Below are positions 1-64,000 of a stretch of 64,000 nt of DNA, piece by piece; within the stretch, counting starts at the first letter, position 1; every line of letters starts with the position of its first letter. Source of the stretch: an uncultured bacterium (GTDB lineage Bacteria > Patescibacteriota > Minisyncoccia > Phycocordibacterales > PALSA-1337). The translations under genes and the position numbers were made by a program. The stretch is from NCBI GenBank assembly GCA_903872035.1, contig CAIQIZ010000022.1:5156-69155 (forward strand), written 5' to 3'. The notes beneath the pieces were generated by a model. That model was not told the DNA's origin. It saw only the letters and a program-made list of their open reading frames with translations, and did no database searches.

Positions 1-76
1 TAGAATATACACAGCACTCTGAAATACTCGAAGTGCAAAACGTGGCTAATTACCCCGTAGAAAGTGAAAAAATAGT

Positions 77-1162
77 ATGAATAGACTCCTAGCTCCGTTG
101 GACGTTCAGTTAGAAGTAACTGAGCGTTGTAATCAGAATTGTAAACATTGTTACAACTACTGGCGCCATGAACTACTCCAGCCCGTAGGCGAACTGGAAT
201 CAGCGGGATTCATGTCGGTCATCGAGCAAGCATCAGCAGCAAATGTTGGAACGATCACTTTTACAGGCGGCGAACCCTTGCTCCGTAGATCCATAGTACT
301 TGATCTAATTGCATGCGCGCATTCAAATGGTATAGAGACTGGCTTGAATAGCAATGCGACACTCATTGATCTCTGTACGGCCAAAGATTTGGCTGAATCC
401 GGACTTGACCACGCTCTCATCTCGTTACTGGGACCCAGAGATATCCATAATGATATCGGTGGTGGAGCTTGCGATTTCGATCTGACCCTATCAGGTATGC
501 GGAATCTCAAGGAATCAGGAATATCCACTTCTGTGAATATGGTGGTGTCGAAATTAAGTCTCGCGTATTTGCGACGAACGGCGCTTATCGCCAAGGAAAT
601 CGGTGCGGATACGTTCTGTGCCGGTCCGATGATACCGTCATGTCGCCAGAATATCCCTCTATGCCTTTCACCTTCGGAATGTATTCAGTGCCTGCGTGAA
701 CTGATCGCCGTCGGTAAGGAATTAGACATGAGGGTCGATGTTCTCGAGCCTCTGCCCCGTTGCATATTTAGCGCCGATAATGAAGCGGAATTCATGGGGC
801 TGTTTGGAAACAGAATCTGTTCTGCGGCTGTTTCCTCTTGCGCCATCTCAGCATCAGGGATCATGAGACCATGCATACATTCGGACGTCTGCTATGGCAG
901 CGTTCTTCCAGACAAGTTTGTCGTGGTCTGGGCCGCAATGTCGGAGTGGTCCTCGCCGGAAATCTTTCCGCCAGAATGTCGTAAATGCAATGCCTTAATG
1001 GTTTGTGAAGCAGGATGTCGAATGTCTGCAAAGGTTTGTTCGGGTAGCTACGGTGGTAAAGACCTGTATATGACCGAACCTATCATGGATGTCGCTAGGG
1101 CTTCTCTCCGACGCGATCGCCCACTTGTCATAACGATCGGTCCTGATGACCGCAATAGCTAA
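77..1162 (+). CDS. Radical SAM enzyme with C-terminal SPASM (Cys-rich auxiliary Fe-S cluster) domain; peptide/protein-modifying maturase type
   Basis: CxxxCxxC radical-SAM motif 'CNQNCKHC' near the N-terminus and 'GGEPLL' SAM-binding glycine motif. C-terminal third has many spaced Cys (CRQNIPLC...CIQC...CEAGCRMSAKVC) as in SPASM/twitch domains. The start ATG overlaps the TGA of an upstream ORF that runs off the window start (frame 3, ...EYTQHSEILEVQNVANYPVESEKIV*). Confidence 0.8.
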   Translation: MNRLLAPLDVQLEVTERCNQNCKHCYNYWRHELLQPVGELESAGFMSVIEQASAANVGTITFTGGEPLLRRSIVLDLIACAHSNGIETGLNSNATLIDLCTAKDLAESGLDHALISLLGPRDIHNDIGGGACDFDLTLSGMRNLKESGISTSVNMVVSKLSLAYLRRTALIAKEIGADTFCAGPMIPSCRQNIPLCLSPSECIQCLRELIAVGKELDMRVDVLEPLPRCIFSADNEAEFMGLFGNRICSAAVSSCAISASGIMRPCIHSDVCYGSVLPDKFVVVWAAMSEWSSPEIFPPECRKCNALMVCEAGCRMSAKVCSGSYGGKDLYMTEPIMDVARASLRRDRPLVITIGPDDRNS

Positions 1163-1170
1163 TAATAAAC

Positions 1171-2437
1171 TGCAACCATAGTCCGTTAGGATTTTTCTCC
1201 TGATTTTTCAGGATTTTGGCTTCCGTGTTTCCTCTGCACATCATACAGCACGGCTCGAAGCCTCTCAATCTCTTTTAGTAAAACTGCCGGATTAAGTGTC
1301 GCGTGTTCCTTACGTAGTTTTTCTTTAACTTCCTCGGAAATCTTCGGGTGTTCCAACACTCGTTGGTATGGGGTCTTGGGAACTTTTTCGTATACTTTTT
1401 TGTACTTCGATCCGATCCTCACCTTCTCAATGCATTTTCTTGAAGGAATGAAATGATTCAGGTATGGGCAAAGCACCGCATACAAATTGTTCAAAGCGGG
1501 AACTGCTTCTTTGCAATCCAGTCGAATATATCCAACGTATTTTCTGACAATGTGGCCGTTTCTTTCTTCAACATACGCATTGTCATTCTTGTGATTCGGT
1601 CTACTTCTGGTCATCTTAATATCATTGGTATCACAATATCTTTTGCAAAGCCAGTTGATGAATTCGCTACCAGTATCAGGGTGAATTGAACACAGCGAGA
1701 AAGGAAGGCTACCCTTGATATTTATGAGGCTTGCTACAGTCGCTTCTTGGCCTTTGTTCCACTGTGCCCGAGCAATGTCCCACAAGACTGGAATATCAAT
1801 GTAATTAAGGGTATATACGAAGTCTCCGAGCAATGTAGAACCGCAATGTGCTACGGTATCGATCTGACCGCTTCCTGGCAATTTATTTTCCCACGGTCCG
1901 GTGAAGACCGGAATGATGTGCTTCAAATTCGATGGTGAAGTGAGTGAGAATCCACGACCTTTTCTTCGTGCCTTCAAAAACTCACCAACCCTTGCTTTCA
2001 TCGTGGCCATACTCATGGCCAAGAGTTTGCCAGTGGCTTCATCCGAATTTTCCCACATCTTTGCACGTCGGAGGATGTTCACGTATTCGCTTACCATCGG
2101 AAAAAGCAATTCGCCACATAGCTCGTTACCGGCTTCCCAGACATCTTTCAAGGCGGCGACCACATCGGATGTGTAATACACCTTCCGGCCCCTTGATTCT
2201 GCGGCGCAAGGATCTTTTCCTTGGAGATTGCTAAACTTGCGGATCGCGGCTTTACGATTCATACGCACCGCTTCACAGACTAGATCGAGTATTCTAGTCA
2301 AAATTGACCTTTTTCGATCAGCTCTGGCTTTGAAGTATTCATCCTTGTAGCGCTCAAATATTTGATTTTTTGTTTCCATGTTCATATGGAAACTACGGTA
2401 ACCTATTTATTAGCTATCCACTCGGATTATGGTTGCA
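1171..2437 (-). mobile_element. Insertion sequence, about 1.27 kb, single rve-type DDE transposase gene, flanked by 15-bp terminal inverted repeats
   Basis: Left end 1171-1185 is 'TGCAACCATAGTCCG'. The right end 2423-2437 reads as its reverse complement 'TGCAACCATAATCCG' (14/15 match). These repeats bracket the transposase ORF 1186..2385 exactly. No clear target-site duplication was seen. Confidence 0.6.
1186..2385 (-). CDS. DDE transposase with integrase-core (rve) domain and N-terminal HTH
   Basis: rve catalytic region 'DTVAHCG...HPDTGSEFINW...SRPNHKNDNAYVEERNG' carries the D, D and E-bearing motifs typical of the IS3/IS481 retroviral-integrase superfamily. The N-terminus is a basic helix-rich (HTH-like) region. 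Confidence 0.8.
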   Translation of the reverse strand: MNMETKNQIFERYKDEYFKARADRKRSILTRILDLVCEAVRMNRKAAIRKFSNLQGKDPCAAESRGRKVYYTSDVVAALKDVWEAGNELCGELLFPMVSEYVNILRRAKMWENSDEATGKLLAMSMATMKARVGEFLKARRKGRGFSLTSPSNLKHIIPVFTGPWENKLPGSGQIDTVAHCGSTLLGDFVYTLNYIDIPVLWDIARAQWNKGQEATVASLINIKGSLPFSLCSIHPDTGSEFINWLCKRYCDTNDIKMTRSRPNHKNDNAYVEERNGHIVRKYVGYIRLDCKEAVPALNNLYAVLCPYLNHFIPSRKCIEKVRIGSKYKKVYEKVPKTPYQRVLEHPKISEEVKEKLRKEHATLNPAVLLKEIERLRAVLYDVQRKHGSQNPEKSGEKS

Positions 2438-2488
2438 TTTATTTTTAGCTATATCGCCGTCTTTACCGATTTTATTTATAATTATATA

Positions 2489-3169
2489 ATGACCCCAATG
2501 AACTCAATCATCGTAAATTGGTCAGGAGAAGACAAAAAGGCGTTGGAATCCATAGCTTCTCGTATTTCGGCTGAATTGAATGATGTTCTCAAAATGGGGG
2601 ATCGTCCGCCTCTGACGATCACTATCCATGATTCGAGAGATAGCTATGAGAAGCGGCTCAATAAGAAGACAGAGACATGGGAAGTCGGCAACGCTTCACG
2701 TGATGGTCAGATTGATATCCTTCATCCCGATGCATTTGAAAAATATTCGACGCACAAGAAAGGTGAATTTTCATCGATCTTGAAACATGAAGTCGTTCAT
2801 GTTTATCTCAGAGCCCTGGCAGAGGATCACTATATACCGCATTGGCTCAATGAAGGTCTGGCGAATTATCTAACGCATCAGGAAGGTTCTCATGGCGAAC
2901 TCGCTCCGCTATTCATCGAATCGAATTTTACCACTAAACTCTCGTCTGGCTATGATTGGGATGCCAGAGTGAAGTACGGCGCCTATTTGCTAGCGCGTTT
3001 GTTCACAAAATACCTGATCGATAAGTTTACTTTTGATAAAGTCATAGAACTAGTCAAAGATCTCGATAAGAATTTTTATGAGCCGTCGTTCAGAACGAAA
3101 TTCCGAAATCATTTTAATGTAGATCTAAGTGAGGCTGAGAATAGCTTTGTGATGGAGATAAACAAGTAA
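2489..3169 (+). CDS. Hypothetical zinc-metallopeptidase-like protein (HExxH followed by EGLAxY, peptidase-MA-like)
   Basis: 'LKHEVVHVYL...HWLNEGLANYL' is HExxH plus a downstream Glu in an EGLA-Y context, as in the peptidase MA (PF13485-like) family. The track ORF starts at 2429 inside the IS inverted repeat; the likely start is the ATG at 2489 (MTPMNS...). Confidence 0.4.
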   Translation: MTPMNSIIVNWSGEDKKALESIASRISAELNDVLKMGDRPPLTITIHDSRDSYEKRLNKKTETWEVGNASRDGQIDILHPDAFEKYSTHKKGEFSSILKHEVVHVYLRALAEDHYIPHWLNEGLANYLTHQEGSHGELAPLFIESNFTTKLSSGYDWDARVKYGAYLLARLFTKYLIDKFTFDKVIELVKDLDKNFYEPSFRTKFRNHFNVDLSEAENSFVMEINK

Positions 3170-3422
3170 ATTCCTTTGAATATTCACTGAATAGTGCAAA
3201 CGGCGAAGAAGGTTTTTTACACTTTACGAATCACCTAAAGAATGGTATCGTTATCCCGTATGACAACATACACCACAACTGCACAGTCCATGTATCCGAT
3301 CACCAATAAGCTTGTTGGTACCGGCGTTTTTGCCGATTGCCGCAACAGCTATATTTTGTGCAGCCGAGGTATGACTTTCTCTATTTCCATCTAACAGAGT
3401 CCAATCATCTCATTCAAGGAAT

Positions 3423-3457
3423 ATCCCGGCTGAACGAAAGCCGGGATTTTGTTTTCC
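3423..3457 (+). terminator. Rho-independent terminator hairpin
   Basis: 'CCCGGCT-GAACGAA-AGCCGGG' is a 7-bp GC stem followed by 'ATTTTGTTTTCC'. Confidence 0.5.
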
Positions 3458-3524
3458 GTGCCAACAGACAGCCTTCGGATGATTCCGGAGCATAGTACAT
3501 TAACACCAAAATAGAATAGGATAT

Positions 3525-4139
3525 ATGAAAAAGAGCAAAACAGTTAGGATAATCAAGGGCAGTATAGGTATCATCGCCTTTCTCAAAGGCAAGAGAGTGA
3601 CTCTGCGGCCAGTCTCAGAAAAAGATATTCCACTTTTTCTGCGCTGGTTCAATGATCCGGAAGTCCGGCAATTCATTACGACAATATTCCCGGTCACGGA
3701 AGCCGGTGAACGTGAATGGGTAGAGGGCTTGACCAAGAAGTCGTCTACGGATGTCGTACTCGTGATCGAAGTCAAAGGAGTTCCGATAGGGACTATGGGA
3801 CTTCATCGCATCAATTGGCAGGATCGCACGGCTACGACAGGAGCGGTCATCGGAGATAAGAGATATTGGAACAAAGGTTATGGCACGGACGCCAAAATGG
3901 TCCTGCTCGACTATGCCTTCAACACTCTGAATCTCCGCAAGATCATGTCCACGGCCATTGCGTTCAATAGACGAAGTGTAGCTTATAGCCAGAAGTGTGG
4001 TTATAAAATTGAGGCCACGCTCTCGAGCCAGCATTTCAGGAATGGTCGTTATTGGGACGAGATCATTCTCGGCCTGTTCAAAGAGCAATGGCTTCCGTAC
4101 TGGCAGAAGTATTGCCAGAAAAGCGCCCGAAACTCATAA
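3525..4139 (+). CDS. GNAT family N-acetyltransferase (RimJ/RimL-like)
   Basis: Acetyl-CoA binding region 'VIGDKRYWNKGYGTDAKMVLLDYAFNTLNLRKI' matches GNAT motif A. 204 aa. Confidence 0.75.
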   Translation: MKKSKTVRIIKGSIGIIAFLKGKRVTLRPVSEKDIPLFLRWFNDPEVRQFITTIFPVTEAGEREWVEGLTKKSSTDVVLVIEVKGVPIGTMGLHRINWQDRTATTGAVIGDKRYWNKGYGTDAKMVLLDYAFNTLNLRKIMSTAIAFNRRSVAYSQKCGYKIEATLSSQHFRNGRYWDEIILGLFKEQWLPYWQKYCQKSARNS

Positions 4140-4162
4140 TGGTCAATGATGTGACATCGTAC

Positions 4163-4194
4163 AGCGGCAGGTAATACTGCCGCTTTTGTATTTG
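4163..4194. terminator. Bidirectional rho-independent terminator between the GNAT gene (+) and the histidine kinase (-)
   Basis: 'AGCGGCAG-GTAATA-CTGCCGCT' is a perfect 8-bp stem followed by 'TTTGTATTTG'. Confidence 0.55.
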
Positions 4195-4327
4195 TCTATT
4201 TACTCAAACCGCTTGGATATCCAAAAGATAACATAGAGCGCCAGCATAGTTTTCCAAGCAAGATAGATAAAGATCACCATGATCGCGCCCAAAACGAGAG
4301 CCAATGGGACCATTAATATAGTATTGG

Positions 4328-5995
4328 TCATATTGTAGAAATAGGTAGATTTATCATCACTCTCGCCCCTGCGTCTTTTCCATCCGACTCGATCCCAAAT
4401 GTTCCGTGATGCGCTTTTATGATCGCCTTGGCAACAGAAAGGCCGACGCCCATGCCGATCTTGTTAACCTTGCGCGCATTTTCGCCCCGGTAGAACAGGG
4501 TAGAACCGATCTTGGAGACTTCTTCCGAGGAAATGCCAATGCCAGAATTTTCTATGATCAAACTGAATCGACCATTGACTACCTGTGTGGAAATTTTGAT
4601 ATGACCACCGTCGTGATTGTAGGTGATAGCGTTTTCCATAATGATGAGCAAGATATCGCGCATTTTACCGAAGTCGATCATCAATTCTGGCCAAGCGGAT
4701 TCATCAGGCTGATAGCTGACCGTGATGTGTCTACGCTCAATTTCTGTTTTAAGCACAAGAAGGATCTCCTCGATCGCCGGTTTCAAGCTGTTACGCGAAG
4801 GGGTCAGGATGTTCTGTCCCGGCTTCATTGTTGTGATGTTCAGAAAATCGTCAATGATGTGGTTCAGCCGCGAGGTTGCTGTTTGAGCTTGGCCTGCGGC
4901 TACCTTCAGTTTCTGAGTGGTTTTGCCACAATCGCCATCTAGCATTGATCCAAGCTCTCGTTCTATGGTCGTGACCGGTGTGCGCAGGTGATGTTGGGTG
5001 ATCATGATGAACTGATTCTTGGCCTCATTCAACTTCTCCAGTTCCCGTCGCGCTTCTTTCTCCAAATCGTATGCTGTGCGTATCTCGTTCGTCTGTTCTG
5101 CCACCTTTTCGGCCAAATGCAGGTTGAGGTCTGCTAGCTGTTCCCGTTGCTTCGATTCGCGCAAAGTGCCGCGGACTAGGTAGATGGCCAGTATCAGAAA
5201 GACTATGAATGTCCCTACATCTTCCCATACACCCCACGGAGTATTGATGAATATGTTGATAAAGAAGATGGCCGTCATGGCTATGGCCAATACTTCGGTG
5301 ATGACCGCACGTACATCCATCTGGCGGTACTTTAGGATCGAGTAGGCGATGATGAAGACCCAGATGGCACTACTGATAGGCCCTAACCAGTTTAACGAGT
5401 AATATCCAAATGTCGGTAAAACGATGTTAACTAATGTTGGAGGGATAATTCCAAAAATCAGTGCCCATAACATTGTTTTCATGTTTGCCCTAAGCATTCC
5501 CGAAGATTTTGTTAATGTCCTGAAGATGTTCTTTATGGAGAGAAACCAAATTAAAATGAATATACAGTCAAAAAGTACATGTAGCGGACCAAAAGTCCAT
5601 GCCCATCGGCCGTTGCCGCCTATCTCATAGACGCCAGTGTTAAGATAAGCGGTAAATTCAAACAAATACGTGAATATCAGGACGATAAATATCGATAATG
5701 TAATCTTTGTTGATGATACAGGGGTGTCGTATGGGTAAATAACAGAGAATTGGTAGAATCCTAAAGCGATGATAATTCCGAGTATAGATTGAATTCTAAT
5801 GACCGAATCAGCAAGTAATGGAAGAGGCGTAATTATTAGAAAACCTTGAGATGCCACCCATATGGCTGTTATAAAAGTTAAAGCTGCAAATACCTTCGAT
5901 GACCGATTTTGACTCCCCATAAGTATTACAATGTCGAGACTACCTATTAGAATAGCGGTAACCCAAATTATGGAAGCAAAAATACTTATTTCCAT
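4328..5995 (-). CDS. Sensor histidine kinase with multi-pass membrane N-terminal sensor region
   Basis: N-terminal ~280 aa is highly hydrophobic, with about 8 predicted TM segments. H-box 'ITQHHLRTPVTTI', N-box 'IIMENAITYN' and G-boxes 'GIGIS...GMGVGLSVAKAIIKAHHG' of HisKA + HATPase_c follow. Confidence 0.85.
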   Translation of the reverse strand: MEISIFASIIWVTAILIGSLDIVILMGSQNRSSKVFAALTFITAIWVASQGFLIITPLPLLADSVIRIQSILGIIIALGFYQFSVIYPYDTPVSSTKITLSIFIVLIFTYLFEFTAYLNTGVYEIGGNGRWAWTFGPLHVLFDCIFILIWFLSIKNIFRTLTKSSGMLRANMKTMLWALIFGIIPPTLVNIVLPTFGYYSLNWLGPISSAIWVFIIAYSILKYRQMDVRAVITEVLAIAMTAIFFINIFINTPWGVWEDVGTFIVFLILAIYLVRGTLRESKQREQLADLNLHLAEKVAEQTNEIRTAYDLEKEARRELEKLNEAKNQFIMITQHHLRTPVTTIERELGSMLDGDCGKTTQKLKVAAGQAQTATSRLNHIIDDFLNITTMKPGQNILTPSRNSLKPAIEEILLVLKTEIERRHITVSYQPDESAWPELMIDFGKMRDILLIIMENAITYNHDGGHIKISTQVVNGRFSLIIENSGIGISSEEVSKIGSTLFYRGENARKVNKIGMGVGLSVAKAIIKAHHGTFGIESDGKDAGARVMINLPISTI

Positions 5996-6047
5996 ATTAA
6001 CAATGAATATGCTTTGTAGTGCCGCAATAATAGCATTTATATAGTAG

Positions 6048-6839
6048 ATGTCACGGACAAAGAATGATATAATATTTGAAACTATCGTGAAAATACTTCG
6101 GAAATTGAAAATTTCTTCTACAGGTGTTCAGAAAACTATTTATTTTGGTATCGCGGATACAAAAGAAGAATTCAACGATGTGTACAGGTTAAGATACCAA
6201 GTTTATGTTAAACATGGATATATCGATGCGTCAAAATACGAGAACAATCTAGAAATTGATTCTAATGACACGTTGGGACTGTGTAAGTATTTTATTGCAA
6301 TTATTGACAATAAAATGATTGGCTGCATAAGACTTATCGTTAGCGATCCATTACCGACTGAAACGTATTTCGATTACTGTGAACCATCAGAAATCAAGTC
6401 GGTGCCTAGAAATGAAAGATGCGAGTTAGGGCGCTTTATAATCATTCCGCCAAATAGGGAAAAGGGTGAATACTTGCCAAGAGGACTAGTGATGTTGTTT
6501 TTGATAGATATTCTCAGCGCGTATGGACTACAGAATAAATTATTCGGCGGTTATTCGTTCATCAAGAAAAGCTTGGAAATTAAAATGGACAAAATGAAAA
6601 TGCCAATTCGCAGAATTGCAGATTTCAAAGAGAAATATCCTACTAATGGCGATCTTTATCGATATTTTTCTCAACCGGATGATGTTGTTGTTCCGGTATA
6701 TTTTCTCACGAAAGAATTTTACGAATTTTCACAGAGGCACATTCATAATAGTCTTATGTTCAAGAATGAGGGGGAGAACTGTCTCATTTTGCGAGAGAAT
6801 CTGTATACTAAATTTCTCCACTCTTTGAAGATACTATGA
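6048..6839 (+). CDS. Putative N-acyltransferase of the autoinducer-synthase (LuxI/FeeM N-acyl amino acid synthase) fold
   Basis: 'YRLRYQVYVKHGY' resembles the conserved R..(V/Y)F...GW block of LuxI/FeeM-type acyltransferases. 'ERCELGRFII' matches the E-x-S/G-R-F/L active-site strand. 263 aa. Its stop overlaps the start of the downstream methyltransferase (ATGA). Confidence 0.5.
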   Translation: MSRTKNDIIFETIVKILRKLKISSTGVQKTIYFGIADTKEEFNDVYRLRYQVYVKHGYIDASKYENNLEIDSNDTLGLCKYFIAIIDNKMIGCIRLIVSDPLPTETYFDYCEPSEIKSVPRNERCELGRFIIIPPNREKGEYLPRGLVMLFLIDILSAYGLQNKLFGGYSFIKKSLEIKMDKMKMPIRRIADFKEKYPTNGDLYRYFSQPDDVVVPVYFLTKEFYEFSQRHIHNSLMFKNEGENCLILRENLYTKFLHSLKIL

Positions 6840-7549
6840 AAACGTTAGGATCTAATTTCTGGAAGAAATATTTTCAAGTATATGATGCTTTGAATGAGCT
6901 GATCCCGTATTCTGCATTACTAAGTACTATCGTTGAGATGCTTGACATACATGATGGGGATACAGTTTTAGATGCTGGATCGGGGACCGGCAATTTGTCC
7001 ATTCTCATAACTCAAGCTGGTGGGAAGGTTGTTGCCTTTGATTCGTCTCAAGAAGGTATGGCTCTTCATAGATGTAAACAACCGACGGCGATACTGATTA
7101 ATGGTGACTTGATGAATCCTCTACCATTCGATAATTCTTCTTTCAACAAGATTTGTTCAAATAATGTGATTTATACTATTCCCAAAAAATACCGGGAGTC
7201 GCTTTTTCGTGAGTTTTATCGAATATTAAGGCCCGGGGGTATCATCGTTGTGTCGAATATCCGTCGTAACTTTTCGCCGACTTCTATCTATGGTGATCAT
7301 GTTAGATCAAGTATCAGACTTTACGGGTTATGGCGAACCACGTGCAATGTGGTCAAGTTGCTGTTTCCAATAATTCGAATATTCTATTATAATTTACGAA
7401 TTCAAAGTGCGAATCATTTCCATTCATATTCATTTATTGATTCAGGTGAACAACACAGTATGTTAGAACTTGCCGGCTTTGCGGACATTTCTCAGGACTA
7501 CAAAGTATATTCAGATCAGGCGATATTAAATCGAGCAATAAAAAGATAG
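6836..7549 (+). CDS. Class I SAM-dependent methyltransferase
   Basis: Motif I 'VLDAGSGTGNLS', motif post-I 'VVAFD' and motif II-like 'IIVVSN'. Translationally coupled to the upstream acyltransferase gene. Confidence 0.8.
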   Translation: MKTLGSNFWKKYFQVYDALNELIPYSALLSTIVEMLDIHDGDTVLDAGSGTGNLSILITQAGGKVVAFDSSQEGMALHRCKQPTAILINGDLMNPLPFDNSSFNKICSNNVIYTIPKKYRESLFREFYRILRPGGIIVVSNIRRNFSPTSIYGDHVRSSIRLYGLWRTTCNVVKLLFPIIRIFYYNLRIQSANHFHSYSFIDSGEQHSMLELAGFADISQDYKVYSDQAILNRAIKR

Positions 7550-7554
7550 AATCC

Positions 7555-9159
7555 ATGGCAAATTTCAGTATCTCAATATTGTCCGTTGTAGTAGTTGCAA
7601 ACATAATTTTAGGCTTGGTTATTTTTTCGCGCGGATTAAGATCGTTTACCAATATTATTTTCGGACTCATTTCAATTGCGTCCGCACTCTGGGGCTTAGC
7701 GATTATAGGATTCTATAGTGATATCTACCATTTTACTTTGAATTGGGTTGTATTTACGCATTCACTAGCACTACTCATCCCATTTTTATTCCTATGCTTT
7801 TCATTGTATTTTCCCAAAAAACTTACATATAGTTCGGTGGTTATCGGTATCGCTACGATTCCGCTACTGATTTTTGAAGGGCTTATAGTATACGGCCATA
7901 CTGTCGTTGGTCTAACTCATAATGAGGTCTACGAACTTGGATTAATGTATCCTTACTTTTCAATCACTCTTGTGTCATTCTTCATAGCTGGATTTATATT
8001 TTCTTTTGTCCAATCAAAACGTGCGAAGGATTCCACTGAGAAGAAGCAAGCTGAGTATGTCCTTATCGGATCATTTATTGCATCAACATTGGCAATAATT
8101 CCTGACCTAATTTTGCCATATCTCCACATGTTTCAATATACATGGCTTGGTCCAATATTTACATTAATTATGGTTGTCTCTCTGTTCTTGGCTATGTTCA
8201 AATATCACTTGTTCAATGTAAAAGTCATTTTGACGGAAATTGTAAGTATTGTGATTGTGGTTGCGTTGCTTATCGAATTGCTAACCGCGCAAACTATTTC
8301 TGAAATAATACTAAAAGCGGTCGTTCTCGTAATTGTAACTATATTTGCCTATATTCTTATACTCGGTGTCTACCGCGAAATCGCACAACGCGAAAAGATC
8401 GAGCTTTTGGCGAAAGATCTACAAAAAGCCAATGATCGGTTGAAGGAATTGGATAAACAAAAGTCTGAATTCATCTCATTCGCATCGCACCAGCTGAGGG
8501 GACCGCTCACGGCCATGAAGGGTTACGGATCATTGCTGTTGGAAGGCGATATGGGAGCTCTCACGAAGGAGGCGCATGAGGGGGTGAGGAGGATATTCGA
8601 TTCGACCAACACCTTGGTACACATAGTTGACGATTATCTGAATATCAGCCGCATAGAATTGGGCACGATGAAATACATATTCGAGAAGATCGACCTTCGA
8701 GACCTGGTTGACGATGTGATCGCCGAATTGGCACCGACTATCAATAACGCGCCGATAAGCTTCGCCTTCGCACCAGAAGAGACGAGCAAAAAATATATGA
8801 TCTCGGCCGATCGCGACAAACTGAAACAGGTGATATCCAATTTGATAGACAATTCCTTGAAGTATACTCCATCAGGAAAGATTGGAGTGACGCTTTCCAC
8901 CGACAAGGTGAGTGGTAAGTACGTATTCAAGATCAAAGATACGGGCATAGGGATCTCTTCCGAGACTTTGCCCCATCTATTCCAGAAATTCAGTCGAGCT
9001 ACCAATGCCAATAAGACCAATATCAAGGGCACAGGCCTGGGTCTATTCGTGGCAAAGCAGATGGTCGAGGCCAATCACGGAACTATTCATGCCGAATCTG
9101 ATGGTGAAGGCAAAGGTTCGACATTCGTGGTGGAGCTGGAGCCGCTTGCGGAAATGTGA
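7555..9159 (+). CDS. Sensor histidine kinase with multi-pass membrane N-terminal sensor region (paralog-like to 4328..5995)
   Basis: About 7-8 hydrophobic helices in the first ~270 aa, then a coiled-coil linker. H-box 'FASHQLRGPLTAM', N-box 'NLIDNSLKYT', G-boxes 'DTGIGIS...GTGLGLFVAKQMVEANHG'. Starts 6 nt after the methyltransferase stop. Confidence 0.85.
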   Translation: MANFSISILSVVVVANIILGLVIFSRGLRSFTNIIFGLISIASALWGLAIIGFYSDIYHFTLNWVVFTHSLALLIPFLFLCFSLYFPKKLTYSSVVIGIATIPLLIFEGLIVYGHTVVGLTHNEVYELGLMYPYFSITLVSFFIAGFIFSFVQSKRAKDSTEKKQAEYVLIGSFIASTLAIIPDLILPYLHMFQYTWLGPIFTLIMVVSLFLAMFKYHLFNVKVILTEIVSIVIVVALLIELLTAQTISEIILKAVVLVIVTIFAYILILGVYREIAQREKIELLAKDLQKANDRLKELDKQKSEFISFASHQLRGPLTAMKGYGSLLLEGDMGALTKEAHEGVRRIFDSTNTLVHIVDDYLNISRIELGTMKYIFEKIDLRDLVDDVIAELAPTINNAPISFAFAPEETSKKYMISADRDKLKQVISNLIDNSLKYTPSGKIGVTLSTDKVSGKYVFKIKDTGIGISSETLPHLFQKFSRATNANKTNIKGTGLGLFVAKQMVEANHGTIHAESDGEGKGSTFVVELEPLAEM

Positions 9160-9171
9160 TGTTATAGTACG

Positions 9172-9975
9172 ATGCTCGCGTCATCGACGAATATGAACTA
9201 CAGAAGTTTTATACCCGAAGTTAAGTTTGAGCCTGCTCCAATAAAGTTAGAGGCTGAATATTTGTATTATTTTTCTCGGATAGAACCGAGATTTGGTGCG
9301 GTAATTAATAGGGTCTATCCAGAGCTGCAGGGCATCATCGAAAAATCAGAGAATAAAAGTGAAGCTATCCTGAAATGTCGAGAATTTGCTGAAAAGGTAA
9401 TCGAAAACAACAAAACGAGCATCATAAAGGCAAAAGATGATTTTCAAAACGATTGGAAATTGGTCAGCACAGAATTTCTCGAGACTTTAAGTGAACATTT
9501 TGAAACCGAATGGCCTAGAGATAAAGGTGTTATAACTGGATACGTATCGATCGTGCCGATATTTCCGCGAATGTTGGATAAGTACTCCTTTTTTGTGGGA
9601 TATCCGGTGAAAATAGCGCGAGCAAGAGAGATAATCGCTCACGAAATCATTCATTTTCTTTGGTTCAAGAAATGGAAAGAGGTATTTCCAGAAATTTCCA
9701 CTGATCAATACAATAGTCCTCATTTAACATGGAGATTGAGTGAAGTAATGGATCAGATCATTCTTCAATGCCACCCCAGGCTCCAAAGTCTGATACATCC
9801 GACGATATGGGGTTACCCGTCATTTATGGATTTGAAGATAGGGAATATTGGTATGACTGAATATTTTGTAAATTTGTATACGAAATGCGTGCAGGAAGGT
9901 CAAAGTTTCGAGAATACATTGAGGGCTCTGTGGAAAGAGGCTCAAGAGAACAAGGAGGTATTGGAGAAGTTTTGA
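9172..9975 (+). CDS. Hypothetical protein with HExxH motif ('AHEIIHFLWF')
   Basis: Clean 267-aa ORF. Single HExxH in a hydrophobic helix. No other recognisable family. Confidence 0.4.
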   Translation: MLASSTNMNYRSFIPEVKFEPAPIKLEAEYLYYFSRIEPRFGAVINRVYPELQGIIEKSENKSEAILKCREFAEKVIENNKTSIIKAKDDFQNDWKLVSTEFLETLSEHFETEWPRDKGVITGYVSIVPIFPRMLDKYSFFVGYPVKIARAREIIAHEIIHFLWFKKWKEVFPEISTDQYNSPHLTWRLSEVMDQIILQCHPRLQSLIHPTIWGYPSFMDLKIGNIGMTEYFVNLYTKCVQEGQSFENTLRALWKEAQENKEVLEKF

Positions 9976-10238
9976 GTATAGAGGCCTTGTCATTGTTTGA
10001 ATCATATTATACTATTAGGACAGAACCGGATCGAATCATAGGCAATTTAGACTCGTGGTTCTACTGCGAGGTTGCGTATGGTCGCCGGTGACCTTTCAAA
10101 ACGAAAGGCTATGCATGAAAACTGCGAATTCCGCCAAACGGAAAGCAATGGTTGGCAATATCGGCCACACCAAAGTCGCCATGACTACCTGCACATGCGG
10201 GTGCTTTTGGAGCTGAGGTTGTCCAATAGTGTCTATCA

Positions 10239-10918
10239 ATGGCGGCTACTACGGCTTTGATAACGCCTTCAGACGTCAAAGTCGCCGCTGGACAGCAGTT
10301 CAACGTCGTCATAGCGGTCAATCCCAATGGCGGCAGTGATTTTGCCGAACAAGTGAAAGTTGATTTTCCGGCTGACCTTATCCAAGTGACCTCATTCAAT
10401 ATCGGAAGCAATTGGATGTCATTGACTCAACCGGGATATGATTCTATAGACAACGTAATGGAGTTTTGACCAAGACAGCCGGATATGCCGGAGGGATAAC
10501 TTCGCAGACGCCATTTGGAACCATTACCTTTACGGCTCTCAAATCCGGAAGCGGTGCTATCACCATCGTGAATGGATCTCAAGCTTTTCAGAAGAACGGT
10601 CAGACGCCTATCACTGGAACAGGAGCGTCCATCGTAGTGACGGCGGCCACAGTTGCACCGAAAACATCTCCGAGGACTACTCTGACAGCATCAGTCTCAA
10701 ATGATCTTACGCCTGTCACGACCATAAACGGTCAAATGGTCTCTACAACACCAGCCCAAGAGGCGGCCACGGCGGTCGCGGCTTCACAAGCGGCGGCAGT
10801 CAATGCTTCCGGAGCAAGCGCGTCAGGTCAGACATGGTTGTGGATATTGCTCGTCATCGTGGTTCTGGCACTCATCGGTTGGTGGATGTTCAGCCGAAAA
10901 CCGCGCTCGAAGTTTTAG
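10239..10918 (+). pseudogene. Cohesin-like/surface-anchored protein split by a +1 frameshift near 10466 (possible pseudogene or sequencing frameshift)
   Basis: ORF 10239..10469 ('...VKVDFPADLIQVTSFNIGSNW...') and ORF 10466..10918 ('...GITSQTPFGTITFTALKSGSGAITIVNGS...') together look like one beta-sandwich cohesin-like domain, then a Thr/Ala-rich linker and a C-terminal TM anchor 'WLWILLVIVVLALIGWW'. The two pieces are in different frames, and no signal-peptide-bearing start is present upstream. The region is GC-richer, with spurious antisense ORFs. Confidence 0.35.
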
Positions 10919-11002
10919 GACTTCAGGCTCCGCCTTTACAAAATAACGTGAATTTACAATACGTTCTTTACTGTTGGCGGAGTATACTGATAGAATGCAA
11001 AT

Positions 11003-11986
11003 ATGAATAAAATTTATCCAAAAAAATTAGAAAAAGGCGATGAAATCAGAGTAATAGCGCCATCCAGGTCGATGTCCATTATTTCTAAGGCAAACGGAGA
11101 GATTGCCGATAAGCGCCTTAGGGATTTGGGTTTTAATATTTCCTTCGGGAAAAATGTTGCAGAAAACGATAGCTTTCATTCCTCATCTATAAAATCAAGG
11201 ATAGCTGATTTACATGAGGCCTTTTTGGATAAGAAAATTAAGGCTGTTTTTGCTGTAATTGGTGGATTTAATTGTAATCAACTTTTACGATATATAGATT
11301 GGAATATTATTAAGAATAATCCCAAGATATTCATCGGTTACTCGGACACCACTGCATTGCAAAACGCTATTTTTGCCAAGACTGGTTTGGTAACATATTC
11401 TGGTCCAGCATGGTCCACTTTTGGTCAGAAGCTTCATTTTGATTACACTTTGGAATATTTTAAAAAATGCTTAATGTCCGACAATAGATTTTCCATTGAA
11501 CCATCTGAAAATTGGACTGATGATGAATGGTTTAATGATCAAGATAAAAGAGAACTAATAAAATATGATGGATGGCTAGTGATAAACAAAGGCAATGCGT
11601 CTGGTACACTGCTCGGTGCAAACCTTTGTACTTTTAACTTGCTTCAGGGAACGGAATATTTTCCGGATCTGAATAATTCGGTCTTATTTTTGGAAGATGA
11701 TGATGACGGTTCACGGAATGCGGGTTTTGATAGAGATTTGCAATCCCTAATTCATCAGCCTTCTTTTAAGGGTGTGAAAGGCATAGTGATCGGTAGATTT
11801 CAAAAGAAAAGTGAGATTACAAAGGAAAAACTAATTCAAATAATAAATACGAAAGCTGAACTTAAGGACATCCCTGTAATTTCAAATGTTGATTTCGGGC
11901 ATACTAGTCCCATAATAACTTTTCCAATAGGTGGTGAGGCAACAGTAGATACTAAAAATAATAGTATTATTATAACTAAGCATTAA
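11003..11986 (+). CDS. LD-carboxypeptidase (peptidase S66; LdcA/MccF-like)
   Basis: Nucleophile motif 'GYSDTTAL' and C-terminal 'VDFGHTSPIITFPIGGEA' His/Glu region characteristic of S66 muramoyl-tetrapeptide carboxypeptidases. Confidence 0.8.
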   Translation: MNKIYPKKLEKGDEIRVIAPSRSMSIISKANGEIADKRLRDLGFNISFGKNVAENDSFHSSSIKSRIADLHEAFLDKKIKAVFAVIGGFNCNQLLRYIDWNIIKNNPKIFIGYSDTTALQNAIFAKTGLVTYSGPAWSTFGQKLHFDYTLEYFKKCLMSDNRFSIEPSENWTDDEWFNDQDKRELIKYDGWLVINKGNASGTLLGANLCTFNLLQGTEYFPDLNNSVLFLEDDDDGSRNAGFDRDLQSLIHQPSFKGVKGIVIGRFQKKSEITKEKLIQIINTKAELKDIPVISNVDFGHTSPIITFPIGGEATVDTKNNSIIITKH

Positions 11987-12022
11987 TTATCGCACTTGTA
12001 AAAAACCTGCTATATTGTCCCC

Positions 12023-13159
12023 ATGTCCCTCTCCATCGGCATCGTCGGGCTCCCAAATGTCGGCAAATCGACTCTATTCAATGCGCTGACCCGGAAATCG
12101 GTCCCGGCCGAAAACTATCCTTTTTGCACCATCGATCCTTCGGTGGGTGTTGTGGCTGTGCCTGATGAGCGTTTGCAAAAGCTCTCGGACTTCTCTGTCT
12201 CAGTGAAAACAGTGCCTGCCGCAGTTGAATTCACTGACATCGCCGGTCTGGTCAAAGGCGCATCTGAAGGCGAAGGACTCGGAAATAAGTTCCTTTCACA
12301 TATCCGCGAAACGGACGCTATCGCCCAGGTAGTGCGCATCTTCGAAGACGAGAATGTTATTCACGTTAATGCAAAAATTGACCCATTGAAGGATATAGAA
12401 GTCATAAACCTAGAATTGGTTCTGGCGGATTTGCAGACAGCTACCAAGCGGATGCATTCATTGGTCAAAGAAGTCAAAGCTGGCAAGAAGGAGGCTATCA
12501 TTGAAGCTGGACTTCTGGACAAGATCATTCCGGCATTGGAAGCAGGGAAGCTGGCGTCGACAGTTGTGGCTGATGAATTCGAGGCGCCATTCCTCAAGCA
12601 ATTGTGCCTTATTACTTCAAAACCATTTCTTTATGTCTTGAACAAGAAGGCTGGCGCCAAGAATCTGGATGAATCTGTCCGAGGTGCGGCCTCGGAAATG
12701 GATGAAAGGTGGGTTAAGCTGATGAACTTCCTCGAAGGAGGTGGCACCTCCGAGGAGGTGCCACCTCCATATGTCATCGTCGACGCCGGTGTCGAGCAAG
12801 AATTGAAAGACCTAGATGAAGTGGATAAATTGGAGATGCGCGAAGGGCTCGGTGCTCACAACGATGGCACCGATGAGCTCATCAAGCGCGGCTACGACTT
12901 ACTCGGTCTCATCACCTATTTCACTACTGGAACCGATGAAACGCGTGCATGGACGATAAAGAAAGGCTGGACCGCTCCAGAAGCCGGGACTGCTATTCAT
13001 ACTGATTTCAAAGAAAAATTCGTTCGTGCCGAAGTCATCGAATGGGACAAACTCCTCTCCGTCGGCTCATACGCTGCCGCTCGCGAAAAAGGCTTGCTCC
13101 GCACCGAAGGGAAGGAGTATGTGGTCAAAGATGGGGATGTGATAGAGTTTAGGGTGTAG
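12023..13159 (+). CDS. ychF: Ribosome-binding ATPase YchF (Obg-family GTPase-like)
   Basis: P-loop 'GIVGLPNVGKSTLFNALT', 'DIAGLVKGASEGEGLGNKFL' G3/G4 region and C-terminal TGS domain 'RAWTIKKGWTAPEAGTAIHTDFKEKFVRAEV'. Carries an in-frame insertion encoded by two copies of a 15-nt palindrome (12737-12768). Confidence 0.9.
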   Translation: MSLSIGIVGLPNVGKSTLFNALTRKSVPAENYPFCTIDPSVGVVAVPDERLQKLSDFSVSVKTVPAAVEFTDIAGLVKGASEGEGLGNKFLSHIRETDAIAQVVRIFEDENVIHVNAKIDPLKDIEVINLELVLADLQTATKRMHSLVKEVKAGKKEAIIEAGLLDKIIPALEAGKLASTVVADEFEAPFLKQLCLITSKPFLYVLNKKAGAKNLDESVRGAASEMDERWVKLMNFLEGGGTSEEVPPPYVIVDAGVEQELKDLDEVDKLEMREGLGAHNDGTDELIKRGYDLLGLITYFTTGTDETRAWTIKKGWTAPEAGTAIHTDFKEKFVRAEVIEWDKLLSVGSYAAAREKGLLRTEGKEYVVKDGDVIEFRV

Positions 13160-13160
13160 G

Positions 13161-13187
13161 AAAAAAGGCCGGCTGTAAAACCGGCTT
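13161..13187. terminator. Hairpin terminator between ychF (+) and a small minus-strand ORF; the U-tract lies on the minus-strand side
   Basis: 'AAAAAA-GGCCGGC-TGTAAAA-CCGGC' forms a GC stem, with the A-run on the + strand giving TTTTTT after the stem on the minus strand. Confidence 0.4.
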
Positions 13188-13569
13188 GAAGGAAACTGAC
13201 TGACTTAGTTTCGTTGAGTCTCGATCTCTCGGAGCAAGGCTAAACCTTTGCTTCCGTCAGGATCGAATGACCTCAATCGATGATTGGCTCGACTTAATCC
13301 TTCATCACTATCTTCAGGCGGAGCCGTATGATGCGAATCATAGTGATCAGAGGAATAAAGAGCCTCTGGCGCAAGTTTTTGTTTCATAATTCACCTAGGA
13401 AAAGTATAGCATGAAGATGGTGGTCTCATAGAGTTTAAGATATAATTTTGAATTCTATGACCCTGAGTGAGACGGTTAGGCGAACGAATGGGTGATTGAG
13501 TTTAAGATATAACAGGCTGTGGATGCGCTCTTTGTCGGGATATAGTAGTATTATCATCCAGAAGTTGGT

Positions 13570-13598
13570 TTGCATTCTACTAGCAGATGTGGTATAAT
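13570..13598 (+). promoter_or_regulatory. Near-consensus sigma-70-type promoter (TTGCAT - 17 nt - TGgTATAAT, extended -10)
   Basis: TTGCAT at 13570-13575, a 17-nt spacer, TATAAT at 13593-13598 preceded by TGg. Two 15-nt direct repeats 'GAGTTTAAGATATAA' lie upstream at 13431-13445 and 13498-13512. Confidence 0.5.
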
Positions 13599-13654
13599 TA
13601 GCCTATAGGAAATTTCAGTTCTGTAAAATGATAAGTAAAATTAGGAGTCAAATT

Positions 13655-13882
13655 ATGATTAGAACAAGAAGACTGCCTTATGATGGTTTTGCCGATGAAC
13701 CAAAGTTTCACTGGTCGGTGCAACAAGTTCATTACAAGTCGCCATTGAAAGGCGTTCCAGCATCCAGTAATCGACAGCCTTATGACGCGGACAAGCCGGA
13801 AATATTCGGTGCCATGTTGTTGATCGCGCTAGTCGTCGGTTTGGTCAGCGTGGCTGTCATCACACCGTTCTTCCATTCATAG
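13655..13882 (+). CDS. Small hypothetical membrane protein (75 aa; C-terminal TM helix)
   Basis: ATG at 13655 is preceded by 'AGGAGT' with a 6-nt spacer. C-terminal 'IFGAMLLIALVVGLVSVAVITPFF' is hydrophobic. Sits between the strong promoter and a terminator. Confidence 0.45.
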   Translation: MIRTRRLPYDGFADEPKFHWSVQQVHYKSPLKGVPASSNRQPYDADKPEIFGAMLLIALVVGLVSVAVITPFFHS

Positions 13883-13901
13883 CGCCATTGGCGCACTCTA
13901 G

Positions 13902-13932
13902 GGCCCCCGATCCATTCGGTGGCCTTTTTTGT
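13902..13932 (+). terminator. Rho-independent terminator (or attenuator) immediately upstream of leuS
   Basis: 'GGCC-c-CCGA-TCCAT-TCGG-t-GGCC' followed by 'TTTTTTGTATCTT'. Confidence 0.45.
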
Positions 13933-13963
13933 ATCTTCCGAGCATTTGCGCTATATTTAATCG

Positions 13964-16900
13964 ATGAAAAAGAAACTCAAAGGAGGTGCCACCTCCAAAT
14001 ATAACCCAGCAACGATCGAGCCAAAATGGCAGAAGAAGTGGGAAAAGGAAAAGCTTTACGTGGCCAAGGAAAAGGCTGGTAAGAAGAAATTTTATGGCTT
14101 GATCGAATTTCCGTATCCATCTGGTGATGGTTTGCATGTTGGCCATATCCGCAGCAATACTGCCATGGATATCATATGCCGAAAGCGACGTCGTGAAGGG
14201 TTCGAAGTGCTATATCCCATAGGATGGGATGCTTTTGGTCTGCCAACAGAGAATTACGCTATCAAGACTGGTATTCAACCTTCAGTAGTCACCAAGAAGA
14301 ACACTGATACCTTCCGCAAACAACTGAAAGCTCTCGGCTTCTCATTCGATTGGTCAAGGGAAGTTAATACGACCGATCCAAAATACTATCGCTGGACGCA
14401 ATGGATATTCTTGCAGCTTTTGAAGAATGGTCTGGCATACAAGAAGAAGATGACGATCAATTGGTGTCCCAAAGATTTGATCGGCTTGGCCAACGAGGAA
14501 GTGGTGAATGGCCGCTGCGAGCGTTGTGGCACGCCGGTAGAGAAGCGTGAAAAGGAACAATGGATGCTGGCTATAACAAAATACGCAGAACGTCTCGACA
14601 GAGATCTTGATGATGTAGATTATCTACCAAAGATTAAGACCCAACAGAGGAATTGGATCGGCAAAAGCGAGGGAGCGGAGATCGATTTTAGATTGACGAT
14701 TAAGAATAGTAAGACGAGATTCGTGATTCTTCATGGCTTCGATGGGGGAGCCACGACGGATTTCCACCCATGGCTAAAAGAAGTGTTGGAGAAGCGTGGT
14801 CATGAAGTTGAACTTCCGGAATTGCCGAACGCCTATCATCCTAAGGAAGCCGAGCAAGTCGAATATGTTCTAAAGAATTGTAAATTGGATGAGAATACGG
14901 TTATTGTCGCTCATAGTTTAGGCGCGGTCGTGGCCATGAAAGCCTTGATGAAATTGAACAAGCCAATCTCTGGTTTGGTCTTGGTGGCCGCTGCCGTCGA
15001 TCCGAAATTCGACAAATTTTATGAGTCGCGTCCATTTGCCAAAGAATTCGACTGGAAATACGATTACGCTTTGCTTCAAAAGCTGACTGGTGGAAAGGTC
15101 GCAGTGCTTTCAGATCTCAAAGAAAAGCACAGAAGTCGTTATTTGAAATTCTTGGCTGAAAAGTTGAATGCACGTTTTGTTGAAACCAGTAGCGTAGAAG
15201 AGCATTTCTGCGCCAAAGAAGAGCCGGAAGTCCTCAAAGCCGTCACTCCATCTATCAAAGTCTTCACCACTCGCCCTGACACGCTCTTCGGGGCGACTTA
15301 TATGGTCTTGGCGCCAGAAAATCCTTGGGTCAAGATAGTTTTATCGCAGCTTGAGAACAAGACTGAAGTTGAAGCATATATCGCCAAAGCCTCGCATGAG
15401 ACAGAGATAGAACGCACTGATGCCACCAAAGAAAAGACGGGCGTCGAATTGAAGGGCGTGAAGGCGGTCAATCCCGCTAACAACGAAGAGATCCCGGTAT
15501 GGATCGCAGATTATGTTCTCTCTGACTACGGCACGGGAGCTATCATGGCTGTTCCGGCGCATGATGAGAGAGACTGGGAGTTTGCCAAGAAATTTGGGTT
15601 GCCGATCCGACATGTCGTTATACCGCAAAGGATTGGATTTCCTGGCGAGCTGGCTTTTCGTCCAAATGAACCGGTTGTCAATCGTAGGGTCATTCGTGCG
15701 GTAGTCAAACATTGGTCAGATAATTCCTACGCAGTTCTGACTTGGAAAGACAATGGCTGGAAGACGTTCATATCCGGTGGTATCGAAGAAGGAGAGGACC
15801 CAGTGACTGCTGCCAAAAGAGAGATATTCGAAGAGATCGGTTACAAAAATGCGGAGTTCGTCGGACCTATAGGTGGGCCGGTTCAAGCGAAGTTCTACGC
15901 GCCAAATAAGAAACAAAATCGTATCGATATCCAACAAGGATTGCTCTTCAAGCTGAAGAATGACGAGCGGGTGGACGTATCTCCTGACGAGCTCAAGATT
16001 CACGAGATGCAATGGTTACCGTGGGAATCTCTTGGTGAATTTATGAAGGGTACCATCATGGACTCATTCTTATTTGAGCGCCTCAATAGTGGTAATAATC
16101 AGTACTTTATCGGTAGTGGCATATTGATCGACTCTGGCCAATTCTCAGGAAGAGATTCCGAGTCGGCCATGAAAGAGATCACCGAATCGGTCGGCGGAAA
16201 ATGGGTCACCAAGTACAAGCTTCGCGATTGGGTATTTTCTCGTCAGCGGTATTGGGGCGAGCCTATTCCGGTCGTGCATTGTGACGCTTGTGAAGCGAAA
16301 GATCCTGACAATGGTGGCTGGGTTCCAATTCCGGAAAAGGACCTGCCGGTAAAGCTGCCGGTCGTGAAGAATTATAAACCGACACAGACTGGGGAATCTC
16401 CATTGGCTGCCATGACCAAATGGGTCAATGTCAAATGTCCAGTATGTAAGGGACCAGCCAAAAGAGAGACTGATACTATGCCGAACTGGGCTGGCTCGAG
16501 CTGGTACTACTTGCGCTATGTCGACCCAAAGAATGCGACACGATTTGCTGACTCAAAGAAATTGAAGTATTGGACACCTGTCGACTGGTATAACGGCGGT
16601 ATGGAACATACCACCTTACACCTCCTATATTCGCGTTTCTGGCACAAATTCTTGTTCGACCAGGGCGTGGTCCCGACGAGCGAGCCATATACAAAGAGGA
16701 CTTCCCACGGGCTCATCCTGGCGGAATTCGGGGTGAAGATGTCCAAGTCCAAAGGTAACGTTGTCAATCCAGATACCATCGTTAAAGCTGTCGGTGCCGA
16801 TGCGTTACGTGTATACGAGATGTTCATGGGACCTTTCGATCAACCGATCGCTTGGGATACGGACAATATCGCTGGATCACGCCGTTTCATTGAACGCGTT

Positions 16901-17458
16901 TGGAATATGCGCCAGCGAATTACTGGTGGAGCAGCCGAATCTTCGCCAGCTTCGGCGCAAACCGATCGAATCATCCATAAGACCATCAAGAAAGTCGGAG
17001 ATGATATCGAAGCTATGCGATTCAACACAGCCATAAGCTCGCTTATGATACTTGTAAATGAACTTGAGAAGCAGGGAGGAGGAAGGAGGGAGGAGGAAGT
17101 AGAAATTCCAGCCGCTATTTCACGCGAAAATTTTGAGATCCTTCTTAAGCTGCTCGCGCCATTCGCACCACATGTCACTGAAGAGCTTTGGGTCTCTCTA
17201 GGCAATAAAAAATCGATCCATTTGAGCGACTGGCCGGCTTATGATGCGAGCTTAGCCGCCGATGATGAAGTAAAAATAATCGTGCAAGTTAACGGCAAGG
17301 TCCGCGGCTCGTTCATGGCTAAGCAGGGAGCCCAAATGGAAGATTTGGAACGTCTGGCCAAGGGCTTGCCTGAAGCCAAGAAGTGGTTGGAAGGCAAGCA
17401 GATCGGCAAGGTGATAGTAGTGCCGAATCGTCTCGTCAACATCGTGTTGACAAATTAG
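13964..17458 (+). CDS. leuS: Leucyl-tRNA synthetase with two embedded extra domains (YdeN-like alpha/beta serine hydrolase; NUDIX hydrolase)
   Basis: HIGH motif 'LHVGHIRS' and KMSKS 'KMSKSKGN'. CP1 editing block 'TTRPDTLFGATYMVLAPE...GTGAIMAVPAHDERDWEFAKKFGLPI'. Anticodon-binding and C-terminal regions conserved. Extra ~180 aa between 'NWIGKSEGAEIDF' and 'TTRPDT' contain 'FVILHGFDG...VAHSLGAVVA' (an alpha/beta hydrolase GxSxG). Extra ~130 aa after the editing-domain core contain a perfect NUDIX box 'GGIEEGEDPVTAAKREIFEEIGY'. Total 1164 aa against about 800-860 typical. Confidence 0.9.
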   Translation: MKKKLKGGATSKYNPATIEPKWQKKWEKEKLYVAKEKAGKKKFYGLIEFPYPSGDGLHVGHIRSNTAMDIICRKRRREGFEVLYPIGWDAFGLPTENYAIKTGIQPSVVTKKNTDTFRKQLKALGFSFDWSREVNTTDPKYYRWTQWIFLQLLKNGLAYKKKMTINWCPKDLIGLANEEVVNGRCERCGTPVEKREKEQWMLAITKYAERLDRDLDDVDYLPKIKTQQRNWIGKSEGAEIDFRLTIKNSKTRFVILHGFDGGATTDFHPWLKEVLEKRGHEVELPELPNAYHPKEAEQVEYVLKNCKLDENTVIVAHSLGAVVAMKALMKLNKPISGLVLVAAAVDPKFDKFYESRPFAKEFDWKYDYALLQKLTGGKVAVLSDLKEKHRSRYLKFLAEKLNARFVETSSVEEHFCAKEEPEVLKAVTPSIKVFTTRPDTLFGATYMVLAPENPWVKIVLSQLENKTEVEAYIAKASHETEIERTDATKEKTGVELKGVKAVNPANNEEIPVWIADYVLSDYGTGAIMAVPAHDERDWEFAKKFGLPIRHVVIPQRIGFPGELAFRPNEPVVNRRVIRAVVKHWSDNSYAVLTWKDNGWKTFISGGIEEGEDPVTAAKREIFEEIGYKNAEFVGPIGGPVQAKFYAPNKKQNRIDIQQGLLFKLKNDERVDVSPDELKIHEMQWLPWESLGEFMKGTIMDSFLFERLNSGNNQYFIGSGILIDSGQFSGRDSESAMKEITESVGGKWVTKYKLRDWVFSRQRYWGEPIPVVHCDACEAKDPDNGGWVPIPEKDLPVKLPVVKNYKPTQTGESPLAAMTKWVNVKCPVCKGPAKRETDTMPNWAGSSWYYLRYVDPKNATRFADSKKLKYWTPVDWYNGGMEHTTLHLLYSRFWHKFLFDQGVVPTSEPYTKRTSHGLILAEFGVKMSKSKGNVVNPDTIVKAVGADALRVYEMFMGPFDQPIAWDTDNIAGSRRFIERVWNMRQRITGGAAESSPASAQTDRIIHKTIKKVGDDIEAMRFNTAISSLMILVNELEKQGGGRREEEVEIPAAISRENFEILLKLLAPFAPHVTEELWVSLGNKKSIHLSDWPAYDASLAADDEVKIIVQVNGKVRGSFMAKQGAQMEDLERLAKGLPEAKKWLEGKQIGKVIVVPNRLVNIVLTN

Positions 17459-17587
17459 AAGTAATAGTGGTAAGGTAGTCACATTGCCAATGGACGTTTA
17501 GTGTGACATTTGCGGGGATATCCACACATTGTTGACTTTATTTCAAGCTGATGATAAAAATATATTATTAATCATTCGTATTCAACT

Positions 17588-18646
17588 ATGGCCACATCAC
17601 CCATTTCATTTAAACCAAAACAGACCACCAAGAGACTGCTCTCGTCCCTTCCTGATCGTGCCCGCGACGTCATTGTCCATCGTTACGGACTCGGAAAAGA
17701 GACGAAAAGGATGACACTCGATGCTATCGGCAAGCTTTACGGTATAACCCGTGAGCGTGTTCGTCAGATCGAGGCTTACGCCCTCTCGATGGTCCGCAAG
17801 TCTGAGGAATACAAGCAGGAAAAGGCAGCCTTTGCCGAGATAGAGACCCTGCTTCACTCTTTGGGTGGCATTGTTGTTGAAGATGATTTTCTCGGGCATG
17901 TCTCAAAAGATCCAAGCTTGCAAAACCATGTCTTTTTCCTACTAGTTGTCGGCGAACCTTTCCGTAAATTCAAAGAGGACGATGAGTTTCGACATCGCTG
18001 GCACGTCAACGAAGATTTGGCCAAGAAAGTCGAGGGTGCTTTGCGAAAGCTCTACGGTACTTTGAATAATCAAGACCTCCTTCCCGAATCAGAGATGATC
18101 GGAAAATTCTTGACCCATCTGGAAGATGTCTCTGAACGTTATAAAAATCAAGAGATCGTCAAGCGTTGGCTCTCCATTTCCAAAGCTATCGGCAAGAATC
18201 CTCTCGGCGACTGGGGTGTGGCCCAATCTCCGAACGTCAAGACCAAGGGTATGCGCGATTACGCATTCCTGGTCATAAGGAAGCATGGCTCGCCGATCCA
18301 TTTCCGCGAGGTCGCCAAACAGATCACGACTATGTTCAACAAAAAGGCTCACGTCGCAACTACTCACAATGAGCTCATCAAGGATCCTCGTTTCGTGCTC
18401 GTCGGTCGCGGCCTCTACGCTCTAGCTGAATGGGGATATGCTCCAGGAGTCGTCCGTGACGTCATCCGCACAGTCTTGGAGAAGAATGGCGCGCTTTCCA
18501 AGGAGGAAGTCATAGATAAGGTCATGAAGGAGCGCTACGTCAAAGAAAACACTATCATCGTCAATTTGCAAAATCCGAAGTATTTCCGCCGCGATAAAGA
18601 TGGCAAATATCTTCCGTCAGGCGAGAAAGTGAAGGTGGCAGCGTAA
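17588..18646 (+). CDS. Sigma-70 region-4-like HTH protein with C-terminal HARE-HTH-like domain
   Basis: N-terminal 'LPDRARDVIVHRYGLGKETKRMTLDAIGKLYGITRERVRQIEAYAL' matches the sigma-70 region 4 / LuxR-type HTH. C-terminal '...FVLVGRGLYALAEWGY' matches the HARE-HTH signature (F-x-x-V-G-R-G-x-Y-x-L-x-E-W). Confidence 0.55.
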   Translation: MATSPISFKPKQTTKRLLSSLPDRARDVIVHRYGLGKETKRMTLDAIGKLYGITRERVRQIEAYALSMVRKSEEYKQEKAAFAEIETLLHSLGGIVVEDDFLGHVSKDPSLQNHVFFLLVVGEPFRKFKEDDEFRHRWHVNEDLAKKVEGALRKLYGTLNNQDLLPESEMIGKFLTHLEDVSERYKNQEIVKRWLSISKAIGKNPLGDWGVAQSPNVKTKGMRDYAFLVIRKHGSPIHFREVAKQITTMFNKKAHVATTHNELIKDPRFVLVGRGLYALAEWGYAPGVVRDVIRTVLEKNGALSKEEVIDKVMKERYVKENTIIVNLQNPKYFRRDKDGKYLPSGEKVKVAA

Positions 18647-18745
18647 AGCAAGGAGGAAGGAGTAAGAAGCAAGGAGTAGGGCATGCCACCCTACTCCATT
18701 CTTCGTTCTCCTTGCTCCTTCCTTCTTACTCCTTGCTCCTATATT
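18647..18745. repeat. Purine-rich AAGGAG-repeat element forming a long imperfect hairpin (terminator-like) directly after a stop codon
   Basis: 'AGCAAGGAGGAAGGAGTAAGAAGCAAGGAGTAGGG' is followed by its near reverse complement 'CCCTACTCC...CTCCTTGCTCCTTCCTTCTTACTCCTTGCTCC'. It shares the 12-nt core 'GCAAGGAGGAAG' with the elements at 35901 and 53841. Confidence 0.4.
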
Positions 18746-18760
18746 TGCTATACTATAGCC

Positions 18761-20038
18761 ATGCCTCTCGAACAGACCTTTGCCTATCTAGTTCAGAATT
18801 TTCAGATAAACCTCTTACCGCAATCTATCCAGATCGCCATTGCCTTGGCGCCCATCATGCTGATGTGGCTTTTGGCAGTGATCTTCTGGGATCTGTGGGT
18901 GGATTATGTGCGCAGCAGTCATTTTTTGGAAGTAAAATATACAGTGCTAGAGTTGAAGCTGCCCAAGGATACATTCAAGTCGCCGCTAGCTATGGAATCG
19001 GTGCTGAACTCCATACACAATACATCTGATGGGAGCAAGTACTCGCAGTATTGGAAAGGTGAGACGCGACCGTGGTATTCCTTGGAGATTGCTTCTATCG
19101 AGGGTCAAGTAAAATTCTTCGTGTGGACTGAAGATCAACGAAAAGCCGGTCTAATGTCGGCGCTGTATTCACAATATCCTGGAATCGAGATCGTAGAGCG
19201 AGAAGACTATACAAGAAGCGTATATTTTGATCCGAAGGTCATCAGGATCTGGGCTGGTGAATTCAAATTCACAAAGCCCGATGCTTACCCGATCAAGACT
19301 TATGTCGATTACGGCTTGGATAAGGATCCCAAAGAAGAATTCAAGATAGATCCTCTTCTTCCGCTCATCGAATGGCTCGGCAGCGTCGGGCCAAATCAGG
19401 AGGTCTGGTTTCAATTTTTGATCAGAGCCCACATCAAGGAGCAGCACAAACCCGGGACTCTTTTTACGAAGCACGACGCTTGGATAGATGGTGCTCAGAA
19501 AGAAATAGACAAGATCCTTCTCATCAAGGATCGTAAGACCAAGATCGCTGGCGAGGTCAATCCCGAAACCGGTTATGCCAAAATCCCGACCATCTCCAAG
19601 CCGGAACAGGATCTGGTCGAGGCCATAGGCCGTAGCGTAAGCAAGCTTCCGTTCGATGTCGGCATTCGTGCCTTGTATATCGCCAAGAAGGAGATTTTCA
19701 ACACGCCTTTCGGTATCGGTGGGATCATTGGGAACATGAAGCAGTTCAATGCGGAAAATCTAAATGGATTCAAGCCGAATGGAGACAAGTGGCACAATCG
19801 GCTTGGCGATCCATGGCTAGATTACAAGAATTATCGTCGTAATCGTTATGGACGATTGGCTCTCATGGCCTTCAAGAGGCGCTCGTATTTTTATGCGCCG
19901 TTCACGAGCAAGCCGCTGGTTTTGAATACCGAAGAACTGGCGACCATTTACCATTTCCCTGGATCTGTTTCGCAAACTCCTTCATTAGATCGTATTCCGT
20001 CAAAGAAGGGCCAGGCACCTGGAAATTTGCCTGTATAA
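18761..20038 (+). CDS. Hypothetical membrane protein (N-terminal TM helices, large soluble domain)
   Basis: Likely start is the MPLEQ ATG at 18761; the track start at 18683 lies inside the upstream hairpin. 'IQIAIALAPIMLMWLLAVIFWDLW' is a TM segment. No recognisable catalytic motifs. Confidence 0.5.
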   Translation: MPLEQTFAYLVQNFQINLLPQSIQIAIALAPIMLMWLLAVIFWDLWVDYVRSSHFLEVKYTVLELKLPKDTFKSPLAMESVLNSIHNTSDGSKYSQYWKGETRPWYSLEIASIEGQVKFFVWTEDQRKAGLMSALYSQYPGIEIVEREDYTRSVYFDPKVIRIWAGEFKFTKPDAYPIKTYVDYGLDKDPKEEFKIDPLLPLIEWLGSVGPNQEVWFQFLIRAHIKEQHKPGTLFTKHDAWIDGAQKEIDKILLIKDRKTKIAGEVNPETGYAKIPTISKPEQDLVEAIGRSVSKLPFDVGIRALYIAKKEIFNTPFGIGGIIGNMKQFNAENLNGFKPNGDKWHNRLGDPWLDYKNYRRNRYGRLALMAFKRRSYFYAPFTSKPLVLNTEELATIYHFPGSVSQTPSLDRIPSKKGQAPGNLPV

Positions 20039-20042
20039 TGTC

Positions 20043-21005
20043 ATGAAGTTCATTAAGCGCCGATATAAGCTGATCGTTGGTATAATCGCCGCATCGTTTG
20101 CTGTTCTCATATTCCTCGTAATATACCTCTCTATAGCGCCGGCGAACTTTCCGAGCAGTACGGTCGTCACAATAAAAAAAGGAACTTATATGTCGCAAGC
20201 GGCAGAAATTTTGGCTTCAGACGGAATAATCCGATCCACTTTGCTACTGAAATTCTACGTCGTTCTTTTGAGCGGTCATCGCCAAGTCCAGGCCGGTGAT
20301 TATCTCTTCGACACACCACAGTCCGCTCTGCGTGTAGCCTCTCGTCTAGTCTACGGCATTCAGGGACTACCGAAGATCAGGGTGACTTTCTTTGAAGGAA
20401 TGACTTCGGATGATATGGCAGCCACTTTGAAGAAGAACATTCCGAAGTTTGACTCGACCACGTTCTTGGCTCTAGCTAAGCCGCTGGAAGGGTCGCTATT
20501 TCCCGATACCTACTATTTTTACCAAAATACCAAGCCACAAGAAGTTGTCGACCAGTTGCATTCAACATTCAATGCCAAAACCAAACCTCTGTTGCTAGAT
20601 ATTCAGGCTTTCGGCAAGTCTCCGTCCGATATCATCGCCATGGCTTCGATAGTCGAAAGAGAGGCGACCAGTTCAGTTGATCGCCGGATGATAGCTGGAA
20701 TTCTTTGGAGACGCATTTCCATGAAAATGCCTTTACAGGTCGACCCGCCATTCTTTTACATTCTTGGAAAAGATTCGGCCTCTCTGACTCTCAAGGATCT
20801 AGCTATAGATTCCCCGTACAATCTCTACAAACACACCGGACTGCCACCGACGCCTATAGATAATCCCGGCTTGAACGCTATTGTCGATACCATCAACCCA
20901 ACGCCGAGCGATTACCTATTCTATTTATCTGGAAAGGATGGTCGGATGCATTATGCTGTGAATCTAGCCGGGCATACGGCTAATGCGAATAAGTATATAG
21001 AGTAA
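20043..21005 (+). CDS. mltG: Endolytic murein transglycosylase MltG (YceG-like)
   Basis: N-terminal TM anchor, then YceG-like domain with 'MASIVEREA' catalytic Glu region and 'SPYNLYKHTGLPPTPIDNPG'. Confidence 0.8.
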   Translation: MKFIKRRYKLIVGIIAASFAVLIFLVIYLSIAPANFPSSTVVTIKKGTYMSQAAEILASDGIIRSTLLLKFYVVLLSGHRQVQAGDYLFDTPQSALRVASRLVYGIQGLPKIRVTFFEGMTSDDMAATLKKNIPKFDSTTFLALAKPLEGSLFPDTYYFYQNTKPQEVVDQLHSTFNAKTKPLLLDIQAFGKSPSDIIAMASIVEREATSSVDRRMIAGILWRRISMKMPLQVDPPFFYILGKDSASLTLKDLAIDSPYNLYKHTGLPPTPIDNPGLNAIVDTINPTPSDYLFYLSGKDGRMHYAVNLAGHTANANKYIE

Positions 21006-21060
21006 GAAAAAAGCCGGTGGAGGTTTCCACAGGCCGGGATGAAAAGTATTCGATTGCAGC

Positions 21061-21516
21061 TTAGCCGAGTTTCCCCGAATTGAGCTGGTCTGCCATTGCC
21101 AAGGCTTCGACTAAGGCTTCAGCGCCCGTATTCCAGATCCATACCGAGTCGGCACCATAATCCAGGGCCTTCGTGATTGTCGCGGTGTCATCCTCGTAAA
21201 GCCTTAAGCAAATCGGCACGCGTACGATTCTCCGCTCATCTTCAACTGTGGAGCGAATGCCCCGAATTACATCCAATCCGTCAGGTATCGGCGAATCAAG
21301 GACCAGGTCAACGAGGACCATGCCAATGTTATTAGCGTATTCCAGGTACGTAGTGATGCCCGAATCGCCATTTTTTGCCTCGATGTATGAATGGCCAAGT
21401 GCCCGAAGAAGCCGAGAATTGGCCCTCCGGCTTGAATCATCTGCACATATGATAAGTACGATCATAGATATATCTCCTCTTGAGTTTTCTGCTATTGAAT
21501 GTAAGATGTAATTCAT
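21061..21516 (-). CDS. Stand-alone response-regulator receiver (REC)-like domain protein, atypical
   Basis: 'IVLIICADDSS...' acidic pocket and 'GMVLVDLVLDSPIPDGLD' phospho-acceptor Asp context. The conserved Lys near the C-terminus is not obvious. Confidence 0.5.
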   Translation of the reverse strand: MNYILHSIAENSRGDISMIVLIICADDSSRRANSRLLRALGHSYIEAKNGDSGITTYLEYANNIGMVLVDLVLDSPIPDGLDVIRGIRSTVEDERRIVRVPICLRLYEDDTATITKALDYGADSVWIWNTGAEALVEALAMADQLNSGKLG

Positions 21517-22648
21517 GAATAGTCAAGTAGCAGGTTCATCGAGGTCAAAAGGCAGGATCAAGGTCTTCGTCGGCATGTCTGGCGGAGTCGATTCTTCTGT
21601 TTCAGCGGCCCTACTCAAGAAAGCCGGATATGATGTGACAGGCGTTTTCATCAAAGTTTGGCAGCCGGATTGGATCGATTGCAATTGGAAGGAGGAACGA
21701 TTGGAAGCTATGCGAGCCGCTGCGCATCTGGATATACCTTTCATTACGCTCGATTTGGAACAGGAATACAAACGAGGCGTCATCGATTACATGATCGCTG
21801 AATACAAGGTCGGTCGAACTCCCAATCCTGACGTCATGTGTAACCGTGAAGTAAAATTCGGAGCATTTTGGAAATGGGCCAAAGAGAATGGGGCAGGCTT
21901 CATTGCTACGGGTCATTATGCGCGAAATATTGAGGGCCAACTCTTAATCGGTGTAGATTCTAATAAGGACCAGTCCTACTTTCTCTGGACTCTTAACAGG
22001 GACGATTTAGCCCATGTGATGTTTCCGGTCGGCGATATAGAGAAGCCGGAAGTCAGAAAGTTGGCGAAAAAGTTCAAACTACCGAATGCAGAAAAGAAAG
22101 ACAGCCAAGGATTGTGCTTCATCGGAAAGGTTGATGTGAAGGAATTCCTGGCACATTACATAAAGATGGAATCTGGCCGGGTCTTGAATAAAAGCGGTGA
22201 AGTTATTGGTGGGCATCCGGGTTCATTACTGTTCACGATCGGTGAGCGGCACGGATTCAAAGTCGATGCCGAACATAAGACTCCGGAGGATTTGCCATAT
22301 TATGTTATTAGCAAGGATATTGATAAGAACATCATTATGGTTTCCAACAGAGACGCCGCACATTCATTGCCGCAGGCTAGGAATTCAGTATGCATCAGAA
22401 ATGGTAACTGGGTGAGCGCGAAAATTCCGAGCAAGACTGCTTTAGATGTCCAGCATTTTGATGGTTTTCCTCTTCAAGCCCGCAGCCGTTATCGTCAGGA
22501 ATTGCAAAGGGTGCGGATCGTTGCAGCCACAATATCCGAGGCTGAAATAGAATTTGAGAAGCCACAGGATACGTTGACACCAGGGCAGTCATTAGTGATC
22601 TACGATGGGGAATTATGCTTGGGAGGGGGAGTTATTGAGGGTCGCTAA
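21515..22648 (+). CDS. mnmA: tRNA-specific 2-thiouridylase MnmA
   Basis: PP-loop 'VFVGMSGGVDSSVSAALL', catalytic Cys context 'QGLCFIGK', and full-length conservation. Confidence 0.9.
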   Translation: MNSQVAGSSRSKGRIKVFVGMSGGVDSSVSAALLKKAGYDVTGVFIKVWQPDWIDCNWKEERLEAMRAAAHLDIPFITLDLEQEYKRGVIDYMIAEYKVGRTPNPDVMCNREVKFGAFWKWAKENGAGFIATGHYARNIEGQLLIGVDSNKDQSYFLWTLNRDDLAHVMFPVGDIEKPEVRKLAKKFKLPNAEKKDSQGLCFIGKVDVKEFLAHYIKMESGRVLNKSGEVIGGHPGSLLFTIGERHGFKVDAEHKTPEDLPYYVISKDIDKNIIMVSNRDAAHSLPQARNSVCIRNGNWVSAKIPSKTALDVQHFDGFPLQARSRYRQELQRVRIVAATISEAEIEFEKPQDTLTPGQSLVIYDGELCLGGGVIEGR

Positions 22649-22663
22649 TCCCTGCAGAAACAC

Positions 22664-22688
22664 AAAATCCGCTTCGGCGGATTTTGTG
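22664..22688 (+). terminator. Rho-independent terminator after mnmA
   Basis: 'AAAATCCGC-TTCG-GCGGATTTT' followed by 'GTGAG'. GNRA-like tetraloop. Confidence 0.6.
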
Positions 22689-22746
22689 AGAGCTTAGCAA
22701 ATATCATTCATACCATCCGTGCTATACTAATGACCAATAAACACCC

Positions 22747-23592
22747 ATGAATCACCTAGTCACGATCGCCAAGTCCGATGGCACAAAAGAGCTTTTTGAA
22801 GAAGAGAAGCTGGTAAGCTCGCTCAAGAGGGTCGGTGCTAGGCCGGAAGTTATAGATGATGTTGTGGATGAAGTCGAAAGAGAGATGCATGAGGATATGA
22901 CAACATCTGACATCTACCGTCGCGCTTTCGTCCTCTTGCATAGGCATTCTGTTCCGATGGCAGCCAAATATTCAGTTCGTCGCGCCATGATGGAACTTGG
23001 GCCCGACGGTTTTCCTTTTGAGAAGTACGTAGCTCGTATCTTCAAGATGTGGGGATATGAATCAGTGACCGATCAGACATTGCTAGGAACTTGTGTTGAT
23101 CATGAGGTTGACGTTGTGGCTTGGAAAGATAAAGAGCTGGCCATGGTAGAGGCAAAGTATCACAATGAGTTTGGTCTGAAATCAGATTTGAAGGTAGCTT
23201 TGTATGTCAAAGCTCGTTTCGATGATTTGGCCGAGGTTGTTTTCAATTTCGGTGGCGTAGAGCGAAAATTGACCGAGCGTTGGCTGGTGACGAATACGAA
23301 ATTTACCGAAAAAGCTATCAAATATGGCGAATGCAATCATTTGAAATTGCTCGGGTGGAATTATCCTATTCATGGCAATTTACATGACATCATAGGTGAA
23401 AATGGCCTTCATCCGATAAGTTGCCTATCTTCTCTAACTCATGAACAAAAGAGAGATCTGGTCGGTCGCAACACTTTAGTTTGTATCGACCTAGTTGGTA
23501 ATCCTGGAATCTTGAACGATATAGGCGTTAAAGGCGAGTTAGCTGAGAAGGTTTTAACTGAAGCACAAATCATTATCGAGGAGGCGAAGTAA
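22747..23592 (+). CDS. ATP-cone domain protein fused to an Mrr-like (PD-(D/E)xK) restriction-endonuclease-type domain
   Basis: The N-terminal ~90 aa has the ATP-cone pattern (KSDGTKELFEEEKLVSSLKRVGA...IYRRAF). The central 'FEKYVARIFKMWGYE...DHEVDVVAWKD...VEAKYH' matches the Mrr_cat D...(D/E)xK core. C-terminal 'LNDIGVKGELAEKVL' is HhH-like. Confidence 0.55.
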   Translation: MNHLVTIAKSDGTKELFEEEKLVSSLKRVGARPEVIDDVVDEVEREMHEDMTTSDIYRRAFVLLHRHSVPMAAKYSVRRAMMELGPDGFPFEKYVARIFKMWGYESVTDQTLLGTCVDHEVDVVAWKDKELAMVEAKYHNEFGLKSDLKVALYVKARFDDLAEVVFNFGGVERKLTERWLVTNTKFTEKAIKYGECNHLKLLGWNYPIHGNLHDIIGENGLHPISCLSSLTHEQKRDLVGRNTLVCIDLVGNPGILNDIGVKGELAEKVLTEAQIIIEEAK

Positions 23593-23624
23593 CCGTGTAG
23601 GTTAGGCCTCCCCGCCTATTCATA

Positions 23625-23650
23625 CTGGCCACAATATGGCCAGTTTTGTT
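23625..23650 (+). terminator. Rho-independent terminator
   Basis: 'CTGGCCA-CAATA-TGGCCAG' followed by 'TTTTGTT'. Confidence 0.6.
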
Positions 23651-23682
23651 GATAATTGAAATATTTGTGTAGATAGGAGATA

Positions 23683-24060
23683 ATGCGAAACATGAATGAA
23701 GTAAAAAAAGAAGTCCAAAAATTCATGGAGGAAAGGGATTGGTTGGGTCAGCCGCCAGCGGATGTGGCAAAGTCTATAATAATTGAAGCTGCCGAACTAT
23801 TGGAACACTTCCAATGGAGCAGTTTCTTCTGTGAAGAAGTTGAAAAGGATCAGAAAACCAAGAATGAAATCGTTGCAGAACTGGCGGATGTGTTCATTTA
23901 TGCTGTTGAAATGGCAATATTATTGGATGTAAATATTGGAGATATCGTGCACGCAAAGCTTATCAAGGCGGCGAAGAAATATCCCGTCGGTGTTGTTAAT
24001 GGAAAGCTCGGGTCGAAAAAATACAAGGAGATAAAGAAGAAATATCGCGCGAAATCATAA
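23683..24060 (+). CDS. MazG-like nucleotide pyrophosphohydrolase
   Basis: 'IIEAAELLEHFQW' and 'ELADVFIYAVEMA' are the EExxE/D metal-binding helices of the all-alpha NTP-PPase (MazG) fold. Confidence 0.7.
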   Translation: MRNMNEVKKEVQKFMEERDWLGQPPADVAKSIIIEAAELLEHFQWSSFFCEEVEKDQKTKNEIVAELADVFIYAVEMAILLDVNIGDIVHAKLIKAAKKYPVGVVNGKLGSKKYKEIKKKYRAKS

Positions 24061-24065
24061 TCTTT

Positions 24066-24692
24066 GTGTCGAGTAATTCATTTATGACCAAACACGACCA
24101 AATGAAAGCAATCCGCGACGAACTGCTGGCGTTCACGCATTCGCCTCTCTATGAATATCGCACTGCCAACAAGTTCTTTCCTGTCGTTGGTGAGGGCAGT
24201 CATGATGCAGCCATCATGTTCGTGGGCGAAGCGCCTGGGCAGAATGAAGCCAAGACCGGACGGCCGTTTTGTGGGGCAGCAGGCAAGTTCCTTACGCTTC
24301 TCATCGAATCGATCGGGTTAACTCGCGACAAGGTTTACATCACAAATGTAGTCAAAGATCGTCCACCCGAGAATCGAGACCCGACGCCGGAGGAAATAGC
24401 CCTTTATTCACCATTCCTCGATCGTCAGGTGCAGATAATCCAACCCAGAGTCATCGTTACGCTCGGAAGGCATTCCATGGGATATGTCATGAGACGCTAT
24501 GATTTGGATCTGGAGCTTGAGCCGATCAGCAAGATTCATGGGAAATCATTCCAGACGGTCTATTTTGATGCAGATAGCAATCCGCAACCCGTGACGATCG
24601 TGACGCTCTACCATCCGGCTAGTGCGCTCTACAATGGCGGAATGAGGGATATTCATAAGAAAGATTTTGAAGTTTTGAAGAAGTTCCTGTAG
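24066..24692 (+). CDS. Uracil-DNA glycosylase, family 4
   Basis: Motif A 'GEAPGQNEAKTGRPFCGAAGKFL' and motif B 'YHPASALY' of the family-4 (UdgA / phage SPO1-type) UDGs. Confidence 0.8.
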   Translation: MSSNSFMTKHDQMKAIRDELLAFTHSPLYEYRTANKFFPVVGEGSHDAAIMFVGEAPGQNEAKTGRPFCGAAGKFLTLLIESIGLTRDKVYITNVVKDRPPENRDPTPEEIALYSPFLDRQVQIIQPRVIVTLGRHSMGYVMRRYDLDLELEPISKIHGKSFQTVYFDADSNPQPVTIVTLYHPASALYNGGMRDIHKKDFEVLKKFL

Positions 24693-24695
24693 GAT

Positions 24696-26534
24696 GTGTT
24701 TATGAATACACTCACATCAAGCACCGGAGCGCATCTTCTAGAGCATTTGAATCAGCAATATTCCAAGCTTCACAAAGCCTATGAAGACTATTTTTGGCTG
24801 TCTTACATGGGGGATCATAGTGTGGATGAGAAGATGAACAAAGCACAGTCAGAACGTGATGCATTCCGGTCAGATGAGAATCTCAAGAAGGAGGTCACGA
24901 AATCGATCAAAGTTTCAAAGGGAGTGATCAGAGACAGATTGAAGCTTTGGAAGCATTTCTTTGATCTATATCAAACACCGAAGCATGCATTTCCTTTCAA
25001 GGAGAAAGCAAATGAGCTCGAAGCAAAGATTGCGTCAGAAAAAACCTCTCGAAAAGAAGGATATACAGATCCAAAGACCGGCTCCTTCGTCGAAGCCTCT
25101 GAAAACAAGATGAAATTCAAGCTAAGGACTGACCCCGACGAAGCTGTCCGTAAGGCCTGCTTCAAGGCCTTAGAAAAGCTGCCTTTGGACACGATCGATG
25201 ATTATTTGAAGATCATTGCGCTTCGCAATGAATTCGCACACGCTTTGGGGTACGAGGATTTCTATGCCTATAAGGCTCGGATTGATGAAAATATGACAAA
25301 GAAGGAATTGTTTTCGATCTTTGAGAAGATATACGAAAAGACCAAATATGCACAAAAGGACATATTGAAATTGGAAAAGAAGATGGTTGCCGAAGGGAAA
25401 CCTGGCTTGCGTAAGCCTTGGAATTTTGGATACATGATGACAGGCGGATTTGCCAAAGAAGAGGACCCGTATTTTCGATTTGAAGATGTGCTTCTGCGCT
25501 GGGGAAGATCGTTTGCCGCCCTTGGAGTCGATTTCGGTGGAGGATCAGTGACTCTCGATCTTCTAGATCGAAAAGGTAAGCACAACAATGGTTTTTGTCA
25601 TTATCCTAGCTTGGTGCAATTCAAAAATGGTAAAAGGATCCCAGCGTCCAGCAATTTTGCTTCAAATGCGGTGCTAGATCAGGTTGGTGCTGGTGTCCGA
25701 GAAACAGAGACAGTCTTTCACGAGGCTGGGCACGCCGCCGATCGATTGAATTCTATGCAGCCGGACGCTTGCATCAATCATGAATATCCGCCATCGACCG
25801 TTTCTTGGGCTGAAACACATAGCATGTTCATGGATACTATATGCTCAAGCATTGAATGGCGTACGAGGTATGCAAAAGACGAAAACGGCCAGCCTTATCC
25901 TTTCGAATTGTTCGAAAGAAAAGTCAGAAAGCTAAGCCCTCTTCGTCCGCTTAGCCTCATGTACATCCTGTTCGTTATCTTCTTCGAAAAAGAAGTGTAC
26001 GAGTGCAAGAGCCTTAACAAGGCCAAGCTTCTGGAGATTGCCAAAAAGAATGCGAGAAAGTACACGAATTATTCTGAGGATTCAATTTCGATTCTTAATC
26101 TCCCCCATATATATTCCTGGGAAAGTTCCGCCTATTACCACGGTTATGGACTGGCAGAGCTCGGAGTACACCAATGGAGGCATTACTTTTTCAAGAAATA
26201 TGGCTACATTGTCGATAATCCGAAGATTGGTCGCGAGATGACGCGTATGTGGTCCTACGCTTCGCTATACCCAGCCAAGCAATTGGTGAAAATGGCAACC
26301 GGAAAACCGTTGAGCCCGGATGCTTTCATCAGCGATGTTACATGTTCAAACGATACGATCATTGCCGGTGCCAAGAGGAAGATCGCTCGGCTGCAAAAGA
26401 TCCCTGAATACAAGAAGCCCGTGGATTTGAAAGGAAAGATTACTATGGTTCATGGCAAGAAGAAGATCGCCGACAATTCCAAGGGCTTTGAGGATATGGA
26501 TAAGAAATATCGCAAGTGGCTAAAGTCGTTATAG
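24696..26534 (+). CDS. Zinc metallopeptidase, M3/M32-like (oligoendopeptidase-F-like size)
   Basis: '[16 protein letters not shown]' HExxH with downstream acidic residues. 612 aa all-helical protein consistent with thimet/oligoendopeptidase-type folds. Confidence 0.5.
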
Positions 26535-26586
26535 GTCTGACCTCGTCGGCCTAGCCTCAATCTAGCGATTTTGCTAGTATTGCATC

Positions 26587-28503
26587 ATGACATCTTCCGA
26601 AATACGCCAGAGATTCTTGGAATTCTTCAAGAAGCGCGGCCACGATATTATTCCTAGCGCCTCATTAGTTACCAGCGATGAAAAGGGCATCACCAACCCG
26701 ACGCTTTTCAATACGGCTGGTATGCAGCCGCTTATTCCATACTTGCTCGGTAAGCCATACTTGGTTGATGGCCGAGAATCGACGCGATTGGCCGACGTTC
26801 AAAAATGCATCCGCACAGTCGATATAGATGAGATTGGCGACAGAACCCATGCAACCTTCTTTGAGATGCTCGGGAATTGGTCTCTTGGTGATTATTTCAA
26901 AAAAGAAGCTATCGAATGGAGCTACGAATTACTTACATCAAAGAGCGACGTTGTCGGTGATCGCGGTTTTGGTTTGGACCCGAACCGATTGTATGTGACT
27001 GTCTTTGAAGGCGACGAAAATGCGGGGCGCGACGATGAAGCTGCGGGTATTTGGCGTGAACTATTTAAAAAGAACGGTGTTAATGGTGCTACAGGAGATA
27101 CGTCGAAGAATGGTGAAGAAGGACGCATTTTTTACATGCCAGCCGGCATGAATTGGTGGGAGGCGGGTGAGAATGGACCATGTGGTCCTGATACGGAGAT
27201 GTATTACGATATAGGTGATCCTAAAACGGGAGAGCCATTCTTCGGAGGTAAGCCAATAACAAGGGAACAATTTCTTGAGGCTGATTCCAAGCGCCAGATT
27301 GTTGAGGTTTGGAATGATGTCTTCATGCAATACGAGAAGAAGGATGGAAAGATCATCGGAACGCTGCCTAAGCCTTCCGTTGATACTGGAGCTGGTCTTG
27401 AACGACTAGCAATGGCACTGGCTGTGCCGTCGGTTGATAACATTTATGATACTGATCTGCTAAAGCGAGTGATGGATGAGATACAGGTTCTTTCAAAGAA
27501 TTGGGATTTGAAGTCAGCACGAATCGTCGCTGATCATATTAAAGCCTCCGTATTTCTGATTTCAGATGGTGTAAGACCTTCGAATACCGATCGTGGCTAT
27601 GTGCTGCGAAAATTGATACGCAGAGCGGTTACACATTCAAATCGGCTTGGGATCAATGCTAAAGATAACAAAAGCTCATTATCCGAACTGGCGAAGCTCT
27701 TTGTGATTAAGTATTCTGATCAATATCAATACTTAAAAGATAGCGAGTCATTAGTTTGCAAGGAAATAGCGGACGAGGAAGAGCGATTTAGACTTACCCT
27801 TGAAAGAGGCCTGAAAGAATTCGAAAAGGGCATCGATGCTTTCACTCTGTTTTCAAGCTACGGATTTCCTTTAGAATTAACCCTGGAACTAGCCAAAGAG
27901 AAGGGAATTATCGTAGACGTTAAGGATTTTGAGGATAAATTCAAATCCCATCAGGAGTTATCTCGTTCTGGTGCCGAGCAGAAATTCAAGGGAGGCCTAG
28001 CCGACGCGAATGATCCGATGATCGTCAGATATCACACCGCTACCCACATATTGCATCAAGCTCTACACGATGTTCTCGGTGATGCCGTCATGCAGAAAGG
28101 ATCGAACATCACGACTGAGCGATTGCGTTTCGATTTCGCCCATGGCGCCAAGATGACCGATGAAGAAAAGAAAAAAGTTGAGGATATTGTAAACGAGAAG
28201 ATCGCCGCCGCTTTACCAGTAAGCCAGCTCAAGATGTCTCGCGTCGAAGCTGAAAAGACTGGAGCTCGCCACTTCTTTGGCGAGAAATATGGTGACGAGA
28301 TTTCAATCTACTTCGTCGGAAAGGCTTCCAATCCTCCATTTGTGGATGATTTGACGACGGCATATTCAAAGGAATTCTGTGGCGGACCTCATGTCAAGAA
28401 CACTAGAGAATTGGCTGGCCCGGAAGGGAAGTGGCATTTTAGGATTCAAAAAGAAGAAGCAGTAGCGCAAGGAGTGAGGAGGATTAAGGCAGTATTGAAT
28501 TAA
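26587..28503 (+). CDS. alaS: Alanyl-tRNA synthetase, short form lacking the C-terminal C-Ala domain
   Basis: N-terminal 'SSEIRQRFLEFFKKRGHDIIPSASLV...NTAGMQPLIPY' and 'FFEMLGNWSLGDYFKKEAI' class-II catalytic core. Editing-domain 'HTATHILHQALHDVLGD' HxxxH motif. Ends at 638 aa against about 870 typical. Confidence 0.85.
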   Translation: MTSSEIRQRFLEFFKKRGHDIIPSASLVTSDEKGITNPTLFNTAGMQPLIPYLLGKPYLVDGRESTRLADVQKCIRTVDIDEIGDRTHATFFEMLGNWSLGDYFKKEAIEWSYELLTSKSDVVGDRGFGLDPNRLYVTVFEGDENAGRDDEAAGIWRELFKKNGVNGATGDTSKNGEEGRIFYMPAGMNWWEAGENGPCGPDTEMYYDIGDPKTGEPFFGGKPITREQFLEADSKRQIVEVWNDVFMQYEKKDGKIIGTLPKPSVDTGAGLERLAMALAVPSVDNIYDTDLLKRVMDEIQVLSKNWDLKSARIVADHIKASVFLISDGVRPSNTDRGYVLRKLIRRAVTHSNRLGINAKDNKSSLSELAKLFVIKYSDQYQYLKDSESLVCKEIADEEERFRLTLERGLKEFEKGIDAFTLFSSYGFPLELTLELAKEKGIIVDVKDFEDKFKSHQELSRSGAEQKFKGGLADANDPMIVRYHTATHILHQALHDVLGDAVMQKGSNITTERLRFDFAHGAKMTDEEKKKVEDIVNEKIAAALPVSQLKMSRVEAEKTGARHFFGEKYGDEISIYFVGKASNPPFVDDLTTAYSKEFCGGPHVKNTRELAGPEGKWHFRIQKEEAVAQGVRRIKAVLN

Positions 28504-28519
28504 AGCAATATGTTATAAT

Positions 28520-29686
28520 ATGGGCATGTCCCTGTTCTCTAACGAAAGTTTCAATCAATTAGTGATCGTCATGGATGTTCAGAGTTCTCTCGTTCGTGGA
28601 TCATTGGTCATGCTCAAGCGTGGAGCATTGCCGAATGTGATATTCACTTACACAGCTAGCGTTCCTTGGAAGCCTCACACGGACTACAACTACCTGGTCA
28701 AGATGACTCTGCGAGCGGTTTCAGAGACCATGAATGTTTGTCTTCGCAATTTTCACTCTCATCTAGCATCAGAACATGTCCCAAAGAAGATCGGGGCTAT
28801 CCACTACGTCTTATCCTCACCATGGATCGTCTCTCAGGCTAAAACTCTTTCAACGGAACTGCCAAAGGAGATGGTGGTCACGGAGGCTTATGTAGAAAAG
28901 ATCATCGGAGAAGAGAAGCGGATGATGTTACCTTCCAATGAAGTCGATAATGTGGCTATAGAACAGAAGATTTTCAATATCAAATTGAACGGATATTCTG
29001 TAGCTGAGTGGGTCGGAAAATCCGCTTTGAACATCGATGTGTCCTATACTATTAGCATAGCTAATAGCCGCATGATCGAAAATCTCAAGGATATTTCATC
29101 ATCGGCTATACACCGTATCCCGGTGCAATTCCATTCTTCTACGCTCCTACAGTTCATCGGCATGAGGATATGTCAGCCTAATAGAGGCCAATACGTTTTG
29201 GCACATATTCACGGCGAATTTACCGACGTAGCAGTCATGGACAATCATGCCTGCATATACTTCGCATCGTATCCCTTGGGCGTACGCAATATGATCAGGA
29301 AGATCGCTCTAGCTACAGGAACTGATCAACACGCGGCTGATTCATTGCTTACTTTATATGTTGGCGGTCACATCGATGCGGCTCATTCTTCAGGTCAGAT
29401 TGATGCCATTCATTCTATCGGAAATGGCTGGATGAATGCCCTCAAAAAAGCATTAGCTGAACAAAACGCTTTGTCGCTCGATTCATCGCTAGATTCATTA
29501 CGTTGCATCATCTCTGCAGTCGCACATGAGGAATTCTTTGTAAAGTGTCTCCGGGAAGCATATCCTAAAAGTCGTGTAAACACTTTATCCGTCGAAGATA
29601 TTCTGCCACATGTTGCCTTTAGCGATCGGGCAGAACGTAGCCGATTAGTCGGAGTATATGCAGTGGCACTTAGCAGTATGCTATAA
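28520..29686 (+). CDS. Hypothetical actin-like ATPase fold protein (PilM/FtsA-like)
   Basis: Phosphate-1-like 'LVIVMDVQSSLVRGSLV' and phosphate-2-like 'VLAHIHGEFTDVAVMDN' blocks spaced as in the ASKHA/actin family. Otherwise diverged. Confidence 0.35.
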   Translation: MGMSLFSNESFNQLVIVMDVQSSLVRGSLVMLKRGALPNVIFTYTASVPWKPHTDYNYLVKMTLRAVSETMNVCLRNFHSHLASEHVPKKIGAIHYVLSSPWIVSQAKTLSTELPKEMVVTEAYVEKIIGEEKRMMLPSNEVDNVAIEQKIFNIKLNGYSVAEWVGKSALNIDVSYTISIANSRMIENLKDISSSAIHRIPVQFHSSTLLQFIGMRICQPNRGQYVLAHIHGEFTDVAVMDNHACIYFASYPLGVRNMIRKIALATGTDQHAADSLLTLYVGGHIDAAHSSGQIDAIHSIGNGWMNALKKALAEQNALSLDSSLDSLRCIISAVAHEEFFVKCLREAYPKSRVNTLSVEDILPHVAFSDRAERSRLVGVYAVALSSML

Positions 29687-29717
29687 TCTATACAAGCGTA
29701 ACTTATTTATCTTTCAA

Positions 29718-31109
29718 ATGCCTCGCAGAGTACAAGACATAGTTCCAGGAGAGCATCGTCACGTCAGGGATGTCCCTGCCGAACGACAAGTCGAGCGCGC
29801 TAAACCCGAGCGTCCCAAAATCGTACGCGAGACGAAGGACGCAGAGCCAGAACAAGAGATCAAGATTCATCACAAGCCTTTAGGCCCATTAGGTCCCGTC
29901 AGCAAGAAGCATCTTCTGGTAACCCCACCACCTCCGCGCGCAAAACGCCAAGGCAACCGATTGAAATGGTTGATTCTGGCTTTGAGCATCATCGCAATCA
30001 TCGGCATCATAGGATTTGTGGCTTCTTCGTATTATTCACGCGCGACATTCACAATCACGCCCAAAGTGATCGACGTTCCAGTCAATGGGACGTTCGTAGC
30101 GCAGATAGCATCAGCTACTAGTACTCTCGCTTATGAGGTTGTGACAGTCAAAGGGGCCGCGTCTAGCACTGTTGCGGCTACAGACGGTCCGTCAATATCA
30201 ACCAAGTCTACAGGAAAGATCACTCTATACAATTCCTATAGCAATCAGCCGGTGCGTCTTATAGCTGGAACACGTTTGAGCTCTGATGGCAATAGTATAT
30301 ATAGGTTGCCTGGTTCGGTGATAATACCCGGATATACGAATCCATCCGGAACAATCATGCCAGGGAAGACCGTCGTGTCGATCGTGGCTGATCAGCCCGG
30401 TCAAGCATACAATCTCACAAAATCTGACAATGTGGATAATTTCAAAGTTGTGGCGTATAAGGGTGGACCTAGATATGAAAGCGTATACGCAAAGATGGCC
30501 ACGGATATATCCGGAGGATTCGTGGGTGTGAAGAAGATCACAGATGCGTCCGCGGTTGCTTCTACTACGGCTAAGATAAAGGCGTATCTCACCACTTCGC
30601 TGCTAGCGCAAGCCAAGAGCGCAGTTCCGCAAGGATATATCATGTATGATAATAGCTATATTTCATCGTTCGCGACACCGGATGTTGGAGGTGTGATAGA
30701 ACGTTCTGCTACCATAACCTTACAAGGAACAGTTTACGGTATCATCTTCAAGAAGAATGAATTGTTAGCCAAAATCTCTAACGGCCAATCCGGCATGTCT
30801 TTCGGTAGTTTTAGTTACACGTCACCGGGACTGGAGGAACTGCAGGTTGCAATCGTCAATCTCAAAGATTTTTCTCCTAGCAAGAAGGTCTCATTGGTCA
30901 TGAAGGTTAAAGGTGATGTAAAGCTCATTGGCACGGTTCCGGTAGACGATATAGTGAAGAAACTAGAGGGTATTTCTTTAGCCAAAACTCAAGATGTTTT
31001 CAAATCGTACAGTTCTGTCATTGCTTCTGGTACTGGCGAGCTCGTTCCGCCTTGGGCAAAAATACCAAAAAATCCCAAGAGAATAGCGGTCACGGTGCAA
31101 ATGCCGTAG
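29718..31109 (+). CDS. Hypothetical bitopic membrane protein (basic/Pro-rich cytoplasmic N-terminus, one TM, large extracytoplasmic domain)
   Basis: Likely start is the MPRRV ATG at 29718. TM 'WLILALSIIAIIGIIGFVA'. Long Ser/Thr-rich beta-rich ectodomain. Confidence 0.5.
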   Translation: MPRRVQDIVPGEHRHVRDVPAERQVERAKPERPKIVRETKDAEPEQEIKIHHKPLGPLGPVSKKHLLVTPPPPRAKRQGNRLKWLILALSIIAIIGIIGFVASSYYSRATFTITPKVIDVPVNGTFVAQIASATSTLAYEVVTVKGAASSTVAATDGPSISTKSTGKITLYNSYSNQPVRLIAGTRLSSDGNSIYRLPGSVIIPGYTNPSGTIMPGKTVVSIVADQPGQAYNLTKSDNVDNFKVVAYKGGPRYESVYAKMATDISGGFVGVKKITDASAVASTTAKIKAYLTTSLLAQAKSAVPQGYIMYDNSYISSFATPDVGGVIERSATITLQGTVYGIIFKKNELLAKISNGQSGMSFGSFSYTSPGLEELQVAIVNLKDFSPSKKVSLVMKVKGDVKLIGTVPVDDIVKKLEGISLAKTQDVFKSYSSVIASGTGELVPPWAKIPKNPKRIAVTVQMP

Positions 31110-31152
31110 TGATATCTCAACGATTATTTATTATTAACATTAATATATTCTC

Positions 31153-31797
31153 ATGAATATTGAAGCGATGGAGCATCCAAAGGATGAGAGTGGTGAAGAT
31201 AATACGATCAACGAGCTAGGAAAAACGAGAAACTTTATCGATAAGACGGTTGCTATGGCCGCAGGCGCTGCTATATTCGCCGGCGCTTCTGCTGAAGCGG
31301 GCCAAAATAAATTTGCTGAGGATACTGTACCTGTAACCAAGGTCGTCACAGAACAAAAGATTCTCAATGTTAAGCCATCGGAGAAGATCTTTGTGGGCAA
31401 ATATGCGGATGATTTCGATAAGCTCGATAGAAGCAAATTGACGGAGGCTGGTAGCGCTTGGGCATCTGAACTACTGAATAAGCTGATCGAAGCTAGAGTA
31501 ATGATTCATGGTGGCACTGACGCGATGAGCTACCTAAAAGCAGGATACGGGGCATTTGCCAGGCATTATGAGGATTTCGTTAAGACAGCTGCGCTTCATT
31601 CGCCGGGGGATCATTTGTTCGTGGCACATACAGCTCAAATTCTATTGATAAATTTCGAAGAGGCTCTTGATTCCAATAGCGTCAATAGGACAAATATGAG
31701 CGCAGAAAGAAGTTATATGGAGGATTGCATCAAAAGATGCATGGGCGCTTATGATAGAGGAACGGCTGCTAATGACGGCCCTAAGTTCAAGTTCTAG
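31153..31797 (+). CDS. Hypothetical protein (possible secreted; Ala-rich hydrophobic segment near the N-terminus)
   Basis: Clean 214-aa ORF. 'VAMAAGAAIFAGASAEA' is a signal-like hydrophobic segment. Confidence 0.45.
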   Translation: MNIEAMEHPKDESGEDNTINELGKTRNFIDKTVAMAAGAAIFAGASAEAGQNKFAEDTVPVTKVVTEQKILNVKPSEKIFVGKYADDFDKLDRSKLTEAGSAWASELLNKLIEARVMIHGGTDAMSYLKAGYGAFARHYEDFVKTAALHSPGDHLFVAHTAQILLINFEEALDSNSVNRTNMSAERSYMEDCIKRCMGAYDRGTAANDGPKFKF

Positions 31798-31874
31798 TGC
31801 AAAAGGACAACAGGCATTGACTAAAATACCCTATATCTGCTACTATCGTGAAGCACCCGGAATATATAGTGTAA

Positions 31875-32096
31875 ATGGATACAGCTCCCAAATCTAAAAA
31901 TTTTGCGACCGGCGCGGTCGTTGAGGCTTTGCCCGACACGCTATTTCGAGTGGAGCTTTCCGAAAGCAAGGAAGTCATATTGGCTTACCTGGCCGGAAAA
32001 ATGCGAATGAATCGTATCCGTGTGCTTATTGGAGATAAGGTTGAATTGGAACTTGATCCGTACGGCGGACGAGCTCGCATAACGAGACGCTTGTAA
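31875..32096 (+). CDS. infA: Translation initiation factor IF-1
   Basis: S1-like fold '[60 protein letters not shown]' aligns with the bacterial IF-1 consensus. Confidence 0.85.
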
Positions 32097-32110
32097 TAGC
32101 GTTAAATACA

Positions 32111-32227
32111 ATGAGAGTAAAAGCATCTGTAAAGAAAATATGCGCGAAATGCAAGATCGTCAGGCGTGGCGGTTATTTATACGTTACCTGTAAGTCAAAT
32201 CCGCGACATAAGCAGAGACAAGGATAA
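32111..32227 (+). CDS. rpmJ: 50S ribosomal protein L36
   Basis: Not in the ORF track (38 aa). Translation [38 protein letters not shown] matches the L36 consensus, including the C-x2-C...C-x4-H zinc ribbon. Sits in the canonical position between infA and rpsM. Confidence 0.85.
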
Positions 32228-32257
32228 TTTTCATATTTATATATTTATACAAGTACA

Positions 32258-32638
32258 ATGCGCATACTAGGAATAACATTACCCGAAAATAAGCGGATGG
32301 AAATAGCCTTGACGGCTATTTATGGCATCGGTCGTTCACGCGCCATGCTCGTTCTTTCGAAGGCAGGCGTCGAGGCCGGTATGAAGCCGAAGGAGCTTTC
32401 GGTAGATCAGGAGAATGCGTTACGTAAGCTGGTCGAAAGCTACAAGATCGAGGGCGACCTGAAGCGTGAAGTCGCGGGCAATATCAAACGCCTGAAAGAT
32501 ATCAAAGCCTACCGCGGTTCGCGACACGCAAGACATTTACCGGCGCGCGGTCAACGAACCAAGACCAATTCCAGGACTATTAGAGGAAACGTCAGGAAGA
32601 CTATGGGATCTGGTAAGAGGAAAGAAGAAAAGAAATAA
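32258..32638 (+). CDS. rpsM: 30S ribosomal protein S13
   Basis: 'MRILGITLPENKRMEIALTAIYGIGRSRA...' is the canonical S13 N-terminus. Basic C-terminal tail. Confidence 0.9.
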   Translation: MRILGITLPENKRMEIALTAIYGIGRSRAMLVLSKAGVEAGMKPKELSVDQENALRKLVESYKIEGDLKREVAGNIKRLKDIKAYRGSRHARHLPARGQRTKTNSRTIRGNVRKTMGSGKRKEEKK

Positions 32639-32646
32639 TCAATAAC

Positions 32647-33075
32647 ATGGGTAAAAAACGAATTGTAACAACAGGAGGAGCGGAAGCAGGTGGCGCTGAA
32701 AAGAGCGTCCAGGTTTCCAGCAAGAAGAGGGTCGACTCGGGTATTTTGCATGTCCAATCGACATATAACAATACCAAGCTCATGCTCACCGACAAACAGG
32801 GAAATGCCCTGATGTGGGGATCGAGCGGCGGAGCAGGATTTAGAGGAGCAAAAAAGGGTACTCCATTTGCGGCGGCCAAAGTCGGAGAGACATTGGCGCT
32901 CAAGGCACAGAACATCGGACTTCGAGAAGTTGATGTCGTGGTAAAGGGTGTCGGATCAGGCCGTGAATCAGCTATCCGCGGTTTTATCAGCAAAGGAGTC
33001 CTTATTTCATCTATCAAAGACGCTACACCAGTTCCGTTTAATGGGCCACAGCCGAAGAAGCCGCGACGCGTCTAA
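32647..33075 (+). CDS. rpsK: 30S ribosomal protein S11
   Basis: 'GILHVQSTYNNTKLMLTDKQGNALMWGSSG...GFRGAKKGTPFAA' is the S11 signature. Confidence 0.9.
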   Translation: MGKKRIVTTGGAEAGGAEKSVQVSSKKRVDSGILHVQSTYNNTKLMLTDKQGNALMWGSSGGAGFRGAKKGTPFAAAKVGETLALKAQNIGLREVDVVVKGVGSGRESAIRGFISKGVLISSIKDATPVPFNGPQPKKPRRV

Positions 33076-33105
33076 TTCTACATCTAATCCCTAACCCCTA
33101 CATTT

Positions 33106-33714
33106 ATGAAAATCGGACCACGTTACAAAAAAGCTCGTTACCTCGGCGCCCCCGTCTTTCGAAAGACGCAGACGCAGAAGTTCGCCATGAGCTCACAGCG
33201 AAAGGTTAAGACTATGGGTGGCCGTCGTGGCGCCAAGAGCGAATTCGGCAAGCAGTTGTTGGAGAAGCAGAAGGCTCGATTCAGCTACGGTGTCGGCGGT
33301 AGGCAATTCACCAATTACGTCAAACAAGCATTGAAGACGACCGGAGACAATGGCAAGAACCTCATGCAGCTCTTGGAGGGGCGTTTGGATAATGTCATGG
33401 TCAGGGCCGGTTTCGCCCCCACCCGTTCAGCGGCTAGACAAATGGTCTCTCATGGCCATATCAAGGTAAATGACGTCATCGTCACCATCCCGTCATATCA
33501 CGTTTCTATCGGCGACCTCCTCACCATCCGCGAAGGCAGCAAAAAGAAGGTCATTTTTTCCAAGATCGACGAGGAGTTGCAGAATTTCAAATGGCCATCA
33601 TGGATCGTCGTCGATGCGGCCAAAAGAGAGATCAAGATCGTCGCCGAGCCGGTTGTCGATATGACCGAGCTTCTCTTCGATGTCAGGCAGGTGTTGGAAT
33701 TCTATACGCGCTAG
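33106..33714 (+). CDS. rpsD: 30S ribosomal protein S4
   Basis: 'RLDNVMVRAGFAPTRSAARQMVSHGHIKVNDVIVTIPSYHVSIGD' is the S4 domain. Confidence 0.9.
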   Translation: MKIGPRYKKARYLGAPVFRKTQTQKFAMSSQRKVKTMGGRRGAKSEFGKQLLEKQKARFSYGVGGRQFTNYVKQALKTTGDNGKNLMQLLEGRLDNVMVRAGFAPTRSAARQMVSHGHIKVNDVIVTIPSYHVSIGDLLTIREGSKKKVIFSKIDEELQNFKWPSWIVVDAAKREIKIVAEPVVDMTELLFDVRQVLEFYTR

Positions 33715-33768
33715 ACAAGAACAGGATTTGGTGTATAATTAATGGCCTATTTTTAATATTATAAAATC

Positions 33769-34755
33769 ATGATTTACGACGTCGTTCTACCATCACAACC
33801 CAAGGTCATCCGCGAGGAAGGCAACAGCGGTACCTACGAGATTGATGGCCTTTACCCAGGTTATGGCCACACCCTAGGCAATTCGTTGCGTAGGATCATT
33901 CTCTCGTCTTTACCAGGCGCGGCTGTGACAAAGGTCAAGATCAGAGGCGTCGATCATGAATTTTCTGCAATCGAAGGCGTCAAGGAAGACGTCATCATCA
34001 TTCTGTTGGCCCTCAAGAAGCTACGCATCCGACTCGATACCGATGAACCTCAGCTCCTTACACTCAACGTCAAAGGTGTCAAAGAGATTACCGCCAAAGA
34101 CATCACGGTTCCAGGCCAGGCTGAGATTTTGAATCCAGACCTGCATATCGCCACCTTAACCGAGAAGGATTCTGCGATCGATATCGAGATCTCTGTCGAG
34201 AAAGGGTTGGGTTATGTCTCCAAGGAAGTCATCCAGAAAGATCGCGTGGAGATAGGGGCTATCACTCTGGATGCCGCCTTTACACCGATCCGCAAAGCCA
34301 ACTATGAAGTCGAGAACATGCGCGTCGGAGATCGTACTGATTTCAATCGTCTTCGCCTGTCCATCGAGACCGATGGCACCATAAGTCCGAGAGAAGCTCT
34401 CGAGAAGTCTATTTCTCTCATGATCCACCAGCTCAAAGCTATCGTCGGATTCAAAGAGGAAGAAGTCGAAGCCAAGGAGGAAGGAGGAAGCAGCAAGGAG
34501 GAAGGAGCTGAGGTCTCTGCGGACGAAAAGCATGGTAAGGGTGAAATGGATACGGAGCTTATGAAGACTCGCATCGATTCACTGGGACTCTCTTCTCGAA
34601 CTGCCAAGGCTTTGACGGCTGGCAATATCCGCACTTTGGGAGGTCTGGCACGCAAGAAGGAGTCAGATATCATGGATGTCGATGGATTGGGCGCCAAAGG
34701 GATGCAGGAGATAAAGAAATTACTCGCACAACACGGAATCACGTTAAAACAGTAA
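33769..34755 (+). CDS. rpoA: DNA-directed RNA polymerase alpha subunit
   Basis: NTD 'GYGHTLGNSLRRIILSSLPGAAVT', CTD 'LGLSSRTAKALTAGNIRTLGGL'. The inter-domain linker is a KEEG-rich low-complexity stretch encoded by AAGGAG repeats. Confidence 0.9.
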   Translation: MIYDVVLPSQPKVIREEGNSGTYEIDGLYPGYGHTLGNSLRRIILSSLPGAAVTKVKIRGVDHEFSAIEGVKEDVIIILLALKKLRIRLDTDEPQLLTLNVKGVKEITAKDITVPGQAEILNPDLHIATLTEKDSAIDIEISVEKGLGYVSKEVIQKDRVEIGAITLDAAFTPIRKANYEVENMRVGDRTDFNRLRLSIETDGTISPREALEKSISLMIHQLKAIVGFKEEEVEAKEEGGSSKEEGAEVSADEKHGKGEMDTELMKTRIDSLGLSSRTAKALTAGNIRTLGGLARKKESDIMDVDGLGAKGMQEIKKLLAQHGITLKQ

Positions 34756-34756
34756 A

Positions 34757-35107
34757 ATGAGACACCATTCAAACGTCAGAAAATTCGGCAGAGAGAAGAC
34801 TCAGAGGCACGCTCTGATCAGCTCTTTGGCGCGGAATCTGATTCGTGATTCCCGTATCCGGACGACTACGGCCAAGGCCAAGGAATTGCGCCCATTCGTT
34901 GAGAAGCTAGTCACCAAAGCAAAGACCGTTACGATCGCATCTCGTCGTTTAATAAATTCAAGGCTGCACAGCGCGGACGAGACAAAAAAGCTGTTCGACA
35001 CCGTCGCTCCGAAATACAAGGATCGGAAGGGTGGTTACACAAGGATCATCCGACTACCGAACAGAGACTTGGATGGTAGCTCGATGAGCTTGATAGAATT
35101 CGTATAA
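34757..35107 (+). CDS. rplQ: 50S ribosomal protein L17
   Basis: 'MRHHSNVRKFGREKTQRHALISSLARNLI' is the L17 N-terminus. Confidence 0.9.
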   Translation: MRHHSNVRKFGREKTQRHALISSLARNLIRDSRIRTTTAKAKELRPFVEKLVTKAKTVTIASRRLINSRLHSADETKKLFDTVAPKYKDRKGGYTRIIRLPNRDLDGSSMSLIEFV

Positions 35108-35115
35108 CCTGTAGT

Positions 35116-35475
35116 ATGCATATCAATACCGTGAAATACACCATAGACGCACAAGGTAAGAAGTTAGGCAGAGTCGCCAGTGAAGCGGCCTCTGTTTTGA
35201 TGGGCAAGAAGTCTGTCACATTTGCCAAGAATACTGTACAAGATGTTCAGGTTGAGATCGCGAATGCAAAAAAGACTGATATTTCAGCTTTAAAGAAGAC
35301 ACGCGACATTTATGTCACCTATACTGGTTCACGCGGCGGTCTCAATAAGGAATCTCTCGGACAGTTGATCAATCGCCGTGGAATGACCGAGGTTTATCGT
35401 CGAGCAGTCAAGAGAATGTTGCCTGATAACAAGCTACGCGATCTTAGAATGAAGAATCTGAGCGTTAAAGAATAA
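35116..35475 (+). CDS. rplM: 50S ribosomal protein L13 (short)
   Basis: 'GKKLGRVASEAASVLMGKK...' is the L13 core. 119 aa. Confidence 0.8.
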   Translation: MHINTVKYTIDAQGKKLGRVASEAASVLMGKKSVTFAKNTVQDVQVEIANAKKTDISALKKTRDIYVTYTGSRGGLNKESLGQLINRRGMTEVYRRAVKRMLPDNKLRDLRMKNLSVKE

Positions 35476-35489
35476 TATCAAATTCCAAA

Positions 35490-35900
35490 ATGGCCCCAAC
35501 TACCACCACAAACAAATATTTCGAAGCCGTCGGTCGTCGCAAGACCGCCATTGCTCGTGTCCGATTGTTCCCGGCTCCAAAGGCCAAGTATGAAGTCAAC
35601 GGAAAGGCTTTGGAAGAATATTTTCCAGTAAAAGAGATGCAACAGACGGCTATGGAGGCCATCGAAAATGGCAAAGCAGCCGAGAAGTTTCTGGTAACGG
35701 CCAAGATCGTCGGTGGTGGCATATCTGCCCAATCAGAAGCTATGAGACATGGCATTGCTCGCGCACTCCTGGTTTACGATATTGAGCTTCGTGGTGGTCT
35801 CAAGAAGCAAGGATTTTTGAAGAGAGATCCTCGCGCCAAGGAACGCCGTAAGTTCGGATTCAAGAAAGCCCGCAAGTCTCCACAGTGGTCGAAGAGATAA
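35490..35900 (+). CDS. rpsI: 30S ribosomal protein S9
   Basis: 'YFEAVGRRKTAIARVRL' and C-terminal 'KRDPRAKERRKFGFKKARKSPQWSKR'. Confidence 0.9.
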   Translation: MAPTTTTNKYFEAVGRRKTAIARVRLFPAPKAKYEVNGKALEEYFPVKEMQQTAMEAIENGKAAEKFLVTAKIVGGGISAQSEAMRHGIARALLVYDIELRGGLKKQGFLKRDPRAKERRKFGFKKARKSPQWSKR

Positions 35901-35968
35901 GGAGGAAGAAGACAGGAGCAAGGAGGAAGGAAAATCTCAAAAAAGGGAGTGGCGACACTCCTTTTTTC
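35901..35968 (+). terminator. AAGGAG-repeat element plus rho-independent terminator after rpsI
   Basis: 'GGAGGAAGAAGACAGGAGCAAGGAGGAAGG' is followed by the hairpin 'GGGAGTG-GCGA-CACTCC' and 'TTTTTTCG'. Confidence 0.6.
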
Positions 35969-36009
35969 GTGGTAGTGTCTCATCGGAAGGAATTGAAATC
36001 TGTAAGTTT

Positions 36010-36321
36010 ATGAAAGCTGCATACGATACCTCGTGGAACCGGTTCGTTAACTTAGTTTGTGCTCCAATCATCTTTTTCACCCGCTTTCACCACCGCCGCA
36101 AGTTCAAGGCTGCCATGATCGAATTAAAAACGATTCTGGCAGATCCTCGTGGACGAATAGATGCGCCGCAGAAGGTCAAGATTCTTATGCCGGATGCCGT
36201 CTTCTTCGGAATCCCGGAGACGTTAGCTGGTTGCAATTCGTTTGCGGAATTGAAGAAAAAAGCGGAGGAATCGAAGAAAAGAGCCCTTTTGTTCACCATC
36301 CAGAAGCGTTCTGGAGGCTAG
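36010..36321 (+). CDS. Hypothetical protein
   Basis: 103-aa ORF overlapped by an alternative-frame ORF. No recognisable motifs, so low support. Confidence 0.3.
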   Translation: MKAAYDTSWNRFVNLVCAPIIFFTRFHHRRKFKAAMIELKTILADPRGRIDAPQKVKILMPDAVFFGIPETLAGCNSFAELKKKAEESKKRALLFTIQKRSGG

Positions 36322-36585
36322 AATATTTCGACATACTCTGCTAGACTGATTTCGGACAAGCTGGGACGATGGACTAATTGGGACATTCAACCACCGTCAT
36401 ACGCCGAGTGGCAGATATGATAGCAAGCGTTCTTCTGAGGCGTGGTGCCTTCGCTTAGCAGTATTCTGACGGGTCGAGGTACATTGGGTGTATCTTTCCC
36501 AGCTGTCCGCTCTTTTCTTCTGGCGTGCCGCTTCCCGGCCGCCTTTTTTGTTGCGCCAGTCGCAATTTTCCGCTATCCTTACCCT

Positions 36586-37188
36586 ATGTTCAAAAAGAAA
36601 GATGACAACGACATAATTCCCGAAAAAGACGTAGACAGAGCAGTTGACTCAGATATGAATGAAATGCTGGATGATTCTGTTGTCGCCGAGGAACACGCTG
36701 GCGATACTATCAAGAAGTTACGTGAAAAATTGAAGGCCTGTGAAGCAGAGAAGCTGGAGTACCTTACTGGTTGGCAGAGAGCCAAGGCAGATCTCATCAA
36801 TGCAAGGAGGCGCGATGAAACTGATCGTAAAGAATTCACGAAATTCGCCAACGAGCAGTTGTTGTTCGAATTGATTCCGGTACTTGAGAATTGGGATATG
36901 GCCTTGAGTCACAAGGAGTCATGGGAAAAAGCTGACAAGAATTGGCGCATCGGGGTTGAATCGATTTTCAATCAGCTAAGAAAGGCGCTGACAGACAATG
37001 GTCTGGTAGAAATCGATCCATTAAATGAGACGTTTGATCACGCTAAACACGAAGCTATTGAATATGAGCACGTTGATGATGCCAAGAAGGATCACGTCAT
37101 TTTGAATGTCATACAAAAAGGGTATTCGTTCAATGGAAAGATTCTCAAACCAGCAAAGGTGAAAGTTGGGGAGTTCTCCGCGAAGTGA
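36586..37188 (+). CDS. grpE: Nucleotide exchange factor GrpE
   Basis: Start at MFKKKDD (in-frame ATG inside track ORF 36442..37188). Coiled-coil plus 'FANEQLLFELIPVLENWDMAL' and a C-terminal beta domain typical of GrpE. Confidence 0.85.
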   Translation: MFKKKDDNDIIPEKDVDRAVDSDMNEMLDDSVVAEEHAGDTIKKLREKLKACEAEKLEYLTGWQRAKADLINARRRDETDRKEFTKFANEQLLFELIPVLENWDMALSHKESWEKADKNWRIGVESIFNQLRKALTDNGLVEIDPLNETFDHAKHEAIEYEHVDDAKKDHVILNVIQKGYSFNGKILKPAKVKVGEFSAK

Positions 37189-37244
37189 AGCTAGGCGGCA
37201 AGTCTAGCACAATCTCGCGAGGTGAGACCTAGTGGAAATCATAA

Positions 37245-37279
37245 AGCCCCGCCAGCGAAGCTTTGAGCTTCGGGCGGGG
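37245..37279. terminator. Strong nested GC hairpin downstream of grpE (no clear U-tract)
   Basis: 'CCCCGCC-[AGCGAAGCT TTG AGCTTCG]-GGCGGGG', an outer 7-bp GC stem enclosing an inner 7-bp hairpin. Confidence 0.4.
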
Positions 37280-37283
37280 TGAG

Positions 37284-37499
37284 TCAATACTTGCTGGACA
37301 ATCCGATAATGAACGCGAATACGAGCAATATGGCCCCTGCGATTTCCAGAGCCATATCCCTGCGCCCAGGGTAGGCATATTTCGCAGGCTTTGGCTTACG
37401 GAATAGATATTTCAGAGGGCCGATCTCACCTCGAACTATCAGAGAGATTCCGCATACCACCATTGCACATAGTATGATCGTAACTTTATCAATTCTCAT
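37284..37499 (-). CDS. Small hypothetical membrane protein
   Basis: 71 aa with two hydrophobic helices. Confidence 0.3.
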   Translation of the reverse strand: MRIDKVTIILCAMVVCGISLIVRGEIGPLKYLFRKPKPAKYAYPGRRDMALEIAGAILLVFAFIIGLSSKY

Positions 37500-38173
37500 A
37501 GAACATAAATGTTTAACCTAATAGCTATACTATGAAATGCGTCAGTCGGGTGCCAAGTTGATTCGGCTTGCAACCGCGCAACTTTTCGTCTAAAATCATC
37601 GTATGAAGAGCATGTTAGCCATATATGAACAGCCCAAGAATCTAAGTATAGACACTTCTGCGCCGCGATTTGTATCGCAAGTGTTCAGCGATCGTAACGG
37701 CCGCCAATTCAGGTTAACTTTCTTGGTAACGGTGATCAACGGAGAGTTGAATGGCCGTTTGATTTCAGCTGATCCACTATCGTCATCAGTTGCGAGTATC
37801 AGCGGTGAAGTTTCTGATACTAATGGCATCTTTTGTTTACCTATAGATAGCTCCAAGAAAGCGCCCGCCACCGAATACATTTTTGATTTCGTTCCGGTCA
37901 TTTCCCCGTATTTCTCATTGGAATTTCTCATAAATAGCCAACCTACCAGGGCGCCTTCTAGGAAATAGACTGCAGAGGGCAGACCTCTGCGAATCGTGCC
38001 ACTACACTTAACTGTAGTGCCGCGATTTTAAGTGTTGGGGAGGGGAGACGTTCATTTCCTAAACATTTGAAAAGTGTCCGTTTTTCGGACAGTTTCGCAA
38101 AGTGAAGAAAAAGAGAATGTAACCCTTTCCGAGGGTAGACCTCGGAACAAAGTGGTTCATTAAAAGTCAGGCT

Positions 38174-38205
38174 AAAAAAATGTCGCCGGCATTGGTGCTG
38201 GCGAC
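38174..38205 (-). terminator. Rho-independent terminator for minus-strand gene 38225..38512
   Basis: On the minus strand: stem GTCGCCAGC / GCCGGCGAC (one mismatch), loop ACCAAT, then TTTTTTT. Confidence 0.55.
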
Positions 38206-38224
38206 GAGGTGAACAAGCTACAAC

Positions 38225-38512
38225 TTACACGATTCTAAGCGACTTCGAATAGGATACTTGGTAGCTCGTCTGATCCGAAACTTCCTGAATGTCAGGCCAT
38301 GGAATCCGACGAGGCATCCCTTCCATTATGAGAACGTCGGATTGTGTCTCGTGACAATCTCGTAATTCGCCTTCGACTCTGAGTTTAATGTTCTTCAAAA
38401 TGCCGACACCAAGTAACCGAGCTGCACCAGCGACATTTTCAGCATTTACCTTAGCAACGGCTAACAAGTCTCCATCAAAGTACACCGAGATACGTAAGAT
38501 TGTGAACATCAT
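38225..38512 (-). CDS. Hypothetical small protein (95 aa)
   Basis: ORF with its own downstream minus-strand terminator. No recognisable family. Confidence 0.4.
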   Translation of the reverse strand: MMFTILRISVYFDGDLLAVAKVNAENVAGAARLLGVGILKNIKLRVEGELRDCHETQSDVLIMEGMPRRIPWPDIQEVSDQTSYQVSYSKSLRIV

Positions 38513-38590
38513 AGTATGTATCTCCTTTCGGGAATTAGTTTAGCACATTATCAGTAATCAGTCAATCTTATTATTTAACATCGAAACACC

Positions 38591-40510
38591 ATGTCCAAAA
38601 TCATCGGAATCGACCTCGGAACGACTTTCTCGGCAGTAGCCGTCATGGAAGCCGGAACGCCGAGAGTCCTAGAAAACGCGGAGGGGGCACGCACAACGCC
38701 TTCGATTGTCGCCCAATCTAAAACAGGCGAAAGGCTCGTCGGATTGCTTGCAAAGAGGCAGGCTGTGACTAATCCCAAGAACACCATATTCCAAATTAAG
38801 CGCTTCATGGGCCATAACTTCGACGATCCAGGCGTACAGAACGATATCAAGAACGTCTCATTCGAAGTCAGAAAATCTTCGACCGGCGGCATTGAAGTTA
38901 ACTTATCCGGCAAATGGATGAGACCTGAAGAGGTCTCGGCTATGATCCTGCAGAAACTGAAGAATGACGCTGAAACGAGACTTGGTGAAAAGATTACCGA
39001 AGCGGTCATTACTGTTCCGGCTTACTTCAACGACTCCCAGAGAGCCGCTACTAGAGATGCTGGTAAGATCGCTGGCCTCGATGTAAAGAGGATCATCAAT
39101 GAACCGACAGCCGCGGCCTTGGCTTATGGCTTCAACAAGAAGAAGGACGAGAAGATCGCCGTATTCGACTTCGGTGGCGGAACATTCGATATATCAGTGC
39201 TAGATGTTGGCGGAGATACGATCGAAGTGAAGTCTACTGATGGCGACTCCCATCTCGGAGGTCGCGATATTGATGCCAAGATAGTGAATTGGCTTGCAGA
39301 TACGTTCAAGAAAGAGAACGGCATTGATCTAAAGACTGATGCATTGGCTTTACAGCGTCTCGATGAGGCGGCAGAAAAGGCCAAGATAGAGCTTTCAACA
39401 TCTATGCAGACGGATATAAATATCCCATTCATCACTTCAGGTTCAGATGGACCGAAGCATCTTATGGTCACATTCACTCGCGCAAAGCTAGAGGAAATGT
39501 GCGCTGAATTCATAGATAGAGCCATGATGATCACCAAGCGCGCTATAGATGCTTCGCCATTCAAGGTCGGCGAGATCAATGAAGTAGTCCTAGTTGGCGG
39601 TCAGACACGTATGCCGGCCATGCAAAGCGCGGTCAAGAAGTTCTTCGGTAGGGATCCTCACATGGGAGTCAATCCTGACGAAGTGGTTGCGGTGGGCGCC
39701 GCTATTCAAGGCGGAATATTAGGCGGTGAAGTTCGAGACGTATTGCTTCTCGATGTCATTCCGCTTTCACTCGGTATCGAAACATTGGGCGGTGTTGCGA
39801 CGAAACTGATAGACAAGAATACGACCGTTCCTACCCAACGTTCTCAAGTGTTCTCAACGGCGGCTGACAATCAGACATCCGTGGAAATCCACATCACTCA
39901 AGGCGAGCGAGCTATGTCATCTGACAACAAGTCCCTAGGCCGCTTCATTCTCGACGGTATTCCACCGGCTCCTCGCGGTATGCCGCAGGTCGAAGTCACA
40001 TTCGATGTCGATGCTAACGGCATATTGAATGTCACAGCAAAGGATAAGGCTTCCGGCAAGGCTAACTCCATAAAGATCACTGCTTCTTCGGGTCTATCCA
40101 AAGAAGAAGTTGAGAAGATGAAGCAGGAAGCGGCCAAGCATGAAGCTGAAGATAAGACCAAGCATGAGGCTGTAGAAGCTAAGAATATTTCTGAACAATT
40201 GATCTACACCGCTGAAAAGGCTTTGAAAGATGCCGGAGACAAAGTTCCTGCCGATATCAGGAAGGGTATTGAAGACAAGATAGCCGACTTGAAGACGGCC
40301 AAGAATGGGAGCGACCTTACGCTCATAAAGAAAGTAACGGAGGCTTTGTCGACCGAAATTCAGAAGATTGGGCAGTACATGAATAAGGAGCAAGGAGGAG
40401 GGAGTAAGGAGCAGGGAGGCTCGAATTCTGGAGGTCAAAACGGGGACAAAGGCGCCGGTGGAGACTCAGGTGGAAATGTGAAGGATGCGGAGTTTAAGGA
40501 AAAAAAGTAG
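38591..40510 (+). CDS. dnaK: Molecular chaperone DnaK (Hsp70)
   Basis: '[14 protein letters not shown]', 'DLGGGTFD', '[11 protein letters not shown]' Hsp70 signatures and a Gly-rich C-terminus. Confidence 0.95.
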
Positions 40511-40614
40511 CTACTACACTCAACTGTAGTGCTTGAAAATTAAAAGGCCGGCCACGCCCGCGAAGGGTGGTCGGCTTGGGGGGTACTGTGATTACTAGAT
40601 CTAATTATAAAACC

Positions 40615-40905
40615 ATGAACCCAAACCAAATAAATCTGGCCACCATGGCCAAACACTTCTGCCAAGGAGTGGTGATCGCCAATACCAATGACGCCTTCTA
40701 TGCCGTCATGGATACTGGCGATACGAAGATCGCATACGTATTCACGCCAGAGCATATGAAGCAGCTCTATCAATCGATTGGTTATAATCTGGCAGAATTT
40801 GAAAAGAAGTCGCGAAAGATAGAAGCGAATTGGTCACCAGGAATACAGAGTCCGATTCAGCAGCCGGACCTAAAAGATCCGGATGATAAAGGAAAGAAGA
40901 AATAA
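40615..40905 (+). CDS. Hypothetical small protein, DUF3467-like
   Basis: 'FYAVMDTGDTKIAYVFTPEHMKQLYQSIGYNLAEFEKKSRKI' resembles the DUF3467 pattern. Located between dnaK and dnaJ. Confidence 0.4.
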   Translation: MNPNQINLATMAKHFCQGVVIANTNDAFYAVMDTGDTKIAYVFTPEHMKQLYQSIGYNLAEFEKKSRKIEANWSPGIQSPIQQPDLKDPDDKGKKK

Positions 40906-40910
40906 ATCAC

Positions 40911-42014
40911 ATGAAAGACTATTACAAAATACTTGGGATAGAAAAGACCGCCTCCAAAGACGAGATCAAGAAGGCTTTCCACAAGCAGGCGCATCAAAAC
41001 CACCCCGATAAGACCAAAAATGACCCCGCCGCAGCTCAGAAGTTCAAAGAAGCTAGCGAGGCCTATTCGGTGCTATCTGATGAGCAGAAACGCAAGCAAT
41101 ACGATATGTTCGGTTCAGGTGGACCTGGCGGAGGTGGCTTTAACGGCGGAGGCCAAGGCGGATTCAATCCGCAGGACTTCGGGGGATTCGACTTTTCCGG
41201 ATTCCAGCAAGGAAATGGGGGTGTCGAATTCGACTTAGGCGACATATTCGGAGATTTCTTTGGCGGAGGCCGTTCCAGACAGGCTAGACAAAACCGCGGC
41301 CATGACATTTCTATCGATATTCAAATCACCTTTGCTGAATCGGTCTTTGGAGTCGAACGCGACATTATTCTGACAAAGAATTCCAAGTGTTCGACCTGTG
41401 ACGGTACTGGCGGTGCTCCGGGTTCCAGTATGGATAATTGCAAGACATGTAATGGCAAAGGAAAGATAAATGAAACACGACGTTCATTCATAGGTGTCTT
41501 TAACACGACTCGGGTCTGTGAAGCGTGTCACGGGCGCGGTCAAGTCCCGAAGAATCCTTGTCCGACCTGTCACGGTTTAGGCGTTTCCGAGCGCCAGCAA
41601 GAGATCACGGCCAAGATTCCCGGTGGGATCGATGATGGTGAGATGATCAGACTGAGCGCCATGGGTGAAGCGGTTCCGGGAGGCGTTTCTGGTGATCTAT
41701 ACATCAAGATACATGTCCAGTCTGATCCGCATTTCAAAAAGGAAGGCCAGAATATTGTAACCAATCTTACGATCAAGCTGACGACCGCTCTTATTGGAGG
41801 TGAAATTCCTCTAAAAACTCTCGACGGTGATTTGTCTTTAGTGATTCCTGAGGGAACAAATACGGGGGATGTTCTGCGTGTCAAAGGCAAAGGCGTAGTA
41901 AGCGAACGTGGTAGACGTGGCGACTTTCTGATCAAGATCACCGTCGACATGTCAAAAAAACTTAGCAGAGATGCAAAGAAGCTAATCGATGGCCTGAAGG
42001 CCGAGGGGATATAA
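40911..42014 (+). CDS. dnaJ: Chaperone DnaJ
   Basis: J-domain 'DYYKILGIEKTASKDEIKKAFHKQAHQNHPDK', G/F-rich region, four CxxCxGxG zinc-finger repeats, and a C-terminal dimerisation domain. Confidence 0.9.
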   Translation: MKDYYKILGIEKTASKDEIKKAFHKQAHQNHPDKTKNDPAAAQKFKEASEAYSVLSDEQKRKQYDMFGSGGPGGGGFNGGGQGGFNPQDFGGFDFSGFQQGNGGVEFDLGDIFGDFFGGGRSRQARQNRGHDISIDIQITFAESVFGVERDIILTKNSKCSTCDGTGGAPGSSMDNCKTCNGKGKINETRRSFIGVFNTTRVCEACHGRGQVPKNPCPTCHGLGVSERQQEITAKIPGGIDDGEMIRLSAMGEAVPGGVSGDLYIKIHVQSDPHFKKEGQNIVTNLTIKLTTALIGGEIPLKTLDGDLSLVIPEGTNTGDVLRVKGKGVVSERGRRGDFLIKITVDMSKKLSRDAKKLIDGLKAEGI

Positions 42015-42015
42015 G

Positions 42016-42050
42016 TAACAAAAAAGGGTGCGATAGTGCACCCGTGGTTA
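42016..42050. terminator. Bidirectional terminator (dnaJ on +; small ORF 42082..42324 on -)
   Basis: 'AAAAAA-GGGTGC-GATAGT-GCACCC'. On the minus strand the stem is followed by TTTTTT. Confidence 0.5.
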
Positions 42051-42081
42051 CGTGGAAGTCTGATCGCAAAGAGTTATCACT

Positions 42082-42324
42082 TCAGCTAAAGTTGAGGCCG
42101 ACGAGAGCAAGCTGCCTATCGGGCTGGATTTTCTGGGAGATACGATACTCCTCCAAAACCCCCTTGTTCACTGAATCTATCTCGAGTTGCAGGTCCATCG
42201 AGCACCGGTTATCGGCAACATACGGAGCACCGAATGACCATTTAGTGTCCGCTTCCTGTGCGACGACCTCCAGTCCAAAATTCCGGAGTTTTTGCAAAAC
42301 CGCCAGCTGTTGTTGTGTTCTCAT
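42082..42324 (-). CDS. Hypothetical small protein (80 aa)
   Basis: Supported mainly by the strong minus-strand terminator immediately downstream of its stop. Confidence 0.3.
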   Translation of the reverse strand: MRTQQQLAVLQKLRNFGLEVVAQEADTKWSFGAPYVADNRCSMDLQLEIDSVNKGVLEEYRISQKIQPDRQLALVGLNFS

Positions 42325-42389
42325 GATTCAATAAATGCTAACCATCTGGTTCGATATTACTATAATTTACCCTTAATTACGAGCTGTAT

Positions 42390-43991
42390 TTGCAACCATT
42401 CAGCTCTTCCTGTAGTATCAAAAATATGTCCATATTTTCATCTTTGCGCAAACATGCAGTAATTTCAACGGTCGTCGTATTGGCGGCTATTATTATAGCT
42501 ATTATCGCTGGCCGAGCAGCAACGAAAAAGGCTCCGGCTGCCAATAATGACGATGTTAAACAAGTAGAGCTGATTAATGCTACGACATTCAGACAGGGAA
42601 GTCTCGCTGTGTCAGCTAACGGCATAGTCGAGTCTCATTCTCAAGTCGATCTGAAAAGCCAGACATCGGCACCTATTTCAACGATAGATGTATCCATTGG
42701 TCAGACGGTTAACCCGGGTGAAGTCATCATGGAGCTACAAAATAGCGACATACGCGCACAGTTGGCACAGGCAGAAGCCTCACTGGCAGCAGTGCAAGGT
42801 CAATATCAGACGGGTGCATTTTCCGTGGATTCTGCCAAGCAAGGTGCTATAGATAAGCTCCGTGATGCCTACAACAAGACATATAACGCGGTTGTCACAA
42901 AGGCAGAGGTCGTCCTCTATAACAACGATGGAAATGGCGGAAGGTTGACTACATTCTCGCCCGATACGGCGCTTAATTCTGAGATGACCGCGACGGATAT
43001 CGATTTAAAGACGGGTTTACGTCAATGGAAATCAGCGAACGACGCATTGGATGCTGGCACGAGCACTGACGCGATCGAAACGGTTATAGGGATCGCGGAT
43101 ATGAATATGACACGAGCGGATACTTTATTGAATGATATGTCGAAGATTCTTAATAATCTGGCTGGATTCGCAACCCCCTCGTTCTCTGTCTCATTAAGCA
43201 ATTGGAATCAGATCGTATCTGGCGCTCACGATTCGGTCTCTGGTGCGGAACAAGCTTTGACAGCCGCAGAAATGGCTTTAAGTACCTCGAATTCATCGCA
43301 AAGTACAACAGCAAACGCTCAAGTTACAGCCGCTCAAGCCGGTGTGAATAATTTGCAAGCTCAGCTTGCTAAAACGATCATCAGATCACCGATCAGCGGC
43401 AGAGTCTCAGTATTGCCATTACGCGAAGGTGAATTAGCATCTCCTGGAACATTACTGGCGACGGTTATCGGCAATGACAGCGGATTGCGAGTGAAAGCCT
43501 ATGTAAGCGGAGATGACCTGTCACGAGTCACGCTAGGCTCGTCGGCCACGATTCAAAATCCTACGATGCCGACGAACGCTTCCAGCACCTCGAACGCTAT
43601 CAAAGGTGTGGTCTCAAATATTGCTCCCGGTGTCGATCCGACCACAAAGAAGGCTGAGGTTGATTTGGATGTCAGCAACTCCGATAAATCCGGCCTGGTG
43701 ATCGGAGATAATGTCACCGTGGCGATTTCCGTGCCAAGCGCTCCGCTTGCATCCGGCTCAAATCGCAACCAGCCGACCATATACCGTCTTCCGATCCAAG
43801 ATGTGAAGATCGTACCGGGAGCTGCTTACGTTTTTACGGTCGGAGCTGATTCGAAGATCGTAAGGAACGATGTCGTCATCGGCTCGATCCAAGGTGACTT
43901 TATTGAAGTCACAAGCGGTCTTTCCGATACTATGGATATAGTTTCACCGGTGTATGAGCTAGATCCTGGTCAACAAGTTAAAGTTCAGTGA
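42390..43991 (+). CDS. Efflux transporter periplasmic adaptor (membrane fusion protein, HlyD/RND-MFP family), long form
   Basis: N-terminal TM anchor. Lipoyl-like hairpin 'SHSQVDLKSQTSAPISTIDVSIGQTVNPGEVIMELQ' with coiled-coil. Beta-barrel 'IIRSPISGRVSVLPLREGELASPGTLLATV'. Confidence 0.75.
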   Translation: MQPFSSSCSIKNMSIFSSLRKHAVISTVVVLAAIIIAIIAGRAATKKAPAANNDDVKQVELINATTFRQGSLAVSANGIVESHSQVDLKSQTSAPISTIDVSIGQTVNPGEVIMELQNSDIRAQLAQAEASLAAVQGQYQTGAFSVDSAKQGAIDKLRDAYNKTYNAVVTKAEVVLYNNDGNGGRLTTFSPDTALNSEMTATDIDLKTGLRQWKSANDALDAGTSTDAIETVIGIADMNMTRADTLLNDMSKILNNLAGFATPSFSVSLSNWNQIVSGAHDSVSGAEQALTAAEMALSTSNSSQSTTANAQVTAAQAGVNNLQAQLAKTIIRSPISGRVSVLPLREGELASPGTLLATVIGNDSGLRVKAYVSGDDLSRVTLGSSATIQNPTMPTNASSTSNAIKGVVSNIAPGVDPTTKKAEVDLDVSNSDKSGLVIGDNVTVAISVPSAPLASGSNRNQPTIYRLPIQDVKIVPGAAYVFTVGADSKIVRNDVVIGSIQGDFIEVTSGLSDTMDIVSPVYELDPGQQVKVQ

Positions 43992-46900
43992 GCGCAAAAA
44001 ATATGAATAACAAAGAACATTCATCAGACAGCCAATACCTTGAGCGCCTGCAGTTTCGGCCGGAACTGAGAAAGACCTGGTTGAACTTTTTCGTAACTAA
44101 TTTTCGAGTGGTCATCCTCATGATTCTGATTATCACGGCTTGGGGATTGTATTCATTTTTTAGTCTGCCACGCGAATCAAATCCGGAAGTAAAAATACCC
44201 ATCGCCATCGTCACTACAGTCTATCCGGGAGCATCACCCAGCGACGTCGAGCAGTTCGTCACAAAGAAGATCGAAACCCAGCTATCTGGCCTTAAAGGCT
44301 TGAACAAGCTTACTTCCAATTCTTACAATTCGCTTTCGGCAATCACGGTAGAATTCAATGCCAGTGCTGACATTCAGAGCTCCATTCAATTGCTCCGCAA
44401 TGCCGTCGACACGGCCAAGCCGAATATCTCTACCGACGCCAAAGACCCGGTTGTAACGGAAGTATCTCTAGACGATATGCCGGTTTGGTCGATCTCTTTG
44501 ACTGGACCATATGATGCCTTTACCATGCGCAAGAATGCTGAGGACATGCAAACCGAGCTACAAAAGATACCTGGTGTCCGCCAAGTAGACATTTCCGGAG
44601 GCGATGAGAAGGAGTTCGAGGTCGCTTACAAGCCCGATCGGTTGCTCTTTTATGGCATTGATTCTGGTACGGCCAACAGTGCCATCACCGCTGCCAACGT
44701 AGCCATACCCGCCGGTAATTTCGAAACTGGGACCTTCGTAGTACCGATCCGTTCAGATGAAGCGTTGGACACCGTGTCGGAGATCGAGAACGTGCCGGTC
44801 TCACATACTGTTGGCGGCAGCCTGGTTCTCATCAAAGATATTGCTGTGGTCAGCGAGAAGGCCGTCAAAAAGACAACATATTCTAGACTTTCCATAGCCG
44901 GTTCAGTACCGAAGAATGCTGTCACGCTGTCCCTGATCAAGCGCCAAGGATCTTCGGTTCTTGACACTACAGATCAAGCCAAAGCGACCGTTGATACTAT
45001 GGTCAAAGCGCTATCTCCAGGAATCACTTACAGCATCGTCGGTGAGGATCTAGCAAAAGTCGTTCGGCACGATTTCACTCAACTGACTGACGATTTTCTC
45101 CTTACATTGCTGTTAGTCTTCGGAATTCTGTTCGCAATTGTGGGATTGAAGGAAGCCTTCGTAGCGGGCATAGCCATACCGCTGGTCTTCTTCGTAAGCT
45201 TCGGTTGCCTTTTATTGCTAGGCATCTCCCTCAACTTCCTGTCTCTCTTTTCATTGATTCTAGCGCTTGGACTACTCGTCGACGACGCTATCGTCGTCGT
45301 CTCTGCCACAAAGCAGTACCTGAATACAGGGAAGTTCACGCCTGAAGAAGCGGTGCTTTTGGTCTTGAATGATTTTAAATGGGTATTGACTACTACGACT
45401 CTTGCGACCGTCTGGGCCTTTTTGCCGCTACTATTCGCTACTGGGATCATCGGCCAATACTTGAAATCGATCCCGATCACAGTCTCAATAACCTTGGTAT
45501 CTTCCTTGCTCATCGCCCTTATGATCAACCATCCGTTGGCAGCAGTCTTAGAAAGAATTCGGCTGACTCGAAGATTCTTCTTCATTATCGAGGGGCTCTT
45601 GATAGCTATTGCGGCTTTGCTATTTTACAGCGGCGGACTGACCGCTATTATTTTTGGTATTGTTCTAATTGGAATCGAGGCATATCTCATCCTGTGGTAT
45701 GAGAAGGGTGGAAAGCAGGCTTTACAAGAAAACGTCGTCAAAATGGAAAACGAATGGGAGAGCGACGATCTCATTAAGACAAAGCTCCGTCAGCAAGGCG
45801 ATCGAGAAGGACATGAAAATTTTCGACAGCGGCTCATTCACGGAATAGTGAACTTCCACAGCTTTTTACCGATATATGAACGATCATTTAGACATTACAT
45901 CCTAGACAAGAAACGGCGCCGCTGGGTTTTGGGTAGTGTCATTGCTTTATTCATCGTCTCTGTTGCCCTCATACCTCTCGGTTTCGTTCAAAGCGTATTC
46001 TTCCCCGTACAAGACAGCGACTATGTCTATATCGACATGCGCGCACCGGTCGGAACAAATCTTACAGAGACAAGCCGTCGAGTGCAATCTGTTGAGACCA
46101 AACTTCTCGGATACAAAGACATCAATAATTTTTCGACAATAATCGGCCAGGCCAGCCCAAATTCAGGCTCATTCGGTTCTGGTGCTGGTTCTGCTTCAAA
46201 CCTCGCGTCCATCTCGATCATATTGAATGATGCTGGAGTCCGTAAGTTGAAATCGTACGATTTTGCCGACAAGCTCCGTGCCGATCTGGCCCGGTCAAAC
46301 GGCTTAGAAGTTAACGTCTCGACTTTGGCGGGTGGTCCACCATCAGGTTCGGCCTTCGAAGCTCATATTGCTGGCGATGACCTGGATAAGCTTTCATCCA
46401 TCGTCAACGACTTGAAGCCGATGCTCTCTTCTATTCCAGGAACCGTCAGTGTAAACGTATCCCAGAAGGAATCGGTACCAGAATATACATTCGAGCTCGA
46501 TCCGGCGGCAATGGAACAAAACAACCTGAATGCGGCTGTCGTCGGAATGGCATTGCGAACAGCTATTTCCGGCGTAGATGTTGTGAAGATCGTCGAAGGC
46601 GACAAGGAAATTCAGTTAGTCGCCACTTTCGATCAACATTCGCTGCCAGATTTAGCAGCTGTCCAAAATCTACAGATCTTAAATACTCACGGTCAGCCGG
46701 TATATCTGAAAGACGTTGCCAATATCCAATTGAAACCAGCCGTCGATGTCATTACCAGAATTGATCAGAAACGTACGATCATATTGTCAGCCGGCACTGA
46801 TTCGAGCACCAATGGCCAATCAGTATTGGCTGCCTTCCAAAAGAAACTGGTGAGCTACAACATGCCAGCTGGATACTCGATCACTTATGGTGGTGAGAAT

Positions 46901-47410
46901 CAACAAAACTCTGAATCAGTCGCCTCAGTATTGCGTGCTATGCTAATCGCTCTAGTTCTCATCGTTGCTACTCTTATCATTCAATTCAATTCATTTAGAA
47001 AAGCTCTGATCGTTCTGGTTCCAATTCCGTTGGCTTTGATTGGCGTATTCATTGGAATGGCGGTCTTCAATGTGCCGCTAAGCTTCCCGGGTTTGATAGG
47101 AATCCTGGCATTATTCGGAATCGTCGTGAAGAACGCCATCATTCTCGTAGACAAAATAAATCTGAATATTAAAAGCGGCATAAAATTCGAGGACGCTATC
47201 GCTGACGCAGGGAAGTCCCGATTGGAAGCAATCTTCATCACCTCGATCTGCACGATCTTCGGCATTCTTCCGGTCACACTTTCAAATGAATTATGGCGAT
47301 CTCTGGGTGGCGCTGTTATTTTCGGACTGACATTGTCTTCATTCCTGACGCTTTACATAGTCCCGGCGTTCTTTTTGCTGTTAGTGAAAGATGAGAAGCA
47401 ACATTTCTAA
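43988..47410 (+). CDS. RND-superfamily efflux permease (AcrB/HAE-like, 12 TM)
   Basis: 1140 aa. Two TM bundles separated by large periplasmic loops. Conserved 'ALGLLVDDAIVVV' TM4 motif. ATGA overlap with the adaptor gene. Confidence 0.85.
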   Translation: MSAKNMNNKEHSSDSQYLERLQFRPELRKTWLNFFVTNFRVVILMILIITAWGLYSFFSLPRESNPEVKIPIAIVTTVYPGASPSDVEQFVTKKIETQLSGLKGLNKLTSNSYNSLSAITVEFNASADIQSSIQLLRNAVDTAKPNISTDAKDPVVTEVSLDDMPVWSISLTGPYDAFTMRKNAEDMQTELQKIPGVRQVDISGGDEKEFEVAYKPDRLLFYGIDSGTANSAITAANVAIPAGNFETGTFVVPIRSDEALDTVSEIENVPVSHTVGGSLVLIKDIAVVSEKAVKKTTYSRLSIAGSVPKNAVTLSLIKRQGSSVLDTTDQAKATVDTMVKALSPGITYSIVGEDLAKVVRHDFTQLTDDFLLTLLLVFGILFAIVGLKEAFVAGIAIPLVFFVSFGCLLLLGISLNFLSLFSLILALGLLVDDAIVVVSATKQYLNTGKFTPEEAVLLVLNDFKWVLTTTTLATVWAFLPLLFATGIIGQYLKSIPITVSITLVSSLLIALMINHPLAAVLERIRLTRRFFFIIEGLLIAIAALLFYSGGLTAIIFGIVLIGIEAYLILWYEKGGKQALQENVVKMENEWESDDLIKTKLRQQGDREGHENFRQRLIHGIVNFHSFLPIYERSFRHYILDKKRRRWVLGSVIALFIVSVALIPLGFVQSVFFPVQDSDYVYIDMRAPVGTNLTETSRRVQSVETKLLGYKDINNFSTIIGQASPNSGSFGSGAGSASNLASISIILNDAGVRKLKSYDFADKLRADLARSNGLEVNVSTLAGGPPSGSAFEAHIAGDDLDKLSSIVNDLKPMLSSIPGTVSVNVSQKESVPEYTFELDPAAMEQNNLNAAVVGMALRTAISGVDVVKIVEGDKEIQLVATFDQHSLPDLAAVQNLQILNTHGQPVYLKDVANIQLKPAVDVITRIDQKRTIILSAGTDSSTNGQSVLAAFQKKLVSYNMPAGYSITYGGENQQNSESVASVLRAMLIALVLIVATLIIQFNSFRKALIVLVPIPLALIGVFIGMAVFNVPLSFPGLIGILALFGIVVKNAIILVDKINLNIKSGIKFEDAIADAGKSRLEAIFITSICTIFGILPVTLSNELWRSLGGAVIFGLTLSSFLTLYIVPAFFLLLVKDEKQHF

Positions 47411-47415
47411 GTTAA

Positions 47416-47448
47416 GAAAAAGGCCACCCAAACCTGGGCGGCCGATTG
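47416..47448. terminator. Bidirectional terminator between the RND gene (+) and 47471..48328 (-)
   Basis: 'AAAAA-GGCCACCCA-AACC-TGGGCGGCC', with a T-run on the minus-strand side. Confidence 0.5.
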
Positions 47449-47470
47449 GCAAGTTTCGTACTCACCGCAT

Positions 47471-48328
47471 CTAAAGAACAGTCGAACTTTGAAGATCGTC
47501 GATCAACGACCATGCTGCTGGCGAATGCTGTTTGAAGTCTGCCTCATCCTGATCATTCGGCGCTATACCCAAGATGTACCCAACAAAGCTCTCACAGATC
47601 TGTTCTGCCACAGCTCGAGTGAACTTTTCAGGATCCTTTTCCGCGACTTCGCGTGTCAACGAATCCAGATATGTTGCTGCATATCTAGTTGGGAAAAGCG
47701 GCCTATTCTCTGACAACAGGAGTTCCTCCCATCGGTTCCACCATTGCTCGAACGTGAACCTGGAGCTATTCCTGGCCAGACGGATGCTCTCTCGGAGCGC
47801 CCGCGATCGACGCTTGAATTCGATCGTGTGGAAAAATTCGTGCAGGAAGACGTGAAGTTGGTAAAGCCAACGTATGCGTGCATCCTCATGGATACAGACT
47901 GGCAGTGCCGATGGGTAGATGACATCACCGATCGACCTGCCGATCAATATCCTTCCGGAATGCTGTCCAGGCCTAGGAAAATCAGCTTCAGGAACAAAAT
48001 CCACATCTATCCATGATCCATCGGCCGAAAATATCGGTACCGGAACTGTCGAGGCGTGCTCGTAGTCGATAGTGCTGAGCAGTGAGAGATCTCTGAAAGG
48101 TTGGGGCAAGCGACCGACGATCTCCCTGATCTCCACGGGGTGGAGCTGTGTACCGCTGTGCTGCAAGATGCAGAGCCCAGGATACGAATATATTGGCAAG
48201 CGCATAGGCGGTCGATCCATAAGCTCACGAACCGCGGTTTCATATCGTTCACGATGGAGTGCAACGAATTGCAGTGCCGGACGAAGGTCGTAGTTACCCT
48301 TCTTCATTTCGATTTCATCTGCGTTCAT
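47471..48328 (-). CDS. Hypothetical protein with HExxH motif ('LHEFFHTIEF')
   Basis: 285-aa ORF in a locally GC-richer stretch with many overlapping spurious ORFs. A downstream terminator supports the minus-strand reading. Confidence 0.45.
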   Translation of the reverse strand: MNADEIEMKKGNYDLRPALQFVALHRERYETAVRELMDRPPMRLPIYSYPGLCILQHSGTQLHPVEIREIVGRLPQPFRDLSLLSTIDYEHASTVPVPIFSADGSWIDVDFVPEADFPRPGQHSGRILIGRSIGDVIYPSALPVCIHEDARIRWLYQLHVFLHEFFHTIEFKRRSRALRESIRLARNSSRFTFEQWWNRWEELLLSENRPLFPTRYAATYLDSLTREVAEKDPEKFTRAVAEQICESFVGYILGIAPNDQDEADFKQHSPAAWSLIDDLQSSTVL

Positions 48329-48435
48329 AATGCATGTTCATGTATCAAGTTACAGTCGTCTATCTCTGATACTACAATTATATTACCGTTTGTCAATATA
48401 TGTAGAATATCTCTGTTTCTTGCTATCATTACCGA

Positions 48436-49413
48436 ATGAAAAAGAACCTATTATCCGGCGTAAAACCGACCGGCAGGCCGCATATCGGCAATTATTTCGG
48501 AGCCATGAAGCAATTCGTGGATCTTCAAGATGGTCGAGGCCAGGCCTCGGACAGTTACGACTGTCATTTATTCGTAGCCGATTATCACGCACTCAACCTG
48601 ATTCAAGACGCCGAACAAATGCGACAGCTTACTCTCGATTTAGTTCTTGATTATTTAGCAATTGGCCTTGATCCAAAGAAGTCGATCATATTCAAACAGT
48701 CAGATGTTCCGGCTCACACCGAATTGGCGTGGATTTTTGACACCATAGTGACTATGCCATACTTGATGAGAGCACATGCTTACAAAGACGCCGAAGCAAA
48801 GAATAAGGAGATCAATGTTGGCACGTTCAATTATCCGGTATTGATGGCAGCTGATATCCTGCTTTATGACACCGATGTTGTTCCTGTCGGCCAAGATCAG
48901 AAACAACATGTAGAGTACGCGCGTGATATCGCATTGAAATTTAATCACATCTTCAAGAGTGAGACTTTCAAATTGCCGGAGCCGATCATACTTGAATCGG
49001 TCGCAACAGTCCCTGGAATAGATGGCCGAAAGATGTCGAAGAGTTATAACAATACTATCCCTCTGTTTGCGACGCGTGAAGAGATCCAAAAAGCAGTCAT
49101 GGCGATAGTCACTGATTCGGGTGGTCCAGAAGCCGGCGGAGTTCCGACGAACGTCTTTGTCATGCACAAACTCTTCAAATCGGAGGCCGAATTGAAGCCG
49201 CTCTATGAAACAAATGCCGGCAAATATAAGATCTTGAAGGAAGCTCTTGTCGAGGATATCGATGCATTCATTAAGCCTCTTCGCGAGCGCCGTGAAAAGC
49301 TGGCCAGCGACGTGAAAAACGTTATAAAAGTCTTGGAAGATGGCGCGAATAATGCGAACATAAAGGCGAATGCCAAGCTGCTCGAGGCAAAGAAGGCAAT
49401 CGGTGTCATTTAG
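48436..49413 (+). CDS. trpS: Tryptophanyl-tRNA synthetase
   Basis: 'SGVKPTGRPHIGNYFGA' (HIGH-type), 'KMSKSYNNTI' (KMSKS) and 'VPVGQDQKQHVE'. Confidence 0.9.
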   Translation: MKKNLLSGVKPTGRPHIGNYFGAMKQFVDLQDGRGQASDSYDCHLFVADYHALNLIQDAEQMRQLTLDLVLDYLAIGLDPKKSIIFKQSDVPAHTELAWIFDTIVTMPYLMRAHAYKDAEAKNKEINVGTFNYPVLMAADILLYDTDVVPVGQDQKQHVEYARDIALKFNHIFKSETFKLPEPIILESVATVPGIDGRKMSKSYNNTIPLFATREEIQKAVMAIVTDSGGPEAGGVPTNVFVMHKLFKSEAELKPLYETNAGKYKILKEALVEDIDAFIKPLRERREKLASDVKNVIKVLEDGANNANIKANAKLLEAKKAIGVI

Positions 49414-49454
49414 GTCTGACCTAAAAGAGGCATTTTAGGTTAAACCTCGAACAA

Positions 49455-50177
49455 ATGCTATTCACTGTCAAAACCCAATCATTCGAAGGCCCGCTCGACC
49501 TGCTGCTCGATCTTATCGAGAAGCGGAAGTTGTTCATCAATGACATCTCTCTAGTCAAAGTCACGGACGACTTTATTGCACATGTAAGACAGTTCGAAAA
49601 TCTGCCCATGGCTGAATCAGCTCATTTTATTTTGGTTGCATCGACTTTGCTTTTGATCAAATCCAAATCGCTGCTTCCGGACTTGAATCTGACAGAAGAG
49701 GAACAGACTGATATCCACGATCTGGAAACCAGATTGAAGATCTATCAGAAGATCAAGGACGCCAGCAAGCATGTGCAAAATCTTTTTGGAGCCGAGATGA
49801 TCTTCAGTCAGTCTCAATCGCGTCATTTCGAGCCAGTATTCGCTCCTGATCCGGAATTCACTCTTGAAAGAGCATTGCTGTCTCTGAAGGACCTTATCAG
49901 TAGATTACCGAAGGTCGAGACTTTGCCCAAGCACATCGTTCAGAAGGTGATCAGTCTAGAAGATATGATCGGAAATCTGACGACGAGGATCACGACTCAA
50001 CTCCGGATGAGCTTCAAGCAATTCGCTTCAGAGCAAAAAGGGGAGCGCGTGAATGTCATTGTCAGCTTTCTAGCCATGCTGGAGTTGGTCAAAGATGGAG
50101 TGTTGATGGTCTCGCAAGAATCACAATTTGGCGATATTCAGATGGAGACGAAGGAAGTTGGAGTGCCGAGGTACTAG
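49455..50177 (+). CDS. scpA: Segregation and condensation protein A
   Basis: 'FEGPLDLLLDLIEKRKLFINDISLVKVTDDF' is the ScpA N-terminus. Confidence 0.8.
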   Translation: MLFTVKTQSFEGPLDLLLDLIEKRKLFINDISLVKVTDDFIAHVRQFENLPMAESAHFILVASTLLLIKSKSLLPDLNLTEEEQTDIHDLETRLKIYQKIKDASKHVQNLFGAEMIFSQSQSRHFEPVFAPDPEFTLERALLSLKDLISRLPKVETLPKHIVQKVISLEDMIGNLTTRITTQLRMSFKQFASEQKGERVNVIVSFLAMLELVKDGVLMVSQESQFGDIQMETKEVGVPRY

Positions 50178-50230
50178 AAGTAGGGCCAGTCGGGCCGAAA
50201 TTGATGAGCGATAATTCTGGCTGATTTGGG

Positions 50231-50367
50231 TAGGTGGGAGGAGCGCATCCACTTTGAAAGCACTTTAGTCAACTAAAGTCAGATTGCAGAAAAACAACTG
50301 CAAATTTTGAACCTCCTACTTTAGTCAACTAAAGTGTGTGCAAAATGAACAACATACCCCCACCTAC
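50231..50367. repeat. MITE-like palindrome-rich element between scpA and scpB (about 11-bp terminal inverted repeats; internal 18-nt palindrome x2)
   Basis: Ends 'GTAGGTGGGAGG' ... 'CCCCCACCTAC'. Internal 'ACTTTAGTCAACTAAAGT' at 50263-50280 and 50320-50337. Central 'TTGCAGAAAAACAACTGCAA'. Confidence 0.35.
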
Positions 50368-50452
50368 GAACCACGGCCGATTTTAGAATCCACAGTGAAA
50401 TCGTCAAGATTACTGTTATAATTGAAACACCGCAACTCAATTGTGATCTTAA

Positions 50453-51013
50453 TTGGAAATTCTCATGAACCTATCCGCTCAAATCGAAGCCATCCTCTTT
50501 TGGAAAGCTGAACCAGTTTCATTTAAAAAACTGGCGTCATTGCTGAACGTTGATTTGACTGCGGTTGAAGCCGGCATCGTCGAACTTGAATCAGCATTGA
50601 AGGGAAGGGGACTTACCTTAATTCAAACAGACGAAGAAGTCATGCTTGGCACTTCCAAAGAGATGTCGCCAATAATCGAACAATTGACTAAGGATGAGCT
50701 GACTCGTGATTTGGGAAAGGCTGGACTAGAAACGCTTTCAATAATTCTCTACCAAGGACCTATTTCACGAGCCGATATCGATTACATCCGTGGCGTAAAT
50801 TCTCAATTCATTCTGCGGAATTTGCTGATCCGCGGATTGGTCGAAAGGATAGACAATCCAAAGGATGCACGAAGCTTCTTATACAAGACAACCTTAGATC
50901 TCCTATCACATCTAGGAATTTCAAAAGTCACCGATCTGCCTGAATATGAGAATGTGAGGAAAGATATCGAGAGTTTCAAAACGGCCGCCCAAATTCGAAA
51001 TTCGAATTTATAA
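50453..51013 (+). CDS. scpB: Segregation and condensation protein B
   Basis: Tandem winged-helix 'LSAQIEAILFWKAEPVSFKKLASLLNVD...GLTLIQ' and 'ETLSIILYQGPISRADIDYIRGVNSQFILRNLLIRGLV'. Confidence 0.8.
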   Translation: MEILMNLSAQIEAILFWKAEPVSFKKLASLLNVDLTAVEAGIVELESALKGRGLTLIQTDEEVMLGTSKEMSPIIEQLTKDELTRDLGKAGLETLSIILYQGPISRADIDYIRGVNSQFILRNLLIRGLVERIDNPKDARSFLYKTTLDLLSHLGISKVTDLPEYENVRKDIESFKTAAQIRNSNL

Positions 51014-51016
51014 CGA

Positions 51017-52120
51017 ATGCCGAATACCAGCCAAAAGATCGATCGTTTTTTTCTCATCACAGTGGGAATTTTGACTATATTCGGATTTGTAATATTCCTT
51101 TCGGCATCACTAGGACTTCTAGCTCAAAACGGGACTAGCTTTGCCACAGTGGCTGAAAAACAAACTATTAGCTTGTCGATCGGCGTAATCCTATTCTTTG
51201 TCTTCTCTAAAATCCAATATTCCTGGCCCCGTAAAGGCGCTCTATTCATCTTGGTCGGAGCTGTCATTATCAATCTCCTCTTATTCGTCCCGAGCCTGTC
51301 TCTCCACTTCAACGGGGCATCGCGGTGGCTAAAGCTCGGCTCCATGTCTTTCCAGCCTTCTGAACTACTGAAGATCGCACTGATAATTTATCTGGCAGCG
51401 TGGGCATATCTTACCAAGGATCGTATTGTGGAAATGAAACACGGCCTTATCCCTTTCGTGGCCATTATGTCGATCGTAAGTCTGTTACTCCTAGCGCAAC
51501 GCGACACAGATACCCTAGTCATCATTGCTGGCACCGGACTCATCATGTTCATAGTCGCCGGCATGCCTCTCCGGCACGTCTTGATCGTCGGTCTGCTCAT
51601 GGGAGTTTTGGTCGGCGGGGTAATTTTGGTTCGTCCATATGCTCTGGAACGCGTAAAGACCTATTTCAACAGACAGTCTGACTTGCAAGGCTCCGGTTAC
51701 CAGATCAACCAATCACTGATAGCCATAGGATCAGGTCAATTTTTCGGTCGTGGCTTTGGACAGAGCGTCCAAAAATTCGGTTACCTGCCCCAGCCAACAG
51801 ATGACTCCATATTTGCTGTGGCTGCTGAGGAATTCGGTTTTGTTGGGAGTATGGGTTTGCTCGTTCTTTACGTCTTGCTAGCAGCGAGCATTTTTCGCAT
51901 TGGCAATAGATCTGCTGACGTATTTGGCGGTCTTATCTGTATCGGCATCGCCATACTGATCATTATCGAATCATTCATGAATATGGGAGCCATGCTTGGT
52001 CTCATACCGCTATCTGGGATTCCTTTGTTATTCGTCAGTCACGGAGGTACGGCTCTCATCATCACGCTAATAACCATGGGAATAGTCGCCAATGTTTCCA
52101 AGTATTCACGTCAGGCCTGA
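51017..52120 (+). CDS. ftsW: SEDS-family peptidoglycan glycosyltransferase (FtsW/RodA)
   Basis: 10-TM protein with 'QPSELLKIALIIYLAAW' and 'GGTALIITLITMGI'. Confidence 0.85.
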   Translation: MPNTSQKIDRFFLITVGILTIFGFVIFLSASLGLLAQNGTSFATVAEKQTISLSIGVILFFVFSKIQYSWPRKGALFILVGAVIINLLLFVPSLSLHFNGASRWLKLGSMSFQPSELLKIALIIYLAAWAYLTKDRIVEMKHGLIPFVAIMSIVSLLLLAQRDTDTLVIIAGTGLIMFIVAGMPLRHVLIVGLLMGVLVGGVILVRPYALERVKTYFNRQSDLQGSGYQINQSLIAIGSGQFFGRGFGQSVQKFGYLPQPTDDSIFAVAAEEFGFVGSMGLLVLYVLLAASIFRIGNRSADVFGGLICIGIAILIIIESFMNMGAMLGLIPLSGIPLLFVSHGGTALIITLITMGIVANVSKYSRQA

Positions 52121-52142
52121 TCTGATGTAATATATAGATACC

Positions 52143-53276
52143 ATGAAGATCCTATTCACCGGCGGTGGCACAGGCGGGCATTTCTATCCCATAATCGCTG
52201 TCGCTGAAGCGGTCAGGGAACGTGCGAAGGAACGCAGGATACTTGAGCCATCGCTGTTCTACATGGCCACCTCAAAATACAATCCTCGCTCACTATTCGA
52301 TAATGGAATTGAATTTGTGAACATTCCAGCTGGCAAGATTCGTCGATATTTCTCATTGTTGAATGTCACTGATCTCTTTAAAACCTTCATCGGCATCATC
52401 ATTGCTATTTTCAGAATGTTCTCCATATATCCCGACGTCGTCTTTGGAAAAGGCGGTTATGCCAGTTTCCCAGCCCTAGTAGCTGCCAGATTGCTGCGAA
52501 TCCCTGTAGTCATCCATGAATCTGATAGCCGACCGGGAAAGGTCAATGCTTGGGCCGGAAAGTTTGCCCAAAAGATAGCCCTGTCATATCCCCAAGCCGC
52601 CGAATTCTTTCCCAAACATAAGGACAGGATAGCTCTCACCGGTAATCCCATTCGACGAGAAATCGTTCAGCCACTATCCAATGGGGCTCATGAATACATG
52701 CTCCTCGAACTAGGAACGCCGACCATTTTAGTGCTCGGAGGTTCACAAGGTGCCCAAGCTATCAATGATGTGATGATCGAGGCCTTGCCGGAACTTTTGA
52801 ATAAGTATCAAATTATCCACCAAACCGGTAAGAATAATCTTGAAGGAATGAAGCAGATGTCGACACTTGTTCTCAAAGGCCACGAATACGCCTACCGGTA
52901 CCATCCATTGGATTACCTAAACGACCTTTCGCTCCGAATGTCCGCCGGCGTGGCTGACATAGTAGTTTCTCGCGCTGGGTCTACGATCTTCGAGATCGCG
53001 GCTTGGGGTATTCCATCGATCATCATACCTTTGCCGCATTCCGTTTCGCACGATCAGACCGACAATGCATTTGCCTACGCCCGGAGCGGGGCGGCCTCGG
53101 TCATCGAGGAGAACAACCTTAGCTCTCATATCCTCGTAGAAGAGATAGATCGGATAGTTGGGTCGGTCTCTTTGACTGCAACTATGAAGGAACATGCCAA
53201 AGCTTTTGCGCGTCTAGACAGTGCCCGAGTCATCGCCGATGGCATCCTAGACATTGCATTACAACATGAAAAGTGA
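52143..53276 (+). CDS. murG: UDP-N-acetylglucosamine--N-acetylmuramyl-(pentapeptide)-pyrophosphoryl-undecaprenol N-acetylglucosamine transferase
   Basis: 'ILFTGGGTGGHFYPIIAVAE' and C-terminal 'GGSQGAQAIN...HQTG'. Confidence 0.9.
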   Translation: MKILFTGGGTGGHFYPIIAVAEAVRERAKERRILEPSLFYMATSKYNPRSLFDNGIEFVNIPAGKIRRYFSLLNVTDLFKTFIGIIIAIFRMFSIYPDVVFGKGGYASFPALVAARLLRIPVVIHESDSRPGKVNAWAGKFAQKIALSYPQAAEFFPKHKDRIALTGNPIRREIVQPLSNGAHEYMLLELGTPTILVLGGSQGAQAINDVMIEALPELLNKYQIIHQTGKNNLEGMKQMSTLVLKGHEYAYRYHPLDYLNDLSLRMSAGVADIVVSRAGSTIFEIAAWGIPSIIIPLPHSVSHDQTDNAFAYARSGAASVIEENNLSSHILVEEIDRIVGSVSLTATMKEHAKAFARLDSARVIADGILDIALQHEK

Positions 53277-53333
53277 TAGAGTTATGGCCTAAAAGTCGTA
53301 ATTACAAGCATTTTTAATGCTCCTAATAATCAT

Positions 53334-53840
53334 ATGGAACCTAATTCTTCAGGTATAAAGACGTGGCAATGGGTAGTGACCGTCGTTGTCATTATCGTGA
53401 TCATCGTTATTTGTGTCTTGGTCTTTGGTGGTAAGGGCTCTCAAGCTCCCGCTACTGGAACCAACACGGTCAATACGACCGATCAGACAGCTGCTCTTAA
53501 TAAGATCGACATGAATGATCAGTTTCCTGGTAACGTTGTTTACATAAATACAGTCACTGTGGCCAATCCGAGCTGGGTGGTCATCCAATCTGACAATAGT
53601 GGACAACCTGGTGCCGTCATCGGTTCCGCTGAATACAAGGCTGGCATGAATCCTGGTGGAAAGCTCACACTCTCACAGGCCATGGTTGATGGAGGAACGT
53701 ACTACGCCGTCATCTACACCAATGATGGTAGCGGCAAGTTCAGCGCCGCCACCGACAAGCCTCTCACGGATTCTAGCGGAAATATCGTCATGAAGGTATT
53801 CCATGCCACGACTTCAGCTGGAGCGGGACTCAAAGGATAA
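53334..53840 (+). CDS. Hypothetical membrane-anchored protein (N-terminal TM, Thr/Gly-rich ectodomain)
   Basis: TM 'WQWVVTVVVIIVIIVICVLVF'. Followed by an AAGGAG-repeat element plus terminator. Confidence 0.5.
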   Translation: MEPNSSGIKTWQWVVTVVVIIVIIVICVLVFGGKGSQAPATGTNTVNTTDQTAALNKIDMNDQFPGNVVYINTVTVANPSWVVIQSDNSGQPGAVIGSAEYKAGMNPGGKLTLSQAMVDGGTYYAVIYTNDGSGKFSAATDKPLTDSSGNIVMKVFHATTSAGAGLKG

Positions 53841-53890
53841 GGAGCAAGGAGGAAGAAGCAAGGAGAAGGTCGGCGCTATGCCGGCCTTTT
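53841..53890 (+). terminator. AAGGAG-repeat element plus rho-independent terminator
   Basis: 'GGAGCAAGGAGGAAGAAGCAAGGAGAAG' then the hairpin 'GGTCGGCG-CTAT-GCCGGCC' and 'TTTTC'. Confidence 0.55.
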
Positions 53891-53932
53891 CTATTAATTG
53901 AATAGCTGAGCGATTACCGCTATACTATCGAC

Positions 53933-55273
53933 ATGGATGAACAAAAGAAAGTAGTAACCAGATTTGCCCCTTCTCCGACAGGCCTATTTCATGCTGGAAG
54001 CTACAGAACGGCCCTTTTTGCTTACATATTCGCCAGACAGAATAATGGTAAATTTATACTACGAATAGAGGATACTGACAAAATGCGGTCGACAAAGGAG
54101 TATGAGGATAACATCATTGAGAGTCTCAAGTGGCTCGGATTGTCGTACGACGAATTTTACAGACAATCGGATAGGACGGAGATCTATAAAAAATACATTA
54201 AAAAACTGATTGACTCTGGACACGCCTATGTTTCAGAAGAGACTCCCAAAGAAGCAGGTGATAGGGCTGAAGTGATACGTTTCAAAAACCCCAATAAAAA
54301 AGTGGCGTTCGATGACCTGATTCGAGGGAAGATAGAATTCGATACCACGGAATTGGGCGATTTCGTCATAGCAAAAAGCATAGATGAACCCGTATTTCAC
54401 TTGGTGAACGTCGTCGACGACTATGAAATGGGGATGACACATATCATCCGAGGAGAAGACCATATCTCAAATACACCGCGTCAGATTTTGATATTTGAAG
54501 CTATTGGAGCCAAACCACCGATCTACGCTCACATACCGCTTCTACTTGGAAAGGATCGCTCCAAGTTATCCAAACGAAAAGGAGCAATATCAATGACAGA
54601 ATACCGTAATCGCGGTTTTCTGCCAGAAGCTCTAGTCAATTATATGGCCTTGCTCGGCTGGCATCCGGCTGACGACATAGAAGTATTGTCGCTTGAACAG
54701 ATAATCAAGGATTTTACGCTCGATCGCGTACAAAAAGCGGGGGCCATCTTTGATGAGGAAAAGCTGCAATGGTTCGACCGCCAATACATAAGCAAGCTCA
54801 GCGACAATGACTTTCACTCGAAAGCGTCTGCTTTTATTCCCGAATGGTTGAAAACTGATAGTGTACGCCTGAACCGGTGCATTGTTCTGCTTCGCGAGAA
54901 GGTCTCCAGTTTCGGGGAAATCCCTAAACTATTTGAAGCTGACGGCGAGCTCGGTTTTGTCAAAGAATTGAAGAGCTACACGCCGGACATGCTTCTTTGG
55001 AAGAAAAATCCTAGCAAGGAAGCGGCAGCGGCGAATTTGAAGCAGGCTAGCGAATCATTAGAAGCTATTCCAGACGATTCATTTACTGCCGAGTCGATCA
55101 AAAATTCTATATGGAAATACGCCGAAGAGAAGGGTAAAGGCGATGTTCTCTGGCCACTCCGGATGGCTTTAACGGGTCAAGATAAGTCTCCAGATCCATT
55201 CAATTCCGCATTCATTCTTGGAAAGGTTGAATCTTTGACGAGAATCAAATATGCACTTGAAAAGCTCTCATAA
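53933..55273 (+). CDS. gltX: Glutamyl-tRNA synthetase
   Basis: 'RFAPSPTGLFHAGSYRTALF' (HIGH-type), 'IRIEDTD', 'KLSKRKG' (KMSKS-type). Confidence 0.9.
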   Translation: MDEQKKVVTRFAPSPTGLFHAGSYRTALFAYIFARQNNGKFILRIEDTDKMRSTKEYEDNIIESLKWLGLSYDEFYRQSDRTEIYKKYIKKLIDSGHAYVSEETPKEAGDRAEVIRFKNPNKKVAFDDLIRGKIEFDTTELGDFVIAKSIDEPVFHLVNVVDDYEMGMTHIIRGEDHISNTPRQILIFEAIGAKPPIYAHIPLLLGKDRSKLSKRKGAISMTEYRNRGFLPEALVNYMALLGWHPADDIEVLSLEQIIKDFTLDRVQKAGAIFDEEKLQWFDRQYISKLSDNDFHSKASAFIPEWLKTDSVRLNRCIVLLREKVSSFGEIPKLFEADGELGFVKELKSYTPDMLLWKKNPSKEAAAANLKQASESLEAIPDDSFTAESIKNSIWKYAEEKGKGDVLWPLRMALTGQDKSPDPFNSAFILGKVESLTRIKYALEKLS

Positions 55274-56588
55274 ATTTGAAACGTCGGCGCTTTTGCTCGT
55301 GTTCATGATTTGTAATTTCTTTTTTATATTTTCTCATGTTCGTGCCCAAACAGTAACTGAGCTTCAAACAAAGATAAATCAGCGTAACGACGACATCGCC
55401 AATCTTGAAAAACAGATCCAAGGATATCAAACGCAAATTGATACGCTGGGCTCGGAAAAGGCTACTCTGTCGGCCACACTTAAATCACTGGACTTGAATC
55501 GAAAGCAGTTAGAGGCCAAGATCGCCGTCACACAAGATCGGATTTCAGCCAAGACTTTTGAGATTCAACAATTTGGAACGCAGATCAATTCCAAACAGAA
55601 CGATATCGAAGACGATCAACAAGTCATCAGGCAAACATTCATGAGTCTGTCAGAAAATGGCGACCAGTCACTAGCCGAGATCATTTTAGGCGGCAAATCC
55701 ATATCCGGAACTCTCGATACGTTGGATTCATTGGGAACTTTACAGAAAAGCGTCAAGGATCACATCAACACCCTGAATACAGACAAAAGCCTTTTGGAAT
55801 CGAATAAGAAAGCGAGCGAGAGAGCAAAGAGTGAACTTGTGACGTTGAATAGCCAACTCGGTGATCAGCGAGCCATCGTGCTTTCTACTACTGCTGATAA
55901 GAATTCTATTTTGAAGCAAACCAATCAATCTGAAGCATCATATCGCCAACTGTTGGCAACAAAGAAGTCAGAAGAAGCGGCACTGCAACAGGAGATAGAC
56001 CAGTATGAATCTCAGCTGCATCTGTTGGTGAATCCTAGCCAGATCCCACATACAGGATCAGGTGTGCTTTCCTGGCCATTGGATAACATGTACCCGAATG
56101 TCTGTCCTCCTCCATCGAAGAGCTACTCTTCCTGCATCACTCAATATTTCGGCAATACCGATTTTTCTACTGCCAATCCGCAGATATATAACGGTAGCGG
56201 GCACCCAGGAGTAGATTTCCGTGCATCTATCGGAACACCTGTTAAAGCGGCTTTGTCAGGAGTCATTGTTGGCGTCTATAACACTGATCTTTACCCTGGC
56301 TGCTATTCCTACGGCAAATGGGTCATGATCAAGCATGGGAATGGTTTGTCGACTCTTTACGGACATCTTTCATTGCCATCGGTGGCAATAGGTCAGCAAG
56401 TAACGACTGGGCAGCTCATAGGCTACAGCGGGAACACCGGCGCCACTACCGGCCCACACCTTCACTTCGGAGTCTATGCCACCGCCGGCGTCGTCATCAA
56501 ACTCTTCACTAACAGCAAGCACTGCCAAGGTGCGACTATTCCTATCGCCGATTACAGCGCGTATCTGAATCCGTTGTCGTATTTGTAG
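55251..56588 (+). CDS. M23 family metallopeptidase with N-terminal coiled-coil (EnvC/LytM-like)
   Basis: Signal/TM segment, long coiled-coil, then 'GHPGVDFRA...GVIVGV...GNGLSTLYGHLS...GATTGPHLHFGVY' (HxxxD ... HxH). Confidence 0.8.
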   Translation: MHLKSSHKFETSALLLVFMICNFFFIFSHVRAQTVTELQTKINQRNDDIANLEKQIQGYQTQIDTLGSEKATLSATLKSLDLNRKQLEAKIAVTQDRISAKTFEIQQFGTQINSKQNDIEDDQQVIRQTFMSLSENGDQSLAEIILGGKSISGTLDTLDSLGTLQKSVKDHINTLNTDKSLLESNKKASERAKSELVTLNSQLGDQRAIVLSTTADKNSILKQTNQSEASYRQLLATKKSEEAALQQEIDQYESQLHLLVNPSQIPHTGSGVLSWPLDNMYPNVCPPPSKSYSSCITQYFGNTDFSTANPQIYNGSGHPGVDFRASIGTPVKAALSGVIVGVYNTDLYPGCYSYGKWVMIKHGNGLSTLYGHLSLPSVAIGQQVTTGQLIGYSGNTGATTGPHLHFGVYATAGVVIKLFTNSKHCQGATIPIADYSAYLNPLSYL

Positions 56589-56635
56589 GAGGTCAGACAT
56601 CTACACTGCATAGGTCTGACCTATGTATGTTTACA

Positions 56636-57433
56636 CTACCTCTTCACCTGATCCGATTTCCAAGTCAACTCGAAAATCATCTTGAACATATCGTGGATGA
56701 GCTTGTCTTCTATGACTAAGCCGATGAGCTTTTCGCTGGTAAGCTTAGTGATAGCCAGTTTGTCATTGTCGTAAAGCGTCATCTCGGCTTCGAAAGGGAA
56801 GATCTCTTTTGGCACGAAGCGGATATCAGGCCAAACCTCCTTCTTCAGGCCTTTGAAGACATCATCGTTGTATTTCCTGTTCTCTTCAGTATCTGGCACG
56901 ATCGCTCGCGTCGTTATGCCGATGCGCTCCTTCGATTTGATGAACTTATAGAGGGATTTTGAAGGAAGATAATTCTTGAAGGCTTGCCCATGCGAGAATG
57001 AAAGCATCTCGTATTTCTTCTTCTTTGAGACCATTTCTTCATATATGGAGATGATACCTTCAGAGTCATTGAAGTATCGGATGATGGGCTTGTTCGGATT
57101 CATGGCGAAAATGCCTTCGAGCTCGGGAATGAGCTCACGGGTCTTTTTGTATGCTTCATCGGCCATATCAGCCTGAGTTTTGGCGAAACGGACCAGCTTT
57201 TCCGGATTCTCTATCTGATAGAAGAGCTTCTTGCCACGTTCTATCTCTGTGACCAGGCCTTTGACGGACAATTCCAAAAGGATCTTATAGACCGTGCTCC
57301 TATTCAATTTGGTAAGCTCGGCGATTCGAGAAGGGTAGGCGCCTCCCAACTCCAATAAGGTGCTGAAAACTATAGCAGTCTTCTCGCTCAAGCCTGTCTT
57401 TTGTAAATGCCTAACTATTGCTTCGTTTTTCAT
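56636..57433 (-). CDS. TrmB-family transcriptional regulator
   Basis: N-terminal wHTH 'LQKTGLSEKTAIVFSTLLELGGAYPSRIAELTKLNRSTVYKILLELSVKGLV'. Divergent from an ABC substrate-binding-protein gene. Confidence 0.6.
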   Translation of the reverse strand: MKNEAIVRHLQKTGLSEKTAIVFSTLLELGGAYPSRIAELTKLNRSTVYKILLELSVKGLVTEIERGKKLFYQIENPEKLVRFAKTQADMADEAYKKTRELIPELEGIFAMNPNKPIIRYFNDSEGIISIYEEMVSKKKKYEMLSFSHGQAFKNYLPSKSLYKFIKSKERIGITTRAIVPDTEENRKYNDDVFKGLKKEVWPDIRFVPKEIFPFEAEMTLYDNDKLAITKLTSEKLIGLVIEDKLIHDMFKMIFELTWKSDQVKR

Positions 57434-57547
57434 GATGTGTCAATTATACCAGATTACTGAATATTTGTCACTATTTACGAACAAAATGTGTGGATATTGC
57501 AATATGTCGCTCAATTAGGCCATTTTGCGATTACTCATTCATACTGA

Positions 57548-57590
57548 TAAGTAACAGAATTCGTGTGTTTGGTATAATAGCAACACATTA
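57548..57590 (+). promoter_or_regulatory. Putative extended -10 promoter (TGgTATAAT) for the ABC operon. A 12-nt perfect palindrome ATATTGCAATAT upstream is a candidate operator
   Basis: 'TGTTTGGTATAATAG' near 57568-57582. The palindrome lies near 57497-57508 in the divergent intergenic region. Confidence 0.3.
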
Positions 57591-57608
57591 GTAATTAATA
57601 GTAAATAT

Positions 57609-58748
57609 ATGACAAAAACAACTAAGACAGTGCTAGGGATCGTAGGTATAGCAATTATCGTAGGTATAGCAATTATAGCGATAATCATAGCTGTTACTGC
57701 CAAGAATTCCAGTAAGCCGGCTTCGAATGAAAAACCTACGATAACCATAGGTGTGACTCTGCCGCTGACTGGTGATGTGGCTATGCTCGGCCAAAGCGCC
57801 AAGAACGCAATAGAGCTTGCGCAGTCGCAACTACCGACAAATCTGAAGTATAACTACAAACTCGTATTCGAAGACGATCAATTCAAGCCAGCACTCGGTG
57901 CAACAATAGCGAACAAGCTTATAAGCGTAGACCATGTCGATGCACTTATGTCTTTCGGCTCTCCAGTAGGTAGCGTCGTAAGTCCGATCGCCGAAAAGAA
58001 GGGTGCGCCACATGTGAATAGCTTCGCATCAGCATCACATGTAGCTGATGGAGATTACAACTTTCTGGACTACACGCCATCCTACGAAGACTCGGAGCTG
58101 TTCATTCAGGAACTTGAGAAACGAGGCATCAAGAAGATCGTATTCTTCGCACAGTCCGACAATCAAGGTGCGGCGTCGATAATAGATAGCTTTGAACGCG
58201 ATATCAAGAAGACTGATATCGAGGTGGTGTCGATCCAGAACTTTACAACTGGTACGAGAGACTTCCGGACTAACATAGACAAAGTGAAGGGTCTTAAGCC
58301 AGACATATATGTCCTGGAAGCGACCAGCCCGGAACTTGAAATTCTTACGAGGCAACTTCGCCAGGCCGGCATCAATACTCCCGTGACCACGATGGAAGCG
58401 TTCGAATTCTCGGACCAAATGTCTCTATTCGAAGGCATGTGGTATGTGAATGGTGCCGATGCCACTCCATGGTTCGTAGACCTCTATACGAAGACTTACG
58501 GTGTCAGTCCGAAGTTCGGCGCAGCGAATGACTACGATGGATTTAGTCTGCTCGTCAAAGCGGTCGAGGCGGCAGGAGACGGTAAGACAAAGCCGACTCA
58601 TGAGCAGATCAAGGATGCCTTAGCCAATATCAAGAGCTTTGACGGAGCTCTTGGCACCAATCAAACGATCGACTCAAATGGAATCGTGGACTCCAAAGCC
58701 GTGGTCAGAACTATCAAGAATGGTGTGCCGGTTACGATAGCACCGTAA
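57609..58748 (+). CDS. ABC transporter substrate-binding protein (LivK-like, branched-chain amino acid type)
   Basis: N-terminal TM/signal anchor, then 'ITIGVTLPLTGDVAMLGQSAKNAIELAQ', typical of the type-I periplasmic-binding fold (Peripla_BP_6). Confidence 0.8.
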   Translation: MTKTTKTVLGIVGIAIIVGIAIIAIIIAVTAKNSSKPASNEKPTITIGVTLPLTGDVAMLGQSAKNAIELAQSQLPTNLKYNYKLVFEDDQFKPALGATIANKLISVDHVDALMSFGSPVGSVVSPIAEKKGAPHVNSFASASHVADGDYNFLDYTPSYEDSELFIQELEKRGIKKIVFFAQSDNQGAASIIDSFERDIKKTDIEVVSIQNFTTGTRDFRTNIDKVKGLKPDIYVLEATSPELEILTRQLRQAGINTPVTTMEAFEFSDQMSLFEGMWYVNGADATPWFVDLYTKTYGVSPKFGAANDYDGFSLLVKAVEAAGDGKTKPTHEQIKDALANIKSFDGALGTNQTIDSNGIVDSKAVVRTIKNGVPVTIAP

Positions 58749-58846
58749 TAATCAACTCGACATTCGAATCTTTCAAACAAACTCCGCTCCTCACCAAGCG
58801 GTTTTTGTTGTATAGTAAAGGCTACAAATCCGGCCAGCAACCATCC

Positions 58847-59713
58847 ATGGACATCATCCCGCAACTCATCGTCAATTCGATCATCGCCGGAGCGATATAC
58901 AGCATGGTCGCTTTGGGTTTCAATCTCATATATGGCACAACCAAATTCTTTGACCTAGGATACGGCGCTTTGGCGGCTGTAGGCGGATATTCGGTATTCT
59001 ATTTCTACAAAGGACTGGGCCTGAATCTTTACGTCGCTATCATTCTCGGTATCCTTATCTCTGGTGCGATCGGGCTTATTATTTATCGCCTAGTATACGC
59101 ACCGCTTCGGAAAAGGAAGTCTTCCGGAATGGTCCTCTTGGTGGCAGCACTGGGCGTGATGACGGCAGTCCAATCGATCGTAGCCATCTTATTCACCAGC
59201 CAATTTCAAACGCTTTCGCGAAGCGCTGGTAACGAAGCAGTCTACAATATCTTTGGGGGAGTGATCACGCAGACACAGCTCATCATTCTCATACTCGGCC
59301 TATTGATCATGGCCGCTATCGGGCTCATGTTCCGCTACACATTATTCGGCAAAGCCATAAAAGCTGTCGGCGACGATGAGGAAGTATCAAAAATCGTCGG
59401 TATAAATACGGTAAAAGTCATCGGCTGGGTCTTTTTCATCGGTTCTGCAATAGCCGGTTTGGCAGGGATACTCGTCGGCTTTGATACCGGCATAGAACCG
59501 ACGATGGGTTTGTCTCTGCTCCTTAAAGGCGTCATCGCTTCCATCATCGGCGGCATAGGCAATGTCTACGGTGGTGTTCTTGGCGCATTCCTACTTGGCT
59601 TCATAGAGAACTTCGGCATATGGCAAATATCAGGTGAATGGAAGGATGCTATAGCATTCGGAGTTCTAATTCTATTTTTGCTATTCAGGCCGCAGGGAAT
59701 CTTGAAACTCTAA
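58847..59713 (+). CDS. Branched-chain amino acid ABC transporter permease (LivH-like)
   Basis: 8-TM permease. 'GYGALAAVGGY' and 'GLSLLLKGVIASIIGGIGNVYGGVLGAFLLGFIEN' conserved. Confidence 0.8.
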   Translation: MDIIPQLIVNSIIAGAIYSMVALGFNLIYGTTKFFDLGYGALAAVGGYSVFYFYKGLGLNLYVAIILGILISGAIGLIIYRLVYAPLRKRKSSGMVLLVAALGVMTAVQSIVAILFTSQFQTLSRSAGNEAVYNIFGGVITQTQLIILILGLLIMAAIGLMFRYTLFGKAIKAVGDDEEVSKIVGINTVKVIGWVFFIGSAIAGLAGILVGFDTGIEPTMGLSLLLKGVIASIIGGIGNVYGGVLGAFLLGFIENFGIWQISGEWKDAIAFGVLILFLLFRPQGILKL

Positions 59714-59715
59714 AC

Positions 59716-60582
59716 ATGGAATACTTAATTCACATAGCAATTCTCATAAGCATCTACGCCATCCTTGGCTTATCCTTGAACTTGGTCGTAGGATTCACTG
59801 GTCTTTTAAGCATCACTCAAGCTGCCTTTTATGGTATCGGGGCCTATGTAACAGCAATTCTCCTTACATCGACTGGAATGAATTTCTTCTTGGCAATGCT
59901 GATAGGAATAGTCATAACCGCCGTCATAAGCCTAGCCATCGGTTTCGTGCTTTCCAAATTCAAGGACGACTACTACGCTCTTGGCTCATTCGGATTCAAT
60001 GTGATCATATACAGCATATTCCTCAACTGGCAGTCTCTGACACGCGGACCTCTCGGTATTCCAGGCATCCCCAGACCGTCGCTTTTCGGCTTCACCTTCT
60101 CCGAGAATCTTTGGTTTCTTGTACTTTCGGTAATCATTCTGATCATTATCTATTTCCTCTGTAAGTTCATCACCACTTCATCATTCGGCCGCGTCCTCAA
60201 AGCCATCCGTGAAGATGAGGAAGCCATCTCCGTCTTCGGCTACCGCGTTCTCTGGTACAAGTTGACTATATTCGTCATATCCGCCGGAATGGCTGCTGTG
60301 GCCGGTTCATTATTCGCCAGCTACATAACATTCATCGACCCATCGAGCTTCACTTTGACCGAGTCGATATTTATACTAGCTGTCGTCATTCTTGGTGGAC
60401 TAGCTAACAACAAAGGTGCTGTGCTCGGGGCTGTGTGTCTAATCCTATTGCCGGAGATCCTCCGCTTCGTTGGTTTTCCCGATGACATCGCTGCCCAGAT
60501 GAGGCAGGTCACTTACGGAGTTATTTTGATTCTACTCATGCTTTACCGGCCACAAGGCTTGGTGGGGGAGTACAGGTTGTAG
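59716..60582 (+). CDS. Branched-chain amino acid ABC transporter permease (LivM-like)
   Basis: Start at the MEYLIH ATG 3 nt after the livH-like stop. 'GFTGLLSITQAAFYGIGAY' and 'GGLANNKGAVLGAV'. Confidence 0.8.
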   Translation: MEYLIHIAILISIYAILGLSLNLVVGFTGLLSITQAAFYGIGAYVTAILLTSTGMNFFLAMLIGIVITAVISLAIGFVLSKFKDDYYALGSFGFNVIIYSIFLNWQSLTRGPLGIPGIPRPSLFGFTFSENLWFLVLSVIILIIIYFLCKFITTSSFGRVLKAIREDEEAISVFGYRVLWYKLTIFVISAGMAAVAGSLFASYITFIDPSSFTLTESIFILAVVILGGLANNKGAVLGAVCLILLPEILRFVGFPDDIAAQMRQVTYGVILILLMLYRPQGLVGEYRL

Positions 60583-60699
60583 GTAGGAGAAAGCATTGAC
60601 AACAGACTTTGATTTGATAAACTCTATTCGTAAGCTGCTTGCATGTCATTAGGACTAATCCTAAGGTGATGTTATCGGCTAAAGCTGGTGGCAAGCAGG

Positions 60700-60723
60700 C
60701 AAAAACTCCCGAGAGGGAGTTTT
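60700..60723. terminator. Perfect bidirectional rho-independent terminator
   Basis: 'AAAAACTCCC-GAGA-GGGAGTTTTT'. Confidence 0.7.
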
Positions 60724-61220
60724 TGCTATCTTTGGAATACACTCAGGAAACATAGCTTACCATTATTGAATTTAACTACTATAGCAGAGAGCCATCTATG
60801 TGTTTTACCTATTGCTGTGAATCTTCTGAACTCCCAAAAATCGGCGACTGAAGACCCGATAGGATCCTTCTTATAGGAGTAATATGAACTCGAGCTACCA
60901 CCCACGCCTATTGAAAAATACTAGCTCATTCTTCAACGCCGGACAGGGAACGGCACCAATCGCAAAGTATTCATTCTTTGCTGCTTCAATGATGCTCCAA
61001 TAGCTGTTGTCTGCCATCCGACCAATCTATCAAACTGAAATGAAGAAACGCTCAAAAAATGTTCAAAATTCGATAAAGAAAGTTTCAAGAAATTATGAAG
61101 ACACACTCATGTGTCAACGGGAACAGTGGGGGAGGAGGATATAGAAAATATTACGTCATGCTTGATTGACATGCGCAAGCTTTTTTGCTAGCTTATACAT
61201 TGAAAGGAAATGGCACAATT

Positions 61221-61463
61221 ATGAGTGAAATCGATTACCAAGCCTTGTACGAGCAGGAAAAGCGACGCCGCGAAGATGTCGAGCGCAAATACGACAATCT
61301 GGTTACTCGCGTCAAGCCGCTTCTCGATACCGTAAGTAAAATGGCTGAACCAGCGAGAATGATCGAAGAGGCTATGCAAGAGCTCGCTAGGATCCAGAGG
61401 CTCGATTCAGGCGGGCATGGTCAAACAAAACCGCTGAAGCGGGATACTAGACACGGTTGGTAG
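61221..61463 (+). CDS. Hypothetical small coiled-coil protein
   Basis: ATG at 61221 (the track ORF uses an upstream TTG). TTGACA-17-TAGCTT promoter-like sequence at 61166-61194. Terminator at 61489-61517. Confidence 0.4.
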   Translation: MSEIDYQALYEQEKRRREDVERKYDNLVTRVKPLLDTVSKMAEPARMIEEAMQELARIQRLDSGGHGQTKPLKRDTRHGW

Positions 61464-61488
61464 CAACCGCAACATTCACAGCTTACAG

Positions 61489-61517
61489 GCAGTTGGCCAC
61501 CGGTCAACTGCTTTTTA
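61489..61517 (+). terminator. Rho-independent terminator
   Basis: 'GCAGTTG-GCCACCGGT-CAACTGC' followed by 'TTTTTAG'. Confidence 0.5.
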
Positions 61518-61591
61518 GTTGCGATTTTAGCTGCGTCTGCTACTATCAGTTTGAAGCACAAAACAATTCAAAACGAAAGATGAGGTAGCGA

Positions 61592-61969
61592 ATGAAAAGA
61601 ACAACGTTCATGATAAGATCTGAAGGCGATGCCGCGGATACGACACAGATTCTGAGTCTCTGTAGTACTCTTATAGCAGCCTCTGAAATGATGGAGAAAG
61701 CGCTGGATGAGAGGAACTTGGTTGGCGATGCGGATTTGAAACTCTGCTGGTCGATGACCACGAGCGACGTCGGCAAAACATGCGGCCACGGCGCTCTGAA
61801 TCTGATGACTGCAGCCGGCAGAACTGTAGCCACAGTCGACGTGTACTTCAACAGGAGTGGTCAAATGTCGCTGGATAACTTTCAATGGGAGTTTCCGGCA
61901 TCTACGCCGATCATCGCGAAAGCTGCTGACGTTTTGCAACGACGACTGACGACAAATCTTCAATCCTGA
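61592..61969 (+). CDS. Hypothetical protein
   Basis: 125-aa ORF with 'GATGAGGTAGCGAATG' SD-like context. A competing antisense ORF exists. Confidence 0.35.
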   Translation: MKRTTFMIRSEGDAADTTQILSLCSTLIAASEMMEKALDERNLVGDADLKLCWSMTTSDVGKTCGHGALNLMTAAGRTVATVDVYFNRSGQMSLDNFQWEFPASTPIIAKAADVLQRRLTTNLQS

Positions 61970-61999
61970 GAGACAACGGAGTCACTAAAGAGGCTCGGA

Positions 62000-62779
62000 T
62001 TAACCCCGGGCCTTTGTTGTATCCGCCGCCAAGCTCCGATTCTTCCACATGAAGTCGAATATCTCTCTGATCGTCTTCGCTAACTCGATATTTTCAATTA
62101 TCACTATCTGGTTATTTCGGTTAAGGATGATTCGAACTACATTTGCAAATGTATCTATGGAAATAGCGGATGAATATGTGATCAATGGCAGAATTTGAAC
62201 GATCCGCTTATACAAAAGGTCGGTTTTACGAAAGTATTCTAGAGAAGGATGCTCAGGGACGAATACACGGAGAGTGACATCGTTATCCGCACAATATTTG
62301 TTGTACTCTTCGCAGACTGCGAGCAACTTTGGGGACATCCCTTCGGCTTTTGCGTAAAAGCCTATTATTTCCTTACCCACACATTCATCCATTCGATAAT
62401 AAAGCGCTTCCTTGAACGCTTTGAGGCCCTCGAAATGAAGGACGTTCATCTTATCCGGTTCAGAACTTCCTTGCGACTTTAAAGAGGGCAGCAGCTTCTT
62501 CGTTTCGATCAGGCGCTGTTCAGCATCCCGAAGAAGTACTTCCGGTAGCACAGGCTTATACAGCCTCTTTGATACACGCGGTACTCGGTGAGCGGCACCC
62601 TTATCTACCAACTCGTCAAGGATCACATACGTCGTTGGCTTCTTAAGTCCCGACTGTTCAGATACGGCATATGCCGAGCCTCTGCCAAGCCTTAATAGCG
62701 CCAAATACACTTGGGCCTGCTTGTCATTCAGGCCGATATTGTTCAGTCCAGATATGAGCTCATTTTCCATAATATGCAT
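62000..62779 (-). CDS. TrmB-family transcriptional regulator (second copy)
   Basis: 'LNDKQAQVYLALLRLGRGSAYAVSEQSGLKKPTTYVILDELVDKGAA' wHTH. Again divergent from a substrate-binding-protein gene. Confidence 0.6.
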   Translation of the reverse strand: MHIMENELISGLNNIGLNDKQAQVYLALLRLGRGSAYAVSEQSGLKKPTTYVILDELVDKGAAHRVPRVSKRLYKPVLPEVLLRDAEQRLIETKKLLPSLKSQGSSEPDKMNVLHFEGLKAFKEALYYRMDECVGKEIIGFYAKAEGMSPKLLAVCEEYNKYCADNDVTLRVFVPEHPSLEYFRKTDLLYKRIVQILPLITYSSAISIDTFANVVRIILNRNNQIVIIENIELAKTIREIFDFMWKNRSLAADTTKARG

Positions 62780-62934
62780 ACTATGCGGAAATTATATGTT
62801 AGTCAATATTTTTGATGATTGATTGGTACCGCGGCTATGTATTGGCTCTAATGCAAGCTTCTGTGCCAATTGCGCATATTCAAACGCATTAACTGAATTT
62901 GTGCTGAGAGTCAAATCGAGCTATTATTACGCCT

Positions 62935-64000
62935 ATGAAAAAATATATTTGGATCGCTGTAGTCGTTGTTGTGATTATCATAATTGGTCTGTTTGTTACC
63001 TTTAATAAGTCTACGTCCACAAAGAGCATCCATCTTGGCATGATAAGCATCTTATCCGGAGAATATGCGGCTGTCGGAGAGAACTTCAGAAATGGGGCCC
63101 TGCTCGCGCAAGAACAATACAATGCCGCCCATCCTGATGCGAAGATCGCTATGACCATTGAAGACGACGGCTTCAGCGGTGGCAAAGCCGTAAGCGCTTA
63201 TCAGAAATTGGTGAGCATCGACAAGATCGATGCACTCATCAATGTCTCGACGGCATCCATTGATGCGATCTATGATTCGGTTACGAAACTGGGGATTCCT
63301 GTAGCTCAAGGCGGCGAACAAGGACGGGTACCAGCAGATGATAACGTCTTCGGAATGTTTCCCGATAGCATCACCTCAGAACGAGACTACGGTGTATATA
63401 TGCGGAATAAGGGCATAGCCAGTATGACATTGGTCTACACAAAACATGATGCGATGATACGTTTCGTCGATGCATTCAAAGAAGGTTTTCAAGGTAAGAC
63501 AACTGATATCGCCATTGATTCGGCGGAAACTGATTTCCGTACGCATGCTCTAAAAGCATCGTCTGGTAATCCTCAAGCTATCGGTCTATTTATGTTCCCT
63601 CAACCGGGAGCACAGTTCATGAAAGAGCTGATAAAGATCGAAAAGACTAAACCGACCATGTTCTTTGATACCAATTTCGTCTCTGGCTATACAGATTATC
63701 AGCGCATAATGGGTAACCTAACTGTCCTCGATGGAAGCATAGTCGGCGGTATGAAGCTCGAAGATACGCAAGCATTCAAGGACGCGTACAAAGCACGCTT
63801 TGGAATAGATGCTCCATTTCTTTCTGATATCGGCTACGACTCATTCAATTTGATCGTACAGACCTATTCGCCGGACAAGGCGACGTGGGTAAAGAATATG
63901 AAAAATGCCGATTTTCTCGGTGTGAGCGGTAAGATCAAGTTTAACCAAACGGGCAATCGTCTTCCAGATACGAAGATGATGGTCATCAAAGGAGGGAAGT
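62935..64000 (+). CDS. ABC transporter substrate-binding protein (LivK-like), 3'-truncated by the window end
   Basis: Not in the ORF track because no stop falls within the window. Open frame from the ATG at 62935 to position 64000: 'MKKYIWIAVVVVVIIIIGLFV...SIHLGMISILSGEYAAVGENFRNGALLAQ'. Confidence 0.7.
   Translation, partial: MKKYIWIAVVVVVIIIIGLFVTFNKSTSTKSIHLGMISILSGEYAAVGENFRNGALLAQEQYNAAHPDAKIAMTIEDDGFSGGKAVSAYQKLVSIDKIDALINVSTASIDAIYDSVTKLGIPVAQGGEQGRVPADDNVFGMFPDSITSERDYGVYMRNKGIASMTLVYTKHDAMIRFVDAFKEGFQGKTTDIAIDSAETDFRTHALKASSGNPQAIGLFMFPQPGAQFMKELIKIEKTKPTMFFDTNFVSGYTDYQRIMGNLTVLDGSIVGGMKLEDTQAFKDAYKARFGIDAPFLSDIGYDSFNLIVQTYSPDKATWVKNMKNADFLGVSGKIKFNQTGNRLPDTKMMVIKGGK

What the first reader, a model, noticed from the sequence alone, without database searches (positions are those of the whole stretch)
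22747..24692. ATP-cone + Mrr-like nuclease gene followed by MazG-like NTP pyrophosphohydrolase and family-4 UDG
22747..23592 joins an ATP-cone, the allosteric nucleotide-sensing module of NrdR and ribonucleotide reductases, to a PD-(D/E)xK Mrr-type nuclease core ('DHEVDVVAWKD...VEAKYH') and a C-terminal HhH. That is a domain logic for a nuclease switched by dNTP/ATP levels. It is followed co-directionally by a MazG-type pyrophosphohydrolase, which sanitises non-canonical dNTPs, and a family-4 uracil-DNA glycosylase. As a set this could be nucleotide-pool surveillance or anti-phage defence (nucleotide-depletion sensing then DNA cleavage), or an NrdR-like regulatory nuclease. The individual parts are known, but the ATP-cone-REase fusion is not a characterised system.
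Basis: partly seen in the sequence, partly recalled or inferred. Interest (0 to 1): 0.55.

Follow-up and report, generated by a model that had tools for sequence, protein, structure and literature searches.

The report
ATP-cone-gated nuclease, core CPR gene
The gene really does fuse a nucleotide-sensing ATP-cone to an intact restriction-enzyme-like nuclease. It belongs to a huge, untested protein family that behaves like a housekeeping gene tied to nucleotide metabolism, not like a phage-defence gene or a three-gene system.

Summary
Observation confirmed. 22747..23592 encodes a 281-aa protein with three parts: ATP-cone (aa 1-82), a PD-(D/E)xK Mrr_cat core (E92, E120, D122, E135, K137 invariant in 100 divergent relatives), and a helical HhH/SAM-like C-terminal domain. 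Residues 94-277 are homologous to PDB 1Y88 (AF1548, function unknown). A MazG-like gene and a family-4 UDG follow co-directionally.

The 'set' and 'defence' readings are not supported:
- The MazG-like gene is absent from all 80 related Paceibacteria loci.
- A hairpin plus a promoter-like site separate it from the nuclease gene.
- The nuclease sits in a fixed housekeeping block (MltG-MnmA-X-UDG4-AlaRS) and is as conserved as AlaRS.
- It has no phage or IMG/VR relatives and no full-length PADLOC match.

The family is very large (Patescibacteria, Bacteroidota, Chlamydiota). I found no experimental work on it.

In Bacteroidota and Chlamydiota the gene heads a cassette: a beta-CASP metallo-hydrolase, often followed by an archaeal-type nucleoside/NMP phosphorylase, a PRPP synthetase and PPK2.

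Best reading: an ATP/dATP-gated endonuclease serving nucleic-acid turnover or nucleotide salvage. It is a new variant of known kinds (ATP-cone allostery; sensor-gated PD-(D/E)xK nucleases). Interest is moderate.

The parts
22747..23592 (+). Gene for the 281-aa ATP-cone / PD-(D/E)xK / HhH-like nuclease ('ConeNuc')
   Evidence: ORF. Pfam ATP-cone + Mrr_cat above gathering scores. 1Y88 homology E=1e-27. AF2 model pLDDT 96.6, pTM 0.92.
22747..22992 (+). ATP-cone domain (aa 1-82). K9 is invariant; G12, F17, K21, S25, T53, L64, Y75 are >=90% conserved.
   Evidence: Family profile hits NrdR (6e-3), NrdD (0.012), NrdA (0.3-0.6). Foldseek superposes it on NrdR cones at rmsd 1.8 A over 81 columns. Pairwise alignment to NrdR and NrdA.
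22996..23022 (+). Near-invariant linker L-G-P-x-G-x-P-F-E (aa 84-92). It joins the last cone helix to catalytic helix alpha1, which carries E92.
   Evidence: G85, G88, F91, E92 invariant and P86 >=90% in 100 divergent sequences. Helix 89-101 in the model. A coupling role is inferred.
23008..23355 (+). PD-(D/E)xK nuclease core (aa 88-203). E92, E120, D122, E135, K137, R157, D160 are invariant; H119, H139, C116, C196, T182-N183-T184 are near-invariant.
   Evidence: D122/E135/K137 align to D38/E51/K53 of AF1548, predicted catalytic in PMC1821046 and PMC1874628.
23359..23589 (+). C-terminal five-helix domain (aa 205-281), AF1548-like_C, HhH/SAM-like fold; probable backbone-binding module.
   Evidence: Aligned to 1Y88 residues ~123-196. 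PF22357 hit in homologue P0107. Domain model and Foldseek neighbours.
22664..22685 (+). Hairpin AAAATCCGC-TTCG-GCGGATTTT just after the MnmA stop codon; terminator-like.
   Evidence: Read directly from the sequence. Not called by the scan tool. Function inferred.
22720..22728 (+). TGCTATACT, an extended -10-like element 19 nt upstream of the ConeNuc ATG.
   Evidence: Read from the sequence. Inference only.
23624..23654 (+). Terminator-like hairpin (8 pairs, 5 G-C) plus T-rich tail, 32 nt after the ConeNuc stop codon.
23656..23684 (+). Promoter-like site TTGAAA-17-GATAAT (10/12), directly in front of or overlapping the MazG-like start.
   Evidence: The number of sites in the region is not above the shuffle expectation, so only its position is suggestive.
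23683..24060 (+). MazG-like NTP pyrophosphohydrolase gene. A neighbour occupying a variable slot, not a conserved partner.
   Evidence: PF12643, 45 bits. PHROG pyrophosphatase hits. 0/80 related loci.
24066..24692 (+). Family-4-type uracil-DNA glycosylase gene. A frequent downstream neighbour within the Paceibacteria synteny block.
   Evidence: TIGR00758, 187 bits. Downstream in 54/80 loci, directly adjacent in 31.

Best explanation
What it is. 22747..23592 encodes a single-chain, three-domain enzyme of the AF1548/COG1787 branch of the Mrr_cat PD-(D/E)xK nucleases. The domains are an N-terminal ATP-cone, a catalytically intact nuclease core and a C-terminal HhH/SAM-like nucleic-acid-binding domain.

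Most likely function. It is an endonuclease whose activity is gated by adenine nucleotides (ATP versus dATP, or ATP level). It belongs to the cell's own nucleic-acid and nucleotide economy (turnover or salvage), not to phage defence, and it does not form a dedicated system with the MazG-like and UDG4 genes.

Shown:
- The domains, the invariant catalytic set E92/E120/D122/E135-x-K137, and the conserved cone residues K9/K21/T53 that align with nucleotide-contacting positions of NrdR and NrdA.
- A confident fixed packing of cone on nuclease in the model (pTM 0.92).
- Core-genome behaviour in Paceibacteria.
- Operon linkage in Bacteroidota and Chlamydiota to a beta-CASP metallo-hydrolase and, often, an archaeal-type nucleoside/NMP phosphorylase, a PRPP synthetase and PPK2.

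Inferred:
- Nucleotide binding to the cone switches the nuclease on or off. This could act through the near-invariant GPxGxPFE linker that runs straight into catalytic helix alpha1, and/or through cone-driven changes of oligomeric state as in NrdR and ribonucleotide reductases.
- The HhH-like domain holds the backbone without sequence specificity.
- The fragments are passed to exonucleases and nucleotide-processing enzymes.
- In nucleotide-auxotrophic Paceibacteria this would couple nucleic-acid breakdown to the (d)ATP pool.
For: Domains and residues:
- Domain hits above curated cutoffs.
- 1Y88 homology at E=1e-27, or 8e-53 with the family profile.
- Invariant catalytic and cone residues across 100 sequences at 32-75% identity.
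- Cone alignment to NrdR/NrdD/NrdA by profile, fold and pairwise alignment.
- AF2 model with pLDDT 96.6 and pTM 0.92.

Housekeeping behaviour:
- Same position between MnmA (70/80) and UDG4/AlaRS (54/80, 58/80) in 80 genomes.
- Median identity 62%, against 61% for AlaRS and 59% for MnmA.
- No phage, IMG/VR or defence-family match.

Link to nucleotide metabolism:
- The cassette ConeNuc / beta-CASP MBL / TP-family / PRPP synthetase is found on the Criblamydia and Pontibacter plasmids and on a Cyclobacterium contig.
- A beta-CASP gene lies downstream in 27 of 58 informative metagenome loci, adjacent in 23. TP-family genes are present in 10 of 38 loci.
- Start/stop overlap with the beta-CASP gene in two Chlamydiia contigs.
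- NUDIX, HD/YfbR-like and DUF4406-like genes recur in the Paceibacteria slot.
- The MBL-PRS-TP trio is induced in microoxia in Bradyrhizobium (PMC6515984).
Against: - No biochemical data exist for any family member, so nucleotide binding, substrate (DNA or RNA) and the direction of regulation are all unknown.
- The salvage cassette is absent from the Paceibacteria loci and from this window. The functional link is therefore transferred from relatives at about 40% identity.
- About 40% of the Bacteroidota-type loci show neither the beta-CASP gene nor the P-type ATPase. Several annotated loci have unrelated neighbours.
- Tight gene packing in CPR genomes makes adjacency weak evidence in either direction.
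- The C-terminal domain's fold neighbours bind DNA, whereas the RMMBL domain of the partner points to RNA. The substrate is not settled.
Confidence: 0.45

Rival explanations
1. DNA-repair nuclease that works with the family-4 UDG in base excision or uracil repair. The ATP-cone would permit incision only when dNTPs are available for resynthesis.
For: - UDG4 lies downstream in 54/80 Paceibacteria loci. In 31 it is directly adjacent, often with gaps of 20 nt or less or overlapping stop/start codons.
- dNTP-sanitising genes recur between the two.
- The HhH-like domain's fold neighbours are DNA-repair and recombination proteins.
- An AP_endonuc_2 gene lies a few genes upstream in L170.
Against: - The adjacency is part of a long block of unrelated housekeeping genes (MltG, MnmA, AlaRS) that are packed just as tightly.
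- In this window a hairpin and a promoter-like site separate the nuclease gene from the MazG-UDG4-M3 unit.
- No UDG gene is seen next to relatives in Bacteroidota, Chlamydiota or the other lineages examined.
Confidence: 0.2
2. Anti-phage or abortive-infection effector. The cone senses phage-induced changes in the ATP/dNTP pool and unleashes the nuclease.
For: - The sensor-plus-PD-(D/E)xK architecture parallels the CARF nucleases Can2, Card1 and Cdn1. These are among the closest structural and HMM neighbours of the nuclease domain.
- Weak PADLOC hit to PDC-S02 (E=5.5e-4).
- Two relatives lie on plasmids.
- The MazG-like neighbour has phage homologues.
Against: - Fixed core-genome locus and AlaRS-level conservation.
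- No match in 50,697 phage records or in IMG/VR, and only 2 of 72,556 plasmids.
- No full-length defence-family match.
- None of the Pfam-annotated neighbourhoods contains restriction-modification, CRISPR or other defence genes.
Confidence: 0.1
3. NrdR-like transcriptional regulator. The nuclease fold would serve only as a DNA-binding module, with the ATP-cone controlling DNA binding.
For: - The cone is most similar to NrdR cones.
- In NrdR, ATP/dATP-dependent oligomerisation controls DNA binding (bioRxiv 10.1101/2025.03.28.645925).
Against: - All catalytic residues are invariant across the family.
- There is no Zn-ribbon.
- No ribonucleotide reductase gene was recognised in this window, and none appears in the Pfam-annotated loci.
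Confidence: 0.05

Closest known systems
AF1548 of Archaeoglobus fulgidus (PDB 1Y88; COG1787; Pfam Mrr_cat + AF1548-like_C)
   Same: Homologous over nuclease core and C-terminal helical domain (aa 94-277; E=1e-27, or 8e-53 with the family profile; Foldseek TM 0.81 normalised to the target). Same catalytic D/E-x-K, and the same conserved Cys and His.
   Different: AF1548 (199 aa) has no ATP-cone. Its function is unknown; it was only predicted to be a restriction-type nuclease (PMC1821046, PMC1874628).
NrdR and the ATP-cones of ribonucleotide reductases
   Same: Same four-helix cone with a beta-hairpin. K9, K21 and T53 align to nucleotide-contacting positions. The expected logic is the same: ATP/dATP binding changes conformation or oligomeric state of the attached module.
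   Different: The output module is a nuclease, not a Zn-ribbon DNA binder or a reductase. The cone is about 8 residues shorter. At the position of NrdR Tyr131, which discriminates at the outer site, it has a basic residue (R79), as in my remembered NrdA sequence (K91). No nrd genes lie nearby.
CARF-PD-(D/E)xK nucleases Can2 / Card1 / Cdn1 (type III CRISPR ancillary effectors)
   Same: N-terminal small-molecule sensor fused to a C-terminal PD-(D/E)xK nuclease. The nuclease domains are among the nearest structural and HMM neighbours (Foldseek E about 1e-3, prob 1.0; PADLOC CARF_PDDEXK E=1e-5 for relatives).
   Different: The sensor is an ATP-cone, not CARF, so the ligand would be ATP/dATP rather than cyclic oligoadenylate. 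There is no CRISPR or defence context, and it behaves as a core gene.
E. coli Mrr (type IV restriction endonuclease)
   Same: Shares the Mrr_cat catalytic domain family.
   Different: Lacks the Mrr_N winged-helix domain that reads modified DNA. It has an ATP-cone and an HhH-like domain instead, and is not in a mobile or defence context.

Membership tests
ATP-cone (PF03477) | Profile match above the curated cutoff | tested here: met
   30.3 bits against GA 25.8, aa 6-79.
ATP-cone (PF03477) | Four-helix cone fold superposable on the cones of NrdR and ribonucleotide reductases | tested here: met
   Foldseek matches to 9gex (rmsd 1.8 A over 81 columns), 7p37 (1.9 A over 80) and 3hne (2.7 A over 83).
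ATP-cone (PF03477) | Conserved phosphate- and ribose-contacting residues (Lys of the beta-hairpin, Lys of helix 1, Thr/Ser of helix 3) | tested here: met
   K9 invariant, K21 and T53 >=90% conserved. K9 and K21 align to the corresponding Lys of E. coli NrdR, including Lys65, which contacts phosphate.
ATP-cone (PF03477) | Binds ATP and/or dATP and transmits an allosteric signal | not testable with these tools
   Requires binding and activity assays.
Mrr_cat / PD-(D/E)xK nuclease (PF04471) | Profile match above cutoff, and the catalytic D...(D/E)-x-K preceded by an acidic residue on helix alpha1 | tested here: met
   32.2 bits against GA 21. E92, D122, E135 and K137 are invariant in 100 sequences.
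Mrr type IV restriction enzyme | N-terminal Mrr_N winged-helix domain that recognises modified DNA | tested here: not met
   Pfam at E<=10 reports only ATP-cone and Mrr_cat. The N-terminus is the cone.
AF1548-like (1Y88, COG1787) | Homology across both the nuclease domain and the C-terminal helical domain | tested here: met
   Alignment covers aa 94-277 against 1Y88 residues 23-196. PF22357 is not reported for this sequence but is above cutoff in homologue P0107 at 64% identity. The C-terminal model matches 1Y88 with TMq 0.72.
Helix-hairpin-helix DNA-binding domains | Recognisable HhH motif or fold | tested here: inconclusive
   No Pfam HhH family hit. Fold neighbours are HhH/SAM-like domains (BAF, Hel308 domain 5, RadA/Rad51 N-terminal domain, alpha-CTD) at TM 0.5-0.6, but with E-values of 0.65-7.
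NrdR | N-terminal Zn-ribbon, and genomic or regulatory association with nrd genes | tested here: not met
   The protein starts with the cone. No nrd genes were recognised in the window or in the annotated loci.
Known or candidate anti-phage defence systems (PADLOC-DB 2.0) | Full-length match to a defence protein model, and a defence-island context | tested here: not met
   Only partial weak hits: PDC-S02 at E=5.5e-4 over aa 37-129, and CARF_PDDEXK at E=1e-5 for relatives. Neighbours are housekeeping or metabolic genes.
   MazG-like in 0/80 loci. UDG4 in 54/80, but inside a wider synteny block. Hairpin and promoter-like site between ConeNuc and the MazG-like gene.
Family-4 uracil-DNA glycosylase (neighbouring gene) | Profile match above cutoff | tested here: met
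   TIGR00758 at 187 bits against cutoff 125.3. The archaeal equivalog NF040953 is below its cutoff (203.9 < 250).

The most novel reading that the evidence does not exclude
The ATP-cone nuclease is the gated entry enzyme of an unrecognised nucleic-acid catabolic and salvage route controlled by energy or nucleotide status. The route would run: endonuclease, then beta-CASP exonuclease, then archaeal-type NMP/nucleoside phosphorylase, then PRPP synthetase and PPK2. Bacteroidota, Chlamydiota and some Proteobacteria would deploy it under low-oxygen or dormancy conditions. In nucleotide-auxotrophic Paceibacteria the gate alone has become a core gene that meters breakdown of nucleic acid against the (d)ATP pool. 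It would be the first enzyme outside ribonucleotide reduction shown to be allosterically run by an ATP-cone.
Probability: 0.25. Interest if true: 0.75.

Novelty: new variant of a known kind. Interest (0 to 1): 0.5.

Why it matters
ATP-cones are understood only in ribonucleotide reductases and NrdR. A nuclease driven by the same module would extend ATP/dATP allostery to nucleic-acid degradation.

The family is very large. Three searches returned 3095, at least 7522 and at least 6551 hits (overlapping sets), across Patescibacteria, Bacteroidota and Chlamydiota. In Paceibacteria it is conserved as strongly as an aminoacyl-tRNA synthetase, yet its function is unknown. It is therefore one of the better-defined 'conserved unknowns' of CPR bacteria, which depend on scavenged nucleotides.

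The recurrent cassette with a beta-CASP nuclease, an NMP/nucleoside phosphorylase, a PRPP synthetase and PPK2 gives a concrete, testable pathway hypothesis. Part of that cassette is induced in microoxia in Bradyrhizobium.

The result also removes a tempting but unsupported 'defence system' label.

Tried and rejected
- Single-sequence search of the cone (aa 1-90) against PDB found nothing meaningful. A family profile was needed.
- PADLOC gave no convincing defence family for the window proteins or for the cassette proteins.
- The phage collection (tblastn) and an IMG/VR pattern scan gave no relatives.
- tblastn of the beta-CASP, TP-family and PRPP-synthetase proteins against the window and the 80 Paceibacteria loci found nothing, so the cassette cannot be shown for this organism.
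- The MazG-like protein as a conserved partner was rejected (0/80).
- Literature searches found no description of the fusion. Terms tried: ATP-cone with restriction endonuclease, Mrr, nuclease, endonuclease and AMP phosphorylase; 'ATP cone domain-containing'; COG1787; AF1548; 1Y88. Only predictions that AF1548 is a nuclease turned up.
- The listing of cluster members gave no organism names for ten distant representatives.
- The NrdR-like regulator idea was rejected because the catalytic residues are invariant and no nrd genes are nearby.
Full report
**1. What is in the sequence**

The ORF at 22747..23592 (+) encodes 281 aa.
- Pfam reports ATP-cone (aa 6-79, 30.3 bits, cutoff 25.8) and Mrr_cat (aa 88-201, 32.2 bits, cutoff 21).
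- The next genes on the same strand are a MazG-like pyrophosphohydrolase (23683..24060; PF12643, 45 bits) and a family-4 UDG (24066..24692; TIGR00758, 187 bits against cutoff 125).
- They are followed by an M3 peptidase and AlaRS. Upstream lie MltG/YceG and MnmA.

**2. Anatomy of the protein**

Residues 94-277 are homologous to PDB 1Y88, the 199-aa 'hypothetical protein AF1548' of Archaeoglobus fulgidus. The match is E=1e-27 with the single sequence and 8e-53 with a family profile. It covers both the nuclease core and the C-terminal helical domain, which Pfam now calls AF1548-like_C (PF22357). That model scores above cutoff in a 64%-identical homologue.

Two papers predicted AF1548 to be a restriction-type nuclease with catalytic D38/E51/K53 (PMC1821046, PMC1874628). 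These residues align to D122/E135/K137 here. The PD-(D/E)xK survey files 1Y88 with Mrr_cat and COG1787 (PMC3424549).

I aligned 100 sequences at 32-75% identity to the query (alignment A1).
- Invariant: K9, G85, G88, F91, E92, G114, E120, D122, E135, K137, R157, D160, P223.
- At least 90% conserved: G12, F17, K21, S25, T53, L64, Y75, P86, C116, H119, H139, T182-N183-T184, C196, W204, P207.

The nuclease active site is therefore under strict selection. This argues against a catalytically dead DNA-binding role.

The cone is genuine.
- The family profile finds NrdR (E=6e-3), NrdD (0.012) and NrdA (0.3-0.6) in the PDB.
- An AlphaFold2 model built on A1 has pLDDT 96.6 and pTM 0.92. Its N-terminal domain superposes on NrdR cones at rmsd 1.8-1.9 A over about 80 columns.
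- K9 and K21 align to the lysines of the NrdR hairpin and helix 1. Lys65 of E. coli NrdR contacts the nucleotide phosphate.

A near-invariant linker, L-G-P-x-G-x-P-F-E, runs from the last cone helix straight into helix alpha1, which carries E92. This is a plausible path for allosteric coupling (inference).

I modelled the C-terminal 77 residues separately (pLDDT 83). They best match 1Y88, and then BAF, Hel308 domain 5, RadA/Rad51 N-terminal domains, Y-family polymerase thumbs and the RNAP alpha-CTD. All are HhH/SAM-like nucleic-acid binders, but the E-values are weak.

**3. Is it a three-gene system?**

A scan of one genome per GTDB species returned 378 relatives, of which 80 loci were kept. 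All were Patescibacteria-type assemblies apart from one contig labelled Bacteroidota (L043). BLAST of the window's neighbours against the ORFs of these loci gives a fixed block:

Sigma70_r4/HARE-HTH protein - membrane protein - MltG - MnmA - ConeNuc - [variable slot] - UDG4 - (M3 peptidase) - AlaRS - two further genes.

| Neighbour | Loci (of 80) |
|---|---|
| MnmA upstream | 70 |
| UDG4 downstream | 54 (31 directly adjacent) |
| AlaRS | 58 |
| MazG-like | 0 |

The slot between ConeNuc and UDG4 is variable. Its contents include NUDIX hydrolases (5 loci), HD_3/YfbR-like 5'-deoxynucleotidase homologues (4), DUF4406-like proteins (5, weak hit), M3 and M29 peptidases, a PDDEXK_1 nuclease, a nucleotidyltransferase and MgtC.

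In this window a terminator-like hairpin (23624-23644, plus a T-rich tail) and a promoter-like site (23656-23684, 10/12 matches) lie between ConeNuc and the MazG-like gene. A hairpin (22664-22685) and a TGnTATACT element (22720-22728) precede ConeNuc. Here the gene therefore looks monocistronic (inference from sequence motifs). By contrast, the MazG-like, UDG4 and M3 genes are separated by only 5 and 3 nt.

The three genes are not a conserved unit. What does recur is a loose theme of nucleotide 'house-cleaning' enzymes next to UDG4.

**4. Is it defence?**

The evidence is against it.
- The gene occupies one fixed core-genome position.
- Its median identity across the 80 loci (62%) equals that of AlaRS (61%) and MnmA (59%) in the same loci.
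- tblastn finds no relative in 50,697 phage records. A pattern scan of 2.9 million IMG/VR contigs finds none. Only 2 of 72,556 plasmids carry one.
- PADLOC gives only partial weak hits: PDC-S02 at E=5.5e-4, and CARF_PDDEXK at E=1e-5 for relatives. PHROGs gives nothing for ConeNuc.
- None of the Pfam-annotated neighbourhoods contains restriction-modification, CRISPR or other defence genes.

**5. Extent of the family and its other contexts**

- An exhaustive HMMER search of 1.84 billion representatives gives 1108 clusters at E<=1e-3 and 424 at E<=1e-30. Almost all of the best 150 are about 280 aa and full length.
- Word-indexed searches seeded with the window protein, the Pontibacter protein and the Criblamydia protein return 3095, at least 7522 and at least 6551 proteins.
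- Sources name them 'ATP cone domain-containing protein', 'restriction endonuclease', 'ATPase' or 'Holliday junction resolvase'. Named organisms include Paceibacterota, Taylorbacteria, many Bacteroidota, and Chlamydiia.

Two plasmid copies, in Criblamydia sequanensis and Pontibacter actiniarum, head the same cassette: ConeNuc - MBL-fold hydrolase (about 455 aa) - thymidine-phosphorylase-family protein (about 500 aa) - ribose-phosphate pyrophosphokinase. In Criblamydia the cassette is flanked by phosphoketolase, glycogen phosphorylase, acetate kinase, a P-type ATPase and an RND pump. A Cyclobacterium-type TARA contig has the same four genes, followed by an unknown gene, PPK2 and a P-type ATPase.

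The families of the cassette proteins:
- The MBL protein is a beta-CASP/RMMBL enzyme.
- The phosphorylase belongs to the archaeal-type families NF003338 and TIGR02645. It is close to, but below the cutoff of, AMP phosphorylase.
- The kinase belongs to the PRK07199 PRPP-synthetase subfamily.

A metagenome scan with a Bacteroidota-weighted alignment returned 80 further loci.
- Of 58 loci with at least 1.5 kb downstream, 27 have the beta-CASP gene downstream (23 within 400 nt) and 18 have a P-type ATPase.
- Of 38 loci with at least 5 kb downstream, 10 have the phosphorylase.

In two Chlamydiia contigs the beta-CASP gene overlaps the ConeNuc stop codon. One of these loci also carries cytochrome bd oxidase and a P-type ATPase. 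In Psychroserpens the gene lies among USP, PFK, a 2-hydroxyacid dehydrogenase and a P-type ATPase.

Other relatives have unrelated housekeeping neighbours. The cassette genes are not found in this window or in the 80 Paceibacteria loci.

**6. Most likely function**

Shown:
- A cone with conserved nucleotide-contacting residues.
- An intact PD-(D/E)xK centre.
- A nucleic-acid-binding-type C-terminal domain.
- Confident fixed packing of the domains.
- Core-gene behaviour.
- Repeated operon linkage, in other phyla, to a second nuclease and to nucleotide-processing enzymes.

Inferred: ATP and/or dATP binding to the cone gates the nuclease. This could act through the invariant linker and helix alpha1, or through oligomer switching as in NrdR and ribonucleotide reductases. 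The enzyme would serve nucleic-acid turnover or nucleotide salvage, tied to adenine-nucleotide status. In Paceibacteria, which as CPR bacteria generally depend on scavenged nucleotides (general knowledge), this would explain its core status.

The substrate (DNA or RNA) and the sign of regulation cannot be decided computationally.

Confidence and rivals:

| Reading | Confidence |
|---|---|
| ATP/dATP-gated nuclease for turnover or salvage | about 0.45 |
| dNTP-gated repair nuclease working with UDG4 | 0.2 |
| Defence or abortive-infection effector | 0.1 |
| NrdR-like regulator | 0.05 |

**7. Comparison with what is known**

The protein is a member of the AF1548/COG1787 branch of Mrr_cat nucleases and carries a bona fide ATP-cone. 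It is not Mrr (no Mrr_N), not NrdR (no Zn-ribbon, no nrd context) and not a catalogued defence protein.

Functionally, the nearest analogues are the CARF-PD-(D/E)xK nucleases Can2, Card1 and Cdn1. They have the same sensor-plus-nuclease layout, and their nuclease domains are among the nearest structural neighbours.

I found no experimental work on any ATP-cone-bearing member, and no paper describing the fusion in the searchable library. That library lacks most subscription journals. The architecture is, however, visible in public annotation (source names).

**8. Verdict**

- The feature is real and the domain reading is correct.
- The 'system' and 'defence' interpretations are not supported.
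- It is a member of a large, uncharacterised family, best described as a new variant of known kinds: ATP-cone allostery applied to a PD-(D/E)xK nuclease.
- Interest is 0.5. It is a well-defined, experimentally tractable conserved unknown with a concrete pathway hypothesis, but not a categorically new kind of system. Its function in this organism rests on inference from distant relatives.

Noticed in passing
window 24066..24692, and UDG4 orthologues in L002-L080: The family-4-type UDG has a single cysteine (C69). The 54 orthologues in related loci have 0-3 Cys in the aligned region. The four-Cys [4Fe-4S] ligand set that I recall as typical of family-4 UDGs therefore appears to be missing in this lineage.
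   Followed up: partly
L009, L020, L036, L044, L050, L055, L067, L073, L076 and others; the interval between ConeNuc and UDG4: The slot that holds the MazG-like gene in this window is variable in relatives. It repeatedly holds other nucleotide-hydrolysing genes (NUDIX, HD_3/YfbR-like, DUF4406-like), alongside peptidases, a PDDEXK_1 nuclease, NTP_transf_6 and MgtC.
   Followed up: partly
L081, L082, L084, L086, L088, L091-L166, L173-L175: In Bacteroidota and Chlamydiota the ConeNuc / beta-CASP pair is often embedded among P-type cation ATPases, RND efflux pumps, USP, PPK2, cytochrome bd, phosphoketolase/acetate kinase and, in L088, reductive pyrimidine-catabolism genes. This looks like a low-oxygen or energy-stress cluster. 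The link to the ion pumps is unexplained.
   Followed up: partly
window 21061..21516 (-): A 151-aa receiver-domain-like ORF on the opposite strand between MltG and MnmA (Response_reg 21.2 bits, below GA 30.2). It is absent from all 80 related loci, so it is probably a lineage-specific insertion.
   Followed up: no
window 17588..18646 (+): A 352-aa protein with Sigma70_r4 plus HARE-HTH is the most conserved gene of the synteny block (median 79% identity in 50 loci), above AlaRS and MnmA. Function not examined.
   Followed up: no
window 18683..20038 (+): A 451-aa protein with no Pfam family, conserved at this position in 56 of 80 related loci.
   Followed up: no
window 23092..23094, 23101..23103, 23161..23163 and 23332..23334 (C116, H119, H139, C196 of ConeNuc): Two near-invariant Cys and two near-invariant His flank the catalytic residues across the family, and both Cys are conserved in AF1548. 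This may be an additional metal site or a disulfide. Their geometry in the model was not inspected.
   Followed up: no
window 23656..23695: The promoter-like -10 hexamer (GATAAT, ending at 23684) overlaps the first ATG of the MazG-like ORF (23683). The real start may be the second Met codon at 23692, possibly on a leaderless or short-leader transcript.
   Followed up: no

Follow-up and report, generated by a model that had tools for sequence, protein, structure and literature searches.

A probable paired YerC/HisR-type operator cassette between scpA and scpB, with further copies in a Taylorbacteria-like genome

The window, by which we mean the whole 64-kb stretch of DNA analysed here, is a contig of a Taylorbacteria-like Patescibacterium, a very small bacterium of the candidate phyla radiation. 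Its ORFs include the gene order trpS-scpA-scpB-ftsW-murG, all on the plus strand (Table 1), with scpA and scpB separated by a non-coding gap of 287 nt (50178-50464), provided that the ATG at 50465 is the scpB start. JGI contig Ga0073936_10000349 encodes an identical ScpA, as do many assemblies of that boreal-lake series, the names attached to relatives of ScpB are Taylorbacteria, Paceibacterota or Parcubacteria, and the scpA-scpB spacer is 100% identical in four further contigs of the same species. Neither a tRNA, a tmRNA nor a gathering-level Rfam family was found in the whole 64-kb window (1-64000).

A preliminary description of this DNA had held that scpA and scpB normally lie close together, and this is borne out by 74 species-level GTDB relatives, in which the two genes stand a median of 55 nt apart (2-1126 nt), and at most 75 nt apart in 45. 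Gaps of at least 300 nt (300-1126 nt) occur in 15 of the 74 and are filled by one or two small unrelated ORFs. Given this median and these ORF-bearing long gaps, the junction is usually tight yet a permissive insertion site, and it is an insertion hot spot in the clade of relatives L009-L088. The inserted small ORFs each come with promoter-like and terminator-like sequences of their own.

Table 1. Features of the scpA-scpB junction in the window, followed by reference loci in other contigs
Feature	Position	Strand	Sequence or size	Remark
scpA	49455..50177	+	240 aa	ORF; Pfam PF02616 SMC_ScpA recorded for an identical protein
Quasi-palindromic cassette	50230..50367		138 bp	layout 32 (arm)-18 (operator 1)-38 (spacer)-18 (operator 2)-32 (arm)
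Left arm	50230..50261			opens with the G-run GTAGGTGGGAGG
Terminal inverted repeat, left	50230-50241		GTAGGTGGGAGG	
Operator 1	50261..50280		CACTTTAGTCAACTAAAGTC, 20 bp	HisR/YerC-type consensus at 13/14 specified positions
18-nt palindrome, two exact copies	50262-50279 and 50318-50335		ACTTTAGTCAACTAAAGT	
Spacer	50280..50317		38 nt	rich in A/T tracts; exactly 38 nt in all four cassettes
Small palindrome	50284-50303		TTGCAG-N8-CTGCAA	inside the 38-nt spacer
-35-like hexamer	50307..50312	+	TTGAAC	4 nt (CTCC) before operator 2; placed as TTGAC(T/G) in L211-L214
CCTCC	50312-50316		CCTCC	inside the 38-nt spacer
Operator 2	50317..50336		TACTTTAGTCAACTAAAGTG, 20 bp	HisR/YerC-type consensus at 13/14 specified positions
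-10-like hexamer	50330..50335	+	TAAAGT	right half of operator 2; 17-bp spacing from TTGAAC
Right arm	50336..50367			closes with the C-run ATACCCCCACCTAC
Mini-ORF	50345..50386	+	MNNIPPPTNHGRF*, 13 codons	PPP run; begins 3 nt past the predicted transcription start
Terminal inverted repeat, right	50357-50367		CCCCCACCTAC	
Promoter-like sequence	50380..50407	-	TTGACG-16-TAAAAT	10/12 matches; points into the cassette
Extended -10, proximal scpB promoter	50414..50422	+	TGTTATAAT	from promoter scan; kept in relatives
scpB	50465..51013	+	182 aa	ATG at 50465
ftsW	51017-52120	+		downstream of scpB
murG	52143-53276	+		downstream of ftsW
Long-gap scpA-scpB junctions (set L009-L088)	L010 2547-3000; L012 2317-3000; L039 1860-2985; L085 1916-3000			examples
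Extended palindromes	L131 2402-2439; L133 ~785-825; L194 ~1158-1198; L110 2632-2669; L117 14064-14101; L104 1867-1900			

Within the gap lies a quasi-palindromic cassette in which two arms enclose two operators and a spacer. The terminal inverted repeats, the two 18-nt palindromes, the central palindrome and the CCTCC that had been noted earlier were all found again (Table 1). Over their 50 nt, the stretches 50230-50279 and 50318-50367 show 72% complementarity, 20 of 32 positions in the left and right arms form Watson-Crick pairs (8 expected), and the operators stand 56 bp apart from centre to centre. With up to three mismatches allowed, shuffling gave an expectation of 0.09 palindrome matches, and none of 100 shuffles reached the observed count.

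YerC, also called HisR, is a histidine-dependent repressor of the TrpR family, and the published consensus of its operators is cacTTTAnnnnnnTAAAgtg (PMC9413887); the study in question covered Firmicutes and a few other phyla, including Actinobacteria and Synergistetes, considered histidine genes only, and quotes the motif of TrpR itself as TGTAcTnGTnnACnAgTACA. In the 64 kb, sites that fit the consensus at 13 of 14 specified positions are the two operators alone, where about 0.01 would be expected. These matches, the only such sites in 64 kb, settle the motif class of both palindromes, as judged by sequence, as a HisR/YerC-type (TrpR-family) operator under a consensus drawn from Firmicutes, Actinobacteria and Synergistetes, Patescibacteria not being among the groups of PMC9413887. 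Of the possibilities raised in the preliminary description, the consensus match and the yerC-like neighbours of the palindrome elsewhere support the clustered operator, with ACTTTAGT half-sites for a dimeric regulator. On the same two grounds, MraZ boxes (AAAGTG/GTGGG), parS or KorB-like centromere sites, DnaA boxes and DNA uptake sequences were dropped as candidates.

Across 487 kb from 80 relatives, only two 13/14 sites were found, both of them in the scpA-scpB spacer (L036, L039), and the closest relative, L009, carries in its own scpA-scpB spacer ACTACACTCAACTGTAGT, which is the same palindrome with two compensated positions. The recurrence of the operator in the spacers of these three relatives fits a junction-resident operator better than random insertion. 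The motif ACATACCCCC of the right arm recurs beside single operators in three Taylorbacteria-like contigs (L139, L091, L179). Viral contigs held four single-palindrome matches, a number consistent with chance, and no instance of the two-operator pattern, and a literature search for the sequence strings returned nothing relevant.

When metagenome contigs were scanned for the exact pattern, at least 118 stretches with the palindrome came back, and in about 15 independent loci it directly adjoins, mostly just upstream, an ORF of 100-150 aa that belongs to Pfam PF01371 (Trp_repressor) and NCBIfam TIGR02531 (YerC/YecD family TrpR-related protein). In three further loci, the palindrome sits between a TTGACA-17-TATAAT promoter and a gene judged by eye to be hisZ-like. 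Patescibacteria abound in the YerC/YecD family: 5923 clusters matched its profile at E <= 1e-10, with names that include Kaiser-, Uhr-, Giovannoni- and Spechtbacteria and Paceibacterota. No yerC-like gene was found in the 64-kb window or in about 60 kb of other sequence from the same population, so that the cognate regulator of the cassettes is one that we infer.

The operator also marks a recurrent promoter design. Four Parcubacteria yerC loci (L211-L214) share the order TTGAC(T/G), 4 nt, 20-bp operator, 5 nt, ATG, a layout that points to a -35 box 17 bp from a -10 box formed by the operator's right half, TAAAGT, and to a leaderless mRNA. These loci, at about 9960-12200, have in synteny yerC, an unknown gene of 237-373 aa and, on the opposite strand, a gene for an AstE_AspA-like deacylase, at whose start lies a second HisR-type operator; both promoters appear leaderless with TAAAGT as the -10 box. 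In L114 (5490-5840), a unit of about 143 bp is tandemly duplicated upstream of a yerC gene, each unit having one operator upstream, a TTGACA -35 box, and a further operator whose sequence overlaps a TACACT -10 box, with operator centres about 60 bp apart, near the 56 bp of the cassette.

Further copies of the element, for which the preliminary description had proposed searching the rest of the genome, were recovered by a metagenome scan in three same-architecture elements at unrelated loci, none of them near scpAB (L121, L124 and L174, the last equal to L102 plus L150). All four cassettes follow the layout of 32-18-38-18-32 nt without indels. Outside the operators they are 52% identical, as against 33% (maximum 36%) in shuffled and realigned controls. 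Pairing between the arms involves 13-20 of 32 positions over the four cassettes (8 expected), mainly in the G-run and C-run, whose pairing is kept in all four, and a GC-rich CGCCGGCGCGC stands beside operator 1 in three copies and is absent from that of the window. A profile built from the four copies gives them 120-134 bits when read one way as against 54-63 bits on the reverse strand, and because the score depends on orientation the family has polarity; its orientation agrees with the downstream gene in three copies, and the window copy is inverted.

The four cassettes occupy dissimilar neighbourhoods. Besides the one between scpA and scpB, the L121 cassette lies 70 nt upstream of rnpB, the RNase P RNA gene, on the nrdJ/rnpB contig, one lies about 160 nt upstream of an operon with a 950-aa DUF87/DUF8128 ATPase, and one lies between the divergent rpsA and Lactamase_B hydrolase-gyrA operon. 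The RNase P RNA (L121 7191-7658, plus strand; Rfam RF00010, 81 bits, E = 7e-25) escaped the standard Rfam scan because its 81 bits fall below the gathering score of 100; it was first recognised by eye through the motif GAGGAAAGTCCG.

By their sequence signature and co-occurrence, the four cassettes appear to belong to one genome, that of the window. The tetranucleotide correlation with the window is 0.91-0.96 for the three other cassette contigs, as against 0.82-0.95 for 12-kb pieces of the window compared with its remainder and 0.79-0.86 for Taylorbacteria-like relatives; next highest in similarity are two contigs with a PF01371/TIGR02531 gene beside an operator (L164, L138). Sample 3300009175, from which the window comes, also contains the nrdJ/rnpB and DUF87 contigs. 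The DUF87 contig occurs in ENA ERZ1426631 together with the scpA contig and in ERZ1426629 together with the nrdJ contig, both entries also having NCBI copies and appearing to be bins, and the gyrA and scpA contigs are common to assembly ERZ27313079. In the approximately 127 kb of sequence attributed to this population, which includes three contigs chosen for carrying a cassette copy, every one of the eight HisR-type operators belongs to a cassette and none is single. In the same population, a few kb downstream of gyrA, six small T4SS_pilin genes follow one another (L215 15036-17962).

At operator 2 of the window, the promoter-like geometry (TTGAAC, 17 bp, TAAAGT) is that of the yerC promoters of L211-L214, and from it we infer a transcription start predicted near 50342 on the plus strand, directed towards scpB. 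The site is weak, with 4/6 and 4/6 consensus matches that place it under the cut-off of the promoter scan. The TTTTGAACCTCC around its -35-like hexamer is also present in the L121 cassette, and among the eight operator sides of the four cassettes, 4 have an outward-facing -35 (at least 4/6 matches, 16-18 bp), where about 0.9 would be expected; on the gene-facing side of the L124 cassette, the -35 reaches 3/6 only. A -35 box in the operator centre itself, TTGACT, was rejected as a candidate, the cassettes having no -10 at the right distance from it.

Independently of the cassette, a TGnTATAAT element precedes the scpB ATG by 7-45 nt in nearly all relatives (L009-L088), and since relatives keep this extended -10, scpB has its own promoter even where the gap to scpA is less than 20 nt. 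Several scpB mRNAs of these relatives look leaderless. In the window, the operators lie 80-150 bp upstream of this conserved proximal promoter and do not overlap it. The 13-codon mini-ORF downstream of the predicted start is probably without function, and a leader peptide was rejected, neither this ORF nor an SD-like AGGAGG on the minus strand being kept in the other three cassettes.

Taken together, these observations make it probable that the element is a paired YerC/HisR-type operator cassette within a 138-bp near-palindrome, that is, cis-regulatory DNA present in at least four copies in a Taylorbacteria-like genome. Because three cassettes of the same layout lie at other loci with the same genome signature, the most fitting description of the spacer element is a two-operator regulatory cassette in dispersed copies. 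A repressor dimer with a small-molecule co-repressor would occupy each operator; the co-repressor of the characterised HisR is histidine (PMC9413887), and for the purified HisR of R. gnavus ligand-dependent binding was assayed by EMSA or fluorescence polarisation. A sigma-70-type promoter with its -35 (TTGAAC) in the 38-bp spacer would have its own spacer and -10 (TAAAGT) overlapped by operator 2; it would fire towards scpB-ftsW-murG and be shut by repressor occupancy. Operator 1 would serve as an auxiliary site, and the pair could also block read-through from trpS-scpA, while the second, extended -10 promoter of scpB would stay unregulated about 80 bp further downstream. At the scpA/scpB junction, the cassette most likely confers, by this prediction, regulated promoter or insulator activity, and an uncoupling of scpB expression, which the preliminary description had proposed, is plausible.

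The cassettes together could form the core of a growth-gene regulon. Their neighbours are scpA/scpB-ftsW-murG, rnpB, the DUF87 ATPase, rpsA and hydrolase-gyrA, with no histidine genes among them, and the cassettes are therefore not a HisR regulon as described. A bolder version, which we put forward tentatively and regard as possible but on balance doubtful, is that of a portable two-operator promoter cassette copied to several loci, which would place RNase P RNA, gyrase, ribosomal protein S1 and scpB-ftsW-murG under one amino-acid-sensing repressor of the TrpR family; if true, such a "regulon-building" module would in effect let an auxotrophic episymbiont switch its growth globally. The two-operator model does not account for the conserved 32-nt arms, the G-run and C-run ends, the GC-rich CGCCGGCGCGC of three copies, the exact length or the inverted orientation of the window copy.

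A rival reading is a non-autonomous mobile element (MITE-, REPIN- or Correia-like) that has spread through the genome, whose palindromes would be recognition sites or passengers that wire genes to a host regulator. The element is a short non-coding near-palindrome with terminal inverted repeats of 9-11 bp, it is found in at least four copies at unrelated intergenic sites of what is apparently one genome, and the ends of the copies are alike, as in GTAGGTGGGGG and GCAGGTGGGG; the scpA-scpB site is empty in most relatives, in keeping with the median gap given above. As expected of a MITE, it has the termini GTAGGTGGG...CCCACCTAC, measures 138 bp and lacks a credible ORF, and as in a REPIN two units lie in a hairpin, with a GTAG end in the window copy only. 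Against this reading, no target-site duplication was found at any of the four copies, the window copy being flanked by GATTTGG and GAACCAC and the other three by no direct repeat, and in the approximately 127 kb attributed to the population no two copies were near-identical and none had a transposase or RAYT gene linked to it. Furthermore, at 52% identity outside the operators, no base has been gained or lost in length, and this invariance argues for constraint rather than the decay of a selfish repeat, while the single operators in the same spacer of L036, L039 and L009 fit the local evolution of a regulatory site. A comparison with the empty site was precluded by the relatives' intergenic sequences, which are too diverged to align apart from the scpB -10 box. 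The MITE-like character suggested in the preliminary description thus finds backing in the dispersed copies and the terminal repeats and none in target-site duplication, a linked transposase or near-identical copies, and we consider a mobile element as the whole explanation unlikely. The two readings are compatible: spread of the cassette as one unit may have been followed by its retention for wiring genes to a regulator.

Less probable again is that the cassette acts as RNA, whether as an RNase III-cut or mRNA-stabilising hairpin in read-through from trpS-scpA that uncouples scpB, or as a hairpin RNA of about 140 nt from the minus strand. The appeal of this idea lies in the fold, which, when computed as the preliminary description had advised, proved far more stable than shuffled sequence on both strands (-55.8 kcal/mol, z = -6.4, on the plus strand; -65.3 kcal/mol, z = -7.4, on the minus strand), with pairing between the operators forming a helix of 18-20 bp. 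The minus strand of the window copy is ahead in wobble pairs by 5 to 1, which is the source of its advantage in folding energy, and on it a promoter-like site directly precedes the cassette. Over the four copies, 76.5% of cells are paired, as against 33-46% in slid controls. Yet with columns shuffled the pairing is still 73.9 +/- 1.6 (36 of 500 shuffles as high), and the covariation of 0.187 does not exceed the 0.169 +/- 0.026 of its column-shuffle control (137 of 500 shuffles as high), a test that has little power with four sequences, so that the cassette may still, with low probability, serve as an RNase III target in read-through transcripts. The strand bias vanishes over the four copies (16 versus 11 wobble pairs), C-A mismatches fall at the operator centres in three copies on the strand favoured by the family alignment, and the minus-strand promoter-like site is absent from the other three cassettes, such sites occurring at chance level (2 found, 0.9 expected). 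Rfam 15 gave no gathering-level match, a permissive scan only chance-level matches to miRNA-like hairpins (E >= 0.06), and no terminator-like site was found on either strand of 49900-50700. The multi-hairpin small RNA entertained in the preliminary description accordingly found no backing in Rfam, terminators, covariation or a reproducible strand bias. Selection for a strand-specific RNA was rejected on the G-U bias being confined to the window copy and on the covariation result, and 6S RNA, SRP RNA and Y RNA were set aside for want of a central bubble, conserved SRP motifs and an Rfam signal.

Hardly credible, finally, is an idiosyncratic spacer with palindromes that arose by chance or by replication template-switching and serve no function: perfect central palindromes can grow by template switching, and many HisR-type sites in metagenomes have extra flanking complementarity of variable sequence, but the two 13/14 matches far exceed expectation, the architecture recurs in four copies and the operators recur in the same spacer of other lineages. 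An idiosyncratic spacer was the outcome against which the preliminary description had staked its case, and further copies and recurring operators were found instead.

The paired operator cassette can be placed beside several known systems. With the HisR (YerC) operators (PMC9413887) it shares the 20-bp palindrome fitting cacTTTAnnnnnnTAAAgtg and, in metagenomes, the PF01371/TIGR02531 regulator family, the position beside or upstream of the regulator's own gene, as in autoregulation, and, at some loci, upstream of a hisZ-like gene. It differs from them in its Taylorbacteria-like Patescibacterium host, in neighbour genes other than his genes and in the pairing of its sites inside a fixed 138-bp near-palindrome. 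The operator class is thus known, and what is new, as predicted here, is the host phylum, the candidate target genes and the fixed two-operator architecture.

In Escherichia coli, the TrpR operators at trp, aroH and trpR overlap the -10 of the promoters that they control. The cassette resembles this system in the protein fold of its inferred regulator, the 20-bp palindromic design, the ...TAGTTAACTA... type of centre and the predicted -10 overlap, whereas its outer half-site is CACTTTA in place of GTACT, and nothing here points to tryptophan as the ligand, even with trpS two genes upstream. The Correia elements of Neisseria, the enterobacterial ERIC and BIME sequences and the REPINs are palindromic repeats scattered between genes, with host-factor sites or promoters in them. 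Like them, the cassette is an imperfect intergenic palindrome of 100-150 bp with several copies per genome, would form a hairpin when transcribed, and combines protein-binding sites, predicted in its case, with promoter-like hexamers. Unlike them, it lacks a TA or other target-site duplication and a linked RAYT or transposase, its copies are highly diverged but constant in length and so far low in number, and the bound factor would be a TrpR-family repressor, not IHF or gyrase. NrdR boxes are paired palindromes with a spacing of about 31 bp that are not embedded in a long inverted repeat; they too consist of two identical palindromes at a fixed distance upstream of genes at several loci per genome, and differ from the cassette in regulator family, in motif and in spacing (56 bp here).

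To our knowledge, Patescibacteria have few transcription factors and their gene regulation is almost unstudied, and our literature search found no paper linking YerC/TrpR-family proteins to them. The 104-aa YerC/YecD protein, with thousands of clusters, is among their most widespread regulators, and in a Taylorbacteria-like genome the HisR-type operator is now linked to loci of cell division and chromosome segregation and to those of rnpB, gyrA and rpsA. The fixed 138-bp cassette and the leaderless yerC promoter design offer a testable entry into the growth control of Patescibacteria, and possibly a case of regulon growth through the copying of a ready-made operator/promoter module.

Other HisR-type sites in the metagenomes show further variation on the palindrome. 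At least 4 extra complementary bp flank 22 of 99 unique sites, mostly between convergent genes, and some sites are perfect palindromes of 30-42 bp with variable outer sequence, for example between trigger factor and rsmE; these extended palindromes (Table 1) suggest a second role as hairpins, in the manner of operator-built terminators, or growth by template switching. The sequence CGATTCGCCACTTTAGTCAACTAAAGTTTTAACTCATTTGC represents one locus in human-gut-type metagenomes, with many near-identical contigs (about 25 loci, including L093, L097, L100 and L107, and further L112, L113, L123 and L128). A second type of palindrome, ACTACAG(C/T)TAACTGTAGT, stands beside a canonical HisR-type site in L129 (about 150-215) and alone in the scpA-scpB spacer of L009 (2884-2906), and it may either serve a paralogous regulator of the TrpR family or represent an operator that has diverged.
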